Positions 1-64,000 of a DNA stretch of 64,000 bases are shown here, in pieces; positions within the stretch are counted from its first letter, which is position 1, and every line of letters begins with the position of its first letter. The notes under the pieces are model-generated. The model made no database searches. It had not been told where the DNA came from and was given only the letters and a program-made list of their open reading frames with translations. The DNA comes from Eledone cirrhosa (lineage: Eukaryota). The DNA lies in contig OZ024745.1 of NCBI GenBank assembly GCA_964016885.1, forward strand, positions 115,320,001 to 115,384,000. Reading direction: 5' to 3'. The position numbers and the translations under genes are program-made.

Positions 1-65
1 GTGTGTGTATGTGTGTGTGTGATGTGTGTGTGTGTCCGTGGTGTGTGAGTGTATGGTGTGTGTAT

Positions 66-105
<40 letters not shown>

Positions 106-118
106 TGTGATGTGTGTG

Positions 119-196
<78 letters not shown>

Positions 197-203
197 TGGT
201 GTG
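1..203. repeat. (GT)n microsatellite
   Basis: Imperfect (GT)n run, read directly. Confidence 0.97.
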
Positions 204-667
204 TATAAGCAGAAAGACTGAAGTAAAAAGGGGATAATTGTAGAAAGAGTGAAAGGTAAGTTGCTGGCCAGGTAAATGTAGATCTGTGAAGCGAGAGTGA
301 AAGATCTCCTACACTCAAATATCTAGTTAAAAGTAGGGGATTGAAAGAAAAGTTTAAAAAAGAAAAGAAGGAAAACTGTTGAAAGAGTGAACGGAGAAAA
401 TACGTAATATCGATATCTGGTTGACATGTGGCCAGCTGTGGGCGTCTGATGGTTATTTTGAACGTGACAGATTGAGAAATGGCCAGGCAGACGACAACCC
501 AGAACGTGTGGTAGGAGGGGGGGGGGGTAGTGAAAGAGAAAGGTGAGTTGAAGGGTGATAGTAGGAGGGAGAGTGGCTAATATAGAGAAAAACTTGGAGT
601 GAGAAAGACTTGGAGAAGAGGAAAAAAATGATGAGACACTTGTAGAGCGAGTTGGGGCTTGTGTTTG

Positions 668-1004
668 AAGTGGAGTGAGAGAGAGAGAGAGGGAGAGAGA
701 TTTACAGAGTGTATATTTAAATGGAGAGAGAGAGAGAGAGAGAGAGGAGGGAGAGATTTTCAGAGTGTATATTTAAATGGAGAGAGAGAGAGAGAGGGGA
801 GGGAGAGATTTTCAGAGTGTATATTTAAATGGAGAGAGAGAGAGAGAGAGAGAGGGGAGGGAGAGATTTTCAGAGTGTATATTTAAATGGAGAGAGAGAG
901 AGAGAGAGAGAGGGGAGGGAGAGATTTTCAGAGTGTATATTTAAATGGAGAGAGAGAGTGAGAGAGAGAGAGAGAGAGGAGGGAGAGATTTACAGAGTGT
1001 ATAT

Positions 1005-1047
<43 letters not shown>

Positions 1048-1586
1048 AGGGAGAGATTTTCAGAGTGTATATTTAAATGGAGAGAGAGAGTGAGAGAGAG
1101 AGAGAGAGGAGGGAGAGATTTTCAGAGTGTATATTTAAATGGAGAGAGAGAGAGAGAGAGAGAGGAGGGAGAGATTTTCAGAGTGTATATTTAAATGGAG
1201 AGAGAGAGAGAGAGAGAGAGGAGGGAGAGGAGGGAGAGATTTACAGAGTGTATATTGAAATGGAGAGAGAGAGGGGGGGTGGAGATTTTCAGAGTGTATA
1301 TTTGAATGGAGAGAGAGAGAGAGGGGGGAAGAGAGAGAGGGAGAGAGGGAGAGAGATTTTCAGAGTGTATATTTAAATGGAGAGAGAGAGTGAGAGAGAG
1401 AGAGAGAGAGAGGAGGGAGAGATTTACAGAGTGTATATTGAAATGGAGAGAGAGAGAGGGGGGGGGGTGGAGATTTTCAGAGTGTATATTTGAATGGAGA
1501 GAGAGAGGGGGGGAGAGAGAGAGAGAGGGAGAGAGGGAGAGAGATTTACAGAGTGTATATTTAAATGGAGAGAGAGAGAGAGAGAG
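668..1586. repeat. GA-rich minisatellite, ~55-75 bp unit
   Basis: Core gggagagattttcagagtgtatatttaaatgg repeated ~14 times, separated by variable (GA)n. Confidence 0.95.
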
Positions 1587-1872
1587 TTGTGGAGAGTGAG
1601 GGGGAAGCGATATCTGAATGGTAACCTGTACTATATCTTGGGTTGGCTGATAAAAACCGAAAGACAAGGGCCAAAAGCAAATGAAAGAGTTGAAATTATA
1701 TATGTGGAATATTATTAAGGTGAAGTAATTTAAGCAAAAGTTGAAAGAAAGATCTAACTTGTGTATGTGTGTGTATGTATCACACACACATACACACACA
1801 CACACACACTCAGACACACACACACACACACTCTCTCTCACTATATATATATTTAATTATGTAATAAGCAAC

Positions 1873-1921
<49 letters not shown>

Positions 1922-2463
1922 ATATGTATATATCATAGATTGAGTTATAAACTCAAAATAGTCTTTTACAATTAAATAGCTCAAGGAAGGGAATCTTTCC
2001 GAGCCGTGTAATACAATTATATATATATATGTATGTGTAAATGTTTAAAGCTCTCACGTAAATGCACACGTAAAACATGTTTTTGAATTGGCCTCAATGC
2101 ATATATACAAACAGAGAAGCGCACACACACACAAGCACACACACATATATCTATCTATCTCTCTCTCTATATATCTGAAAAACAAAATAAATATTGTTTT
2201 TCTCTTTTAATTCTTCTCCTTTTCTGCTTTGTTTAGTCTCTCTCTCACTCTCTTCCACACTCTCTCTCTCTCAATCCCCTCTCTGTCTCTTACTCTCTTC
2301 CACTTTCTCTCTCTCACTCCCCCTCTCTCTCTCTCTTATCCTTCTCCCACTAGAACATTATACCCTTCATTTCTTCCTTGTTCTCGTCTACTTTCAGTTT
2401 CTTTTCTCTTTTATCTCCCTGCCTATCTATCTATCTATCTATCTATCTATCCCGTCTCTCACA

Positions 2464-2514
<51 letters not shown>

Positions 2515-2568
2515 TTTACCTGTATATCCACCTATCTATCTATCCCCTTTCTTTCTCTCTGTATATAA

Positions 2569-2628
<60 letters not shown>

Positions 2629-3123
2629 ATGAGTATATACATATTTACCTATCTATCTATCACTTTCTCAGTTCATGTCTACCATGTCTTCTAGTTTGTC
2701 CTTACATACGTTCCTCTCCTTGTCACACACAGGACACACAGATAAAGCTTACGTACTTTTATTTTGCTCATAACTGTATATCTATTGATATTGATGTGGG
2801 CATATGTCAGCTAGACGGAAAGAACTACTTGTATTACAAAGCAACAGCAGGATATATAAACAAAACGGTGCACAACACCATTATGACCCTAACAAAGTCC
2901 CTCTTTCATTTATTTGTTGCTTTTGGGATTTTTTGTTAATATGATGGGATTTCAAATATTTTCACTGCCTTGGAAAAGAGTTATATCTACCAAGTAAAAC
3001 AAAGCAAAAAGAAAATTAAATTAAAACATTGTCGATATATAATGTTATGATTGTTTACCACAAAAACCACCGTGTTTTGGACAACTGATACAGCCGATCT
3101 ACATCCTTTCCACGTATATACAT

Positions 3124-3159
<36 letters not shown>

Positions 3160-3814
3160 CATATTAGACTGATCATTATGTAAACGGACGAGCTGAAACC
3201 AGTAAGTTATGATATTTTTTTACTTTTTTCTATTTCGTTTTTGAATATGGGAACATGAAATAATTTCTTGTTGTTATTGTTGTTGCTGTTGACAATCTGC
3301 TCTGTCTCATTAATATTCATTGTTGTAAATGTTTGTTATTGTAAGAATTAGTTGTGTTGCGTCTATATCGTACTAAGAGTCGAGGACGTGTTGTGTCTTG
3401 AAGTGAGCACATATGGTATCACTGTGTAAAACATGTAAACATCTGTACTAATCCAGCTGTTGATATTTCTCCCTAGCTAGAAGTGTCCTGACTGTGGATA
3501 AACTTCTTACCTTTTACTCTGTTTCTTTTACAGGTCAGCTTGTCTCAATGTGTGTGTTGGGTGTGTATTTCTATGTAAATAACCAATGCTCATCTTACTC
3601 AGTTAATCTCATTCACATCTAACATGCTAAATAAAAATATTAACCCAATATAAATACGTAACGTGTACTTATATTATCGATCGTAGAAAGATAAAAAGCA
3701 AAGTTGACCTGGCTGTTTATGGGCATAAAGGGCCATAACAAAATGCAGTAAGCATTTTGTGGTTTCTACATTTTTATTATCCTAATTATAAGGATAATGC
3801 TGAAGATGATAATA

Positions 3815-4012
3815 ATGGTTTCTACATTAGGCACAAGGCCAGCAATTTGAAGGGGAGAGGAAAGTAGATTAAATCGATACCAGTGCGTTACTGGTACTTT
3901 ATGATATCGACTCCGTAAGGATGACAGGCAGGATTTAAATGCAGAACGTAAAGGGTCGTAACTATATGCTGTAAAGCATGTTGTCGCACGCTCTACTTAT
4001 TCTACCAATCCA
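3815..4012 (-). mobile_element. tRNA-derived Nin/Deu-core SINE, diverged copy
   Basis: Reverse-complement similarity to the SINE copies at 29.4 and 49.6 kb (ggcacaaggccagcaattt, ctggtacttt, cgtaaggatga). Confidence 0.8.
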
Positions 4013-4639
4013 TCAGATTATATGAATATAAAACAGAATCCTATGATGTTCCTGCTTTTCTTAAGAAGTCTTAGATATGCAACTGAAGTGAAAGTCAGGA
4101 ATAAAGATTCTGATTTCTTTTGATTAGAGACGAGGTTGAAACCTTACTTCGGGTATTGCGTCAGATGAATTCGACTATATTGTTGGTACCTATTTTATCG
4201 ACTCCCGTAGATGGAGAGTTACCGGTGAGAGATTTCAGCACGGAAAACGGACTAAACCATTAATCAAAATACTAAAATTCTATTTGTAATTATTTTATCC
4301 CACAATTACGACACTTAACGTTCTGAGTTCAATTCCCTCCCCTTTATTCTTGTGATATCGATAAAATAAATACAAAACTTCCACCAAAATAACTTGGCCT
4401 ATGTTTATTGAATCATTGTTTTGTTCCATACTCCTCAATGTTATTAAAGAGCAAGTTGTTAGGCTGGTGTAGACTTGGCCCCAGATTTCATTTACCGGTA
4501 GCTTACATCTGTTGTACAGATACTAGCATGATATAGCACCCCCCCCCCTTTTTTTAAACGAATGACCATGGGTTTGGTGTGTTTGTGGAAAACCAGCTAT
4601 CGCCCATGTATGCCAGTCTCCCCTTTTACGCCACCGATG

Positions 4640-4800
4640 TGACCAAGGGAAGGTAATGACCAATACAGCTTGGCACCTTTGACGTCGCAACTCATTTCTA
4701 AAGCTGAGTGAAATGAGGTAACGTGAAATAAAGTGTTTTTTCGAATTCACAACCTTACTTTTGTGGGCTCAACGCTCTAACCACTAAGCCACGCACCTTC
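4640..4800 (-). mobile_element. degenerate tRNA-derived SINE of a second family
   Basis: Minus strand begins ggtgcgtggcttagtggttagagcg, an A-box-like tRNA head. Confidence 0.55.
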
Positions 4801-6011
4801 ACAGTCACTTATCAACGTTAAAAAAACATAAAAATAAAACAAAACAAAACGTACAGACGAAAACAAAAACACCCGTTAATAGCATGTACTTGTTGAATAA
4901 GGCATGTCGTTGACTTTTTTGTTGGGATAAAACTTTCACTTTAGAGGAAGCCTCTACCTGGTGGATCGATTTACAAGAAATAACAGCTAAGTATCAAACG
5001 TCATAACATATTTAAACAAAGTTCCAGATAAAAAAGTACCAGTCTAGTACTGGGGTCAATTCTTCCTATGGGTTTAACTTTGCCTTTCATCCATTTGAGG
5101 CCGATAAAATAGTACCAGTCTAGTACTGGGTAGATATTCTTTCTCTACATCTCTTTTACAGTTCCATTCTCTCACTCTCTTTCCTTCTCTGGAAGAAATC
5201 TGCTGTACTCAGATCAGGAGAGGAGATGGGCTCCAACAGGTATCACAAATGCCCTGAGAAACGCTATATGACACCCCTACAATACCCCCTAGAGTTATGG
5301 GACCATACCATACTTTTACATGAGGCACTACATTAGATAATGTATTGCCTCATGTAAAAGATGAGTTCAACGTCTTTGATCATAACTCTGCCCAACAGGA
5401 CTTGACCTGGGGTTAAAGAACAACAATGAATATAGATTTATGCAAGCAGACACATTTCAGTTGAATATATTTTAGACGCATTTCATTCGAATAAATTTTA
5501 GACCCTATTGTGTACTGAGTTGTAGTTTTCGCTACAAGTTATTTTGTAAGGTTTCCTATGTTGCCTAGGTTCCTTAAAACACGTTCAAAATCTATGTGTA
5601 TACACATAGATTTATATAGAAATACATAAATATACAGATAGATGCACATATACACCCATACAGATATGTACTCTCAGGTTGTGTATAATATCCCCCCCAC
5701 CTACCGCTTATTAATTTTTCGGATTTTTTCCACCCCACGCTTATTAAATTTTGCTAATCTATCTCCAGAAAAATGTTATTGTAAGTGATTCATATTGATA
5801 CAGCAGCTGTAGAATCTAATAATTATTTTATTTCATATTTAAAAAAAAAACGATATATGACAAAAAAAGAACATTACAAGAAATCCCATATTTACGAACA
5901 TACACTATACAATCACAGATCACCCCACCCTCACCCAGAAGAATTTAAGGAAATGTCTACTCCACCCTCGCTTATTCCACCACGAAATTAGTTGGGACCC
6001 GAAAGTACGTG

Positions 6012-6042
<31 letters not shown>

Positions 6043-6043
6043 G

Positions 6044-6222
6044 AAAGATTCGGGACCCCAACGGTTGAGCTCCTGCCGTTTCAAGAGCTAGATCCGAACT
6101 AGCTGTTGAAACGGCAGGAGCTCAGCCGTTGGGGGCTTGAATCCTTCATAATACCCACTCCACTATCCCAAGTATCGAGTACCCTGGTGAATAATGGTCT
6201 AACTGGTTTTTACTGCATCCAT

Positions 6223-6228
<6 letters not shown>
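6044..6228 (+). mobile_element. snap-back palindromic PLE end (family A) in (TA)n
   Basis: Arms 6045-6147 around a 7-nt loop; right arm has the HHR 3' half gaaa-cggc..gagctc..gccg-tt; ~80-nt tail; (TA)n both sides. Confidence 0.75.
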
Positions 6229-6278
<50 letters not shown>

Positions 6279-6281
<3 letters not shown>

Positions 6282-6468
6282 AAAAGGTATGACTCCGACG
6301 GCAGAGCTCAAGCCGTTTCGACGGCTATTTCAGTCCTGAAATAGCCGTCGAAACGGTTTGAGCACTGCCGTCGGGGTCATACCTTTTCCTATCACCCACT
6401 CTACTACTCTAAGTATTGAGTACTCTAGTGCGTTATGGTCCATCTGGTTCCTTACCACAATTCCCTCG

Positions 6469-6470
<2 letters not shown>
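6279..6470 (+). mobile_element. snap-back palindromic PLE end (family B) in (TA)n
   Basis: Near-perfect palindrome 6279-6390 with gaaa-cggtttgagcactgccg-tc, then tail; homologous to 6545 and 31519 copies. Confidence 0.8.
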
Positions 6471-6544
<74 letters not shown>

Positions 6545-6547
<3 letters not shown>

Positions 6548-6740
6548 AAAATGTTAGACCCCGACGGCAGAGCTCAAGCCGGCTATTTCTGGACTAGCCG
6601 AGTCCAGAAATAGCCGTCGAGACGGCTTGAGCTCTGCCGTCGGGGTCTAACATTTTCCTATTACCCACTCTACTACCCTAAGTATTGAGTACTGTGGTGC
6701 GTTATGGTCCATCTGGTTCCTTACCACACCTCCTTCGTTA
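6545..6740 (+). mobile_element. snap-back palindromic PLE end (family B) in (TA)n
   Basis: Palindrome 6545-6661 plus the same tail (acccactctactac..gtattgagtac..atggtccatctggttccttaccac). Confidence 0.8.
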
Positions 6741-6752
6741 TATATATATATA

Positions 6753-7075
6753 CAAGACACACAGAAACAAGATGGCGTAGGACAGAACAGAGGAGAGGCA
6801 CAAAAACAAAGAAAACAATCCCCAGTCACTGAAGAGGTCACAGAAGTTGTGACGAAATAACTTTGACAATATATAAACAACCATCTGGTTGTGGAACCAA
6901 CCAACCAACCGGAAATTTATAAATTCCTAAATTTATAAATTTATTATAATAAATTGAAGTGAAAGCAACTGGTGCGTGTGTTTCTTATTGGCAACATGAC
7001 CCTCCCAAAGTATAACAATATCGGTTTCAACACACGTCTTCAGATAAAGAATCTTGCTAAACAAATTCAGAAACG

Positions 7076-7078
<3 letters not shown>
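6753..7078 (+). mobile_element. solo pLTR of PLE family C
   Basis: Matches the terminal repeat of the GIY-YIG element at 24.4-25.8 kb; flanked by (TA)n. Confidence 0.85.
6825..6867 (+). ncRNA. type I hammerhead ribozyme motif (family C pLTR)
   Basis: gtca-CTGAAGA-g gtcaca/tgtgac-GAAA-taac-TT-tgac; stem III pair mutated in this copy. Confidence 0.7.
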
Positions 7079-7163
<85 letters not shown>

Positions 7164-7324
7164 ATACTTTGGGAGGGTCATGTTGCCAAAGAATCTTGCT
7201 AAACAAATTCAGAAACGATATATATGTATATATATGTATATATATGTATATATGTATATATATGTATATATATATATATGTATATATATGTATATATGTA
7301 TATGTATATATATGTATATATATG

Positions 7325-7377
<53 letters not shown>

Positions 7378-7408
7378 GTATATATGAATATATATATGAA
7401 TATATATA

Positions 7409-7483
<75 letters not shown>

Positions 7484-7520
7484 CATGTACGTCAATACTC
7501 ATCCTTTTTTCTATTCAGAA

Positions 7521-7560
<40 letters not shown>

Positions 7561-7820
7561 TTCTGAATAGAAAAAAGGATGAGTATTGACGTACATAGGA
7601 CGATGTATTATTATTATCACATAGAAACGATCGTAAAGCAGTGAAGTATATTGCTAATGACTTGAATTTTTATTTCATTGTTTTAACTTATATCATGACT
7701 CTGTTTTCCTTTTGATGTTTTATTGTTTTCCGGGATTTATTTTAACGTACAACATTTTCAACATATGGATTACATTGAGTTCTTCATGCAGACTAGACCC
7801 CACAACTAACCCTGGATATT

Positions 7821-7884
<64 letters not shown>

Positions 7885-8076
7885 TAAATCTACCAAAAGT
7901 TTACGGTAGTGTCCAATCCGTATGAAGAACTCAATGTAATCCGGATATCATGGAAAGAAGAGATGCATTCAAAAATCACTTTCGGTGAAAGATAAACGGA
8001 ATACAGAGTCAAGATAAAATGTTAAAAAAATAATGAATAAAACAATGAAACAGTTCCTTATATTAAACAAAAAAAG

Positions 8077-8229
8077 TTCATTATTTAACGATCGTTTCTA
8101 GGACATATATGTGTTAGAATTGGCATGCATATTCAACAGATCTATGTACAAAATTATACAAAATTATACAAACTATCAAATATAATATACATACCAACAC
8201 ATATATATGCCGTCTTCAGAAATAATGAA
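8077..8229 (-). ncRNA. type I HHR with long stem II (mirror copy)
   Basis: Reverse complement of 8492-8644. Confidence 0.75.
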
Positions 8230-8491
8230 ATATATTTATTGATAATAACAACAATTCAAAATTACAGGTCTGTTTGGGAACAGAGTTCAAATTGACCAAT
8301 GAAATACACAAAATACACGTATGCATGTGAACATATATTTTTATGCATATCTGTGAACGAGGTTACTTACATATATACACACACCTAACTGTATTTTCTT
8401 GATATATTTTTGTGTATTTCATTGGTCAATTTGAACTCTGTTCCCAAACAGACCTGTAATTTTGAATTGTTGTTATTATCAATAAATATAT

Positions 8492-8644
8492 TTCATTATT
8501 TCTGAAGACGGCATATATATGTGTTGGTATGTATATTATATTTGATAGTTTGTATAATTTTGTATAATTTTGTACATAGATCTGTTGAATATGCATGCCA
8601 ATTCTAACACATATATGTCCTAGAAACGATCGTTAAATAATGAA
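8492..8644 (+). ncRNA. type I HHR with ~114-nt stem II
   Basis: 10-bp stem I ttcattattt/aaataatgaa, CTGAAGA, long stem II (atatatgtgttgg/ctaacacatatat), GAAA-cgatcg-TT (GUU site). Confidence 0.78.
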
Positions 8645-8700
8645 CTTTTTTTGTTTAATATAAGGAACTGTTTCATTGTTTTATTCATTATTTTTTTAAC

Positions 8701-8771
<71 letters not shown>

Positions 8772-8773
<2 letters not shown>

Positions 8774-9335
8774 TAGGTTATTCCGGGTTGAATCGGAGGT
8801 AACCACAGTAAGTAAGGTACTCAATACATAGCAGAGTGTAACAGTTTTAATATAGATGAGATTCTACAGGACTAGAACTGTTTCATTCTTGAGAAATCAT
8901 CAGGAATCTGACTGTCCAAATAAATGTGGTGGTATTTATATCTTTTCTTATGGTAGGAGAGGGTGGGGAGTGGGATGGGTGGAGGTCATTGGTTGAAAGA
9001 AAAGGGAATTCATTAAAAGCTAAGTCTTTAAAGCTATAATTTATATTTAGAGTGACAAAGGCAGAAAGAATTCTATAAACAAGTTCAAATTGGAGTGCCA
9101 CTCCTTATTTTTAAGTTTCTCTTAAGCCAACAATGCCTATATTTCAGGTGTCTATAAGATGGTTGGGGTCAGTCATGGTTGATGGGTTTAAAGAAAAGGG
9201 AAATTATTTAAAAGCTATATCTTTAAGGCTCTACTTAGAGTGACAAAGGCAGAGAGAATTCTATAAACAAGTTCAAATATTGGGTGCCTGTCCTTATTGT
9301 CATGTTTCTCTTAAGCTATATTTCAGGAGTCTACA
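8772..9335 (-). mobile_element. PLE 3' region and pLTR (family D)
   Basis: Contains an HHR and a tail shared with 32432-32617; internal duplication 8975-9150 / 9180-9330; abuts (TA)n. Confidence 0.7.
8859..8909 (-). ncRNA. type I hammerhead ribozyme motif
   Basis: agattc-CTGATGA-tttct ca agaat-GAAA-cag ttctagtc ctg-TA-gaatct (GUA site). Confidence 0.8.
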
Positions 9336-9372
9336 GACACATTCACATACACACAAACACATATATAAATAT

Positions 9373-9459
<87 letters not shown>

Positions 9460-9671
9460 CACACACACATATATACACACACGCACACACACACACATAT
9501 ATATATATGCGCGCACATATATATATATTGAAGAGTTAAACAAAATTCAATGAGTATATCAAAGAATGAGTTTTACAGTAGATTGGAAGCACTCTACGAA
9601 AAATAATTTTCCGGAGTTATTAATATTAGAATATAAATATTAATAAAATAGATATTCTTTTGATCAATTAC

Positions 9672-9724
9672 ATTTTATTATACATATTTCGGATGTACAA
9701 CAGTACGTCCTCATCAGACAAAAT
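9672..9724 (-). ncRNA. type I hammerhead ribozyme motif
   Basis: attttgt-CTGATGA-ggacgtac tgtt gtacatcc-GAAA-tatgta-TA-ataaaat. Confidence 0.8.
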
Positions 9725-9966
9725 ATAATGATACATGACATACCCTGAGATGTTAAATGGTTAAGATTTAATCAAGGTAGTGATTAACCTAAGAGAAAAT
9801 TTAACATTTATACCCTAATAATGAGAAAATGCGAAAACGTAAACGTAATAAATTCAATAGAGAATGTGTGAGTAAGAAAAACGTTGCTTAATGTACCAGT
9901 TTTCTAGATTTTAATATGTATGATACTACAATTCATCTAGGAAAGCATTTCATGAATTATAACAGT

Positions 9967-10050
<84 letters not shown>

Positions 10051-11604
10051 GGGGGGGGAAGATGAGGGGGGTAATGTATGCAGATGGAGATTTTTTTCCG
10101 AAAGTTAAACGGTTAAGTTTGAAAATATTTAATTTATGTTATCTTAGGGTGATGTATCAATATTTTATTTTTTATTTTTAAATTGGTGGTTATTTATATA
10201 TTAGTTTTGTAAATTTTATAAGTGTGTTAACACTTCTAAGCTTCGACAAAACTTCGGAACTGTGGAGTTTACCACAACTCTAGTATATCAAATAACTGCG
10301 CACTCTGTACAATGGAGACCCTGTTGATTATTAATAACTATGAGACCCTAATTAACAAAAAAAGTGAATTATTCTCTAGTTGCCTCCATAAAGTTATGCC
10401 CACATTCTTAGCCTCCCACAAAACGAGAAAAAAAGAGAGAGAAACATTAAACCATTAAAAACTTGGTTGTCAGACGTATAAAATTAACAGGGAAAAACTT
10501 TAGTGGCCTTTAATATTGCACTATCTTATATCTATCTATAGAAGAAATAACGCTCGAATGAAAGACACTTGTTCAATAACATGCCGGAACATTGATACAC
10601 ATAACATTATTCTGTTGATTTTGATCCATACCATTATTTCTTTATTTCTCTACCCTTATCTTCCTACTTAAGTTTTAAATCTGAGTTTTATATCCAACCC
10701 TTACATCTTTACTGAACTTATTTATAACTGTGAATTTTTCATGCGTTTCTGATCTCTTATTTATAATATGTATGTAATTATATTTTCTATGTTTTTAAAT
10801 ATACCTACCGCATTCTTATATCCATGATTCAAATATAGAGCAAATATCCAAATTACAAATTATTATAAACATTATTTTGAACTATGAATTATCCATGCAT
10901 TTATTATTGTTTTTCTTATATATATATGTATTTAACTTTAACACGTAGAACTTTATTATATAAAATTATAACCGTTATCATTTACCTAAAGTATACTGTA
11001 TCACTAATACCCAATATAAGATATATCCATATATAACTCCCTGTATCTTTCTATACATAATTTTCAGTTAACTTCTAAATTTTAGATTGTTTTTACTTTG
11101 AGCTAGGAATAATTAATACATTTACACACGGTTATATACGGGTATATATTTAATTTTAACATGCCTCAATCTATTATTTTATTTTAATTTTATTTTCATT
11201 ATCATTTACCTAAAATATACTGGCTCATTAATTAATATATATCTATATACATAACCGTTATTTAAATTTTTCTAACAATAAGTACTTCAAAAGCTTTACA
11301 TGCCTAATACGTTGACAATGACTAACTTCATTAAAGAATACATTTAGGAAAATATTCAACAGTGTAAACTTTCCTTAATAATGGCCAGCTAAATCCTTTA
11401 AATCTTATTATTAAAAAAATTCAGAAGCTTAGAAGTGTTAACATACTTATAAAATTTACAAAACTATTATATAAATAACCACCAATTTAAAAAAAAAAAA
11501 AAAAAATATTGATTCTTCACCCTAAGATAACATAAATTAAATATTTTCAAACTTAACCGTTTAACTTTCGGAAAAAAATCTCCATCTGCATACATTACCC
11601 CCTC

Positions 11605-11667
<63 letters not shown>

Positions 11668-11903
11668 ACTGTTATAATTCATGAAATGCTTTCCTAGATG
11701 AATTGTAGTATCATACATATTAAAATCTAGAAAACTGGTGCATTAAGCAACGTTTTTCTTACTCACACATTCTCTATTGAATTTATTACGTTTTCGCATT
11801 TTCTTATTATTAGGGTATAAATGTTAAATTTTCTCTTACGTTAATCACTACTTTGATTAAATCTTAACCATTTAACATCTCAGGGTATGTCATGTATCAT
11901 TAT

Positions 11904-11956
11904 ATTTTGTCTGATGAGGGCCTACTGTTGAACATCCGAAATATGTATAATAAAAT
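11904..11956 (+). ncRNA. type I hammerhead ribozyme motif (stem II partly decayed)
   Basis: Mirror of 9672-9724 with intact CTGATGA and GAAA. Confidence 0.7.
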
Positions 11957-11984
11957 GAACATCTATTTTATTAATATTTATATT

Positions 11985-12036
<52 letters not shown>

Positions 12037-14394
12037 CATATATATACACATATACACACATACATACACACACACATACATACATACATATACACATACA
12101 CATACATATACACATACATATATATATATGTATATATATGTATATAAATATTAAATTTAAAGTGTATTAGAGTGTTACGCTGTAACAAACCTTACATATC
12201 TATAATGAAACAACGTCATGAAGATCTATAAATTTATGCGTTAAAATAGAAATAAAAATATTTAAAAAACGTAGAATTTCTACCAGGTTTACACATTATT
12301 ATAATTCAGGTAAACATAACTAAATGACTGAAACTATAGCGTGCTAGGTTAAAACATCTTACGTCTATTTATTTAAGGTGTTTAAGGTTCTTTATGGCAC
12401 ACTTTGACTTATATCACACCGGAATTGATGAAATAAGTATTAGACGTGTACTGAGTTAGAGCCAGTATTTGTTGTCTTGTAGAAATGCTAAAAGCAATAT
12501 TCTAATTACTGACGTTTAAGAAATGTCTAACGGTTTTATCGAACTGTGCATCTTCTCTGCTCGGTTATTTTGTCTGTATGCACTTGTTGAGAGAAGATGG
12601 GCTGTTGGTAGATCTTGAAATCAAAAGTACACATAATTCTAGATATTTCAGTTTACTCAGCTGTCGATAATACCTCCATATCCTCTGAGAATATGACCTG
12701 GAATAGACTCTCTTATATGAAACTGAGGTAAGCAACGTCTCCTATGAGCTGCAGGAGACCGTGAAATCATTTCTTTGGAAGCATTTCAAATAGATTAATG
12801 ATAACCAAGACACATTGGAGGTGTTTACAATGGGAATAATCACACCGGAAGCCAAAAGAGATGTTGGTACTTGTCTGGAATCTTCTAAGCATGAAGATAA
12901 AAATATGAAAATAAGTAAAACAATAAGGATAATGAATATTCTAAGATATTCAATAGTTTAAATTTCTTGGATCTTTCGTGTTTTATATTCCATTTAACTT
13001 TGTTCAATCAATCTATAATGGTGTTTACGTGTCGCCACTTTTCGAGCCTAACCTCGACTTCAGACATATTTTCTAGCGGTTTTTAGTCGGAAAATCTTTA
13101 AATATTATTGCAACGACACATTAAAGAGATTTAGACATATAAACAGATGATTAGATTGTTAAAATCTTTGTAGTGCTAAAATCCCCCCAGTCACTGCTAC
13201 TATAATGTTTCCTGTTCCTCTGAACAAGAAAACTGTCTCTTACTTGATGAACTCTCTTCTCCCACGAACATCATTCTTTCTATCTCCGCTTAACAAACCC
13301 CATATAATCTAGGGCGGGTAAAATTCCCGGGGTTGGCTCTTTTTAATTGCTGATAATACTTTACCGGCGTCACTCGAATAAGGTAATTATTTAACCCATA
13401 AATGAGGCCCTAACAGGTACTATTACTTCGGACCAGAGCAGACCTAAGAGTGATAAAAACTAAGAGGTAACTCCACATTCCCCACAGCTCCTGAACTCCC
13501 GAACTGCAGCCTTGCCACTGGATATAGTTTAATGTCATACCCACGATATAAATCACCTCTAAAATCGTTCTGATCAGAATTGTAACCTACAATTTTCCCC
13601 CGACCACGTTTTCCTTTCAGACATCGATTACTGACTCTCAATCTGCAGATCATTTGCTTGTTATGGGTTAGTAGTGTATATTCAACTAACCTGCATCACT
13701 CCTGGGCTTTGCTACTGATTCTGATAACGAAAAGAAAAAGGAAACAACAACTCGTAGTTCACTTTCTAGGTACCATTTCCACAGTGATTAAAATAAGGAC
13801 CACTAATACATTGATTTCAATTAAGGTCAGAATGGGTTTTCAGAGTAATAAAGGAGAACAACCAGCAGTTAACGACATTATCATTCTTAATTATGATTAT
13901 TTATCGATCCTGGAAAGACAGCAAAGTTGACAACGGTGGGATTGGAATTCAGAAGGTAAAACAATACAAATTAATATCGATAATTAACTGATTCCGTCAA
14001 TTATCCCGCCCCCCTCCCCCGAGTGTTAATATATTGATTGTCAGATAGAGAAACAAAGCCTTACTGGTACTTTATGGACCCAGTCAAAGTTGATACGCTT
14101 GTACCATTGCTAGTATCAAACAGACTGCTTCAAGCAGTCTGTTTGATACTAGCAATGTAATTGTTGCTTATAGTATTTATAAAAAGCATCACATATCCTC
14201 CCACACATTTCCCGTAATATTTATTGCTTTGTGTAATGGACGTGTGTAAGAATAACGCCTACACGAGACTAACATATGAACGAGAAAACAAGAGTCAGAA
14301 TTTGTAAATGGTTCTATGTATCTTATCTATTTCTTTCTTCCTTTTGTTGTGTTTCTAAAAAAAAATAATCCATCGTTTGAATTTAGATATTAAT

Positions 14395-14570
14395 TGTTTT
14401 TACTTTTGGCACAAGGCCAGCATTTATCCCAGCGTATAACTGGTACTTTATTTTATCGACCTCGTAAGGATGAAAGGCAAAATTAACCTCGGCGGGATTT
14501 GGGCTCAAACCGTAAAGGGCCATAATTCTATGTTGCAAAGCTTGGCGTCCGACCCGATACAGCCAATCTT
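14395..14570 (-). mobile_element. Nin/Deu-core tRNA SINE
   Basis: Reverse complement of the SINE consensus (cgtaaggatgaaaggcaaa, cctcggcgggattt). Confidence 0.85.
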
Positions 14571-14779
14571 ACACGTTGAACTCTAGAAAAATGTTGCTAT
14601 TTTTACTCTTCCGTTCACAAATTATATTCACATGATACGTATTACCCGATGAATTTTTCTAAATTGTCACATACGTATTTGCTAATATAGCCAACAGCAC
14701 CAATAATTATAAGTATAAAGGGGAATTTATAATTTGGGTACAAAATTCGAAGTAATTTTGGAAGGGTAGCTACCCTGCA

Positions 14780-15540
14780 TAGCAGTACCTAATTATTGTT
14801 TTTCTGTTCCAAACAACTATTTCGGACCTGTGACATTTTGTTGGAAGTGTTCCCTTTGTATTCCTTGTGTTGATATTCATGAGGATATTCAATAGTAGGA
14901 ATATTATATATCTTTATCCGAGGGCTGTCTTTTCTACGGGTGGCATTTCATATTGTTCTCGAAACATCATGCCGTATTTGAAGGTAGTAGTTTCACAATT
15001 TTGGGTAGTTGCTGTTCACACGTGATAGCTTCTACAGAAATGCAATGTAATCGACATTTTTTTGGCCTCTTGGAACTTTAAAGACTTCACTATCTCGTTT
15101 GTTCGTTAAGTATTCCGCAGCTATTTTATGATCTTGGATTGCAAAAGTAGAGCCTGTAAAATGTGACGTAATAGCCACGACTTCAACAAAAGTTACACTT
15201 TAAGTATCCTCCTTAAGTTTAGGGGAAACATTATCTACACATAAAATTTTCTTCTTGGTAAGCAGAGTATTATCTTGACGTATGCTAATTTATCAGTTCT
15301 GGGGTTGCATTGCAGGCCATTGTGAAGTGAAAACATTTTGAAGAGTTTACTACCGGCCAGTAGATTGTTGTATTCATTTTTGCTGCCATTTCTTTAGCAA
15401 ATCCTGCATATATGACACCATTAAGACATTCAAAGTTTGCCTGTAGTGTTATTGAGTCTCTCCCTTCTCGTTTCTCAGATACAGTCAGTCGATATCACTT
15501 GTTCTGCGAAAGCTTCCAGCTGATCTCAGGATCTTTAATA
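14780..15540 (-). pseudogene. degenerate R4/Dong-like RLE LINE fragment
   Basis: Minus strand gives TSHFTGSTFAIQD and RHDV, parallel to SHFEGYAFAI and GHDV at 30.1-30.3 kb. Confidence 0.5.
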
Positions 15541-15747
15541 TCTATAGAGTGGATTTCTTCTAGAGGTTAGTCAAGTATATATATGTATGTATATGTGTGT
15601 ATATATATGTATATTTCTATTTATCTCTCTATATATATGTATATGTATATATTTGTATATATATGTAAATATGTATATAAGTATATATATGTAAATATGT
15701 ATATATGTATATATATGCATATATATATATATGCATATACATATATA

Positions 15748-15789
<42 letters not shown>

Positions 15790-15837
15790 CATATATATAT
15801 ATGTGTGAGTGTGTGTGTATTTTCTTATGTGGAGAGA

Positions 15838-16030
15838 GAGACCCCTTGTCTTCATTAAGATAACCCTCTAGGAGAAGGTCACTCTGATATAAAACCTGTA
15901 ACTTCGTTTGCATCCAATGATGTAAACCAGTTCTTCTTTTTGGCTAAATGCATTTGATGTCCAGAGAGTGGGATTAACCCCGTGCAAAGCCTTTCCTCAT
16001 TTAAAAAAGCTTGAAATACAGACATCACTT
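15838..16030 (+). repeat. dispersed retroposon-like repeat
   Basis: Shares tctaggagaagg, gatataaaacctgt, cagagagtggg and ctttcctcattt with 61000-61210. Confidence 0.6.
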
Positions 16031-16263
16031 GATATATGACATATTTTGCGATGCATGGTATTGCTGACCATAAGCAAGTAAGTACCTAACAGGACTAGGA
16101 AGCCACGTCCGTGATACTCATGCTTAAGTATCAAGCTATAGCATTACTTGAAATCGAGTTGCAGCCACCATATATATATATATATATCCTGATGTCCTCC
16201 AAAAGTAATGGTCGCATTTTGAAAGGGTACGTCAATGCTTATTTGTAAAACTGATATATATTG

Positions 16264-16328
16264 TATTTTGTCTGATGAAGGCATACCATAATTTAACTTA
16301 ATATCCTTGAAATATGTATAATGAAATA
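16264..16328 (+). ncRNA. type I HHR in a ~180-bp insert between (TA)n runs
   Basis: tattttgt-CTGATGA-agg..cctt-GAAA-tatgta-TA-atgaaata; related to the 9.7/11.9 kb motif. Confidence 0.7.
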
Positions 16329-16367
16329 AATATGGTTTTATAAATATAGTTTCCATTTGTTAATATC

Positions 16368-16399
<32 letters not shown>

Positions 16400-16403
<4 letters not shown>

Positions 16404-16754
16404 GTATAGTGATAGCTATGGTGCTTCCGTAGGCGGTATGCCAAAATTAGCACTCGATATTCATCAGAGTAGAGTGTAGATATTATAAAGAAAACGAAAA
16501 ATCAGTGATGCATCTGGACTTAGTTTATTTCGTGTTACAAATGTTTCGCCGGCATGTAGTTCGAGTCATGGTCCTTGTATGGATCTGGCTGATTCTATAC
16601 TTCTGCGGGTTCTTTCAGACACGTCTGTTATGTCCGGAGCAAATTTTATCACCATGACTCAAGGCCCATGACTCGAGCTACATGCCGGCGAAACATTTGT
16701 AACACGAAATAAACTAAGTCCAGATGCATCACTGACTTTTCGTTTTCTTGATGC

Positions 16755-16755
<1 letters not shown>
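16400..16755 (-). mobile_element. fold-back PLE end in (TA)n
   Basis: Inverted arms ~16488-16578 and 16660-16750; tail on the left. Confidence 0.75.
16531..16623 (-). ncRNA. HHR-like motif with 1-nt core insertion and long stem II
   Basis: cgtgt-CTGAAAGA-...-GAAA-ca tt tg-TA-acacg. Confidence 0.55.
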
Positions 16756-16839
<84 letters not shown>

Positions 16840-16875
16840 TATATATATATATATGTGTGTGTGTATATATATATA

Positions 16876-17248
16876 GGTATGAGGATTGGTGCTCTTCTAA
16901 ATGTTTTTAATTAAACATATTTTATATTGCCAAATATACTATACATATATTCATGTATACATCGCTATTTAAGAGCACCAATCCTAATACCTAATCTTTT
17001 CTGGACCGGCAATCGCTCTGATAATTACTGGAATTCTATAAGAATCCAGCTTCTATAATTTTCGGCAGAAGCAGGTGGTGCGTGGCTCTGATGATCGCCA
17101 ACCAGCGTGAAACAAACTGTTAGCTTCTCTCCCTTCTTTCGCCGAAAAGAAGTGATGGACATAGTCACTGCTTAAAACCGATAGCGTATGGTTTTCTAAA
17201 TGTTTTTAATTAAACATACGGTATATTGCCAAATATACTATACATGCA

Positions 17249-17253
<5 letters not shown>
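16876..17253 (+). mobile_element. retrozyme-like ~298-nt non-coding tandem unit with HHR
   Basis: Terminal redundancy (ctaaatgtttttaattaaacata..tattgccaaatatactataca near 16897 and 17195); no ORF; homologue at 54.26-54.70 kb. Confidence 0.65.
17084..17125 (+). ncRNA. type I hammerhead ribozyme motif
   Basis: ggct-CTGATGA-t cgc caacca gcg t-GAAA-ca aac tg-TT-agct (GUU site). Confidence 0.78.
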
Positions 17254-17331
<78 letters not shown>

Positions 17332-18042
17332 CCACACTAAATGCTATAATGAATGTTGACCCACAATATTTTCATATGTATCTGTATGTCTCTTGGATGA
17401 TAAGGAGGTCATATAAGTGTTCATTCAATAATAAATTGCTCCGAAGAATCCAAACCTCGGTTTGGAGGAAACAGTTGTAAGCATAAAAATGTTTTGAACA
17501 GTTCTTTGATTCTTATAATTCATATAACTACTCTGTAAATCATCTGATGTTTTTACATTGAGCTATTTAGCTTACTGGTAATAAGGTAGTAATATATTAC
17601 TGCCTACCACTATTTAGGGTTTATATAAAAATATATATAACTGCAAAAGGTTTTTGTATTTGCATAACCATAAATAGTATAATTAATACTATATATATAT
17701 ATATATATATATAGTTGTTATATAGTAAGGTGCATTATTGGTTGTGTAAAATGGTCCAATAACTTTATGTTAGCAATATTAAGTTCTCTACGCTTTTGTA
17801 TATCTCCAATTCCATTCAAGGGAACAGCTAGATGATGTAAAACGGAGTATAAGTATCAAAATGAAAATCCGAAGGCAAGGTAAAATTCCAATCATTTAAT
17901 CACGACTCATGTTTCAATAAGAGATAGATCGATTGTGAAGCCATGATCGATTATCACTGATTCCATCAGGAGAAAATGAATTGTCTTCAAATTCTTGATA
18001 TGAGGGAGAAAAATAACGATGTTCTCTCACAGAATTCAAAAA

Positions 18043-19620
18043 GATAGTTAATTTTCTAGATGTTACACTTAACCTCAATTCAGGACTCTTCCAACCTTAC
18101 CACAAACCCAACGAGATTTTAAACTATGTCAACGCAAAATCGAACCACCCTAGAATAGTCACTAACGGTATTACCAAAAGCGTCTCTAGTAGAATTTCAG
18201 GACTATCTTCCAATGAAGATACATTTAATAAGATCTCTAATTACTATAATAGCGCCCTGGAACGCGCGGGGCATAGCGAGGGAATCTCATTCAAACGTCC
18301 ATCAAATAGTAGAAGCAACATTGCCTGCGATAGCTTAGGCCTAAATAGTGACACTCTAGTTAACAGCAGGCTTGATACGAGGGAGAATTTATATAGACTT
18401 CATGTTGTATTGCCGCCTAGTCCCAATGCTGTTGGTACCAATAGAAACAACCACCCAAGTACTAACACGGGGTCAGAGCAACGTAATGCCAGCGGAAACT
18501 CTAATGGTAACCTTAATTGTGGGACTGTTAAAACTACCGTTGAACACAGTATGAAACGAGGGTCGAGTAAGGGAAATAGGGACAGGTGTAGCAGACGCAT
18601 AGTGGATACAACCCCGGCTATCGAGGGTAATCCCAATGGCCGCACGAGGGGTTCACCGCCCTGGAGACTTGGGACGATTCAGAACACAATCGTGACACCC
18701 CGGGACACCATTGGCCCACAGGCAATTTCCAGTTACAATAGACCAGTAACTACTAGGGAGACAGGTAATTCTAATATAGTTAGTAAGAATAAGAGGCATC
18801 GGACCAGAAAAGTCCTGTGGTATAATCTCCCTTACTCCACTGGCCTGACCACTAGTATAGCTAAGCTTTTCTTTGGGGCATTAGACAAATGCTTCCCTAG
18901 ATCGCACAGATATTATAAGATATTCAATAGGAATACCATCAAGCTGTCCTACTCCACAACTAGTAACATAGCTCAGAATATAGCTAAGATGAATTATAGT
19001 AGACTTAGGGCAGCCCAGGGGGAATTAGGCATGGCAGGAACAATGGCGGCTCTATTGAGGAACTGACTCATACACGTGAAGCGAGTCGGGTCTCCCCAAC
19101 CCCAGGGAATTTACCCATAGAGCAGACGGGAAACGAGACCCGACCCCCAAAGTTACCGTAGTCCATCTGTAACTACCCAGGTCGATAGCAAAAAATGTAA
19201 CTGCATAAGCACCGCCACCTGCCCCATGGCTAGGAAATGCCTTACCAAAAACATAGTCTACGACTGTAAGGTCTCCACTCCTGATAGAACCTTTAGGTAT
19301 GTTGGGGAAACTGCCACGGAATTTAAGGATAGATGGTATAATCACCGCCATATCTTTAATTGATTAGATAAAAAAATAGCACGGCACTTTCTGAATTAGC
19401 CTGGAAGCTTAAACACCAGAATATAGAGCACTCCTTATCCTGGTCTATAGTTTGCTCAGCCCAACCTTATAACGGCAGCACTGGCGTTTTCAATTTATGT
19501 ATAGCTGAAACTTTTAATATTATTAGAGGCGGCCCCCTATTAATTAATAGGAGAGCAGATTTTTTCAGCAACTGCCAACATAGATCCTCGAAAACCTTCC
19601 GCAGGATTTTTGGAAGGTAA
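18043..19620 (+). pseudogene. PLE RT thumb plus GIY-YIG endonuclease, disrupted
   Basis: IVNFLDVTLNL..YVNAKSNHP; RKVLWYNLPYS; IFNRNTIKLSYS; KCNCISTATCP..NIVYDCKV..YVGETATEFKDRWYNH; stops and frameshifts. Confidence 0.9.
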
Positions 19621-20201
19621 CCTACCACTAACTCCTCCCTCTTGACTTTAGCCATAGAGTTCTCTCAATAAACAGACAGTCACACACTCAGGTAGTTAGA
19701 CGGCTAAGATTGTTTGCGCACTTACAAACGATACTCGGCCTGTTTCCACGGGGTTCTCACAGCTGAGTGCACTTTTTTTTAGAATACCTAGCTAGTAAAT
19801 AGTTAGATTGATTACACACTTAGTATACCTAGTTAGTAATTGATTTCACACTCGGACATGACCAATTACGCACACCTACATTTACTTTAAGATACCATAA
19901 CCATTGAGTTCTCTCAGTTGGGATATAGCTAGTCATATTACACATTTAGTTAGGACCGATTACGCTCTCTATACATAACTCTACACACAGTACCCGTTTT
20001 CTTTAGGCATTGAGCTCCCACAATTACGACTGTCACGTTCCTACCGACTGAACACTACACTAGGTTTTGATCCGTGATCATCTAACCATGGAGGGACTCA
20101 CTGTTACGGATTGAACAATAATACTGACACACCATTAATGGGCCTACACACATCCTTTGGATTTTACTATCCTGTGCTTTTTTTTTTTACTTCAGCTTCT
20201 G

Positions 20202-20311
20202 ACAACTATCTTAAAAGCTCATCGGCCCATTCAAACATTCAAACAACTATCTTAAAAGCTCATCGGCCCATTCAAACATTCAAACAACTATCTTAAAAGC
20301 TCATCGGCCCA
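20202..20311. repeat. 41-bp tandem repeat, ~2.7 copies, in the PLE 3' UTR
   Basis: Unit acaactatcttaaaagctcatcggcccattcaaacattcaa. Confidence 0.9.
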
Positions 20312-21164
20312 TATGACGAGAAATCGCACTTACGGACGCATTTACCCAATATCCAACCCTACACGGAGCCCTTTGCTGGCCTACATTGCGGTTGCTTGCA
20401 CGCATGGATTTGGTGATCGGATTCTCAATGGGACAGCGGTACATACTGAGTTCGATATGAGCTGATTGCTTGCTCTTCACATGGATGTGTATATACCCGG
20501 ACATACCCTTTTTTGGAAGATTCGGATGTGTATATACCATAACGTACACTTGAAGATATGGATGTTACAATTCAATCTATACACGTATAGCAGAACACTG
20601 AACTGAACTGAACTTACTTGCGTGTGTGTGTGTGGGGGGGGGGGGGGCGTTGGTTAACCCAATATTTCCAATTTACATCGTCAAATTGAGATTTGACCAA
20701 TATAGCTTCTGTTGCTTTGTGAACTAACTTTCGGTGAGTGCTGTGTTGGTACATTTTTATATTTATTTATTTGTTTTCTTATATTTGTTTTTTTCTCGGA
20801 CATCGCTTCGGTGTGTGTGAAAGTGTGTGTGTACCCACTCACACTAACTCTACAGGTTTAATACTGTGTTGATGTGTGTATATATATGTATATATTTTTC
20901 TTTGACCTCGAGCCGGTGTATGTGGGTGTGGAATGTGTGTGTGTATCCACTCACATTAACTGTGACTGACTGTATCCCTACAGATTTGATTGATGTCCAG
21001 CGTCTTTTGCAGCGATAGAAATCTGAAAACTTTTATGACCTCAACTGAAGTTAATAGCAGTCGCCGTGTCTCTGACTGGTGTGTCTTCATATGAGGGAAT
21101 GAATTCTGTGAGAGAACATCGTTATTTTTCTCCCTCATATCAAGAATTTGAAGATAATTCATTT

Positions 21165-21238
21165 TCACCTGGTGAGATCAGTGATAATCGATCATGGCTT
21201 CACAATGGATCTATCTCTTATTGAAACATGTGTCGTGA
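21165..21238 (+). ncRNA. type I HHR in pLTR (one core mutation); mirror at ~17900-17972
   Basis: tcac-CTGgTGA-long stem II-GAAA-ca tg tg-TC-gtga; the mirror has CTGATGg, so the consensus is CTGATGA. Confidence 0.7.
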
Positions 21239-21281
21239 TTAAATGATTGGAATTTTACCTTGCCTTCGGATTTTCATTTTG

Positions 21282-21335
<54 letters not shown>

Positions 21336-21345
<10 letters not shown>

Positions 21346-22190
21346 GGTGTGGGTGTGTGTGTGTCCTAATTTTGGCAAAGTCTATACAAATCGACATTTC
21401 TACTCCGATAGACTTCAAACTTGCATTTATATATTCCTTGCGGTCTAAAGATATTAACTGCGGCTTTTATTTTTCAATTTTCTGTTGTTAAAGGCGTTTT
21501 TTTTTCACTAAAACTTTAAACCTTTTTTTCATTTATGCAATTTTGTCTACAATGTTCAAAAGAGACAACTCTTTAGTATTTTGAAAGAGTTACCTCTCTT
21601 TATAGACTATATTATCTCTATGTAAACGTACATCCCTTGAAATTGTTGATGGTGACCCCATTAGTAACTCTGAAGCGTTCGGCATCCGATATAACAGTTC
21701 GGTCTATATCAGATTGGGTAGATTTAGGAAGAGGCTATGGTCTCCTGTGGGGAAGGCCCAACATGCTGTGGGGAAGGCCCAACATGCTGTGTGGTTGCAT
21801 GACATGTCTTACTCAAACATTGCAGGCTTTACTCTGTACAGTATGCATGCAGGTGCAATAGACATAACTTATAATGTGTGTCTAGATGACTGGGTGCGAA
21901 TCTATAAAACTCGAAACGTACCTAACCGATTCTTTCCAAATGGAAGAAAAACCATACTCTAAGATTTAGTACGCTTAACGAATATCCAGCTGGTTTTCTT
22001 CAGATTTTGCAGATGCATGCAGATGTTTGACGATTCGGGCCTGTTGGTGTTCTACATTTCCAGTAGATGAACAATCATTCCCTGAGAATAAGGGAATTCA
22101 AAAAGTAAACAGCTACATTCCTCAATATTTGCATATGCGTGTTGCTATTTCACGTTTCCTACCCCGTGCAACGCCGGGTCCTGCTGCTAG
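21336..22190 (+). mobile_element. non-autonomous Helitron-like element
   Basis: Ends in GC hairpin cccgtgcaacgccggg followed 8 nt later by CTAG then T; starts in (TA)n/(GT)n. Confidence 0.55.
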
Positions 22191-22427
22191 TGTGACGAAT
22201 GTGTGACGAAAGAACTTTGACAATATATGAACAATCGTCTGGTTGTGGAACCAACCAACCAGAAATTTATAAATTCCTAAATTTATAAATTTAATTTATA
22301 ATAAATTGAAGTGAAAGCAACTGGTGCGTGTGTTTCTTTTTGGCAAAATGACCCTCCCAAAGTATAACAATATCGGTTTCAACACACGTTTTCAGATAAA
22401 GAATCTTGCTAAACAAATTCAGAAACG

Positions 22428-22430
<3 letters not shown>
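22191..22430 (+). mobile_element. truncated pLTR of PLE family C
   Basis: Matches 6845-7078; begins within HHR stem II and ends at (TA)n. Confidence 0.85.
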
Positions 22431-22468
<38 letters not shown>

Positions 22469-22635
22469 ACACATATATGTAAGAACGTATATAGACATAG
22501 GAACACAAATAATAATTGCATATGGCTATTTTTGTAAAAAGTCATGTATCCCAGACCAGATGTACGCACAAACATATACACACACACATACACCTACACA
22601 CGCACACACACCCACCCACCCACATACACACACAC

Positions 22636-22683
<48 letters not shown>

Positions 22684-22939
22684 GTTGTAACGTCCAGTTA
22701 CTGTCGGTTCAACAGAGTGAGCACTCGATGCGTAGTTTCCAGGAAGTATAGAGGTGTAGTACGTAAGCATTCTGTCATTACCACAACAGAAGTCCAACGA
22801 GCCAGAGTCGGGCCAGATGAATACAGATCGAAACTTGAGCTGATCAATAGCGAAACGCGCGTCACTACTCAATAAACGTAACGGAGACATAACAAATCGT
22901 TCTTTTTATTATTATCATTATTATAAAAATAAAATATTC

Positions 22940-23320
22940 CATCAGTATTGTCCAAATGATCCCCTTTAAAGTACACCCAAGGCTTGGGCCCCGTACTATC
23001 CGCCCACGACAAAAATCTCACTCGCATCTCATAACAACAATACGGCACAATTTCACCTCAGTTGGCCCCGCTCTCTTTAACATTGCATCAAAACACATTA
23101 AAACAGAAACAGACCCCATAAAGTACAAGATGTCTTTGGACACATTCCTTCAAGAAATCCCTGACAAACTTCCTACACCCGGATATGTCTCCGTAAACAA
23201 TAACTCTTTATTTGAGCCGGCTATGGTGTCCAAATCCTGATTTGGAAGACTTCGCCAGGTGGTGCTATTGGGTTAGACATGGCCTAGGCCAATACTGGCC
23301 GAAACCTATCAAAGTTTATC

Positions 23321-23325
<5 letters not shown>
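22940..23325 (+). mobile_element. 3' end of a CR1/L2-group LINE
   Basis: ORF 22956-23240 has GPALFN..YKMSLDTFLQEIPDKLPTPGY..NNSL, a typical ORF2 C-terminus, then a short 3' UTR. Confidence 0.65.
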
Positions 23326-23388
<63 letters not shown>

Positions 23389-23471
23389 AAAAGGTAAACA
23401 GAAATAACAACACAATCGGGACAGTATGGATGGGATATATTAGGTTAACATTTGATATAGCAGGAAGAGTG

Positions 23472-23507
23472 TCTTAACGTTTCGGAAGCTAGTCTTTCAT
23501 CAGAAGA
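23472..23507 (-). ncRNA. minimal (dimer-type) hammerhead motif
   Basis: tctt-CTGATGA-aag actag ctt cc-GAAA-cg-TT-aaga; stem III reduced to palindromic acgt. Confidence 0.6.
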
Positions 23508-24339
23508 AAGAATGAGAAATAACATAGATTGAGGGGACGGGCGGGATGGAATTGGAAAAAATGTCTTTGATAAAAATAACAGGTCCATTGATGTTGACAT
23601 CTCTTGCAAAACTGTTGGTGCTGGCGTTTCACTAACACTCATACACACACACACATACACATTCTATGTATATGTATGTATATGTACATATCTATATATA
23701 CATATATATATATACACATATATAAAGACGTGGATACATACGCACGAACATATATACACATATGCTGAATAATTTCTTGAATGAAATCTTAGTGAAAGTG
23801 TATTCTCTCTCTCACTCTTACACATGTAGAATCATGATTAAATAGAGCTTTCCATTAATGAAATCCTGGGAATATATCTTAAGGAAAGTGACGGACATGC
23901 TTATAATATGTTTTGGTAATATCGGTTGTTGTCTGTAGTTGGAACCGATCCTGATTAAAATTTAAAATTTTACGATTAGTTTGGATTAGTAAACACGCGT
24001 GTTTATTCATTTACTGCTGATAATACATCCACTTCCTTATTGACGTTAGGCCATTTAATATATTCTAGTTCGTTATTAAGGTGTTCAGTAAGTTAAATTT
24101 ATTTATTGCAGATTTTACTTATTTAGAATTTGTAGTTTTATTGCTCTATTTATAAAACTTACGGATTGTATGCACATGTTTTTATTTGCTGCGGGGTAGA
24201 GAGTCACTTCTTTAAATTAAACTGCCAACATTCAATTCTCATAGTTGCACATACACGTTATTATATGAGACGAAGTTTAGGTCGGCAGAAACATATGTTA
24301 GTTTGACAATGCATTGATTCTTTTGTGTTTTTAAAATTA

Positions 24340-24399
<60 letters not shown>

Positions 24400-24591
24400 C
24401 GTTTCTGAATTTGTTTTGAATGTGTGTTAAAACCGATATTGTTATACTTTGGGAGGGTCGTGTTGCCAATAAGAAACACACGCACCAGTTGCTTTCACTC
24501 CAATTTATTATAAATTAAATTTATAAATTTAAGAATTTATAAATTTCCGGTTGGTTGGTTGGTTCCACAACCAGACGATTGTTCATATATT

Positions 24592-24634
24592 GTCAAAGTT
24601 CTTTCGTCACACATTCTGTGACCTCTTCAGTGAC
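24592..24634 (-). ncRNA. type I HHR (family C, inverted pLTR)
   Basis: gtca-CTGAAGA-g gtcaca gaatg tgtgac-GAAA-g aa c-TT-tgac. Confidence 0.78.
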
Positions 24635-24659
24635 TGGGGATTCTTTTCTTTTTTTTTTA

Positions 24660-25400
24660 GAGAGACACATACAACACTTCATCCACCGTATGCAGTTCTC
24701 TGGTTACAACCAGAGAGATAAAATCAGAGTATATAGAGGAGCCAGAACCAAACGGGAAAAAATGGTAAATAATGATACAAATGGGACCTGCCCCTTGTAT
24801 AGGAGCAAATTTTGGAATAGAGTAGAAAGAACTAGGAATAAGGTTAATAGAATAAACTCATGGTATGATAGCAATAAATACCAGAGTCTAATGTTCATCA
24901 ATACAACCCCTAGAGGTAAATTAGCTTACAAATTTAGAAGGACCCTAGATAAACATAAAATCAATATTAAGATAGTAGAAAGACCAAGTACCTCCATAAA
25001 AACACTTGTTAGCAATACATACCCTTTTCAAAGACCTCCCTGTATAGATAAGAAATGTATAATCTGTAAACTAAGCCCCCATATTAACTGTAAAACTAGA
25101 AATGTAGTATATAGCATAAGATGTACTGAAGGACAATGTAGAGATAAGCATATAGTGTACATAGGTGAGGCAGCTCGTAGTATAGGAGAACGGATAAATG
25201 AACACTGGCGAGAGCTTCAAGATAGTAAAGAATCATCTGTACTCCACCAACATGTTAAAATAGAACATAAGGGTAAATTAGAGAACAGAAATAAAAATAG
25301 AATCACAGAAAAGACGCAATGTTTAGACAAATCACAGAGGCAATAAACATAAATGAACTCCAACCCAAATTAAATAGAAAACATGAATGGAGTAGCAACA
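24660..25400 (+). pseudogene. PLE linker, Cys-rich motif and GIY-YIG endonuclease
   Basis: RMQFSGY..PLYR..W; PCIDKKCIIC..NCKTRNVVYSIRC..YIGEAARSIGERINEH..LHQH. Confidence 0.9.
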
Positions 25401-25614
25401 TCACAACTTACAATTAAGGACAAAATGAAAACACACACACATAGAACAAACAACCAACCACTAACATGTAAATAAACAAATAAATAAACAAATATAAACA
25501 CACACAGACACCCGGATGTAACACATGCGCAAACTAAGCACACAACACACACAAAAACAAGATGGCGTAGGACAGAACCAAGGAGAGGCACAAAAACAAA
25601 GAAAAGAATCCCCA

Positions 25615-25657
25615 GTCACTGAAGAAGTCACAGAATATGTGACGAAAGAACTTTGAC
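25615..25657 (+). ncRNA. type I HHR (family C, 3' pLTR)
   Basis: gtca-CTGAAGA-a gtcaca gaata tgtgac-GAAA-g aa c-TT-tgac (CUU site). Confidence 0.78.
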
Positions 25658-26164
25658 AATATATGAACAATCGTCTGGTTGTGGAACCAACCAACCAACC
25701 GAAAATTTATAAATTCTTAAATTTATAATAAATTGGAGTGAAAGCAACTGGTGCGTGTGTTTCTTATTGGTTACATGATCCTCCCAAAGTATAACAATAT
25801 CGTTATATATATATATATATAATTATGATTAAAAGTTTAACAAGTTTCAATTAATCAATGAATAAAGTTTCACAATAGATTAGAAGCACTCTACAGCAGG
25901 TTTTCTGGAGTTATTAATATTACTTCAAAATATTAATATTTTGAAGTAATATATATATATATATCAAATTAAACAGTACATTATGCAAACTTACAAATAG
26001 TGGAATATTTATGTTAATTTTTGTTTGTTTAAAACCAATAATGTTATCTGGAGGAGAGAATGAATACAACAGAAATATATAAATTTTACATATAGAAGTA
26101 GTTAGCCTTGAAGTAACTCCTCTGTACTTATTTCAACTACTCAAAGATAGGAATTTCAATGCTT

Positions 26165-26745
26165 ATGCTGGTGAGATTTGAACTCAAAAGGGAGGCATAG
26201 CGAACTTCGGTGGGATTTGAACTTGGAATGTAAAGGGGCGTAATTCTATGCCACAAAGTAGTTTGTCCGACGCTTTACCGATACTGGCAATACCCCGCTC
26301 TTATTTCCCTAAATAATGATTTCTTATATAGACACAAGGCCAGTAATTTGGGGGAGGGGGAAGTCGATTAAATCGACCCCAGGACATTACTGGTCCTTTA
26401 CTTTATCGACCCCGTAAGGATGAAAGGCAAAGTTAACCTCGGCGGGATTTGAACTCAGACCATATTGGGCCGTAACTCTATGCTGCAAAGCATGGCGTGC
26501 GACTCTCTACCGATGCTGCCAACCCACCATCCTATTATTGCCCTAAATAATGGCTTCCTGTATAGGCACAAGGCCAGCAATTTTGAGTGTGGGAGGGGAA
26601 AGTCGATTAAATCGACCACAATCCGTTACCGATCCCGTAAGGATGGAAGGCAAACCTAACTTCGGCCGGATTTCAACTTCGAATGTAACTCTATGCCGCA
26701 AAGCAGTTTGTCCGACGTTCCCCGCTCATATTGCCCTAAATAATT
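26165..26745 (-). mobile_element. cluster of 3-4 Nin/Deu-core SINE copies
   Basis: Repeated reverse B-box ggatttgaactc and core cgtaaggatgaaaggc; full copy ~26315-26530. Confidence 0.85.
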
Positions 26746-28830
26746 AAATAATATAATTTAGATTTGATTAAGCATATAGTCAATATTTCATGATATTGGG
26801 TAAATCGAAGGACTCGTGTTAATGTAAGAAATCCAATAAAGCTATACATATTTGTATGGTCGGGTCGGTATTAAAATGGTTACAACAACATATGCTTAAA
26901 TTATCTAAGTGGATATTGAACAAGATTTTCTGACATTGTTTATATTTCACTTGAGATATTATGCCTTACTGACCTCCAGCGTTAACTCACCTAGTTCATT
27001 TAATTTCTCTTATAGAAGAGAGGACTGGAGCAGATCAATAAAATAGATAACGGAATCTATTAACAAACATATGTATACATTGTTATTTATGTACTTACCG
27101 CCACAAATATATACCATAGATATTCATTTGTGTGATCTAATATTTGGTTAGTTCGAGTAAACTGTAGAAAATAAAGCATAGACAAAGCTCTTTCCAGAAA
27201 ATCTACTAGATAGATTTGCTCGAAATTTTGAAGAGACCTTCCTTATAATAGTAGCTTCATCGTTTTTAATTCTGCCTTGAAAAAATGTTATAGTCACTTT
27301 TATAAAAAAAATGTAATTTTTTTTCAGTTTTTTATACTGTCCAGCACACTAATGACGATAATTTTTTTTTCCAAAATATCAAAAAAGGCTGTTACCATAC
27401 AATGACTGGTTTTCTGATTCTAAAAATGTAAAAATCATTTTCATAGCTTATTTGGATTTTCTCAAAAGAAACCTGAAAATTACGCTATTTTTCAACCATT
27501 TTTGGTCATATCTCATCAAAAGTTAGGACTAGATGAAAAAGAAATATATCAGTTGTCTCAGTTTTAGAGGTAGATTCTACCATAAAAGTGAAAAAAAGAT
27601 GCATGATATAATAATTTTTTTCTTCCTGGGGGAGGGGGTCCCCACCTTAAGACAAGATTTGACCAATATCCATTCATATGATCAATACTAATGACGAACG
27701 AAACAATAAAAGATTTAGAAACAATAAAAGATTTAGAAACATTTGGAAACATTTCGCTCATCCCTAAATGAACAAAGCTATGTAGTGCAACATGTTACAC
27801 CACAGACTGTGAATACTCAATTGGGATCACGTGGTTTTTCGCATTTTCTTAGTGTGCCGTTCAAAATTTCGCCGCACACTTAGGAAGATCTCGCGGCACA
27901 CTGGTTAGACAGTTGAACGAAGAAGGCTATGATTAATTCCAATAATTGTAAGTTGCTCCTGGTGAGGTTTTAGGTATCGTTGTTGTTGCTTAGCTCAATA
28001 ACGTTCCACCCGTGACCATTTTGTCTATTATGAGGGTCATTGAGATTCTACTTCTAGCAGCTCGAGTAACAACATAGAGATTCTCTCGATAACTCGAGAT
28101 TCTGCCTATTCTACAATCTGGTAAACTTCTCTGCTGCGGAAGATACTGTACATATAAGATGCTGATAGCTCAAAGCTAGACTTTCGTTAACAGACATCAT
28201 TTTAGCAAAAGACTGACTAATTATAGTAATAAAACAGAGGAAATACAAATGAAAGAAGATACGTGAACATTTCTAAGTATTTGTCTTACGTGTATATTTG
28301 CTATAACACAGTTTTTGTTATGTTTTGGTATAACATTCGGTTGTCAAATGAGATTGCCTTTCCGTTTGGTATAAGCGAGACGTTTTCCGGTAGGAAATCA
28401 CATAGAAATAATCACCATATAGTCATCGAAAAGATATTTGCAAAAGCAATAGTATTGATGATATTGGCTACTATCTGTTTGCACAGATATAAAAGTTCCT
28501 TTGTGAGGTATCCTCCTGTTATTTAGATGGATATCTGAAGATCATGACTCATTTAAGTACCAAATTATAATTAATGTAACTTAATACGCCCCTACTTGAC
28601 AGGGAAATGTCTTCGAAGCTGCCTTTCACATGCTTTCTTTGATATATTTCTTATAATGAAAGGAAATTGAACTCAAGAGAGGTAAGTTTCACCTTTTCTG
28701 CTGAGGCCGTTTCACTGTTGAAAGAAGACAAACCAGCGTTGTTATTATTATTAATTCTTTTTTCGTGCAATGGCCATACTCGATAACGTGGGGGCAGCCA
28801 TCATGTATGTATGCATGTATGTAAGTATGT

Positions 28831-30310
28831 TTTATCATTTTATAAATTTCTACCAAGAGAAAGAGAGGGAGAGAGAACGAGAGAGTCGGTTTCTAACATA
28901 GAACCAAGACTCGTTCATTAGAATTTAGACAACATCAACTAAATACGTATGCATGTCTGTATATACTTGTGTATGTGCATGATGTTATTGTATGTGTCTA
29001 TATGTACACGTGCATGTTTCTGTGTCTATACATTGAGTATATGCAATTATTACATGCTGAATTTCTGAAATGTTTCACATATTTTTACAGTTCCATAAAT
29101 GGACTGTTCTTGTTGGTTCATAACTAGCCGTGATCTTCCTGTTTCTGTGAAGACCAGCTTCTCTAGATTTATACTGAAGCAGTTAGTAACATATCTCAGA
29201 GCTCCAATAATAACAGGTACAAATCTGAAGGTATACTCGGGGTGGAGTATCTGCAGATTTTGCATTAGTTCAGCATAAATGTTCTCCCCTTCAATAATCT
29301 TTAGCATAATATTGACATCTGCTGAACAGCTGATTTCCACTACTGTGCATGTCTTCTTTTCTCTGTCCCATATTATGTCTAGCCTGTTATGTTTGCATTA
29401 CATTGGATTGGCAGTATCGGTAGAGAGTCGGACGCCATGCTTTGCAGCATAAAGTTACGGTCCTTTATAATCTGAGTTCAAATCCCGCCGAGGTTAACTT
29501 TGCCTTTCATCCTTACGGGGTCGATAAAATAAGGTACCAGTAATGCACTGGGGTAATTGCTGGCCTTGTGCCAAAAGCAGAAACAATTATATTGGATTCG
29601 CAGTATCGGTAGAGGTCGGACGCCATGCTTTGCAGCATAAAGTTACGGCCCTTTACGGTCTGAGTTCAAATCCCGCCGAGGTTAACTTTGCCTTTCATCC
29701 TTACGGGGTCGATAAAATAAAGCACCAGTAATGCACTGGGGTAATTGCTGGCCTTGTGCCAAAATCAGAAACAATTATATTGGATTCGCAGTATCGGTAG
29801 AGGTCGGACGCCATGCTTTGCAGCATAAAGTTATGGCCCTTTACGGTCTGAGTTCAAATCCCGCCGAGGTTAACTTTGCCTTTCATCCTTACGGGGTCGA
29901 TAAAATAAAGTACCAGTAATGCACTGGAGTAATTGCTGGCCTTTTGCCAAAAGTAGAAACAATTATATTGGATATTTGACTGGAACATTTCACCCATATT
30001 CTTTCATATAATGTACACATATGTCATCAACATCACTGCATATGTTTATTCTCAAGACTATCCTTTCTACAGATATCATTGTATAGTGTTTTGGTCACTA
30101 CATCATGTCCCGTAGGTAGATAGCATCGTGATGACATCCTTGAACAGCTATTTGTGATGTGGGTGACATCCTCGATGTTTATTCCTCAGATTATGCAACT
30201 GTTGTCAGATCTAGGTATTTTGCCTGCATCTGTTATGCATCAGGTATTTGGTTGTTATTTCTTGTTCTAGGATTGCAAAAGCGTATCCTTCAAAGTGGGA
30301 GCCAGTATGC
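28831..30310 (-). mobile_element. R4/Dong-like RLE non-LTR retrotransposon 3' part, interrupted by a SINE trimer
   Basis: CII*GINIEDVTHITNSC..GHDVV knuckle region, HNRLDII..VVEISC, VPVIIGAL; 3' UTR matches 41680-41920; ends at (ACAT)n. Confidence 0.85.
29402..29973 (+). mobile_element. three tandem 188-bp Nin/Deu-core tRNA SINEs
   Basis: A box tggcagtatcgg, B box gagttcaaatcc, core gcctttcatccttacggggtcgataaaat; attggat at both ends. Confidence 0.92.
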
Positions 30311-30608
30311 TGGTTACTTATTATCATAATTTATTTATGGAATATATCATGTAAATACAATTTAATATAATATAATATAAAACACAAAAAAGAAAATTTA
30401 GATTGAGAAGAAAGAATGGAATGTAAAATAGGAAAGTATAAAGAAAAATGAAAAAGAGAAGCCCCGGAAAAGGGAGAGAATGGCAAGGACTCTAGTGTCA
30501 CAGAAGATGGGGATGGGAAAGGCGAGGATGATTGGACTATGGGCTCTCGGCGCGGCCCGCACAGAGTGCTTCTGAAAAGACGGAGTTTAATGTGTTACTT
30601 ATGTAGAA

Positions 30609-30722
30609 AGGCGGCGAATATTCAGAGTTGTTAGAACGTCAGATAGAATGCTTTGCAGTATTGGTTCCGGCTTTCTGTCCTCTGAGTTCAAATCCCACCG
30701 AGGTCAACCTTTCATCCTTTCA
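30609..30722 (+). mobile_element. 5' half of a related tRNA SINE
   Basis: ggcggcgaa...ctgagttcaaatcccaccgaggtcaac. Confidence 0.75.
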
Positions 30723-30768
30723 AGATATGTGTACCTGTGTAAGAAATAGTGTATACACACACACACAC

Positions 30769-30838
<70 letters not shown>

Positions 30839-30849
30839 ACACACATACA

Positions 30850-30992
30850 CAAGTAAAATTCCGTTATAACGAAATTTTTTCAATCCCGGCCACACGCTCT
30901 ATGTGTTAGGTCGATCTCGTCATAAACATTTTTTCGTTAGAACGAAGTTTTTCTATACTCCGTGAATGTCGTTGTAACGGAATTTCACTGTA
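30850..30992. mobile_element. pogo/Tigger-type MITE
   Basis: TIRs caagtaaaattccgttataacga / tcgttgtaacggaatttcactg, TA at the right end, internal subterminal repeat. Confidence 0.7.
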
Positions 30993-31124
30993 TATAGTTT
31001 GTAAACCTGACTGGCTTAGGGTTAATCAGAAGTAGCACTAACATAGTGATGGTAAATTGAATTTGTCGCTTGAATTATTAACAAGTGTTAGCTATTACTA
31101 GTGGCTATCATCATCATCATCATC

Positions 31125-31453
31125 AGTAGCGGTCTGACGGACATATATAAAAGAAATGTCCAATAACTACCGGAGTGGCTCAATGAATAAATCAGAGCGT
31201 TATAAATTTATAAATGGGAGACGTCAGCAAGATAGATTCATAAGAATTAACTATACTTACTTCAGATAACCCGATTGCAGATTCCTAGTGTAAAACCGAT
31301 ATTAGACGTCCTAATATCCTCTTATTATAGTCCCCTGAAAGTCCCCTGAAGAGCTGTGTTCTCCCGATATTGGATTTCCAAAATTGCAGTCATGATATCT
31401 GAAGTAAGTATAGTTAATTCTTAAGAATTTATCTTGCTGACTTCTCTCATTTA

Positions 31454-31458
<5 letters not shown>
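31125..31458. mobile_element. fold-back element next to (TA)n
   Basis: Inverted arms ~31207-31280 and 31383-31456. Confidence 0.65.
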
Positions 31459-31518
<60 letters not shown>

Positions 31519-31520
<2 letters not shown>

Positions 31521-31707
31521 CGAAGGAGATGTGGTAAGGAACCAGATGGACCATAACGCACCAGAGCACTCAATACTTAGGGTAGTAGAGTGGGTAATAG
31601 GAAAAAGTATGACCCCGACGGCAGAGCTCAAGCCGTTTCGACGGCTATTTCTGGACTCCAGAAATAGCCGTTGAAACGGCTTGAGCTCTGCCGTCAGAGT
31701 CATACTA

Positions 31708-31712
<5 letters not shown>
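31519..31712 (-). mobile_element. snap-back palindromic PLE end (family B)
   Basis: Reverse copy of the 6279/6545 elements; axis in tctggactccaga; (TA)n both sides. Confidence 0.8.
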
Positions 31713-31774
<62 letters not shown>

Positions 31775-31896
31775 TTATAATATTGACAAAAATAATATAT
31801 ACATATATATGATATATACTGTAGAAAAAGTTTGGTAGAAATATCCAAGGGTAAGAGCACTCAGTCCATAGGAGGAGTTTAGTATAATTGCTGTTG

Positions 31897-31946
<50 letters not shown>

Positions 31947-31948
<2 letters not shown>

Positions 31949-32394
31949 CATAATCTCAGCGAGGAAAGCACCAACGCCATACGCAAAGCCATCAGAAGAG
32001 AGGGCCTTAATATCAAACTAGCTCACTCTGGACCTTCACTACGAAGGTGTCTCTCCAAAAGAGGCAACCCCAAACGAGGATAATAGATGAAGCCTTCCCA
32101 ATTTCCCTCTCCGCAACACTAATTGTTGCCTACGTACCTACGTAGTGTACAGGCTAGAATGTAACAAGTGCAATCTATTTTACATAGGCAGCCCTATTTG
32201 ACCGTTACATCTCCGTATTAAAGAGCATGTTAACACCAAGGCTCTGATACCATCAACACTATAAACACAGAGAGGTGGCATATCTAAGAACTGAGTAACT
32301 GCCTGATGAGGTCATAGCCATTCAATGGCTATCATCGAAATATATATAGCAGTAAATAAAGGATTATGAGTTCATGCAATTTACTTATGTTTCG

Positions 32395-32399
<5 letters not shown>
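31947..32399 (+). mobile_element. internally deleted PLE 3' end (GIY-YIG remnant plus HHR)
   Basis: YVVYRLECNKCNLFYIGS..PLHLRIKEH at ~32140-32230; (TA)n flanks. Confidence 0.8.
32298..32353 (+). ncRNA. type I hammerhead ribozyme motif
   Basis: actgc-CTGATGA-g..atagcca ttcaa tggctat..c-GAAA-tatata-TA-gcagt. Confidence 0.82.
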
Positions 32400-32431
<32 letters not shown>

Positions 32432-32434
<3 letters not shown>

Positions 32435-32616
32435 TTTTAATATAGATGAGATTCTACAGGACTAGAACTGTTTCATTCTTTAGAAATCATCGATGATTTC
32501 TAAATAATGAAACAGTTCTAGTCCTGTAGAATCTCATCTATATTAAAACTTTTATACTCAGCAATGTATTGAGTACCTTACTTACTGTGGTTACCTCCGA
32601 TTCAACCCGGAATAAC

Positions 32617-32617
<1 letters not shown>
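32432..32617 (+). mobile_element. snap-back palindromic PLE end (family D)
   Basis: Palindrome 32434-32549 centred on atcatc/gatgat, inside the HHR CTGATGA core; same tail as 8780-8850. Confidence 0.82.
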
Positions 32618-32667
<50 letters not shown>

Positions 32668-32670
<3 letters not shown>

Positions 32671-33604
32671 TAAATTGCCAAGATAACAAAAAAATCTTAC
32701 CTTAACAAATTTAACGATCCCAAATATTTTCGGGTTTAAATATCCACTTAAAAGGACCAGCACCGCACTCTCAGAACTTATTTGGTCCTTAAAAGACAAA
32801 ACATTAATTACGAAATTTCTTGGCGTAAAATTTGCAACGCTTTCCCTTACTCCAATGCTTCCATATCTAGGGTTTGTAATTTATGTCTAGCTGAAAAATT
32901 TACCATTATCTCGAATTTCAACTCTTTAATAAATAGACGTTCGGACTTATTTGCTCTCTGTAATCATAAATCTTTTAAGAACTTTCACAAAGTTTACAGC
33001 TAATCTCCTATAACATATTCCACGAATAACGGTTAATTATTTTTACACATATTTTTTTTACACATATATATTTTCTACACATATATCTTTTCATACATTT
33101 TTTCTCACACATTTCATTATATTCTACAATGTATTAATTCTCTTTTCTCTGCATTTTTAAGCCTTTCACCTCTTTTCCTCTATTGCTTTAATTTTCGTTC
33201 AAACCTTCGTAGATTTTGTAAGCAAACTATGACGTCATATGTCTTTCTACGTTTATAAACCTTTCTAGCAATTTCCTTTATTTACTTGTTGATAAAAAAT
33301 AATAATTAAATACTATACCCCACATATATAAATTTTTAATAGTAATTTTTAATTTTGACATAGAAAGACTATTCTTATTTTTTATTCTATTCTATCTTAT
33401 TTTATTTTATTTTATTTTATTAATACATTTTTACACTTCTTAATCCAAATTTTAGTATTCAAACTCAATATAATATAATATACCCAGTTTCTATATTTTA
33501 GACCTCTAATATTTGTAATATTAGCACATACACCTCATCAATTTATTTATTTTTTTAGCCGCTATTCACAGCTGTTTTTCATTTTTGACAGCGTTCCCAA
33601 TCAA

Positions 33605-33676
<72 letters not shown>

Positions 33677-34037
33677 GCTCCTCCGTCTTTCTTTCTTTTT
33701 TCCTCTCTTCTATTTCTTTTTTCTTTTCCCTTCTTCTTTCCTTTTCTTCATTTTTCCTATTTTTTCTCTTCTCTTATATTTTTGTCATATGTTGACTGGA
33801 CACTTTCTTGTTCACAAGTGTTTTTAGGCCTCATATCATGTTACCTTATTTTATCTGATGAGAACACAATTTTTGTCCCAGGATGATGTTGTTTTCGAAA
33901 TGCGCATAATAAAATAAATGGAACGTTTTTAACCATCTTTTAATTTCTTCTCTATATATACTCCAGTTCTACCAACTGTTGAGTGCTACTTATCTGATAT
34001 ATGCATAGTTTTATTGTTCTACAATATTACTCACCTC

Positions 34038-34038
<1 letters not shown>
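32668..34038 (+). mobile_element. PLE 3' end: endonuclease C-terminus, 3' UTR and HHR pLTR
   Basis: TALSELIWSLK..YEISW..CNLCLAEKFTII..LINRRSDLFALCNH, homologous to 44540-44760. Confidence 0.85.
33846..33917 (+). ncRNA. type I hammerhead ribozyme motif
   Basis: Perfect 9-bp stem I ttattttat/ataaaataa, CTGATGA, stem II gaacacaa/ttgttttc, GAAA-tgcgca-TA. Confidence 0.85.
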
Positions 34039-34098
<60 letters not shown>

Positions 34099-34234
34099 AG
34101 TTAAGAAAGTATGGCACAATGAATAAAATTTCACTAATTAATTACATGAGACTAGGAAAATAATCATAATAATACCAATAATAATAATAATAATAATAAT
34201 TTAAACACTCATATCGAGGATTGGTGAATGTATG

Positions 34235-35735
34235 GCGAGATCCAAGCCTCTCCGAAAAAGCACGGTAACCCCCCCCCCCCCCCACACGCGTTCCTGGACG
34301 GCTGCGAGATGTGTATACATCGTAGCCGCCGAAGATCGGTGCGAAGGCTCGTGCTTCGGATATTCTGGTCTCGCTGATGGCCACCACATCTATGTTTAGT
34401 GACCTGAGGTCGTTGAGCAGGTGACCCTGCTTCCAAGATGACCCCAGGCCACGTACATTTATACTCCCTATTCTATGTAAGGCCATGTTGGGTGAGGAAT
34501 GGAGTAAGTGAGAAAGGATCACCTACCCTGATCGTGTGGGAAAGGGACAGTTGAACCGTCCCTTTAGCTGGTCATGGGTGTCTCCAAGATGATGTCGGTG
34601 TATATCCTGTTGGTAACTGACCCTCTGAAGTGTCCAACTGCGTTGGGGAATTTTTCTTTTAAATGTTTATAATGTTCTATTTTAATTTCAATAATGTTTA
34701 TATTTTTCGGGAGAGTTCTTGGTGTTGGTGGGGTGTAGTAGTTTTGTCCGTAATGTCTGTGTGCTGCTTTATATGTTCTAAGAGTTCATTATTTGCCATG
34801 TTTATGGGTGTGTAATGTTTTTATTTTGTGGTGGTGGTGGGGGGGGGGGGGGTTCTTGTTGCTGTTAGGTATGTTTGTCTTGTTGTGCTTGCGATGTTGA
34901 TTTTTGTGGTGATGCTGGTGATGGTGGTGTGGTGGTTATCAGTGGTGATGGGGTGGCATTGCTGTGAGTCGCCTTGCAGCCTTTACCCCTCTTTGTTTGC
35001 CTTCGCTTTTGGAGGGTGAAGCTAAGATTTCTTTTTGTTTTTTGTTTTTTTTGTGGCAGACCATTTGCCACTTCATTCCCGCCTCATATTCCATGTCGGA
35101 TTTCGTGGCGTCTGGGAGGGGTATGAGCTCCACTGCTGTTGGTGGTGGTGGTAGTGGAGCCCTCTCCGGCGATTTTGCCGCCGGTATAGCTACTTCGAAT
35201 GTTGGTGTTGCCGCCACTGCTGCCGCTGTTTTAGTTGTCCGTGGCCTTAGTATGGGTGCCACGGACGTTGCTTTCCTACTCACTATGGAAGTTTCATCTG
35301 CCTGTGTTGCCTGCCCTGTTCTTCGTAGCAGCATATCAGGTGTCGGAAGGAGGGAGGGACGCCTCTTCTTGGCTGTCTTCTGCGGGGAGAAGGCCCTGAG
35401 GTGACCCTTCTGCCCACAGAGATAGCACTTTGGGCGCCTTCCTTCCACGCTTATAGTGAGTTGGAGTCCTTCCTCGAGGTCTATGATATCTGGGATGGCC
35501 TCGATGCACTCCTGGTCAGTTTGTATTAGCATTTGCATGCTTATACCTGACCAGTTCTCTCTCCCCATTCTCTGTATTTGCAGTATGGTGGTGCTGTCCT
35601 CGATTCCAGCAAGTACAGACGCGGCCAGTCAAGGTATGGGAACGCCGGGTGGGACCTGGGTCACTTTGACCCTCACAATTTTCTGCCCGCAGTAGGAGGG
35701 CAACAAGACTATCTCCTCACTCTTTAGGGTTTCCA
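34235..35735 (-). mobile_element. Tx1/L1-like LINE fragment (ORF1 C-half and start of ORF2 APE)
   Basis: ORF1 knuckle CYLCGQKGH; ORF2 MALHRIGSINVRGL..IDVVAISETR. Confidence 0.85.
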
Positions 35736-37129
35736 AAAGAGATCCGGAACGAATACCATAAACATTCTATCCGACGTTCTAACGACTTTGCCAATTCGCC
35801 GCCTTACACCTACATATACACATACACAAATATAGATTGACTGCGATTAGCTTCTCTAGTTTCTCAAATAATACAGAAACACAGAGAAAAAGAAATTAAT
35901 ATCTTTCTGATATAAAGGCAATATGTAGATACACGCTCAATCATATATTGATCTCTTAATGAAGCTAAAACTTGTCGGAAAGTGTTTCGTTTTCTCAGAG
36001 GAGAAAATAGTGAACATAATATTAATCCTTGACTGATATTTGTTTCCCTTCACGACACATATGATTCTACTTCAAGCTCTTAATGTTTCAATATAAAATA
36101 TACTTTCATCTATGTTTCGCAGTTAAGGTAGGTTAATAAAACTAACTGCATCATTGGTTATGTTATTCTAATATCTGAAAAGGGACTAATATATACTAAA
36201 ACGACATCATGATGTACTAAAACATATTAGATTTCTTAACTATGTTTCAAATATATCGTGGAGGTGAAATGGGAGTATGTAATAATGTTCATTTCTCAAA
36301 CAATTTAATAGACTACAAGCAGGAAACGAATCGGTTCACACATTCCGCTAAGCTGGGATCTTATCTCCATTCGGCAGTACTCACACACATGAAGTCATGA
36401 TTTGATTTACCTTTAATCTTTATCGCAATAGAGTATTTCATATCTACAGTTAACCACTAAACTACACGACAGTCTATCTGATACACTAACACTGAGTATT
36501 TCCCTTTCTTCAACTTACTTGCACCTTCTTCAAATTTATGAGATTAAAAAGATGCAGTGGCAACATACACAAATCACGGTTAGACATCGATACCTGTCTA
36601 CCTGGCCACTAAAATTCCTCAGTAGTTATATCAATATAGAAATGTATAATCCCTGGAGAATTTTGCTGGAAGCAATAAAACGCCAGAATAAATGTTCAGT
36701 TTTATCAAGCTTTTGTGTTGAAATCTAACCGAGATCCACTTAAGTTCATATATTTAGTTTTCTTAATCGACCAACCTTCCAAACTAAAGAAATATTGGTA
36801 AGTTACACTGCACTACCTTATGGTACCTGTAGTTCTAGTTGGGGTGAGATATTGAGCATATGTCCTATCCTAATGTCACAACACAGTATCGACACTGCAT
36901 ATAATTGTTTAAAGCACCTGTTTCATATAAACTATTAATATTGGTGAAGTACACCGAGAAAATATGTAATAGTCAAGAAAGATTGTAAATATAAATATAT
37001 TAGGTTGTTTCCAATTGTGGAAGAAGTAATAATATATAAACACGATCCACATTTTAGTAACTCTTTCAAATACATCTGCTTCCTCTATTGAATCCCAAAC
37101 TAATTCAAACACCAACAAGTCTTCATTTA

Positions 37130-38760
37130 TCTCTCTTCTTGTATTGAGGATATCTATCTCATTTCACTCTTGATCAAAGATCTCGTCCTCGGTGATTTAA
37201 ACAATTATTCTTTTGCTCTTAAACACACCTCATACTAATGCCACCGATAGATAAATCAAGCTTCTCGCACTTCTAATCCCTGTACACTACTTAGTCTCAT
37301 CACCTTCTCGCATCTCAAACTCATACAGTGAAACTCCAAACACCCCTGATCATTCCCTGCAAAGTATTATTGTCTCTTATATCTATCGTGTTCTCATACC
37401 AACATACAATGTAATGACCTCGCCTGCGGAACTGTAGCATCGCCCAAACTGTAGCTAAACCAGAAGTTTGGGTAATCCATCACTTCTTAACCTGTTCCGT
37501 GAGCAGCACTCTTGTGAATAAAGCTTCCACATTTGCTAATTTCTTTGCATTCACTTTCACGCTGCACACATTAGGTAAATCTCCAAAACTATCTCTTTCC
37601 ACTTCACTTGACTTATCACTACGTACACAAGCATTCCAAGTGTGAAGCACCTTCAGCCACTTTAAACTGAAAAGGTCTTTGTTTCTCAAACAATGCAGGC
37701 CAAAGCCAACGCTTCAATTTCCCTTTCTTTCTTTATCTCGCGAGAAATATTAATCTTTACAAAGGAAAACTCCTCTGACCCTGTCAACTAGTATCCTCTC
37801 ACACTCATTTGCAACATCTCAAAGGTGACGGAAGCAGACATTAACTACAATCTACTCCGTTCATTTGAATTCCTCTTAGAGGCAACCAGTACGGCTTTCG
37901 TAAAGCCAGATATACGGAGGACTTACTTTCCTGTGTAACTCATCAGCGATCCTCACCACCGAGAAATTTAATTAAACCAGTATTATGACCCTCAACCTAA
38001 GCAACGATTTCGATCGTATCTGGTATACAAATCTCGTGGGTAAACTGGCCGCCTGTGGGACCCATTTAACTTTCATTTCCTGGATCGTTGACTTTGTGTC
38101 AGATTGTAACATCGTGAAGTGTGCTGATGGAGTTCACTGTGATCCACATTCCTTGGTGTGTTTCAGAGAAATCTCCCGCTCCCCAAGCTTCCACCCATAT
38201 ATCGACAAGCTATTTGTTGTCATCTTTACCGACGTTCACGCCTCCGATGATAATATCACCCTTCAAACCTTCAACACTTAAGCATAATCCATGTGCTATC
38301 TGGACACATCACACCAAATCTGCAATTTAATAGTACAAAAACACAATCACTACACAAGCAAATATCACACTCCCTAAAATATGTACAGCATACAACTAGA
38401 CCTCTCAAGGTCACTGCAATTATTACGCCTCACCATTACTAGGAACTTTTTCTAGCGGACGCGATCCTTAACTACGCCCCAAAGATTTGTCTTCTTCAGA
38501 GGCAGAAAATACATCATCTATCAACTCTCTACAAAACTCTGGTGAGATATACAATGACTTACTGCTCTCACATGTGGAATGTTGTTGTACATTAGGCACA
38601 TGTATCTTAGCATTCAAAAGAAAGGACATTGGATTGATTGATATGAACACTTTTTCAAGCGTACTCCAACCTCTGGCCTACAGATGTACCATCTGTGCTG
38701 GTTGCTTTCCTGTCACCTCAGGCACTTCTCAGTAATTCATCGCTCCTCTTCTTCTCACCA
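37130..38760 (+). pseudogene. old CR1/Jockey-group LINE ORF2 remnant
   Basis: LVLGDLN (APE-like), NQYGFRKAR and FDRIW RT motifs with many frameshifts. Confidence 0.65.
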
Positions 38761-39509
38761 ATATTTTCTGATGCATTCTAACCTGTCCATAATGTCGGAC
38801 CGGTGGTCCAATTAAATTATTAAAAAACTCCTTTTAGAAATATGCAAATCATGTCATTAGAGTCTTTACATATTCAGAGAAACCTATATTTCCATTTCCT
38901 TTTCTTTATATGTAAGAATATAGAAGAATATAGGCATCATCTTTGAAATAGCCTTGACACAAATAGAAAGCTATGCCTAAATGTGTTCTTTTGAATATAC
39001 ACTGTTGAAGGTTTTCACAGAGAATTATTGACATTTTAGAATGTCTAATAAATAGGAAAATGTATTTTCTGTAAATACATTTAGCTATATCATTATTCAT
39101 GATGATGTCGCTGCTGTTGTTGTTATTGTTGCTGCAGCTCAACATGATAATTACGATGACAACAGTGGTGATGAGGATGATGGTGATGATGGTAATGGTG
39201 ATGATGGCAATGGTGATGATGGCAATAGTGATGATGATCTTGTTTGAGATTGTCATTAACGTCATATTATCTGTTTGCTTGCGTGCTGTGCTCTGTCTAG
39301 GTTTGATACTGTTGTTGGTTGTATGTAAATATGTGGTTTGAAGAGGAGTTACCGTGTCATTGTCTGTTGTTTGTTGGTGTTTGAGTTGCTGTTCACAGAT
39401 GTGTGTTTGTAGTATTAAGGTTGGCGACTCACTGTTATCATACATGTTATTATGTGTACGCTATGTGGATGTATGTTAGTGGTTGCAGTGTACGGGTCTC
39501 AGTCAAAGT

Positions 39510-39735
39510 TTGTGGCGAATTGGCAAAGTCGTCAGAACACCGGATTAAGTGCTTTATGGTTTTCGGTTCCCTGCTCTCTGAGTTCAAATCCCGGCGAGGT
39601 CAACTTTACCTTTCATCCTTTCGAGGTCGATAAAAAAATACCAGTCTAGTACTGGGGTCGATTCTTCCTCTATATCTCTTTCACATTTCCTCTCTCTCAC
39701 TTTCTATCCTTCTCTGGAAGAAATCTGCTATACTG
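39510..39735 (+). mobile_element. tRNA SINE, related subfamily
   Basis: ggcgaattggcaaagtcg..gagttcaaatccc..cctttcatcctttcgaggtcgataaa; 3' part matches 5080-5215. Confidence 0.8.
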
Positions 39736-39934
39736 AGAGTGTGTTGACCGAAGGACTCAGGATAAGATGTATGTCCCAGTCACCCTGAAACAACATTGTT
39801 ACTAGGCTTGAGATTCGAAAGTGAAAAATTCGAATGAAGGATTTATATGAAAATGAATTTCAGTGGTTATTTGAGGTTGTTCGTCATCCCAGCCTGGTAT
39901 GGTTGTGGCCTTACACTGCATTATTTAGTGAATA

Positions 39935-39991
<57 letters not shown>

Positions 39992-39997
39992 TGCTGT

Positions 39998-40051
<54 letters not shown>

Positions 40052-40057
40052 TGCTGT

Positions 40058-40117
<60 letters not shown>

Positions 40118-40118
40118 T
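39935..40118. repeat. (CTA)n trinucleotide array with a 60-bp higher-order duplication
   Basis: Interruption ttctactgctgtt occurs twice, 60 bp apart. Confidence 0.95.
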
Positions 40119-40341
40119 GGTTTATTTCCATTTTCCAGCCATAGCAACCACTCTACTCTCATCATGTTCTCGGCTATTATCATATCCCACGGCCTTATCA
40201 CTGGTCACTCAACATTAGTGGACCAATCATGGCCAATACTACCATTATAATTGTTACCACCACAGTTATTATCATTACCACCCCCACTATAACAACCACT
40301 ACTGTCGCTACTCTTATCTCCTGCTACTACCAATACTACTA

Positions 40342-40848
40342 AGCATCGGACAGCATGCTTTTACGGTATAGAGTTACGAGCCTTTATATTTTGAGTTCAA
40401 ATCCCGCCGAAGTTAACTTTGCTTTCATCCCTACAGGGTCAATAAAATAAAGTACCGGTAATGCACTCGGGTCGATTTAATCGACTTTCCCCTCCCCGCA
40501 ATTGGTGGTCTTCTGCCTAAATTAGAAACCATTATTGGGGAATTGGCAGTATCGGTAGAGAGTCGGACGCCATGCTTTCTAGCATAGTTACGTCCCTTTA
40601 CAGTCTGAGTTCAAATCCCGCCGAGGTTAACTTTGCCTTTCATCCTTACGGAGTCGATAAAATAAAGTACCAGTAATACACTGGGTAATTTCTGGCCTTG
40701 TGCCTAAAGTAGAAACAATTATTATAGGTTAGTTTTGCCTTTCATCCTTACAGGGTCGATAAAGTACCAGTAATGCACTGGGGTCGATTTAATCGACTTT
40801 CCCCTCCTCCAATTGCTGGCCTTGTGCCTAAATCAGAAACCATTATTG
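40342..40848 (+). mobile_element. head-to-tail cluster of 3 Nin/Deu-core SINE copies
   Basis: B boxes at ~40393 and ~40607; 3' fragment at 40735. Confidence 0.88.
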
Positions 40849-41465
40849 TAGACACCTTCCATTTTAGGTTGTTCTCGTTTTACTTCGTGGCTTACACAGA
40901 CTAACACTGTTGTTGTTGTTGTCGTTTTTGTCGTCGTCGCTGTTGTTGTTGTTGATGTTGATGTTGTTGTTGTTGATGATGATGATGATGATAGTGCTGC
41001 TGCTGGTCAGACAACTAATTGTATTTCCTTAAATGACAAACTTCCATAAATACGCATGAGAAGTTGATATCTGAAAAAAAGTGTCTATTATTATATTTAT
41101 TTTACAAATATCTAATTGCCTTTACCAAAATAACCATGCAGTTTATTTTTTTGTTACATTATCAGCATTGAAATCGACTGTAAGAGGATGAAAGATCAAG
41201 TTGCGGTGAAATTATGGATATAATGTTGTTTTATCACGAAGTGAAAGCCATTAAACTAGTTTTATAGAAGTAGTCTTCGAAATGAGAACCCAGAATGTGT
41301 GACTCTCAGGAAATAGTGTGACTCCCAGGAAATAGCCATCGACTAAACTGTTTAGAAATAAATGGGATCTCATGCGGCATTTGATATATGGATATATTAT
41401 ATGGATGCATACATGCATACATACATACATACATACATAGATACATACATACATACATACATACA

Positions 41466-41922
41466 TGCGCAGATACTCCACCCTGATTATACCTTCAGAT
41501 GTATGCCTGTGATTATTGGGGCACTGGGATATGTTAGTAACTGCCTCAATACAAATCTTGATAAGCTGGGCTTCACAGGGACAGAAAGAACACAACTCGT
41601 TAGGAAATTACAAATACAATCTATTAATGGAACAGTAAACATATGTAAAACATTCAAAGAATTCTGCATCTAATAACTGCATATACACATGTACAGATAC
41701 TAAGCATATGCACATGTACAGACACTAAGCATATGCACACATACAACTCAAAACATACACATCCACACATACAATAACATCCATATCCACACATGCATGC
41801 ATGCAGGCATGTATACATAATCTACCTAGTTGATGTGTAAATTGTAATGAGAGTCTTGTGTCTATGTTAGAAACCGACTCTCTCTATTGGCAAACATTTG
41901 TGAAATTATAAAACCAGAAGAA
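41466..41922 (+). mobile_element. R4/Dong-like RLE LINE 3' end in (ACAT)n
   Basis: QILHPDYTFRCMPVIIGALGYV..GTVNICKTF; same family as 29 kb; (ACAT)n both sides. Confidence 0.85.
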
Positions 41923-42010
41923 CATACATACATATATACATACATGCATGCATACATACATACGTACATACATATATATACACATACATACATGCATACA
42001 TGCATGCATA

Positions 42011-42128
42011 GGAGGACATCTACGGACCATTGATGAGGAGTTTACAAATCCAGTATCCAAGATACACCTTTAGCTTCATACCCATCATTATTGGGGCTAC
42101 GGGTTATATACCAATCCGCTTGGACCAA
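42011..42128 (+). mobile_element. short RLE LINE fragment of a related family
   Basis: LQIQYPRYTFSFIPIIIGATGY, preceded by (ACAT)n. Confidence 0.7.
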
Positions 42129-42358
42129 TGTATAACCTGTATGGAGAGGTTGAAAGGTTTAAAGAAGGCTGTGAGTTCTTTTCTGAACCTGTCGCAAGCA
42201 CGTGGGCCGCACTTTGTCATGGTCAAAAGACCGTCGTCACGGTACAAACCACCGCCCACGTTGGGGATATCTTCCTTGATAAAGAAAAGAAGGTAAAGGC
42301 CGATAAGATCAGTAACCTCCGCAGAATCGCTGGTGCCCATACTCACGCCGAATGGGGT
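42129..42358 (-). pseudogene. inverted duplicate of the PLE RT catalytic segment
   Basis: PFGVSMGTSDSAEVTDLIGL..GLYRDDGL..LSIQV, an inverted copy of ~43588-43812. Confidence 0.9.
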
Positions 42359-42462
42359 TTGCCAGGGAACGTTTCCACGAACCAAAGTATCGTCTTCCTG
42401 TCTTCCTTCGGTTGCAACGTTTTTTGAAATATTTACTTCTGCGTTCACAGATTGACATTTTT

Positions 42463-42513
42463 AGTTTCACAAGATCCCGTTAAGGGTGAAAGCAGCGATT
42501 CTTTGCTTAAAAT
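42463..42513 (+). ncRNA. degenerate HHR in 5' pLTR (second copy 45972-46022)
   Basis: Two-copy consensus agttt-CAGAAGA-tccc gttaa gggt-GAAA-gca..tgc-TT-aaact. Confidence 0.55.
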
Positions 42514-42667
42514 TTAATCTGTTATTTTAATAAATATTTTCTCTACGGTTCTTATATATCGGATATATATTTATCCTTATCGAGCCCTCTTTGGATTTTA
42601 GTCTTCAAATTTATTATTATAACTATTTGGTTCCCTCGGTTGAGCACTCTATTGACTTATATTCATC

Positions 42668-44795
42668 ATGCAGAAGAAACATCTGAATATTTCTACAAAG
42701 AACATACCCGTACCAAGCAGGAAAACATACCTAAAACTCCTGATACAGAAAACAGACGCGTTCATTAAAAGGTTGCGTTGGCGTGTCTTTTATTTCTATA
42801 ACCAGGGAAAAGCAGACAACAAACAGGATAAATTTGGGTTTAAAACCTATAATAACCCTCCGAGTAACCTAGCATTGCTACCATTCGAAAATGATGTCTT
42901 GGAACTCATACGGAGTATCAAATTTCGGAATAGGAGCAATTCTTTCCAGCAGGACCTGAAGAATAGAATTCGTTCTATTAAGGATTCTAATGCCGTGCAC
43001 GTCCATTCCGACAAAACTGGCAATCTATATCAAGTGGAGCGCACTACTTACCATCAACTGCTACATAATGCTGTAACTAAGGATTACCGTAAAACTAATT
43101 GGAGTGTCATTAATGAAATCAACGATGCTGGGTTTAATATCACCTCTGATCTCAACATCCTGGACCGGACCGAACCTCTGGACCCTATTTCTCCCCACTT
43201 TACCCTGAAGGATCACAAATACAATTTCCCGAACAACCCCTCTATTCGGTTTATTAACCCTACGAAGTCCGAGTTAGGTAGACTTAGTAAAAGGATTTTA
43301 GATAGAATTATACCTGAAATTAGAAGCTTGACCCCTCTTGCACTGTGGAACAATTCTTTCGCGGTGATTGATTGGTTCAACGGCATATGCAACAAGGAAC
43401 ATTGCCGTTTTATCCAATTCGACATCAATAATTACTACTCCTCCGTCACATTACCACTTCTTCTTAGAGCTATCAATTTCGCTAAACACTCACAGTGGTT
43501 AAGGATTTCGAAGTTGATGTCATCCTCAATGCCCGTAAGTCGGGGATTAATTTCGACGACTCTATTTGGATTAAAAAATCAAATAGTACCCCATTCGACG
43601 TGAGTATGGGCGCCAGCGATTCGGCGGAGGTTACTGATCTTATCGGCCTTTTCCTTCTTTTCTCTGTCAAGGAAGAATTCTCCAACGTGGGCGGCGGTTT
43701 GTACCGTGACGATGGTCTTTTGACCATGACAAAGTGCGGCCCACGTGCTTGCGACAGATTCAGAAAAGAACTCACAGCCTTCTTTAAACCCTTTAACCTC
43801 TCCATACAGGTTGAGGCCAACCTCTCGGTCGATAATTACCTCGACTTTAGCCTCGATTTGTCGAATGGCTTGCACTACAAGTATAGAAAACCGAATGATA
43901 CGCTTAATTACATAAGTAAACATTCTAACCATCGTACCAGCATAACCAAGAACCTGGTAAGAAATGTTTCTATGAGGCTTTCCCGTCTATCAACAAACGA
44001 GCATATTTTCAACGACCATTCTACATATTACAATGAAGCTCTTGCTAGGAGTGGATTTGTCGATAAGGTAGCTTATACAGAGTACAAGAATAGACATAGG
44101 AAAAATAGATCCCGACGCATTATATAGTATAACCCACCATATAATATGGAGGTGGCCACATCATTAGCTAAGATCTTTCTCTCCCTTATTATGAAGCATT
44201 TCCCCCAGCACATAAATATAGTAAAATCTTTAATAGAAATACCATTAAAATTTCTTACTCTACGACTCCTAACCTTGCACATAACATCACAGCTTAAAAT
44301 TTAGTTAAATTACATAGCCGTAGGAACACGTGCAACCCTGTAGCTAGTACTAACTGTAATTGTAGGAACCGGGTTGACTGCCCCCTATCCGGGAAATGCC
44401 TCTCTAGTAACATTGTCTACAAATGTAAGGTTGAAACACCCACGTCCTGTAGGGCCTACATAGAGTTAACTGCCAATAGATTCCAGCAGCGTCTTTACAT
44501 GTATACCCATTCTTTTCTTAACCCTTTAAGAAGGAATATGACGTCACTTTCAGCTTATATCTGGAGTCTAAAAGACAACTACGCCCAATATAAGTTACAC
44601 TGGGAGATCCTAGCTAGGGGTATATCATATAACGGAAATAAAAGACCATGTGACCTCTGCGCCGCTGAGGCCCTGGAAATACTCTACGCCAAAGACCACA
44701 ACTTAAACAAAAAATCTGAGGCAATTTCGGCTTGTAAACATAAATTGCACAAAACTTTCCTATATTACAGCCCCACATTATACCCTAACGGATAG
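42668..44795 (+). pseudogene. PLE polyprotein: RT (YRDD) plus C-terminal GIY-YIG
   Basis: SDKTGN, FIQFDINNYY, MGASDSAEV, GLYRDDG, YLDFSL, SNH, YNPPY, KISYS, CNCRNRVDCPLSGKC, NIVYKC, CDLCAAE, LNKKSE..CKH; frameshifts near 43490 and 44215, stops near 44125 and 44296. Confidence 0.93.
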
Positions 44796-45469
44796 TACGA
44801 ACTATACGCGGATAATTTACGTCTTGATGTGGCAGCTAAGTATATGTTATGTTAATACCATTACTTATTCGTATAGGTAAGTACCTGTATGTTTACTGAA
44901 GGTACGTATACTTTCTCGTACGTATATTTGCTTGTATATGTTTTTGGCGTATATATTATATATACTGGTACATGTGCATTTGGTTATGTGTATACGTGAG
45001 TTTTGCGCCTGTGTGAATATGCGGGTTCGTACGTATGTAGGGTGTGTGTATATGTGTACTTTGTGATTTGGTTGACGCACGTCCGCGAACATATGTGTAT
45101 TTACATGTAGGTATGTGTCTGTGTACACGCGTTATATATGTGTGTATATTTATATACGTTTATTTAATTATGTATACACGCACACACACACATGTATATG
45201 TATATGTGTTTTTTATATATATTTTTATGTGTATTTGGTATATACGTTCGTATGTGTGCGGGTACAGGCGTTGCGTGGGTCCTGTATGTGCGTGTTTAAT
45301 AAATTTTTTTATGTGTACGTGCTTGTATTTGCATACCCATGGCGAGTGTTTTCGCATATGCTTGAGTATATATGTATATGGATGCGTGTATGTATATATT
45401 TAATTTCAATTACCTCTGTATTTTATTTACTTTATTCTTAACTCTGAAGCCGAGAATCATTCGGTTTCC

Positions 45470-45890
45470 TAAATAGAATTTTAGTCTACGACTTCAGTTA
45501 TACCATTTACGTGGTTCTGTCTTTGAGTGTAATTGTTCTCTTTGTTCGACATAATGACGTATTATCTTCGTTTTTTCCGCTCATTGCCAGAGAACGTCTC
45601 CACGAACCACCTAATAGAATATTAGTCTACGATTTCATTTATACCATAAATGTGGTTTTGCCTTTGCGTGTAATTGTTTTCACGCACCAAATAATGACGT
45701 ATTATCTTCGTTTTTTGCTGTTCTTTGCCAGAGAACGTCTCCATGAACCACCTAATAGAATATTAGTCTACGATTTCATTTATACCATAAATGTGGTTTT
45801 GCCTTTGCGTGTAATTGTTTTCACGCACCAAATAATGACGTATTATCTTCGTTTTTTGCTGTTCTTTGCCAGGGAACGTTTCCACGAACC
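45470..45890. repeat. 141-bp tandem repeat (~3 copies) in the PLE 3' UTR
   Basis: gccag(a/g)gaacgt recurs at 45586, 45727 and 45868. Confidence 0.9.
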
Positions 45891-46161
45891 AAAGTATCGT
45901 CTTCCTGTCTTCCTTCGGTTGCAACGTTTTTCGAAATATTTACTTCTGCGTTCACAGATTGATTTTTTTTTAGTTTCAGAAGATCCCGTTAAGGGTAAAA
46001 GCACCGATTCTTTGTTTAAACTTTAATCTGTTATTTTAATAAATATTTGCTCTACGGTTCTAATATGTCTGATATATATTTATCCTTATCGAGCCCTCTT
46101 TGGATTTTAGTCTTCAAATTTATTATTATTATTATATATTATATATATATATATATATCTG

Positions 46162-46260
<99 letters not shown>

Positions 46261-46419
46261 TTATACAAACACATATACATAAATATACATATACACGCAC
46301 AATAATGACACACTCACATAAGTACATATATATATATATATATATATACATACATACACATACATATACATATATATATACATATACATACATACACACA
46401 GAAATATATATCTATATAT

Positions 46420-48545
46420 AAAAGGAGGGGGGATGTAAAGGGTAAGGTAGAAAGTAGGGGGGGAATATAAGTCAAAAGAAATATAAATAACATAGGAAAA
46501 AAATATAAATATAAGAGGAGATGAGGAAGAAAAAGAATATATGAGTAAAGAATGAGTTCAGAGAGTAACAATAATCGTAGTGGATGTAAGGCGTAATGAG
46601 TAAAGAAGTTCAAGGTGGTTGAGTCAGTGTATCGTTGGCCCTTCTGACAAGCACGAAGTTTTTAACATTTTGTTGGTGTGGTTTTATTTGTTTTCGTTTT
46701 GGTGACTCTGGTGGTGATGGTTTTGGTGGTTTTGTTTCGGGTATGTCTGTGTTTGTTGTAGGTGTGGTGTCTGCAATTTCAGGTATCTGTGTGTTTATTT
46801 GTACTTGTGTTTGTTTAGGTTGTTTGCGTTTCGGGGATTGTGGGTGAGAGGGGGGTGTTGATGTTGCTGTTGGTGCTGATGTTATTGGGGAAGTGTTTGC
46901 GTTAGTGGTGTCTGTATTTTTTGTATTGTATGTTTTTGTGTTTTGTTGGGGCTTTTTTTGGTGAGTTTTCTGTTTTCTTTTGCACTTTTGGATTTTCCTT
47001 CATCTTCGCTGCTGGAAGACAAAGGGTCTGTGGCTGTGAGTGTCTCTGTGTCTGTGTGTGCGTTTATTGTTTTTTCTATGTAGGGTAGGGGGAGTGGGAG
47101 AGCTTTCCTAGTTTTCCCATTGGATTGGTTTCGGTGTTGGTGGTCGTCCGGCTGTTTTTGATGTTGGTGTCCGAGTCTTTGTTGGTGTTGTTTTTGGTGC
47201 TGGTGGTGCAGCTTTCCGTGCTGAAACTGGCGTTGGCAACAAAGGAGGTTTGCGACCCTCTGCATGTTTGCGCTGAGGCCAGAAGGCTTGCAGATGCGTT
47301 GCTTCCCCGCAGACGAAGCAGTGTGACCTTCTTACCTCAGTGATTAGTTGGATTGTTGTCCCGTCCGGCAGGCGGGAAAAATCCGAGATGTTGTTCATGT
47401 CCTCCGGTTTCATTTGGAGAAGAATCTCCAAATCCATTCCGGACCAGTCTTCTCTCTCTGTCCTTTTGATATCCAGGAGGGTAGTGTCTGTCCCCTCCTC
47501 GATTAAGCATCCCAGGAGCCACCATATGTTCATTCCTGGTGGGATGATGGGAATGCGGACCTTTACTGTCCTTTTACCCATGTAGGACGGGTGCATGATA
47601 ATGCGTTCCGTTCTGCAGAGGGTCACCGAGTGCTTAATAGCAAGGGCCTCGGTTTTGAACAGTACCGAGATGGTACCGAACTGTTTGGCCCTTGCTTTAT
47701 ACAGTATGTCATCTCCGATGCACTCCAAAGCAGCCTCGACCTCTGCTTGGCTGGCAAGTTCCACTTTGCGTGTTTGCACCGAAATGCATCGAAAGTACAC
47801 CGTCCTCCTTTACATGGCAGCTATTGCCCCGTCCGGGATGGTCAGGTTTTCCCAGGACTTCTCCCGTTTAATTAACCTCCACGCCTGGGCCAACTGTTCG
47901 TCTTTATCGCTAATATCAATATTCAATAAGCGCTTTGTTTTTGCTGCTGCTGCAACAAAGGTGGTACCTCTGTTGCTCTTGTTGTTGGTGTTGTCGTTCT
48001 TGCTGCTGTTGTTGGTGTTGTTGTTGTTGTTTTGTTTGTTGTTGCTGTTGCCACCGCCATCCGTGTTGACATTGGAGCTGTCGGTGTTATTGCCGTTGTT
48101 GTTCTGAGTTGTTGTTGTGGTGGTGGTGGTGGTGGTGATGTCGTTTTCAGATGATACTGCTCCTAACACAGAAGGGAGCGGTTGTGATGGTAGCTTTTGA
48201 GTTTTGCCTACACATCCAGTGGAATGGTCGACAGACATGTCTGTAGTAGTCGTAGTTGTGGTGAGATCTACAGTGGCTGCTTTTGAACTTTTGACCTGAA
48301 CTTTGTTTACCGTTTCAAGGTCGAAAATTTCCATAATTTTCTTTTGGTGGGGAAGCGATTTTTTTCGAAGTTTCCAAAAATAAATCTGAATATTCGGGCT
48401 TAAAGCCCGAATCTTGATAGGTCTCCCTTCCTTGAAACCAAGGTGGGTACCTTATGTTTCGTTAACGACAAGAAAATACAAAAAAATGAAACTTTAAAAC
48501 AGCTTAAAGTTACGAACCTTTTCCCCCGCAGACTTGTCCGTCTTC
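46420..48545 (-). mobile_element. Tx1/L1-like element carrying ORF1 only
   Basis: Frameshifted ORFs 48334-47810, 47800-47108 and downstream; CFVCGEATH knuckle; homologous to the 35-kb ORF1 (RE.WSG, EGRKPPLLPTP); no APE or RT follows. Confidence 0.75.
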
Positions 48546-48953
48546 TTACATATGCGTTATAATAATAATAATGATACTATCTATAGTTCTGTATATACTA
48601 TAAACAACTATAAACAGGAAAGGTCAGTCATTTCTTACTACCTTATTACCAGTAAGATTATATATATATATATATATCATAAAACATGTCTATAGAATCA
48701 CCAGATAAAATATATACCGTTTCCTCTCCCAATTAGCATAATCAACCATATACAAAATCGATTAGACCAAGCTATAAGAATAAAGGCTTCTATGAAGAAA
48801 TCTCCGACAAATAACCGAAAGCATCCCTTCGCGGCGGTTGCGACGGAGTATTTATCGAGTATTTCGACAGCGTGTATAAATCGTCCAGATATACAGTCAA
48901 CTAAACAGAATTACGTGTAAAATAAACTAGGAGAAAAGTGAACATATTTAGTT

Positions 48954-49031
48954 ACCTCTACCATGGTTTCGTCCGCATTTTAAGATATCCGATAATATTG
49001 GACATCTGGAGCACCGGACTCTTCAGGAAGT
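48954..49031 (-). ncRNA. type I HHR with extended stem II
   Basis: acttc-CTGAAGA-gtccg..gatgtcc/ggatatc..cggac-GAAA-ccatgg-TA-gaggt (GUA site). Confidence 0.8.
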
Positions 49032-49189
49032 TAGCTCAAATTTAGACAATTAATTTTCCAAAGTGGTCGCGCCAAGAATACATTCAAAAATGGCTAAATG
49101 GTTGTTGTGTTGCTTAGGTTTCAAAGTTTGTGTCGCGTTCCTTCAAAAGAAGTTTTGTCATTCTAAATTGTAATGTTGATAGGGTAGTA

Positions 49190-49590
49190 GACGGAGGCAG
49201 TAACCTTTTAAAGAGAGTTGCAGAGGAGATTGGGGGGGGGGAGTAGAGAGAGTAATGAACCTTTTAAAGAGAGTTGCAGAGGAGATTGAGAGTGGAGTAG
49301 AGGAAAAGATGAACCTTTTAAAGAGAGTTGCAACATATATGTAGTTTCATATATTTTTGATGGTAGTAGTGAGAGGAATGAAGCATGCAAGAGAGAAGGT
49401 TACAGCATGCATTTAGTTTTATCAACTTTTTTTCATAAAAAGGACATTTTTGGCAAAAATAATTGCATCTTGACCTGCCCTGGTAAATTTGGAGCACATT
49501 GGAAAAAAATTCATCAAAATCGGTAGAGAAATGTGGAAATGCATATAAATCATACACACACACAGACAGACATCTACCGTTTTATATATA
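49190..49590 (-). mobile_element. Helitron-like 5' fragment
   Basis: Minus strand (ta)n-aaaacggtagatgtctgtctgtgtgtgt..ccgattttgatgaa, plus ~58-bp internal tandem repeats. Confidence 0.4.
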
Positions 49591-49610
49591 TATATATATA
49601 TATATTATAT

Positions 49611-50295
49611 AGGGTGGATTGGCAGTATCGGTAGAGGGTCGGACGCCATGCTTTGACGCATAGAGTTACGGCCCTTGCCATTCTGATTTCAAATCCCGCC
49701 GAGGTTAACTTTGCCTCTCATCCTTACGGGGTCGATAAAATAAAGTACTGGGATAATTGTTGGCCTTGTGCCAAAAAGTAGAAACAATTATATATATATA
49801 TATTATATATATTACATATATATATATGATATATATATTATATATTTATATTATATATATATATGATATATATATTATATATAATTGTTTCTACTTTTGG
49901 CACAAGGCCAACAATTATCCAGTACATTACTGGTACTTTATTTTATCGACCCCGTAAGGATGAAAGGCAAAATTAACTTCGGCGGGATTTGAACTCAGAG
50001 CGTAAAGGGGCGTAACTATTTGCTGCAAAGCATGGTGTCCGACCCTCTACCGATACTGTCAAACCACCGCCCTAAAATTATATTATAATATTATTATTAT
50101 AGGGCGGTGAATTGGCAGTATCGGTAGAGGGTTGGACGCCATGCTTTGATGCATAGAGTTACGGCCCTTGCCATTCTGAGTTCAAATCCCGGCTAGGTTA
50201 ACTTTGCCTTTAATCCTTACGGGGTCGATAAAATAAAGTACCAGTAATGTACTGGGTAATTGTTGGCCTTGTGCCAAAAGTAGAAACAATTATAT
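49611..50295. mobile_element. three Nin/Deu SINEs in +/-/+ orientation
   Basis: +49611-49790, -49882-50072, +50101-50295, with AT-only spacers. Confidence 0.92.
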
Positions 50296-50687
50296 TATTA
50301 TTATATATAATTATATTATTATATTATTATTATATATATATATATATTTTATATATATAAAGAGAGATGTATTTTAATTATGTCTCATATAAAATAATAC
50401 AACTGGCTATCCGCAAAATACGTATAGTTAGCACCCCAAACGTATAATTGGGATTATACTAAGGTATATCCTAATGTTTGTTGAGTGAGAGGGAAGCCGG
50501 TCGGAGTATTGCTTAAAGCTTTCTCTGTTAATGTATTAAATATATATATATATATATATGTGTATATATATATATATGAAAAACATGGGGAGAAGAATAC
50601 TGCATGGTTGCACATGGAATACATATTATAAAATTAGTCCCTCATCAGTGATTTGCCAACGATCATTGGTATTTCATCGCATTATAT

Positions 50688-50864
50688 ATTGGCAGTATCG
50701 GTAGAGGGTCGGACGCCATGCTTTGACGCATAGAGTTACGGTCCTTGCCATTCTGTGTTCAAATCCCGCCAAGGTTAACTTTGCCTTTCATCCTTACGGG
50801 GTCGATAAAATAAAGTACCAGTAATACACTGGGTAATTGCTGGCCTTGTGCCAAAAGTAGAAAC

Positions 50865-50870
<6 letters not shown>
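50688..50870 (+). mobile_element. Nin/Deu-core tRNA SINE
   Basis: Near full-length match to the consensus, with (TA)n tail. Confidence 0.9.
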
Positions 50871-50910
<40 letters not shown>

Positions 50911-50940
50911 CAATTAGTAAAAACAATTGTATAGTAAAAC

Positions 50941-51091
50941 TCATTATTTTACTTATTGTTTCGGGGGGGGGGGGGGGTTAGTAGTTTTCCGTATGTTTAT
51001 TCTATTCGTGTTCTATGTTAAATATATTACAAGTTATCAACGTAAGAAAATATACATACGTCTCCCTACCCGCCGTCTTCAGAAATAATGA
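50941..51091 (-). ncRNA. type I HHR with ~113-nt stem II
   Basis: tcattattt-CTGAAGA-cggcggg...(c)n-GAAA-caataag-TA-aaataatga; same stem I as the 8.5-kb HHR. Confidence 0.68.
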
Positions 51092-51839
51092 TTTTTGTTT
51101 ATTGAAGAATATAAAAACATGTATGAATAAGTAACCTTTTCTAGAACAAGGTTGAGATTGACCAATAGTAAAAATAGGAAGGGGCAATATAGATCATTAA
51201 GCTTGTCGTAGTAAATGAATAAATTAGCAGTCAGGGGATGAGGCATCGAATGACCTTTAAGAAGAGAAAGAAAGTTGCGAGTGTAAAGTAATTTAGACAG
51301 ATTGTATAGAAAAGTGTGGACGGTCAAGGAAGATTAAAGTTGGAGGAAAAGTGGTGCAGATATCAGTGTGTTATATCTAGTAGAATAGTATAGAACAATC
51401 CTAAATATTTGTTATTTCTTTGTTCAAGGGGAATAATTTGTTCTAAAAATAGAACAAGTAGAGGAATATAGATGGAACCAAAGAAAAGTAAAATTTCTAT
51501 AAAAAAATATATAGGTAAGAATAATAAAATTTGTGTAATTATTGTATTGTGTTAGAGGGGTCAGAATGAAGTTTTATTTTCGAATAAGAAATCTCATTAA
51601 TAATCAAGTTTTTTTAATAGGTTTAAATGTATGTCTCTTAAAGTTTTGTTAGAGTGTTGAATATAATGTAATATATAGTGCTCATTAATAGTTAATTATT
51701 TAAAAGAGTTATAGGGATGAGATATATGATTGAGTCTATGGATTAATTTTAATAGCAAAAACAAAATACACACACACACACACATATATATATATATGTA
51801 TATATATATATACATTTTCTTTTATATTTTTTTCTGACA

Positions 51840-51894
51840 GGAAGGTATACGATGCTGACGATAGCTAATAAGGTTGAAACTAGTTCATCCTTCC
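51840..51894 (+). ncRNA. type I hammerhead ribozyme motif
   Basis: ggaag..gatg-CTGACGA-tagctaataaggtt-GAAA-ctag-TT-catc cttcc (bulged stem I). Confidence 0.72.
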
Positions 51895-52545
51895 TTTGTC
51901 AGTTTTGAACAAAAGTGCAACGATGGTTGCCGAACACTGTACGGCGTAATTCGGGCTGTTTGTTTACAAACAAACCGAACATTATAATAAATGTTCGGTA
52001 AACCCATACGTACATATATATATGTGTGCATGTATGTATATATATATACATACTACTGTACGTCTGTATATATATATATGTATGTACGTATACATACTTA
52101 TATTTAAGTATCAACCGTACTAAGAGTGAGAAAATAAATTTCGTTTTATTCTTTTCCATATATATAATATATATATATATATATAAAATATATATAATAT
52201 ATATATAATATATGTATAATATATATATAATATATATTATATATGGCTTCTCAACATTCTCTACCAGATATTTTTCATTGTTTCAATTTTCATTTTTATT
52301 GTTTATATATATATATATATGTTTCTATGTCCTTTTTTTTTCTTTTCTTATATAAATAATAAAAATATTTACACGCACAAAACACACACCGTACCGTCCT
52401 GTACCGTCCTGTGCCGTCTGTAATGTTTTTCTTGATGTCAGCCCTTGTGGTCAATAAAAATAAAGTACCAGTAATGCACTGGGTAATTGCTGGCCTTGTG
52501 CCTAACGTAAAAACAATTATTATTATTATTATTATTATTATTATT

Positions 52546-53040
52546 GTTCTTTGAGTCTCAGTCATTGATGTTGGTTAACTGGAAAGTCCGTTGGATTGAA
52601 TATCAAGCCACTACCTGCTACCTCAGATATTCAGGACGTATCGGAGGGTTCTTGCTGTTCCCAGCAAGCATGCCTTTTGAAGCGTTCCAAAAAGCGTGGC
52701 GGGGCCAATTTTCTTTAACCATCCCTGGAAACTTTTTGAGATAGTACCTAGTGCGCCTATGACAATCGGGACCACTTTGACTTCATGGCAGTTCCAAATC
52801 CTTTTTACCTCCCACTTTAAGTCCTGGTATCGGTTAATTTTCTTCCTCTCCTTCTCTTGCACTCTCGTGTCGAATGGGCAGGCCACATCCACAATCAGGC
52901 ACGATCTTTTTTCTTGTCCAAAACCACCAGGTCAGGTCTATTGTGTTCCAGTTTCTTGTCCGTCTGTATCCTAAAATCCCACAGCACCTTCACCTGATCG
53001 TTTTCTATCACCGACTCTGGCTTATGCTCATACCACTTCT
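52546..53040 (-). mobile_element. Dong/R4-like RLE LINE 3' end in (TAA)n
   Basis: HNRPDLVV..DVACPFD..KKINRYQDLKWE..VVPIVIGALG..LQKACLLGTARTLR; (TTA)n both sides. Confidence 0.9.
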
Positions 53041-53120
53041 ATTATTATTATTATTATTATTATTGTCCTGCACTGTTCTTAATGTCTACTTTATGTAAAC
53101 CCTTGTGGTTAATAAAGAAA

Positions 53121-53152
<32 letters not shown>

Positions 53153-53265
53153 GTTATTATTATTATCGTTATTATGTTTTTTTGTGTTTTTTTTTGTGCA
53201 ATGTCCATACTCGATAACGAGGGGGCAGCCATCATCATCATCATATATATTATCATCATCATCAT

Positions 53266-54212
53266 CATCATTTTACGTCTGCTTTTCCCTGCTTGCAAGG
53301 ATGGGACGGGTCCTATTCTGCACAGCATCTCTCCACTTGTCACGGTCCGTCGTCATCTCCACCGTGAGCTTCAGCGATCTGAGATCTGCTCTCACCACCT
53401 CCGCCCATGCGTCTTCCTTCAACTGGCATTTCTCGGCACTTGTTTACCCAGCGGTCATCCTCCATGCGCATCACATGTCCATACAATCGCAGTCTTCTCT
53501 CCCGCACACTACAACTTATCCCTCTTAAACAGAGTTTCTCTCTCAACACATCCATGCTCGGTCGTTCACGTACATTGACATTGCACATCCAACGGAGTAT
53601 CTTGCTTCATTTCTTTCCAGCCGTCGCATATTCTCTGCAGTTTCTGCCCATGTCTCACTACCATGCAGCATCGCGCACCTCATACAGGCATCATATAACC
53701 ATACTTTCGTACGCAGGGAGAAACCCTTCTTCGTTAGCAGAGGAAGCAGCTTCCTAAACTTCTTTCAACCCGTCCTTATTCTATAGCCTCGGACCCCCCC
53801 TCCCCCATGCTAATCTGATCACCTAGGTACCGGAAGCTATCAACCACTTCTATAGAACCTACCTACATTTGAAAAATGTGTCTATCAATGCGACTTCTAC
53901 TGACAAATTTCCCTGTAGATCTACTGCGTACGTATTTTTCCCTACCCGTTAGTTTGCCTGCTATCCCACTACATCTCTTGTGTACCCTAGATCTGCATTG
54001 TGTACATTTAATAGAATTTGCCAGTTCCTTTTCTGCATATCGAACATAGCCATTTCCCTGACGGAGTCAGAGTTTTGTCCTCTTTTCTACTCAACACTTT
54101 TGTCTTAGCTAGGTTCACTCTCAGTCCTCTTAACTTCAACTGCTGTTTCCATAGCCAGAATTTATTCTCTAGCTCCTCTACTGATTCTGCTATAAGAACC
54201 AGATCGTCAGTG

Positions 54213-54214
<2 letters not shown>
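53266..54214 (-). mobile_element. RTE-clade LINE 3' part
   Basis: YTDDLVLIAES..LRVNLAKTKV, CSICRKG Cys-rich insert, FRYLGD, RRLRLYGHVMRM; (GAT)n tail. Confidence 0.85.
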
Positions 54215-54262
<48 letters not shown>

Positions 54263-54265
<3 letters not shown>

Positions 54266-54697
54266 TAGTATCAGTGCTCTGAAATAGAGATGTATGTATG
54301 AATGTATGTATAGTATATTGGATAATATACTGTATGTTTAATTAAAAACATTTTGAAGACCATTCGCTGAGTTTTAAAGTAGTGACTATGTCACTTACTT
54401 GTTTTTCGTTCGTTAGTGGTTATCAAGATTGCATATCCCCTCGCTTCTGCCAAGATGTATAGAAGCCGGATTCTTATAGAATTCTAGTGATATTTAAGAG
54501 CTGATTACACGGAGCAGTTGCCGGTCCAGCAAAAATTAGGAATTAGTATCAGTGCTCTGAAATAGCGATGTCTGTAAAATGTAAGTATACTAGCCGTTTC
54601 TCGCTCGTTAGCGGTTATCAAGATTGCATATCCCTTCGCTTTCTTCAAAATGTTTTAAAATAAACATACTGTATATTATCGAATATACTATACATAT
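54263..54697 (-). mobile_element. retrozyme-like unit (278-nt period) with terminal inversion
   Basis: attagtatcagtgctctgaaatag repeated near 54264 and 54542; colinear with 16897-17253; 54641-54695 inverted. Confidence 0.62.
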
Positions 54698-55491
54698 ATT
54701 TCAGTATCGATGGATTGCCGGAACTGGAAGAGCATCGGGTGAATTGCTTTCTGGTATTTGTTCCTTTCCTTTGCATTCTGAGTTGTTAAGTAGAAGACTT
54801 AACCCCTCACACAGTTTCATGCCATCACCTGACCTACAAATGCTTCCAACTGGATTAACCCTTATTGTAATTATTCAGGCCAGGTCTCTAATTTGGAGAT
54901 AATTTCCTCCCCTCTTCCCACCAGTTTTAGAAATGTCATGGGCGCTACCTTTTACTGACTAAGCTCTAAGAATTATTACTTATAATTTTCTGTTTTATTT
55001 CTTTGCTTCAGCATGCTTAGAACGTTTTGATAAGATGCTATTGTATCTTTACAACACATCTCATCAAAGCTAGTTTTCCGATTTTCAGTCAAACGTTTTA
55101 AATCAAGAAGTATTTTATTTTGATTTATCTTTTTACTTGTAGTTTATTTCTCTAATAATTTAATTGCGTTGTTTGTTCTACATTGAAAATTAATTGAATA
55201 TGTCGCCAGTTTATCGTCATTACCGCCGAGTGTTTAGAATCTTATTTGAACAGTTTTGAACATTGGTGATGTTGTTAAGAGGCTGATGAAGATGAGTAAG
55301 GATGCGATTGAAGTAGATGTCAACATTTCAGAAGAGAACAACCTAGATTGAATTTTCTAAGGAAACAAACAAAAACAAAAACATATACATACACACACAC
55401 ATACACATACACATATACATACACATATACATACACACACATACACACATATACACACTCACATACACACACATACACACATATATTTATA

Positions 55492-55532
<41 letters not shown>

Positions 55533-55564
55533 ACACACAGTAATATGGTATATATGAAGCACTT

Positions 55565-56480
55565 AACCTCAAAACTTGCTTGTGTCGTAAGCAGTGACGA
55601 CAGGAATAACTCTCCTCCTCCTCCTCCTCCTCCTCCTCCGCCTCCTCCTCCTCCTTCTCCTTCTTCTTCTTCTTCTTCGTGGAATAGTCGTAGGGAACCA
55701 ACTCCATTTGATCCGGCTGGATTCCCAAACGAAGACCAACAAAACTCATGGATGTTATCCAACCAACTTGCTCCTGGTCTACTTCGGCGTCTCCTGTCGG
55801 TTGGCTTTGCCCGCAAAATATGTCCAGCGATTCTTTCCTTAGACATTCCAACCGGTTGCATATGATACTCCGATTCCTAGAAGTAGTGGATCTACCTGGA
55901 GAGACTCCCTGATCTTTGAGTTACGCACTCTATGGAGTAACATTATTCTAAATACCCTTCGGAGGAACCTCTTAGGGTAATAACCATTGGTAACAATAGA
56001 CATGAACACCGAACTGAAAATAGCGACTTTGGCTTTTACACACACCTGTCTCCATTCATCTCCTGACAGTATGTTTAAACTTGTGCAATACCACACCAAC
56101 GTCAGCCCCAGCATTTCTTGCACTTAACTCAGCCTTCTGCCGTCCATCACAAGTGAAAACGACTACAGGAGACTTGAATGTCTCCAGCTGTTTCAGTGTA
56201 ACTTCAAACACAGGCACTATGTAGGCATTGTTCAGACTATGCATGTCTCCGTCTTCGCAACACTGATTTACATGTCTGTCGTGTAACACACGGTAGACAA
56301 TCTATCCAGTACATATGCCGGACATCAGTTTCCGACGAGCTAAGTAGCACCGTGTTGTCTGTAAATTCCAACCGACTTCCATCGGTTTAGATACCACTCT
56401 CTATAAAGCTGCTCATGTAAATCCTGTTCATGAAGATTATGAACACTTACCACCATGTACAGACTGCATCAGGATATTAA
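55565..56480 (-). mobile_element. degenerate RTE-clade LINE fragment
   Basis: [50 protein letters not shown]. Confidence 0.7.
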
Positions 56481-56510
56481 ACATGGAGATGGAAACCGTA
56501 ATGTCTACAA

Positions 56511-56794
56511 CATGCATGGGCAACCTTTTTCGAGAAGCCGGCCGCGTGAGATATGGCTCATCATCAGGCGGGCTGCAAACGCTAATTTACATTCGTGCCC
56601 ACATTAAAGAAAAAAGGGCGGTAACTCAGATTTCTTTCTTCAGAATTCGTGCACGTTGTTTCCCTCGATCGTAAAAATGATAGAAAGATAAATTACGACT
56701 GAAAGGTTTGGATAAAAAAATCAGAAAGATTTCACTTAGTTGACTTAGGCGAGCCATTCAGAAAACTTCGCGGGCCGCAGGTTGCTCATGATTG
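56511..56794 (+). mobile_element. hAT-type MITE
   Basis: TIRs catgcatgggcaacc / ggttgctcatgattg; 8-bp TSD gtctacaa at 56503 and 56795. Confidence 0.88.
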
Positions 56795-57538
56795 GTCTAC
56801 AACATTCCCAACTTTCTCGTAACGCTATGTAAACTTGCAATAGGTGCATCTAGACTGATATAGCATTACCATATGTTATCTTTGATTACCCAATATAACT
56901 AAACTTGCAGTTTAGTGTCAACCTATTATAAATAGCAAACAAATCTCCTTCACATCATACACTAAGCTTTTAAAACGAGGAAGCATATATTGGACAATTA
57001 AGTCCTAGATATACTGTCACTAAACCAGTCGGTGTGATCAACAGTAGAGTATCTTTGGCCAAATATTTTCCAGATCAAGGTTGCTCCAGGGTACAACAAT
57101 AACAACAACAATCGATTTATATATTATGGATGACTGATAAATCATATATCGATTGTTTTTGTTGTTGTTTTCCCATGAATCAGCGTTGATAGCCGTGGCC
57201 ATCTCATCTTTTTATGTATAGTGTACCCCAGATGACATTATCGAACAAATCCTATTTAATGTTGTAGATATGGTCTGAGAGAGATTTAGATGCTTTTCTA
57301 GAGGTTTCCGCGCTGGTTCTCTAGAATTCGAGGATACCACTATTATTAAGATATCTTAATTCTGAACATGCAAATAAACAAATAAATATAAGATATAAAT
57401 AAATAAAAAAATGCAGATCTGACTGATCAGCAAAATATGCTAATATGCAAATATGCTAATATGCAAATCAGGCCGATCAGTCATTGTATATTTTAGAAAA
57501 TATCATATATTTTCACTAGCTCTGACAGTTGGCAGGTG

Positions 57539-57598
57539 AACAGTGGACTGCACTGATGAAGGGTAATACCCAGAAACATTAGTGTCTGCAGTTCTGTT
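57539..57598 (+). ncRNA. type I hammerhead ribozyme with canonical GUC
   Basis: ggactgca-CTGATGA-a gggt aat accc a-GAAA-cat ta gtg-TC-tgcagttc. Confidence 0.85.
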
Positions 57599-58109
57599 TA
57601 CAGGCCAACACAAAAGCAAGAATGAGGGGCTCATTCTACTGACATGGCTTTCAAAAAAGAGGCTATTTGCATAATTTCAAACGAATCGAATATTATTATT
57701 AATATTCGAAAAACTCAGATTACCTTTAATATAAGATATAATATATGCAAACAAATTGTGGTATGTAGTAGTGTTTTGTGAGTAGAATAATATATGTTGA
57801 AATATTTGAAGAAATATCCCCTCGAAGTGTAATCTCAGGATAGAATATTTACATACAATTTTTGTTTCGTTTTATTCTGAAATGACCGTTACACACATTC
57901 ACATACTCACACACAGGTAAATAGAACGACAGGTAATCCTCTTACCTAATCAGTACATTTGATAATAATAGAAAGGAATGTAAAATATAAAATCATAAAT
58001 GTAATTTTTCTGAGACCGTGACGTCATTATGGTTGATCACCCGCTGATCTCTAGCTGAGACTATGAAGGGATAGTAATTGACTTCATCAAATATTGGGTA
58101 TCTACAATA

Positions 58110-58197
58110 ATGAGAGAGGATGGTGGGAGAGAGAGAATGGTAGGAGGAGAGAGAGTGATAGGAGAGAGAGAGAGGATGATAGGAGAGAGAGAAGATG

Positions 58198-58236
<39 letters not shown>

Positions 58237-58318
58237 GTAGGAGAGAGAGAGAGAATGGTAGGAGAGAGAGAGAATGGTAGGAGAGAGAGAGAGAATGGTA
58301 GGAGAGAGAGAGAGGATG

Positions 58319-58356
<38 letters not shown>

Positions 58357-58975
58357 TAGGAGAGAGAGAGGATGGTAGGAGAGATAGAGAATGGTAGGAG
58401 AGAGAGAGAGAGAGAATGGTAGGAGAGAGAGAGAGAATGATAGGAGAGAGAGAGGATGGTAGGAGAGATAGAGAATGGTAGGAGAGAGAGAGAGAGAATG
58501 GTAGGAGAGAGAGAGAGAATGATAGGAGAGAGAGAGAATGGTAGGAGAGAGAGAGGATGATAGGAGAGAGAGAATGATAGGAGAGAGAGAGGATGGTAGG
58601 AGAGAGAGAGAGAGAGAATGGTAGGAGAGAGAGAGGATGGTAGGAGAGAGAGGAGAGAGAGAGGATGGTAGGAGAGATAGAGAATGGTAGGAGAGAGAGA
58701 GAGAATGATAGGAAAGAGAGAGAGAGAGGATAGTAGGAGAGAGAGAGCATGATAGAAGAGATAGAGAATGGTAGGAGAGAGAGAGAGAATGATAGGAAAG
58801 AGAGAGAGAGGATAGTAGGAGAGAGAGAGCATGATAGAAGAGATAGAGAATGGTAGGAGAGAGAGAGAGAATGATAGGAGAGAGAGAGAGGATGATAGGA
58901 GAGATAGAGAATGGTAGGAGAGAGAGAGGATGGTAGGAGAGAGAGGAGAGAGAGAGGTAGGAGAGAGAGAGTGAA
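58110..58975. repeat. GA-rich minisatellite, ga(a/g)atggtagga(ga)n
   Basis: ~18-30 bp variable units, read directly. Confidence 0.95.
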
Positions 58976-58994
58976 TGTAATAACTTATGATCAT

Positions 58995-59675
58995 TATACT
59001 TTCCTTACGGGGTCGATAAAATAAAGTACCAGTCAAGCACTGGGTAATTGTTGGCCTTGTTGCCAAAGTAGAAACAGTTATACTTTCCTTACGGGGTCGT
59101 AACATAAAGTACAAGTAGTGCACTGGAGGTTATTGCTGGCCTTGTGCCAAAAGTAGAAACAATTATACTTTTGCAGTTTGTAGTTATATCATTTTCAGTT
59201 CTGAGTTCAAATCCCACTAAAGTAGATATCTTCTCTTATCCACCCTGGGTCGATAAAGTAAGTATCACTCAGGGTCGATAAAGTAAGTATCACTCAGGGT
59301 CGATAAAGTAAGTATCACTCAAGTAAAAGTTGCGATTTAATCAACTTTTCCATTTCCTCCAGTTGTACAAATCTGTACAACTGTAAGAAACATTTATTAG
59401 AGCGTCAGACACTATGCTTCGTAACATAGAGTTATGGCCCTTTACGTCCAAGTTAATAAATCTGTACAAATGTAGGAAACGTTTATTAGAGCATCGGACA
59501 CCATGCTTCGTAGCATAGAGTTACGGCCCTTTACGTTCTGAGTTCAAATCTCACCGAGGTTAGCTTTGCCTTTCATCTTCACGAGGTCTATAAAATAAAG
59601 TACCAGTAATGCACTGAAATCGATTTAATAGACTCTTCCCCCAAAATTGATGGCCTTGTGCCTATAGTAGAAGTC
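58995..59675 (+). mobile_element. cluster of SINE fragments and one near-complete copy
   Basis: Repeated ccttacggggtcg 3' halves; 25-bp triplication gggtcgataaagtaagtatcactca at 59247-59321; copy 59485-59672. Confidence 0.82.
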
Positions 59676-59779
59676 GTTACCTTTTCAAAGGCTTTAAATA
59701 ACTGAATTGATAGAGTGACAGTCAAATATTTCCTAGCCATGTTTTGTTTCTGAAGTTGACTTTGTTTCAAATACTAGAT

Positions 59780-60018
59780 CAGTCATGGGCAACCTGCGGC
59801 CAAGTTACCATTTTGTACCCCAACTTTTCAGTCGTAAATTTATCATTTCTACGAGCGAGGAAAACAACGCGTGCGAATTCTGAAGAAACAAATCAAAACA
59901 ACCTGAGTTACGGCTCATTTTTTAATGTGGGCACGAATGTAAATGAGCGCTTGCGACCCGCCTGATGATGAGCCATATCTCATGCAGTCCGCTTCTCGAA
60001 AAGGGTTGCCCATGCTTG
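59780..60018 (-). mobile_element. hAT-type MITE, same family as 56511
   Basis: TIRs cagtcatgggcaacc / ggttgcccatgcttg; 8-bp TSD tactagat at 59772 and 60019. Confidence 0.9.
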
Positions 60019-60585
60019 TACTAGATGTTCTCTCTTCAACCCAATACTAGATGACTCTCTCTTCAACCCAATACTAGATGTCTCCCTCTTCAACCCAATA
60101 CTAGATGACTCTCTCTTCAACCCAATACTAGATGACTCTCTCTTCAACCCAATACTAGATGTCTCCCTCTTCAACCCAATACTAGATGTCTCCCTCTCCA
60201 TCCCAATACTAGATGTCTCTCTCTTCATCCCAATACTAGATGTCTCCCTCTTCATCCCAATACTAAATGTCTCTCTCTTCATCCCAATACTAGATGTCTC
60301 CCTCTTCAACCCAATACTAGATGTCTCCCTCTTCATCCCAATACTAGATGTCTCTCTCTTCATCCCAATACTAGATGTCTCCCTCTTCAACCCAATACTA
60401 GATGTCTCTCTCTTCATCCCAATACTAGATGTCTCCCTCTTCATCCCAATACTAAATGTCTCTCTCTTCATCCCAATACTAGATGTCTCCCTCTTCAACC
60501 CAATACTAGATGTCTCCCTCTTCATCCCAATACTAGATGTCTCCCTCTTCATCCCAATACTAGATGTCTCTCTCTTCATCCCAAA
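60019..60585. repeat. 27-bp minisatellite, ~21 copies
   Basis: Unit tactagatgtctc(c/t)ctcttca(a/t)cccaa. Confidence 0.96.
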
Positions 60586-60939
60586 TGTGTAGCTGCGCTG
60601 AAATGACTTTTGTTTCATATTTTATATTTCATATCATCAAGAAACTTTCTTTATACATTTGTTAAGGACGTTCAGTAGTAATATAAACTAAAATTAACAG
60701 AATGAAATATTTTCTATAGTGCCATTGTACTTACTAAGCAGTTTTGTGCTTGACTGCAAACTTAGTAAAATATTTCTGCGCCACCATTTTCTGTTTTTTC
60801 TTCACTTTTTCGAGAAATGTATAACATTGTTTTACAAGAAGTGTATAAGGGTCAACGGCCATCCAAAAGTGTGTAAATATATATATATACACATGTACAT
60901 GTGTGTGTATATGCATGGGTGCATGTGTATGTATAGGCA

Positions 60940-61692
60940 TGGAGGCATAGAAATAGTCGGGCTGGACACCCGATCGCGCGGTTAAACCACTGGGAGTGAA
61001 GGACCCTAGCCTTTCTCAGGGCATTCTTCTAGGAGAAGGCAACTTAGGAAACTGGGATAACTCCGATATAAAACCTGTGGCTCAGTAGTTACCGATGATG
61101 TTGATCTTTTCTTCTTTTCGGGTTATAGCTACTGTCGCTCAGAGAGTGGGGTTGGCTCAGTGCACAGTCTTTCCTCATTTTAAAAAATATCTTCGCGCAC
61201 AGGCATTGCACGATAGAATTAATTAATAATTATTAATAATGGTATATTGTGTAATGGCCATACTCGATAACGAGGGGGCAGCCATCATCATGTATGTATG
61301 TATGTATGTATGTATGTATGTATGTATGTATGTATGGTGTGTGCGAGTACGCGCGCGTTTGTATGCATGTATGCATGTATGTATGTATATTTTAGGTAAA
61401 TATCATCTTGGTTAAGAGAGTGGGACTGGCTTTGTGCAGTGCCTTTGCTCACTATAAAAGCTTCACGGCACAGGCATTGCTTTATATCTGGAGATCTCTC
61501 TGCACTTGTCATCACATGGTACCATAGGCGCAGCACTTTGTGTCAATAATTGTCACAAGTGTAGTGTTTGTACCAGAGTTTTCAAGTCGCTGGCTGGCCT
61601 GGAAAGCCACACTCGTTCAGCGCATCGGTAGGGGTTCTCCTACATGGATATAAAGTAGTGGCCGTACTCGAAAACGAGTTGGCAGCCACCAT
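60940..61692 (+). repeat. two copies of a dispersed retroposon-like repeat with a shared 3' tail
   Basis: agagtggg..cacaggcattgc twice; tail tggcc(a/g)tactcga.aacgag..ggcagcca at 61255 and 61659, also at 28771 and 53202. Confidence 0.6.
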
Positions 61693-62694
61693 GTATATAT
61701 GTATGTATGTAAGTATGTATCTATGCCTAAGTCTGTTTATTGTATGCTTGCATTTTTAGAAAATATCAATGCAAGTAATTAGACAACTCTTTGATCGTCT
61801 TGTATTTTTCCTGTGTAATTGTGTGGTAGGGTTGTGGTGGTTGCTTTCAACCTTTTTACCAGTTTCTTTCTCCTTACTCTCTGCTTGTGGTTTTAGTTTC
61901 TACATTCTATGATTTGACGTTGTTTTTCCTAAGATATGGAGATGAAAGAAATATGAACTGCTCGAACCTTTATATAATTCAATATTGTGCAATACAATTT
62001 AATTACTATATATTGACACGTTAAATTGAAAATATCTCACTAATTATTTCTTGTACAATACATTAATCAGTCATTTTTCTAGCGTATTTCCTATTTATGC
62101 AAAATAAAAAATTTTGAGTAATGGAAAAATATTTAGAATCTATCAAATATAATTAAGCCATTCAAGAAAACAAAAAAAAACTACATTTATTTAACGTCTT
62201 AAGTTGATTGTGCCTCACGTATTCTTCATGTCTTCTTAGAAACTACCACCTTTTGTTTAAATGAGTTTTGCAAACGTAATTTGGAAATAAATTACTTTTA
62301 AACTGATATTCCAAACATTATTACAAAATATTATATATTGCATTGAAGCACGAGACTCGTGAAACAACGTATACATTTACTTCTTATCTTTATAGCACCT
62401 TCAATTCACGTCATTGCAAGACATCATATCTCTCGGCTGATTAGTTTTGATGACTGTTGAAATAAAATCGTCTTCTCTAAATGTATTTCATTCTATTTTT
62501 TTTTAAACACATTAACATTTATTACACAGGCTGGATATCTATTTCGGATTATCATAAGTTGACAAATAAATGATAGCTTAAATAACTGTAAACCAAATAT
62601 TAAAGATGAAGTTACAAACATTGTATAAAAGTGAGATAATATATTTAAATTTTAGAATGACAGTCATACACAGTTTTTATAAGTCTGTCTTAAG

Positions 62695-62944
62695 CTAGAA
62701 GGCTTATTCCGGTTTCATGGCGTGAAGCGACTGAGAGTATAAGACTTTCCCCTGGACAGGACGCCAGTCCGTCGCAGGATTAAATTCCCAGCTATTGCTG
62801 GTACACATTTTCAGCTGATTATACATTTTACTACATAAAATGAAGCGTTTTGCTCAAGAACACAACACACAACCCAGCCAAGGAATCGAACCCACGACAT
62901 TATGATTGTACGTCCCACACCCATACCATTAGGCCACGTGCCTC
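62695..62944 (-). mobile_element. tRNA-derived SINE with CORE/Meta-like central domain
   Basis: A box tggcctaatgg, B box ggttcgattcc, then gtgttcttgagcaa and cctgcgacggactggcgtcctgtccagggg..gtcgcttca..gaaaccgg. Confidence 0.75.
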
Positions 62945-63569
62945 TACATGTCTTTATATGTAGAGTTTGAACATTTTCAGTATCTATAAATTATTTACAT
63001 CACATGGTTGTTCATAATGATATGGAATATTTTCAACCCATAGCTCGTCAATTTACCCTACCACTCTACAGATTTAGTCTGTGGTGTTTTCCTACACTAT
63101 GGCTTATTGTTCTATCTTAGACATAGAATAAAATATCCCATCTTCAATCTGAGAACATCTTCACCATGTATATATTTAGATATAGTCACAGATACATATA
63201 TGAGTGTGGCTACCTTTCACAGTGTGGCTTAATGAAAAATATAATTAAGCAAATAATTATTAATCAGAACTATATATAAAATTGAAAGTTTGAAGAATTA
63301 TTAGATGCGCAGTGTTTCCTCTCCCTACTCCGTAGAAATCAACCATATAAATAATCATTTAGACGCGGCTATAAGTTTAAAATGTAACTATGAAGAAATA
63401 ATAGACAAATGATACAGACTATTTTCCGCAAGGAACAGTCAGATAAAATTTATCTAGTCATTCCTTTTAGCCCGTAGAAATTAACTAGACAAATAATCAA
63501 TTAAACGGAGCTAGGTCTAAAATAGAAGTTAGAAGAAAAAATGCATATAAACTTTACCAAAATTCCTCT

Positions 63570-63657
63570 AGTCCCGACTGTCGACAGTTTCGCTCGTACT
63601 TTATGTATATATGCGATCCTGGTATTATCCATGAGGCTTCGAGCTTATCAAGAGACT
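63570..63657 (-). ncRNA. type I HHR with U3:A8 core variant
   Basis: agtctc-TTGATAA-gctcg..cgagc-GAAA-ctgtcgacag-TC-gggact (GUC site). Confidence 0.78.
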
Positions 63658-64000
63658 CCTCAAGTTTGGACTAAAATTTCTACAGTGATCACCACCAGAA
63701 ATCAATTCAAAAATGGCTAAGAATCATCACGTGGCTAGTGGTCAAATTAGAAGGTTGCGAATGGTGGCCAGGCGGCAAGTAGGCTGGCTGCTAGAAAGCG
63801 CAGCCAGATACTGCCTAAAGTGTTACTCTGCCGTACGGAAGTATATATTAAATTCATAGGGATATATGTATATATTTAGACATATATTTAGACATAGTCA
63901 CTGATGCATATGTATATTTATATAAATATATTTATATTTATATATATATATTTATATATATATATATATTTATATATATATGTATATTTATATTTATATA

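Follow-up and report, generated by a model that had tools for sequence, protein, structure and literature searches.

Palindromic inserts in (TA)n tracts of Eledone cirrhosa are the shortest copies of an abundant Hydra-clade Penelope-like retrotransposon

The window analysed here is a 64,000-nt stretch of the Eledone cirrhosa genome (assembly GCA_964016885.1, contig OZ024745.1, positions 115,320,001 to 115,384,000). It contains four inserts, at 6042-6227, 6281-6469 and 6546-6738 (+) and at 31520-31711 (-), each comprising a near-perfect palindrome of 110-114 bp and a tail of ~79 nt, with (TA)n on either side. The components of the inserts are listed in Table 1. According to DNA folding, each forms a single hairpin of -55 to -69 kcal/mol. 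An initial annotation of the window had described these palindrome-plus-tail inserts, and they are real. It had also read the right arm as the 3' half of a hammerhead, which agrees with our data: the arm runs through the 3' strand of stem II, GAAA (GAGA in the copy at 6546), CGGC..GCCG, TC or TT, and GGGG. The core box and the 5' strand of stem II are missing from all four copies.

Positions were numbered from the cleavage-site C, set as 0. On this scale, the centre of the palindrome is not the same among the four copies, and one arm ends at -40/-41 in each of them (4/4). The arms of copy 1 overlap by 3 nt, the inverted arm being the longer one. In copy 3, the last base of the junction insert may be a cap-like G, as described below, or part of a templated insert. 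The axis of the palindromes had been placed on the stem II hairpin. It lies instead at -31 to -41, on the 3' side of the stem II loop (apex -44 to -51), and the loop and 5' strand of stem II are kept in 0/4 copies.

Table 1. Components of the four palindromic inserts and the target tracts between them.
Feature	Coordinates	Strand	Remark or basis
Copy 1 (subfamily C), tailless inverted arm, parent +18 to -40/-41	6042..6101	-	subfamily C parent L382
Copy 1, tail arm, -31 to +97	6099..6227	+	cleavage-site position 6130
(TA)n target tract separating copies 1 and 2	6228..6280	.	sequence
Copy 2 (subfamily A), inverted arm, +17 to -34/-36	6281..6333	-	2-nt overlap with tail arm
Copy 2, tail arm, begins exactly at A(-40)	6332..6469	+	cleavage-site C 6372; tail 6391-6469
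(TA)n target tract separating copies 2 and 3	6470..6545	.	sequence
Copy 3, inverted arm to -40/-41	6546..6596	-	internal deletion of 8 nt
Copy 3, junction insert, 4 nt, last base G directly before A(-40)	6597..6600	.	sequence
Copy 3, tail arm, begins exactly at A(-40)	6601..6738	+	GAGA for GAAA; cleavage-site C 6641
Copy 4, tail arm, A(-40) at 31657, G before it at 31658	31520..31658	-	cleavage-site C 31617
Copy 4, tailless inverted arm, -38 to about +16	31657..31711	+	sequence and folding

Other repeats occur in the window. One of them, a canonical minimal type I hammerhead repeat with CTGAAGA, a 5 bp stem II and GAAA, is present in three copies (6823-6872 (+), 25613-25662 (+) and about 24587-24636 (-)), none of which was reported by Rfam; the copy at 6823 lies 85 bp past the palindrome cluster. 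A further repeat at 6960-7220 has CTGAAGA..GAAA at 7043 of the minus strand, together with a short, rearranged copy that spans the (TA)n tract at 7160-7215. CTGATGA..GAAA motifs lie beside (TA)n at 9717 (-) and 11911 (+), and also at 16272, 32303 and 33855 (+). The pair at 9717 and 11911 is inverted and 2.2 kb apart, as in long insertions of the Penelope-like element (PLE) described below. A related (TA)n-targeting repeat at 8772-8920 (-), also found at loci L010 and L082, shares the tail motif TATTGAGTAC and has a different upstream part. Palindromes unrelated to the PLE family lie at 50005-50169, 14096-14166, 57082-57182 and 7482-7599; the first has arms of 70 bp and an AT-rich centre, and it resembles an inverted pair of SINE-like heads.

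Longer copies of the inserts run upstream into a 3' UTR of ~1 kb and then into an ORF with RT and C-terminal GIY-YIG motifs. The full unit is 3,634 bp, and its ATG lies 191 nt past the cleavage site of the upstream pLTR. In the ORFs of loci L165 and L181, the YRDD motif and VIYQC..YIGLT were recognised by eye. The parent protein has DKT in place of DKG (HSDKTGNLY), RWR at the N-terminal RWK position (RWK, RWR or WK in the aligned homologues), the linker CxCX5C (CNCPDRSSC), and CNLC..E..N..CKH, which gives CxxC and CxH around E and N. In keeping with a Hydra-clade protein, it contains no CCHH, and the insertion target is (TA)n, as in the clade. Scoring of 7,999 candidates yielded 727 homologues; Pfam and PDB sequence searches with the parent ORF returned no hit naming the protein. 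The C-terminal GIY-YIG, DKT, RW[K/R], the CxCX5C linker, CxxC and CxH around E/N, the (TA)n target and a pLTR hammerhead are shared with the Hydra clade as described by Craig et al. 2021 (PMC8557442). Because its motifs match the published Hydra features and the alignment rows, the parent is, as judged from sequence, a Hydra-clade PLE. At 3.6 kb, the unit is longer than most Hydra elements, which are <3 kb (PMC8557442). The copies form a continuum from short palindromes up to full RT-bearing elements, and the four palindromes are the shortest copies of this abundant retrotransposon. The derivation of the inserts from a PLE with a hammerhead motif, sited in (TA)n, had been anticipated in the initial annotation, and the RT/GIY-YIG parents support it. 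ORFs of other retroelement families, apparently other PLEs, lie beside or within the parent element at L168:3-1097 (-), L181:4901-5842 (+) and L183:2085-2993 (-).

The parent carries both halves of the ribozyme-like motif. Its 5' half comprises stem I CCCC (-89 to -86), the core TTGANAA (-85 to -79) and the 5' strand of stem II (-75 to -67). A loop of ~33 nt, which holds an inner helix (apex -51 to -44), separates this strand from the 3' strand of stem II (-33 to -25). The 3' half then consists of GAAA, stem III, TC, and GGGG extended to TTCC at +17. A type I hammerhead fold fits this arrangement, with three helices around the core and the pairs G10.1-C11.1 and A15.1-U16.1. In nine aligned copies, 93.6% of cells are paired, a value obtained with a structure drawn from the same 9 sequences and uncorrected for kinship, and two-sided changes occur at 4 pairs. 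Rfam searches of the window and of 6 parent loci detected no hammerhead, the only hits being of the hairpin miRNA type and below threshold. We describe the parent motif as type I hammerhead-like and as a putative ribozyme.

The core of the parent is UUGANAA (U3-A8), not the canonical CUGANGA. Genome-wide, the 5' half has 5,241 matches; among the first 100 of these listed, the 3-8 pair is U3-A8 in 82, C3-A8 in 14, U3-G8 in 4 and C3-G8 in none, and all four bases occur at core position 7. The annotation was right that the core half is absent from the inserts in the window, but mistook its identity: parents with the CTGANGA that it predicted are missing among these 100 matches, and the parents have TTGANAA instead. 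Relaxation of the 3-8 pair in some subfamilies suggests weak or no cleavage there. A U3-A8 core also occurs in the hammerheads of Cercyon PLEs (Cervera and de la Pena 2014, PMC4209133), where pairs of hammerhead motifs on opposite strands, 100-700 bp apart, have been noted. Unlike that of the Cercyon PLEs, the motif in E. cirrhosa has a helix III that forms a stable stem of 5 bp, a long stem II enclosing an inner loop of ~33 nt, and a 3-8 pair that is relaxed in some subfamilies. For Hydra, by contrast, the canonical core has been reported (PMC8557442), and the family described here has ~10^5 copies. A search of the supplement to PMC8557442 with one 11-mer gave no match to the ribozyme-like sequence.

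The family is abundant. An exact 25-mer of the tail has 15,247 matches in the 3.0 Gb genome and its reversed control has 0, which excludes chance. Forty fixed-position stretches of 10 kb (400 kb) contained 14 tails, giving a genome-wide estimate of ~10^5 copies (95% range 57,000-176,000), and 9 of the 14 were short palindromes (7 by script and 2 more by eye). Since an initial DNA search favoured query-like copies, breakpoints were studied in a sample drawn with the tail 25-mer, namely the first 100 exact matches on contig C1, fetched irrespective of their 5' structure. This sample comes from a single chromosome, favours young copies and excludes the B subfamilies. Arms were curated by hand, as automated mapping mis-paired some loci. 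Two short arms were found at 81 of the 100 loci, no inverted arm within 300 nt at 10, a long tail arm at 7 and a long inverted arm at 1; the remaining locus (L082) was excluded as a chimera with another family, and in the 7 long copies the left arm was not scored. Scoring by regular expression gave 46 distinct centres among 52 scorable loci, which take in a few long non-palindromic copies. Together with the differing centres in the window, these counts bear out two earlier proposals, that the events are independent and that the hairpins are mass-produced.

The outer ends fall at two positions, +18 (the base of stem I) and +97 (the end of the tail), both of which are followed by TAT in the parent. 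The 20 long loci yielded 16 inverted pairs. Each of the 16 combines an end at +18 with an end at +97, and both orders with respect to the ORF occur. Among the 79 outer ends of inverted arms that were scored in the tail-selected sample, 69 lie at +16 to +22 and none at +97; the other 10 are shorter and include alignment failures on diverged stems. The exact +18 junction of one subfamily has 3,517 matches, and an internal CGTTAT site has 35. Arms of kilobase length use the same fixed +18 end. Contigs from 4 sequencing runs, whose kind was unrecorded, have loose ends bearing (TA)n at pLTR positions +18 and +97, and those of one run also at -40; the runs may come from the assembly's own sample and are not counted as independent. 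The pattern matches that of Poseidon PAc in vitro (Frangieh et al. 2024, PMC11167929), in which the tail is delimited by two RT start sites that both lie downstream of the hammerhead. In that system, both target strands are cut and extended, and ribozyme cleavage is dispensable. PAc belongs to another clade, and its start sites are reported to have no target homology, whereas TAT follows both sites here. Inverted junctions, a rule of one end of each kind and run-off at a cap do not come up in the relevant text of that study.

In addition, base pairing between the tail segment CTCTACTAC and GTAGTAGAG, situated ~20 nt past +97, would enclose that priming site. The pairing (L164:2813-3022, L165:4306-4515, L404:1601-1810) is possible only where the tail continues into the ORF leader. 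It comprises 9 bp in 6 copies that continue past +97, and no covariation was seen in these 6 copies.

The short length of the palindromes, their high copy number, their TA context and their common outer ends would also suit a MITE-like or SINE-like family descended from a few short masters. We consider this origin very improbable, given the 46 centres in 52 loci, the continuum to RT-bearing elements, and the absence from the short copies of the segment beyond +97 that is able to pair with the tail. Target duplications are unreadable within (TA)n. In place of the shared TIRs and fixed internal sequence of a MITE, we found asymmetric ends that are not TIRs, a one-sided tail and variable centres. 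A non-LTR retrozyme was rejected as well: such elements are defined by tandem direct units, each with a complete hammerhead (10.64898/2026.07.22.740005), and the short copies are inverted and have no 5' half.

The inner ends are also clustered. Among the 173 scored in the 100-locus sample, 113 lie at -41 to -33, with a peak at A(-40) (31/173). A further 20 lie upstream of -41, clustered inside stem II; 13 ends fall at -56 to -44, and 2 at or beyond -67, in the 5' strand of stem II. The breakpoints are thus non-random and within the stem II region, as had been predicted. Only 7/173 lie at the cleavage site (-3 to +2), indicating that cleaved RNA is at most a minor template. The stop rate per base is 0.003-0.007 at -32 to +10, 0.08 at -38 to -33, 0.30 at -41 to -39, 0.044 at -42 to -70 and 0 at -71 to -100. 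A minor effect of stem II on stops past -41 is possible. RT passes stems I and III before it reaches stem II, and these two stems cause hardly any stops. As the two arms start 79 nt apart yet stop at one place, the stop is positional.

The lengths of the two arms are independent and reach kilobases. At the 81 loci with two short arms, the inverted arm is longer by at least 2 nt in 39 and by at least 10 nt in 17, and the tail arm is longer in 24. At locus L031, an inverted arm of ~60 nt ending at -41 accompanies a direct arm of 1.6 kb; L033 has an inverted arm of ~1.8 kb and a short direct arm. The two arms of an insertion are usually of one subfamily: 68 of 81 pairs are within 2 subfamily-letter differences, 52 shuffled pairs have 3 or more, and 1-3/81 pairs are possibly discordant. 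This allows either one RNA or two RNAs from one source locus as template. At L326:1300-1900 (-), an inverted arm is followed by -36 to +202 and then by a second copy that runs from -41/-40 to +97. This miniature partial tandem is what a template jump at the 5' end of the RNA would produce.

These data bear on how the palindromes formed. The initial annotation had proposed that cDNA extending through stem II folds at this hairpin and then serves as its own primer for the second strand, and the clustering of breakpoints in the stem II region agrees with this. However, the fold-back junction in which the stem II loop is retained has 0 exact matches genome-wide. The equivalent junction on the inner stem has 12, against 12,210 arms that reach -40, and one of the 100 sampled copies (L046) has a join near the inner stem. 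Moreover, a self-copied cDNA cannot give an inverted arm that exceeds its template, as 39 of the 81 do. At 213 loci, the two arms stop at -40 and are separated by just one base, which is too tight for a primer hairpin, and the fixed +18 end is likewise at odds with such priming. The proposal is largely refuted by the absence of the outer-stem junction, the arm asymmetry and the fixed ends, and we regard it as having little chance of being correct.

A variant that dispenses with stem II is that tail-primed cDNA folds on a micro-hairpin at its 3' end, formed for example with a cap-derived C and a 4-nt loop, and copies itself. One common junction fits a 4-nt loop, short templated inserts are frequent, and the uniform subfamily of most arm pairs would follow. 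The mirror junction, which could not arise by this route, is nevertheless equally common: in 60 loci viewed, the commonest G junction was on tail arms in 5 cases and on tailless arms in 5. The longer inverted arms, the one-base centres and the sharing of the +18 end with kilobase-long arms also argue against this variant, and we find it improbable. By contrast, priming at two sites, with each site yielding its own cDNA, accommodates arms of independent length; we hold two-site priming followed by end-joining with good confidence.

The position at which arm ends peak may be a transcription start. A(-40) belongs to a TTYAGT motif that is conserved in subfamilies A, B and C despite divergence of the surrounding loop and that resembles the initiator consensus TCAGTY. 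The base preceding A(-40) is T at 6,702 junctions (largely templated), G at 2,992, C at 2,144 and A at 372. After junctions explained by the other arm, an insert or the flank were set aside, 13/30 G and 15/30 A remained, which scale to ~1,300 and 190, respectively. At control positions, G:A is 15:47 (-42) and 17:62 (-38) among the first 100 matches listed for each, so that the G:A excess at -40 is significant (Fisher p<1e-30); the unexplained G:A there is 2:7 and 1:9, respectively, in 30 loci each. In subfamily B, G:A before A(-40) is 85:15 (unexplained, 13:3 in 30), and in subfamily C it is 27:7.

Single-base centres of the palindromes are C or G in 44 of the first 50 listed of 213, where a templated base would be A or T. 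Three-base centres are CAG or CTG in 33/50 in subfamily B and 23/50 in subfamily A; only one cap base is required for these. The centre CG, predicted for two caps, was found in only 2 of the first 50 listed of 60 two-base centres, in which the templated AA/TT accounted for 17. In 16/30 G junctions in A and 11/24 in B, the G may be the final base of the other arm, and a very common junction type without the extra G accounts for about 13/30 C-class loci. From the excess of G, we infer that the untemplated G before A(-40) is a copied cap and that A(-40), in its initiator-like TTYAGT, is the start site of an internal promoter of the element. In L1, an untemplated G marks the capped 5' end, to which we liken the G described here, and in both L1 and SVA an untemplated 5' G has been taken as a copy of the cap (PMC4859970).

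Two other origins of the boundary at -40 were considered. First, two-site priming and end-joining may be right and -40 a stall of RT on read-through RNA, at the inner helix of stem II or a bound protein, with a non-templated C added. In the predicted fold, the 3' strand of the inner helix contains the stop, and the raised stop rate extends through -42 to -70, as a stall would allow. A stall would not readily account for a stop that is precise to the base, at the A of TTYAGT, a motif conserved in three subfamilies with different loops, for an extra G that is specific to A(-40) relative to -42 and -38, or for the near-absence of stops in stems I and III. On balance, we judge a stall unlikely, if less so than either form of self-priming. 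Second, TTYAG may be a 3' splice acceptor, and a leader added by splicing or trans-splicing the source of the boundary and G. Upstream of -38 lie a pyrimidine-rich tract and YAG, and an intron of the Drosophila virilis Penelope ends at helix I (PMC4209133). However, in 30 loci each of A and B, no constant sequence preceded the G, and same-strand joins to interior sequence numbered only 2 among the loci compared, at different places; splicing is thus a most doubtful source.

We therefore favour two-site priming in which both cDNAs end at the capped 5' end of an RNA that starts inside stem II and are then joined head to head by end-joining; we put the probability of this reading at roughly 0.6. 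In this mechanism, the endonuclease would cut both strands of the (TA)n target, and each target end would prime reverse transcription at one of the two fixed RNA sites, +18 and +97. On promoter-driven RNA, both cDNAs would run off the cap at -40. Their ends would be trimmed by a few bases and joined by host end-joining, through 0-4 nt overlaps, blunt joins or small templated inserts. The short overlaps and small inserts at the centres are what we take to be features of host end-joining.

An RNA starting at -40 is without the 5' half of the ribozyme, so that a hammerhead would form only on read-through RNA from upstream, which would also template the long copies. Short copies stop at +97 without the downstream segment that pairs with the tail and are thus likely dead ends. 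The wider scheme, in which the element has a capped start inside its own ribozyme, uses both sites once per integration and makes sterile hairpins, while read-through supplies the hammerhead and the long copies, stands in our view at about even odds.

Several of these features have precedents. An inverted architecture with a tail is already known for PLEs, and the inserts described here are its shortest form. The inverted, 5'-truncated PLE copy of Craig et al. 2021 (PMC8557442) likewise has a tail at one end only and partial tandems. Its tail is 30-40 nt rather than ~79 nt, and most copies in E. cirrhosa collapse to an arm pair of ~55 nt. Craig et al. relate the tail to endonuclease resolution, whereas the ends here behave as two priming sites used once each. 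The putative promoter has a counterpart in the D. virilis Penelope, which has an initiator-type promoter inside its pLTR (Schostak et al. 2008, PMC2377424). Transcription of that element starts 46 nt upstream of the intron ending at helix I and hence upstream of the ribozyme (PMC2377424), unlike the putative start inside stem II. In twin priming of L1 (PMC4859970), a second primer gives an inversion with small junction indels, as seen here. The second primer of L1 is described as using variable internal sites that yield non-overlapping arms (PMC4859970); here, the sites are fixed and both cDNAs copy the same stretch, which results in a palindrome. Cap run-off, a start site inside a PLE hammerhead and the use of one site of each kind were absent from the titles and abstracts of the open-access papers searched. 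Within these papers, the use of each site once per insertion, the common stop bearing a cap-like G and the putative start site inside a ribozyme appear to be new.

The origin of inverted ends and one-sided tails in PLEs is left open in the relevant text of Craig et al. 2021 (PMC8557442), and the role of the hammerhead is left unclear in the corresponding parts of that and two other studies (PMC8557442, PMC11167929, PMC4209133). The E. cirrhosa family provides in vivo constraints from a large sample: the two priming sites each serve once per insertion, the cDNAs are independent, and their common stop carries a cap-like base. If true, the proposed model would explain how Penelope-like elements make inverted ends and would account for tens of thousands of hairpins in the genome, from which double-stranded RNA or cruciforms might arise. 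Under the wider scheme, the genome would hold a base-resolution record of PLE integration and of a switch between promoter and ribozyme.

What the first reader, a model, noticed from the sequence alone, without database searches (positions are those of the whole stretch)
32432..32617. Parent and derivative pair showing fold-back inside the HHR catalytic core
Seen: the intact family-D HHR is at 8859-8909 (-). The same sequence here is a ~116-bp palindrome turning at atcatc/gatgat, just 5' of stem II within CTGATGA. This in-window control shows that the palindromes derive from HHR-bearing pLTRs. The family-C copy at 22191 is also truncated inside stem II.
Basis: seen in the sequence. Interest (0 to 1): 0.72.

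Follow-up and report, generated by a model that had tools for sequence, protein, structure and literature searches.

The report
Mirror-image Penelope stub at ribozyme edge
This 116-base DNA palindrome with a one-sided tail is a stub of a very abundant ribozyme-bearing repeat, likely left when a Penelope-type jumping gene copied the front end of its RNA onto both sides of one DNA cut; the layout is a known one, and related copies more often turn just before the ribozyme's catalytic core than inside it.

Summary
Observation confirmed: 58-bp arms, one mismatch, no spacer, turning between U4 and G5 of a type I hammerhead (HHR) core; arm plus tail match 8901-8777 at 119/125. The 8859-8909 copy is a sibling, not the donor. 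The layout (inverted tail-less pLTR, direct pLTR, tail, in (TA)n) is the published Penelope-like (PLE) insertion pattern. Public reads show family D is highly abundant and has two fixed 3' ends. Its head-to-head joints cluster at 8901-8909 (8 of 12 shown; six at 8906/7), the ribozyme's 5' edge; most reads keep the core intact. So 'fold-back inside the core' fits this copy, not the family. Best mechanism (inferred): both target strands prime reverse transcription from two internal start sites; the cDNAs stop near the RNA's 5' end (TATA-predicted at 8909) and join head to head. A 59-nt non-overlapping inversion at 7156-7218 supports two primers over snap-back. The RNA start is untested; subfamily divergence may inflate the hot-spot. 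The family-C example is confounded by a Helitron-like end. This scan noted the same pattern in other genomes and elsewhere in this one.

The parts
32399..32432 (.). (TA)17 target microsatellite left of the insertion; one extra G at 32433; no target-site duplication can be read inside (TA)n
32434..32491 (-). Short inverted arm: family-D pLTR from G5 of the HHR core to the tail-less 3' end (= 8901-8844)
   Evidence: end at 8843/4 recurs next to TA in 434 (X16) and 548 (X17) reads, and 418 (X17) and 399 (X18) reads
32492..32549 (+). Direct arm with a 5'-truncated HHR: G5-A9 32492-32496, stem II 32497-32508, GAAA 32509-32512, stem III to 32527, A17 32528, stem I 3' strand 32529-32534; C3, U4 and the stem I 5' strand are missing, so it cannot fold as a monomeric HHR
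32550..32617 (+). One-sided 68-nt tail with a CACTCT..TATTGAGTAC-like motif shared with in-window families B and G; predicted to fold as a small hairpin in this copy
32618..32667 (.). (TA)25 target microsatellite right of the insertion
8859..8909 (-). Intact type I HHR of family D (sibling copy); predicted cleavage after A8865
   Evidence: stem I pair 8907/8861 varies on both sides in reads (unphased)
8933..8940 (-). TATAAATA whose first T lies 31 nt upstream of A8909, the first base of the HHR: predicted promoter, untested
   Evidence: chance of such a word within 5 given positions 0.4-0.9%, picked post hoc
8772..8843 (-). Tail of the sibling copy, followed by (TA)34
8988..9333 (-). Two degenerate repeats (78% over 169 aligned nt) upstream of the sibling HHR, a partial tandem; may be a decayed ORF end, not shown
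7156..7218 (.). Family-C mini-insert in (TA)n: inverted piece ending at the tail-less end (rc of 6988-7021) joined by a 2-nt overlap to the last 31 nt of the tail (7046-7076); both 100% identical, not overlapping in the element
6040..6739 (+). Three family-B palindromic stubs (6040, 6280, 6546) with the same layout; long arms start 16, 16 and 18-23 nt 5' of the GAAA box
31519..31706 (-). Fourth family-B stub; long arm starts 17 nt 5' of the GAAA box, as the finding does
22191..22429 (+). Family-C copy that resumes at loop II of its HHR, abutting a Helitron-like 3' end (22163-22190)

Best explanation
The locus is an ORF-less stub of an abundant hammerhead-bearing repeat, likely inserted by a Penelope-like (PLE) RT-endonuclease that primed reverse transcription from both strands of one cut in (TA)n. 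Inferred steps: the protein binds the RNA at the tail and nicks both strands; one 3' end primes at the tail end (8772-8777), the other at the tail-less site (8843/4); both cDNAs run towards the RNA's 5' end and stop at or shortly before it; they are then joined head to head. The RNA's 5' end is predicted to lie at the first base of the ribozyme (TATA 31 nt upstream), which would put most turns at 8906-8909 and some, like this one at G5, a few bases further in. The template must have been uncut at this HHR, since both arms read through the cleavage site. On this reading the ribozyme marks where copying ends because the RNA starts there, not because its core causes the turn. Shown: anatomy, two fixed 3' ends, clustering of joints. 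Inferred: PLE enzyme, two primers, RNA start.
For: (1) The layout equals the published PLE pattern of inverted 5'-truncated copy plus one-sided tail (PMC8557442 passages; PMC3846280 passages). (2) The short arm ends at a fixed site: 8843/4 next to TA in 399-548 reads per raw run, and 5-7 nt before the shared CACTC motif in the 4 in-window stubs measured. (3) In vitro, a PLE protein cuts and extends both strands, starts at two internal sites that bracket the tail, is predicted to dimerise, and uses uncut RNA as its main template (PMC11167929 parts 1-2). (4) 7156-7218 joins an inverted piece ending at the tail-less end to a tail-only piece with no shared sequence; snap-back of one cDNA cannot make this without a later deletion. 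(5) 8 of 12 opposite-strand joints shown have their lower end at 8814-8837, just 3' of the second start site, as twin priming on one RNA predicts. (6) Zero- and one-base spacers (this copy; 8906-8906; 8887-8888) leave no loop for a priming hairpin. (7) Upper ends: 8 of 12 in 8901-8909 (post hoc p about 0.006 on the narrowest null); depth falls from 1,324,324 (8892-8899) to 24,739 (8916-8923) in X1 and from 3461 to 546 in X16. (8) TATAAATA at -31 to 8909. (9) Another in-window HHR family (C) follows GIY-YIG-like ORF remnants.
Against: No ORF ties family D itself to a PLE; upstream there is only degenerate sequence, and Pfam and NCBIfam recognised none of the in-window ORF pieces as RT or GIY-YIG. 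The RNA start rests on a motif picked post hoc; D. virilis Penelope has a TATA-less internal promoter (PMC2377424 passages) and its helix I 5' end maps to an intron end, not to the start (PMC4209133 part 2); family D also has CAG|ATTC there. A common subfamily differs from the reference at 8907-8909 and at 8830-8843, and another leaves at 8910 (328 reads in X16), so alignments can end at these places by divergence, inflating both clusters and the depth drop. Only 15 of 37 joint rows were shown and 15 of 36; RAD reads count loci unevenly and rows are not independent. The 8907/8884 joint has a 4-nt GAAT/ATTC microhomology that fits snap-back equally well (351 and 406 reads leave at 8907, consensus agreement 0.54-0.57). 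Two of 9 in-window structures turn 94 and 487 nt upstream of the HHR. The exact 32491/32492 junction was not listed as spanned by a whole piece in any of 4 runs.
Confidence: 0.5

Rival explanations
1. Snap-back or self-priming: one cDNA primed at the tail end stalls in or at the HHR, its 3' end folds back and copies itself, and the endonuclease or repair fixes the short arm's end. This is the first reader's 'fold-back' and close to the self-priming reading of PMC3846280.
For: Near-symmetric turns at variable places (8888, 8901, 8906); the 8907/8884 joint with 4-nt microhomology; the spacer of the 6040 stub appears to continue the long arm; both arms of each stub share copy-specific bases.
Against: This copy has no spacer and no microhomology in the sibling sequence; the short arm's end is fixed; the 7156-7218 insert has non-overlapping pieces. 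A stall on HHR structure would be expected where RT enters the fold (8859-8885), not where it leaves (inference).
Confidence: 0.25
2. A palindromic non-autonomous master (MITE- or retrozyme-like) with a broken HHR amplified, so that shared turning points reflect descent and escape from self-cleavage rather than repeated events.
For: Some joints are carried by several contigs (8888-8906: 11-12 contigs); tandem units of about 78 nt exist in family D ('goes back 64/65'); animal retrozymes are proposed PLE derivatives (bioRxiv 10.64898/2026.07.22.740005, part 1).
Against: Turning points differ between copies in families D and B; arms within a copy share variants that differ between copies; most family-D reads keep an intact core.
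Confidence: 0.12
3. The cluster at 8906/7 is an alignment edge or a splice acceptor: copies come from subfamilies with another upstream sequence, or from RNA spliced at CAG|ATTC, and true 5' ends are not enriched at the HHR.
For: Subfamily differences at 8907-8910; in D. virilis the intron end maps to the 5' end of helix I.
Against: The opposite-strand rows at 8906 are listed without intervening letters; five in-window stubs read directly from the sequence start 16-23 nt before GAAA.
Confidence: 0.1
4. Assembly or library chimera at this locus.
For: No listed read or contig spans the whole stretch.
Against: Only 58 bp are mirrored, flanks differ, arms differ at one base, the short arm ends at a natural recurrent end, and like joints (8903-8906, 8906-8906, 8888-8906) recur in X1, X2, X16 and X17.
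Confidence: 0.03

Closest known systems
Endonuclease-positive Penelope-like element insertions with inverted pLTR and one-sided tail (PMC8557442; PMC3846280)
   Same: Head-to-head inverted 5'-truncated copy next to a direct copy, tail on one end only, palindrome at the junction, HHR in the pLTR, (TA)n or AT-rich target.
   Different: No ORF at all; tail 68-72 nt rather than 30-40 bp; clustering of the turn at the HHR 5' edge is not described in the passages read; the published reading is self-priming.
Poseidon PAc from Anolis in vitro (PMC11167929)
   Same: Two internal start sites bracket the tail; both strands are extended; uncut RNA is the template. Family D has two fixed 3' ends.
   Different: In the parts read (1-2 of 4, and a search for 'inverted' and 'twin') the paper does not use this to explain inverted arms; in PAc the ORF starts at stem II, in family D no ORF follows the HHR.
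Twin priming of L1 (Ostertag and Kazazian 2001, seen only as cited in PMC10191854; details recalled)
   Same: Two target ends prime on the element RNA and the products join head to head, giving non-overlapping inversions such as 7156-7218.
   Different: In L1 the second priming site is variable and gives inversion without duplication (recalled); here it is fixed and the arms often overlap into a palindrome.
Minimal and type I HHRs of metazoan PLEs (PMC4209133) and animal non-LTR retrozymes (bioRxiv 10.64898/2026.07.22.740005)
   Same: Type I core in a widespread short repeat; tandem units occur in family D.
   Different: Helix III is 4 bp with an 8-nt loop, and G10.1-C11.1 is replaced by U.U; this locus is a single broken unit, not a tandem.

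Membership tests
Type I hammerhead ribozyme (8909-8859) | Core C3-U4-G5-A6-N7-G8-A9, G12-A13-A14, A15.1-U16.1, H17 | tested here: met
Type I hammerhead ribozyme (8909-8859) | Helices I, II and III | tested here: met
   6, 3 (+U.U) and 4 bp; HHR fold -4.2 against MFE -7.6 kcal/mol; both sides of pair 8907/8861 vary in reads, unphased
Type I hammerhead ribozyme (8909-8859) | G10.1-C11.1 pair | tested here: not met
   U.U at 8896/8885
Type I hammerhead ribozyme (8909-8859) | Match to an Rfam hammerhead model | tested here: not met
   no hammerhead family at E<=10 on 8780-8990; none for any in-window HHR at E<=1
Type I hammerhead ribozyme (8909-8859) | Self-cleavage | not testable with these tools
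   needs an in vitro assay
EN+ Penelope-like element insertion | Inverted 5'-truncated pLTR beside a direct pLTR, head to head | tested here: met
EN+ Penelope-like element insertion | Tail on one end only; two recurrent 3' ends | tested here: met
EN+ Penelope-like element insertion | HHR in the pLTR | tested here: met
EN+ Penelope-like element insertion | RT + GIY-YIG ORF in an autonomous partner of family D | tested here: inconclusive
   only degenerate sequence upstream of the sibling; the family-C ORF has GIY-YIG-type look-alikes at 0.96 in the Atlas (family on 27-40% of members), no Pfam or NCBIfam hit
EN+ Penelope-like element insertion | Target-site duplication | tested here: inconclusive
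   cannot be read in (TA)n
Animal non-LTR retrozyme | Two or more tandem units, each with a complete HHR | tested here: not met
   single broken unit at this locus; tandem joints exist in other family-D reads
Animal non-LTR retrozyme | Circular RNA | not testable with these tools
   needs RNA data for this species

The most novel reading that the evidence does not exclude
These stubs are the failed 'strong-stop' products of Penelope-like replication: the RNA starts at the first base of the hammerhead, a dimeric enzyme primes from both target strands at two fixed internal sites, and a full-length copy forms only if the cDNA jumps from the RNA's 5' end to a ribozyme-cut 3' end (the 45 nt from 8909 to 8865 would be the terminal redundancy). 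Tens of thousands of stubs would then map RNA start, start sites of reverse transcription and joining chemistry for each family, and give the PLE hammerhead a defined job.
Probability: 0.25. Interest if true: 0.72.

Novelty: new member of a known kind. Interest (0 to 1): 0.38.

Why it matters
How PLEs make inverted pLTRs and what their hammerheads do are stated open questions (PMC8557442, PMC11167929). The single locus is ordinary, but the family is abundant enough that its junctions can separate twin priming from self-priming and test whether copying ends at the RNA start.

Tried and rejected
Whole-genome histogram: no genome is held for this window, so read laying stood in for it. Collection scans with a family-D pattern found 0 matches in metagenome contigs and 0 in viral contigs. 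No RNA holder was listed for 8772-9160; expression and RNA start were not examined. Rfam: only sub-threshold miRNA-type hits on palindromes and microsatellites, rejected. Pfam (5 ORF pieces) and NCBIfam (2) gave nothing useful. Cleavage-site model (copies start at 8864): 0 of 12 opposite-strand joints shown; only a minor class (32491->32529: 1 contig, 1 read, also explained by stem I complementarity; 24-25 reads in X16/X17 whose direct arm appears to begin at G1.1 of a variant subfamily); rejected as the main route, not excluded as a minor one. Family-B turns could not be placed against the core because no intact family-B HHR is in the window; they are given as distance to GAAA only. 31210-31454, 7480-7601, 14105-14157, 5313-5360 and 57074-57190 were left out of the tally of 9 because no clear HHR or another layout was seen. 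Family-C 22191 rejected as support. Literature searches gave no paper whose read passages describe breakpoints clustering at the HHR edge; 'twin priming' occurs 0 times in the four PLE papers ranked first. The library lacks most subscription papers, and no supplements were read.

Full report
Observation. The palindrome is real: arms 32434-32491 and 32492-32549, 58 bp, one mismatch, no spacer, folding at z -17.8 against 200 shuffles. It sits between (TA)17 and, after a further 68-nt tail, (TA)25. The right arm and tail match 8901-8777 at 119 of 125. At 8909-8859 (-) lies a complete type I hammerhead: stem I 6 bp, CTGATGA, stem II 3 bp plus U.U, GAAA, stem III 4 bp, predicted cut after A8865. 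Motifs of this quality occur 8 times in the window against 0.27 on average in 30 local shuffles. Rfam does not recognise it. The 'parent' is a sibling: each copy carries the minority allele at 3 of the 6 differences.

Not an artefact, as far as testable. Only 58 bp are mirrored and the flanks differ. The short arm ends at a place where 434 and 548 raw reads (X16, X17) and 418 and 399 reads (X17, X18) pass into TA. Joints 8903-8906, 8906-8906 and 8888-8906 occur in all four runs (at most three samples, two studies). The exact junction was not listed as spanned in any of the 4 runs; a one-base-shorter version appears in 3 contigs and 4 reads, and 2 of the 8 X1 contigs listed cross the centre with gaps.

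Where the family turns. No genome is held, so I laid public runs on the sibling and on the palindrome. Family D is highly abundant (9916 contigs laid in X1). Depth falls at the HHR's 5' edge: X1 1,324,324 at 8892-8899, 98,701 at 8908-8915, 24,739 at 8916-8923, at most 124,293 further upstream; X16 3461, 781, 546. Of 37 joint rows 15 were shown, 12 of them opposite-strand; their upper ends are 8924, 8909, 8885, 8907, 8907, 8901, 8906, 8893, 8888, 8906, 8906, 8906. Eight lie in 8901-8909, six at 8906/7, one inside the core, none at the cut site (post hoc p about 0.006 on the narrowest null, rows not independent). At the palindrome's centre 1345, 1367 and 1468 reads continue with intact upstream core. 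So turning inside the core is true of this copy but is not the family's rule. Caveat: a common subfamily has a different stem I (both sides of pair 8907/8861 vary, unphased) and differs at 8830-8843, and a tandem subfamily leaves at 8910, so part of the drop and of the clustering may be alignment edges.

In the window, nine head-to-head structures carry a recognisable HHR 3' half. Five (6040, 6280, 6546, 31606, 32434) start 16-23 nt before GAAA; two have one arm starting in or near the HHR (16485; 24657, 27 nt before C3); two turn far upstream (94 and 487 nt). The four family-B stubs may be related and lack an intact parent here. The family-C copy at 22191 resumes at loop II behind a 6-nt direct duplication and abuts a Helitron-like end (motif recalled), so it does not support the claim.

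What it is. The layout matches published endonuclease-positive PLE insertions: inverted 5'-truncated copy, direct copy, tail on one end (PMC8557442, passages; PMC3846280, passages and Discussion), with HHRs in pLTRs (PMC4209133, parts 1-2 of 4). Family D has no ORF evidence of its own; family C in the same window follows an ORF remnant with GIY-YIG-type look-alikes, unrecognised by Pfam and NCBIfam.

How it most likely forms. PMC11167929 (parts 1-2 of 4) shows a PLE protein that cuts and extends both target strands, starts at two internal sites bracketing the tail, and copies mainly uncut RNA. Family D has two such fixed ends, and short arms stop 5-7 nt before a shared tail motif in the 4 stubs measured. 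The 59-nt insert at 7156-7218 joins an inverted piece ending at family C's tail-less end to the last 31 nt of the tail, with no shared sequence: the geometry of twin priming (seen as cited in PMC10191854, passage), not of snap-back. Eight of the 12 family-D joints have their lower end at 8814-8837, just past the second start site, which fits the same picture, subject to the alignment caveat. Spacers of 0-1 nt leave no loop for hairpin priming. I therefore infer two cDNAs joined head to head. They would end together if both ran off the same RNA 5' end; TATAAATA lies 31 nt upstream of A8909. That last step is the weakest: D. virilis Penelope has a TATA-less promoter (PMC2377424, passages) and an intron end at helix I, family D has CAG|ATTC at the same place, and no RNA was examined. 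Snap-back remains possible, and the 8907/8884 joint with 4-nt microhomology fits it.

Novelty. The insertion is a new member of a known kind. Clustering at the HHR edge and twin priming in PLEs were not described in the passages read from seven searches; older subscription papers and all supplements were not seen. My reading was recorded before I saw the scan's notes; these report the same pattern in other genomes and two-ended insertions in this genome. They are unchecked and add no independent support; two of them point to turns at or past the cut site, which is a minor class in family D.

Verdict. Observation confirmed; interpretation partly supported. Interest 0.38: ordinary locus, useful handle on an open mechanism.

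Noticed in passing
window 7156-7218: 59-nt family-C insert in (TA)n made of two non-overlapping pieces in opposite orientation, each ending at one of the family's two 3' ends; clean twin-priming geometry.
   Followed up: yes
window 8017-8704: 297-bp arms, 100% complementary, 94-nt spacer; each arm holds an HHR-like motif with a stem II of about 120 nt and palindromic loop III; tail on the left arm only; turns far upstream of the HHR. Very young or an assembly product.
   Followed up: partly
window 9628-10244 and 11424-11986: Large head-to-head pair of one HHR family with a 1.2-kb spacer; arms reach 487 nt past the core.
   Followed up: partly
window 8847-8924 (reads): Family-D reads with 'goes back 64/65' joints and 14 letters between: a tandem unit of about 78 nt holding one HHR, a very small retrozyme-like repeat.
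   Followed up: no
window 32298-32398: Intact HHR of another family right after a decayed GIY-YIG-like ORF end, sharing the (TA)17 run with the finding's short arm.
   Followed up: partly
window 22163-22190: Hairpin plus CTAG resembling a Helitron 3' end (recalled motif), abutting the family-C copy.
   Followed up: partly
window 29397-29973, 49613-50330, 40346-40847 and others: Abundant ~188-nt SINE-like repeat with a B-box-like word, in tandem (3 copies at 29427) and in inverted pairs around (TA)-rich spacers.
   Followed up: no
window 42134-44795: PLE-like RT and GIY-YIG ORF remnants with an inverted 225-bp internal piece (42134-42358 / 43588-43812); no HHR found at its end by my descriptor.
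   Followed up: no
window 16400-16755: Head-to-head element whose long arm keeps an HHR with a long stem II and an extra base in the core, while the short arm starts inside stem II.
   Followed up: partly
window 14105-14157, 5313-5360, 57074-57190, 7480-7601, 31210-31454: Further short palindromes without a clear HHR or with another layout.
   Followed up: no
window 59921-60703: 27-bp tandem repeat, about 20 copies, open in several frames.
   Followed up: no
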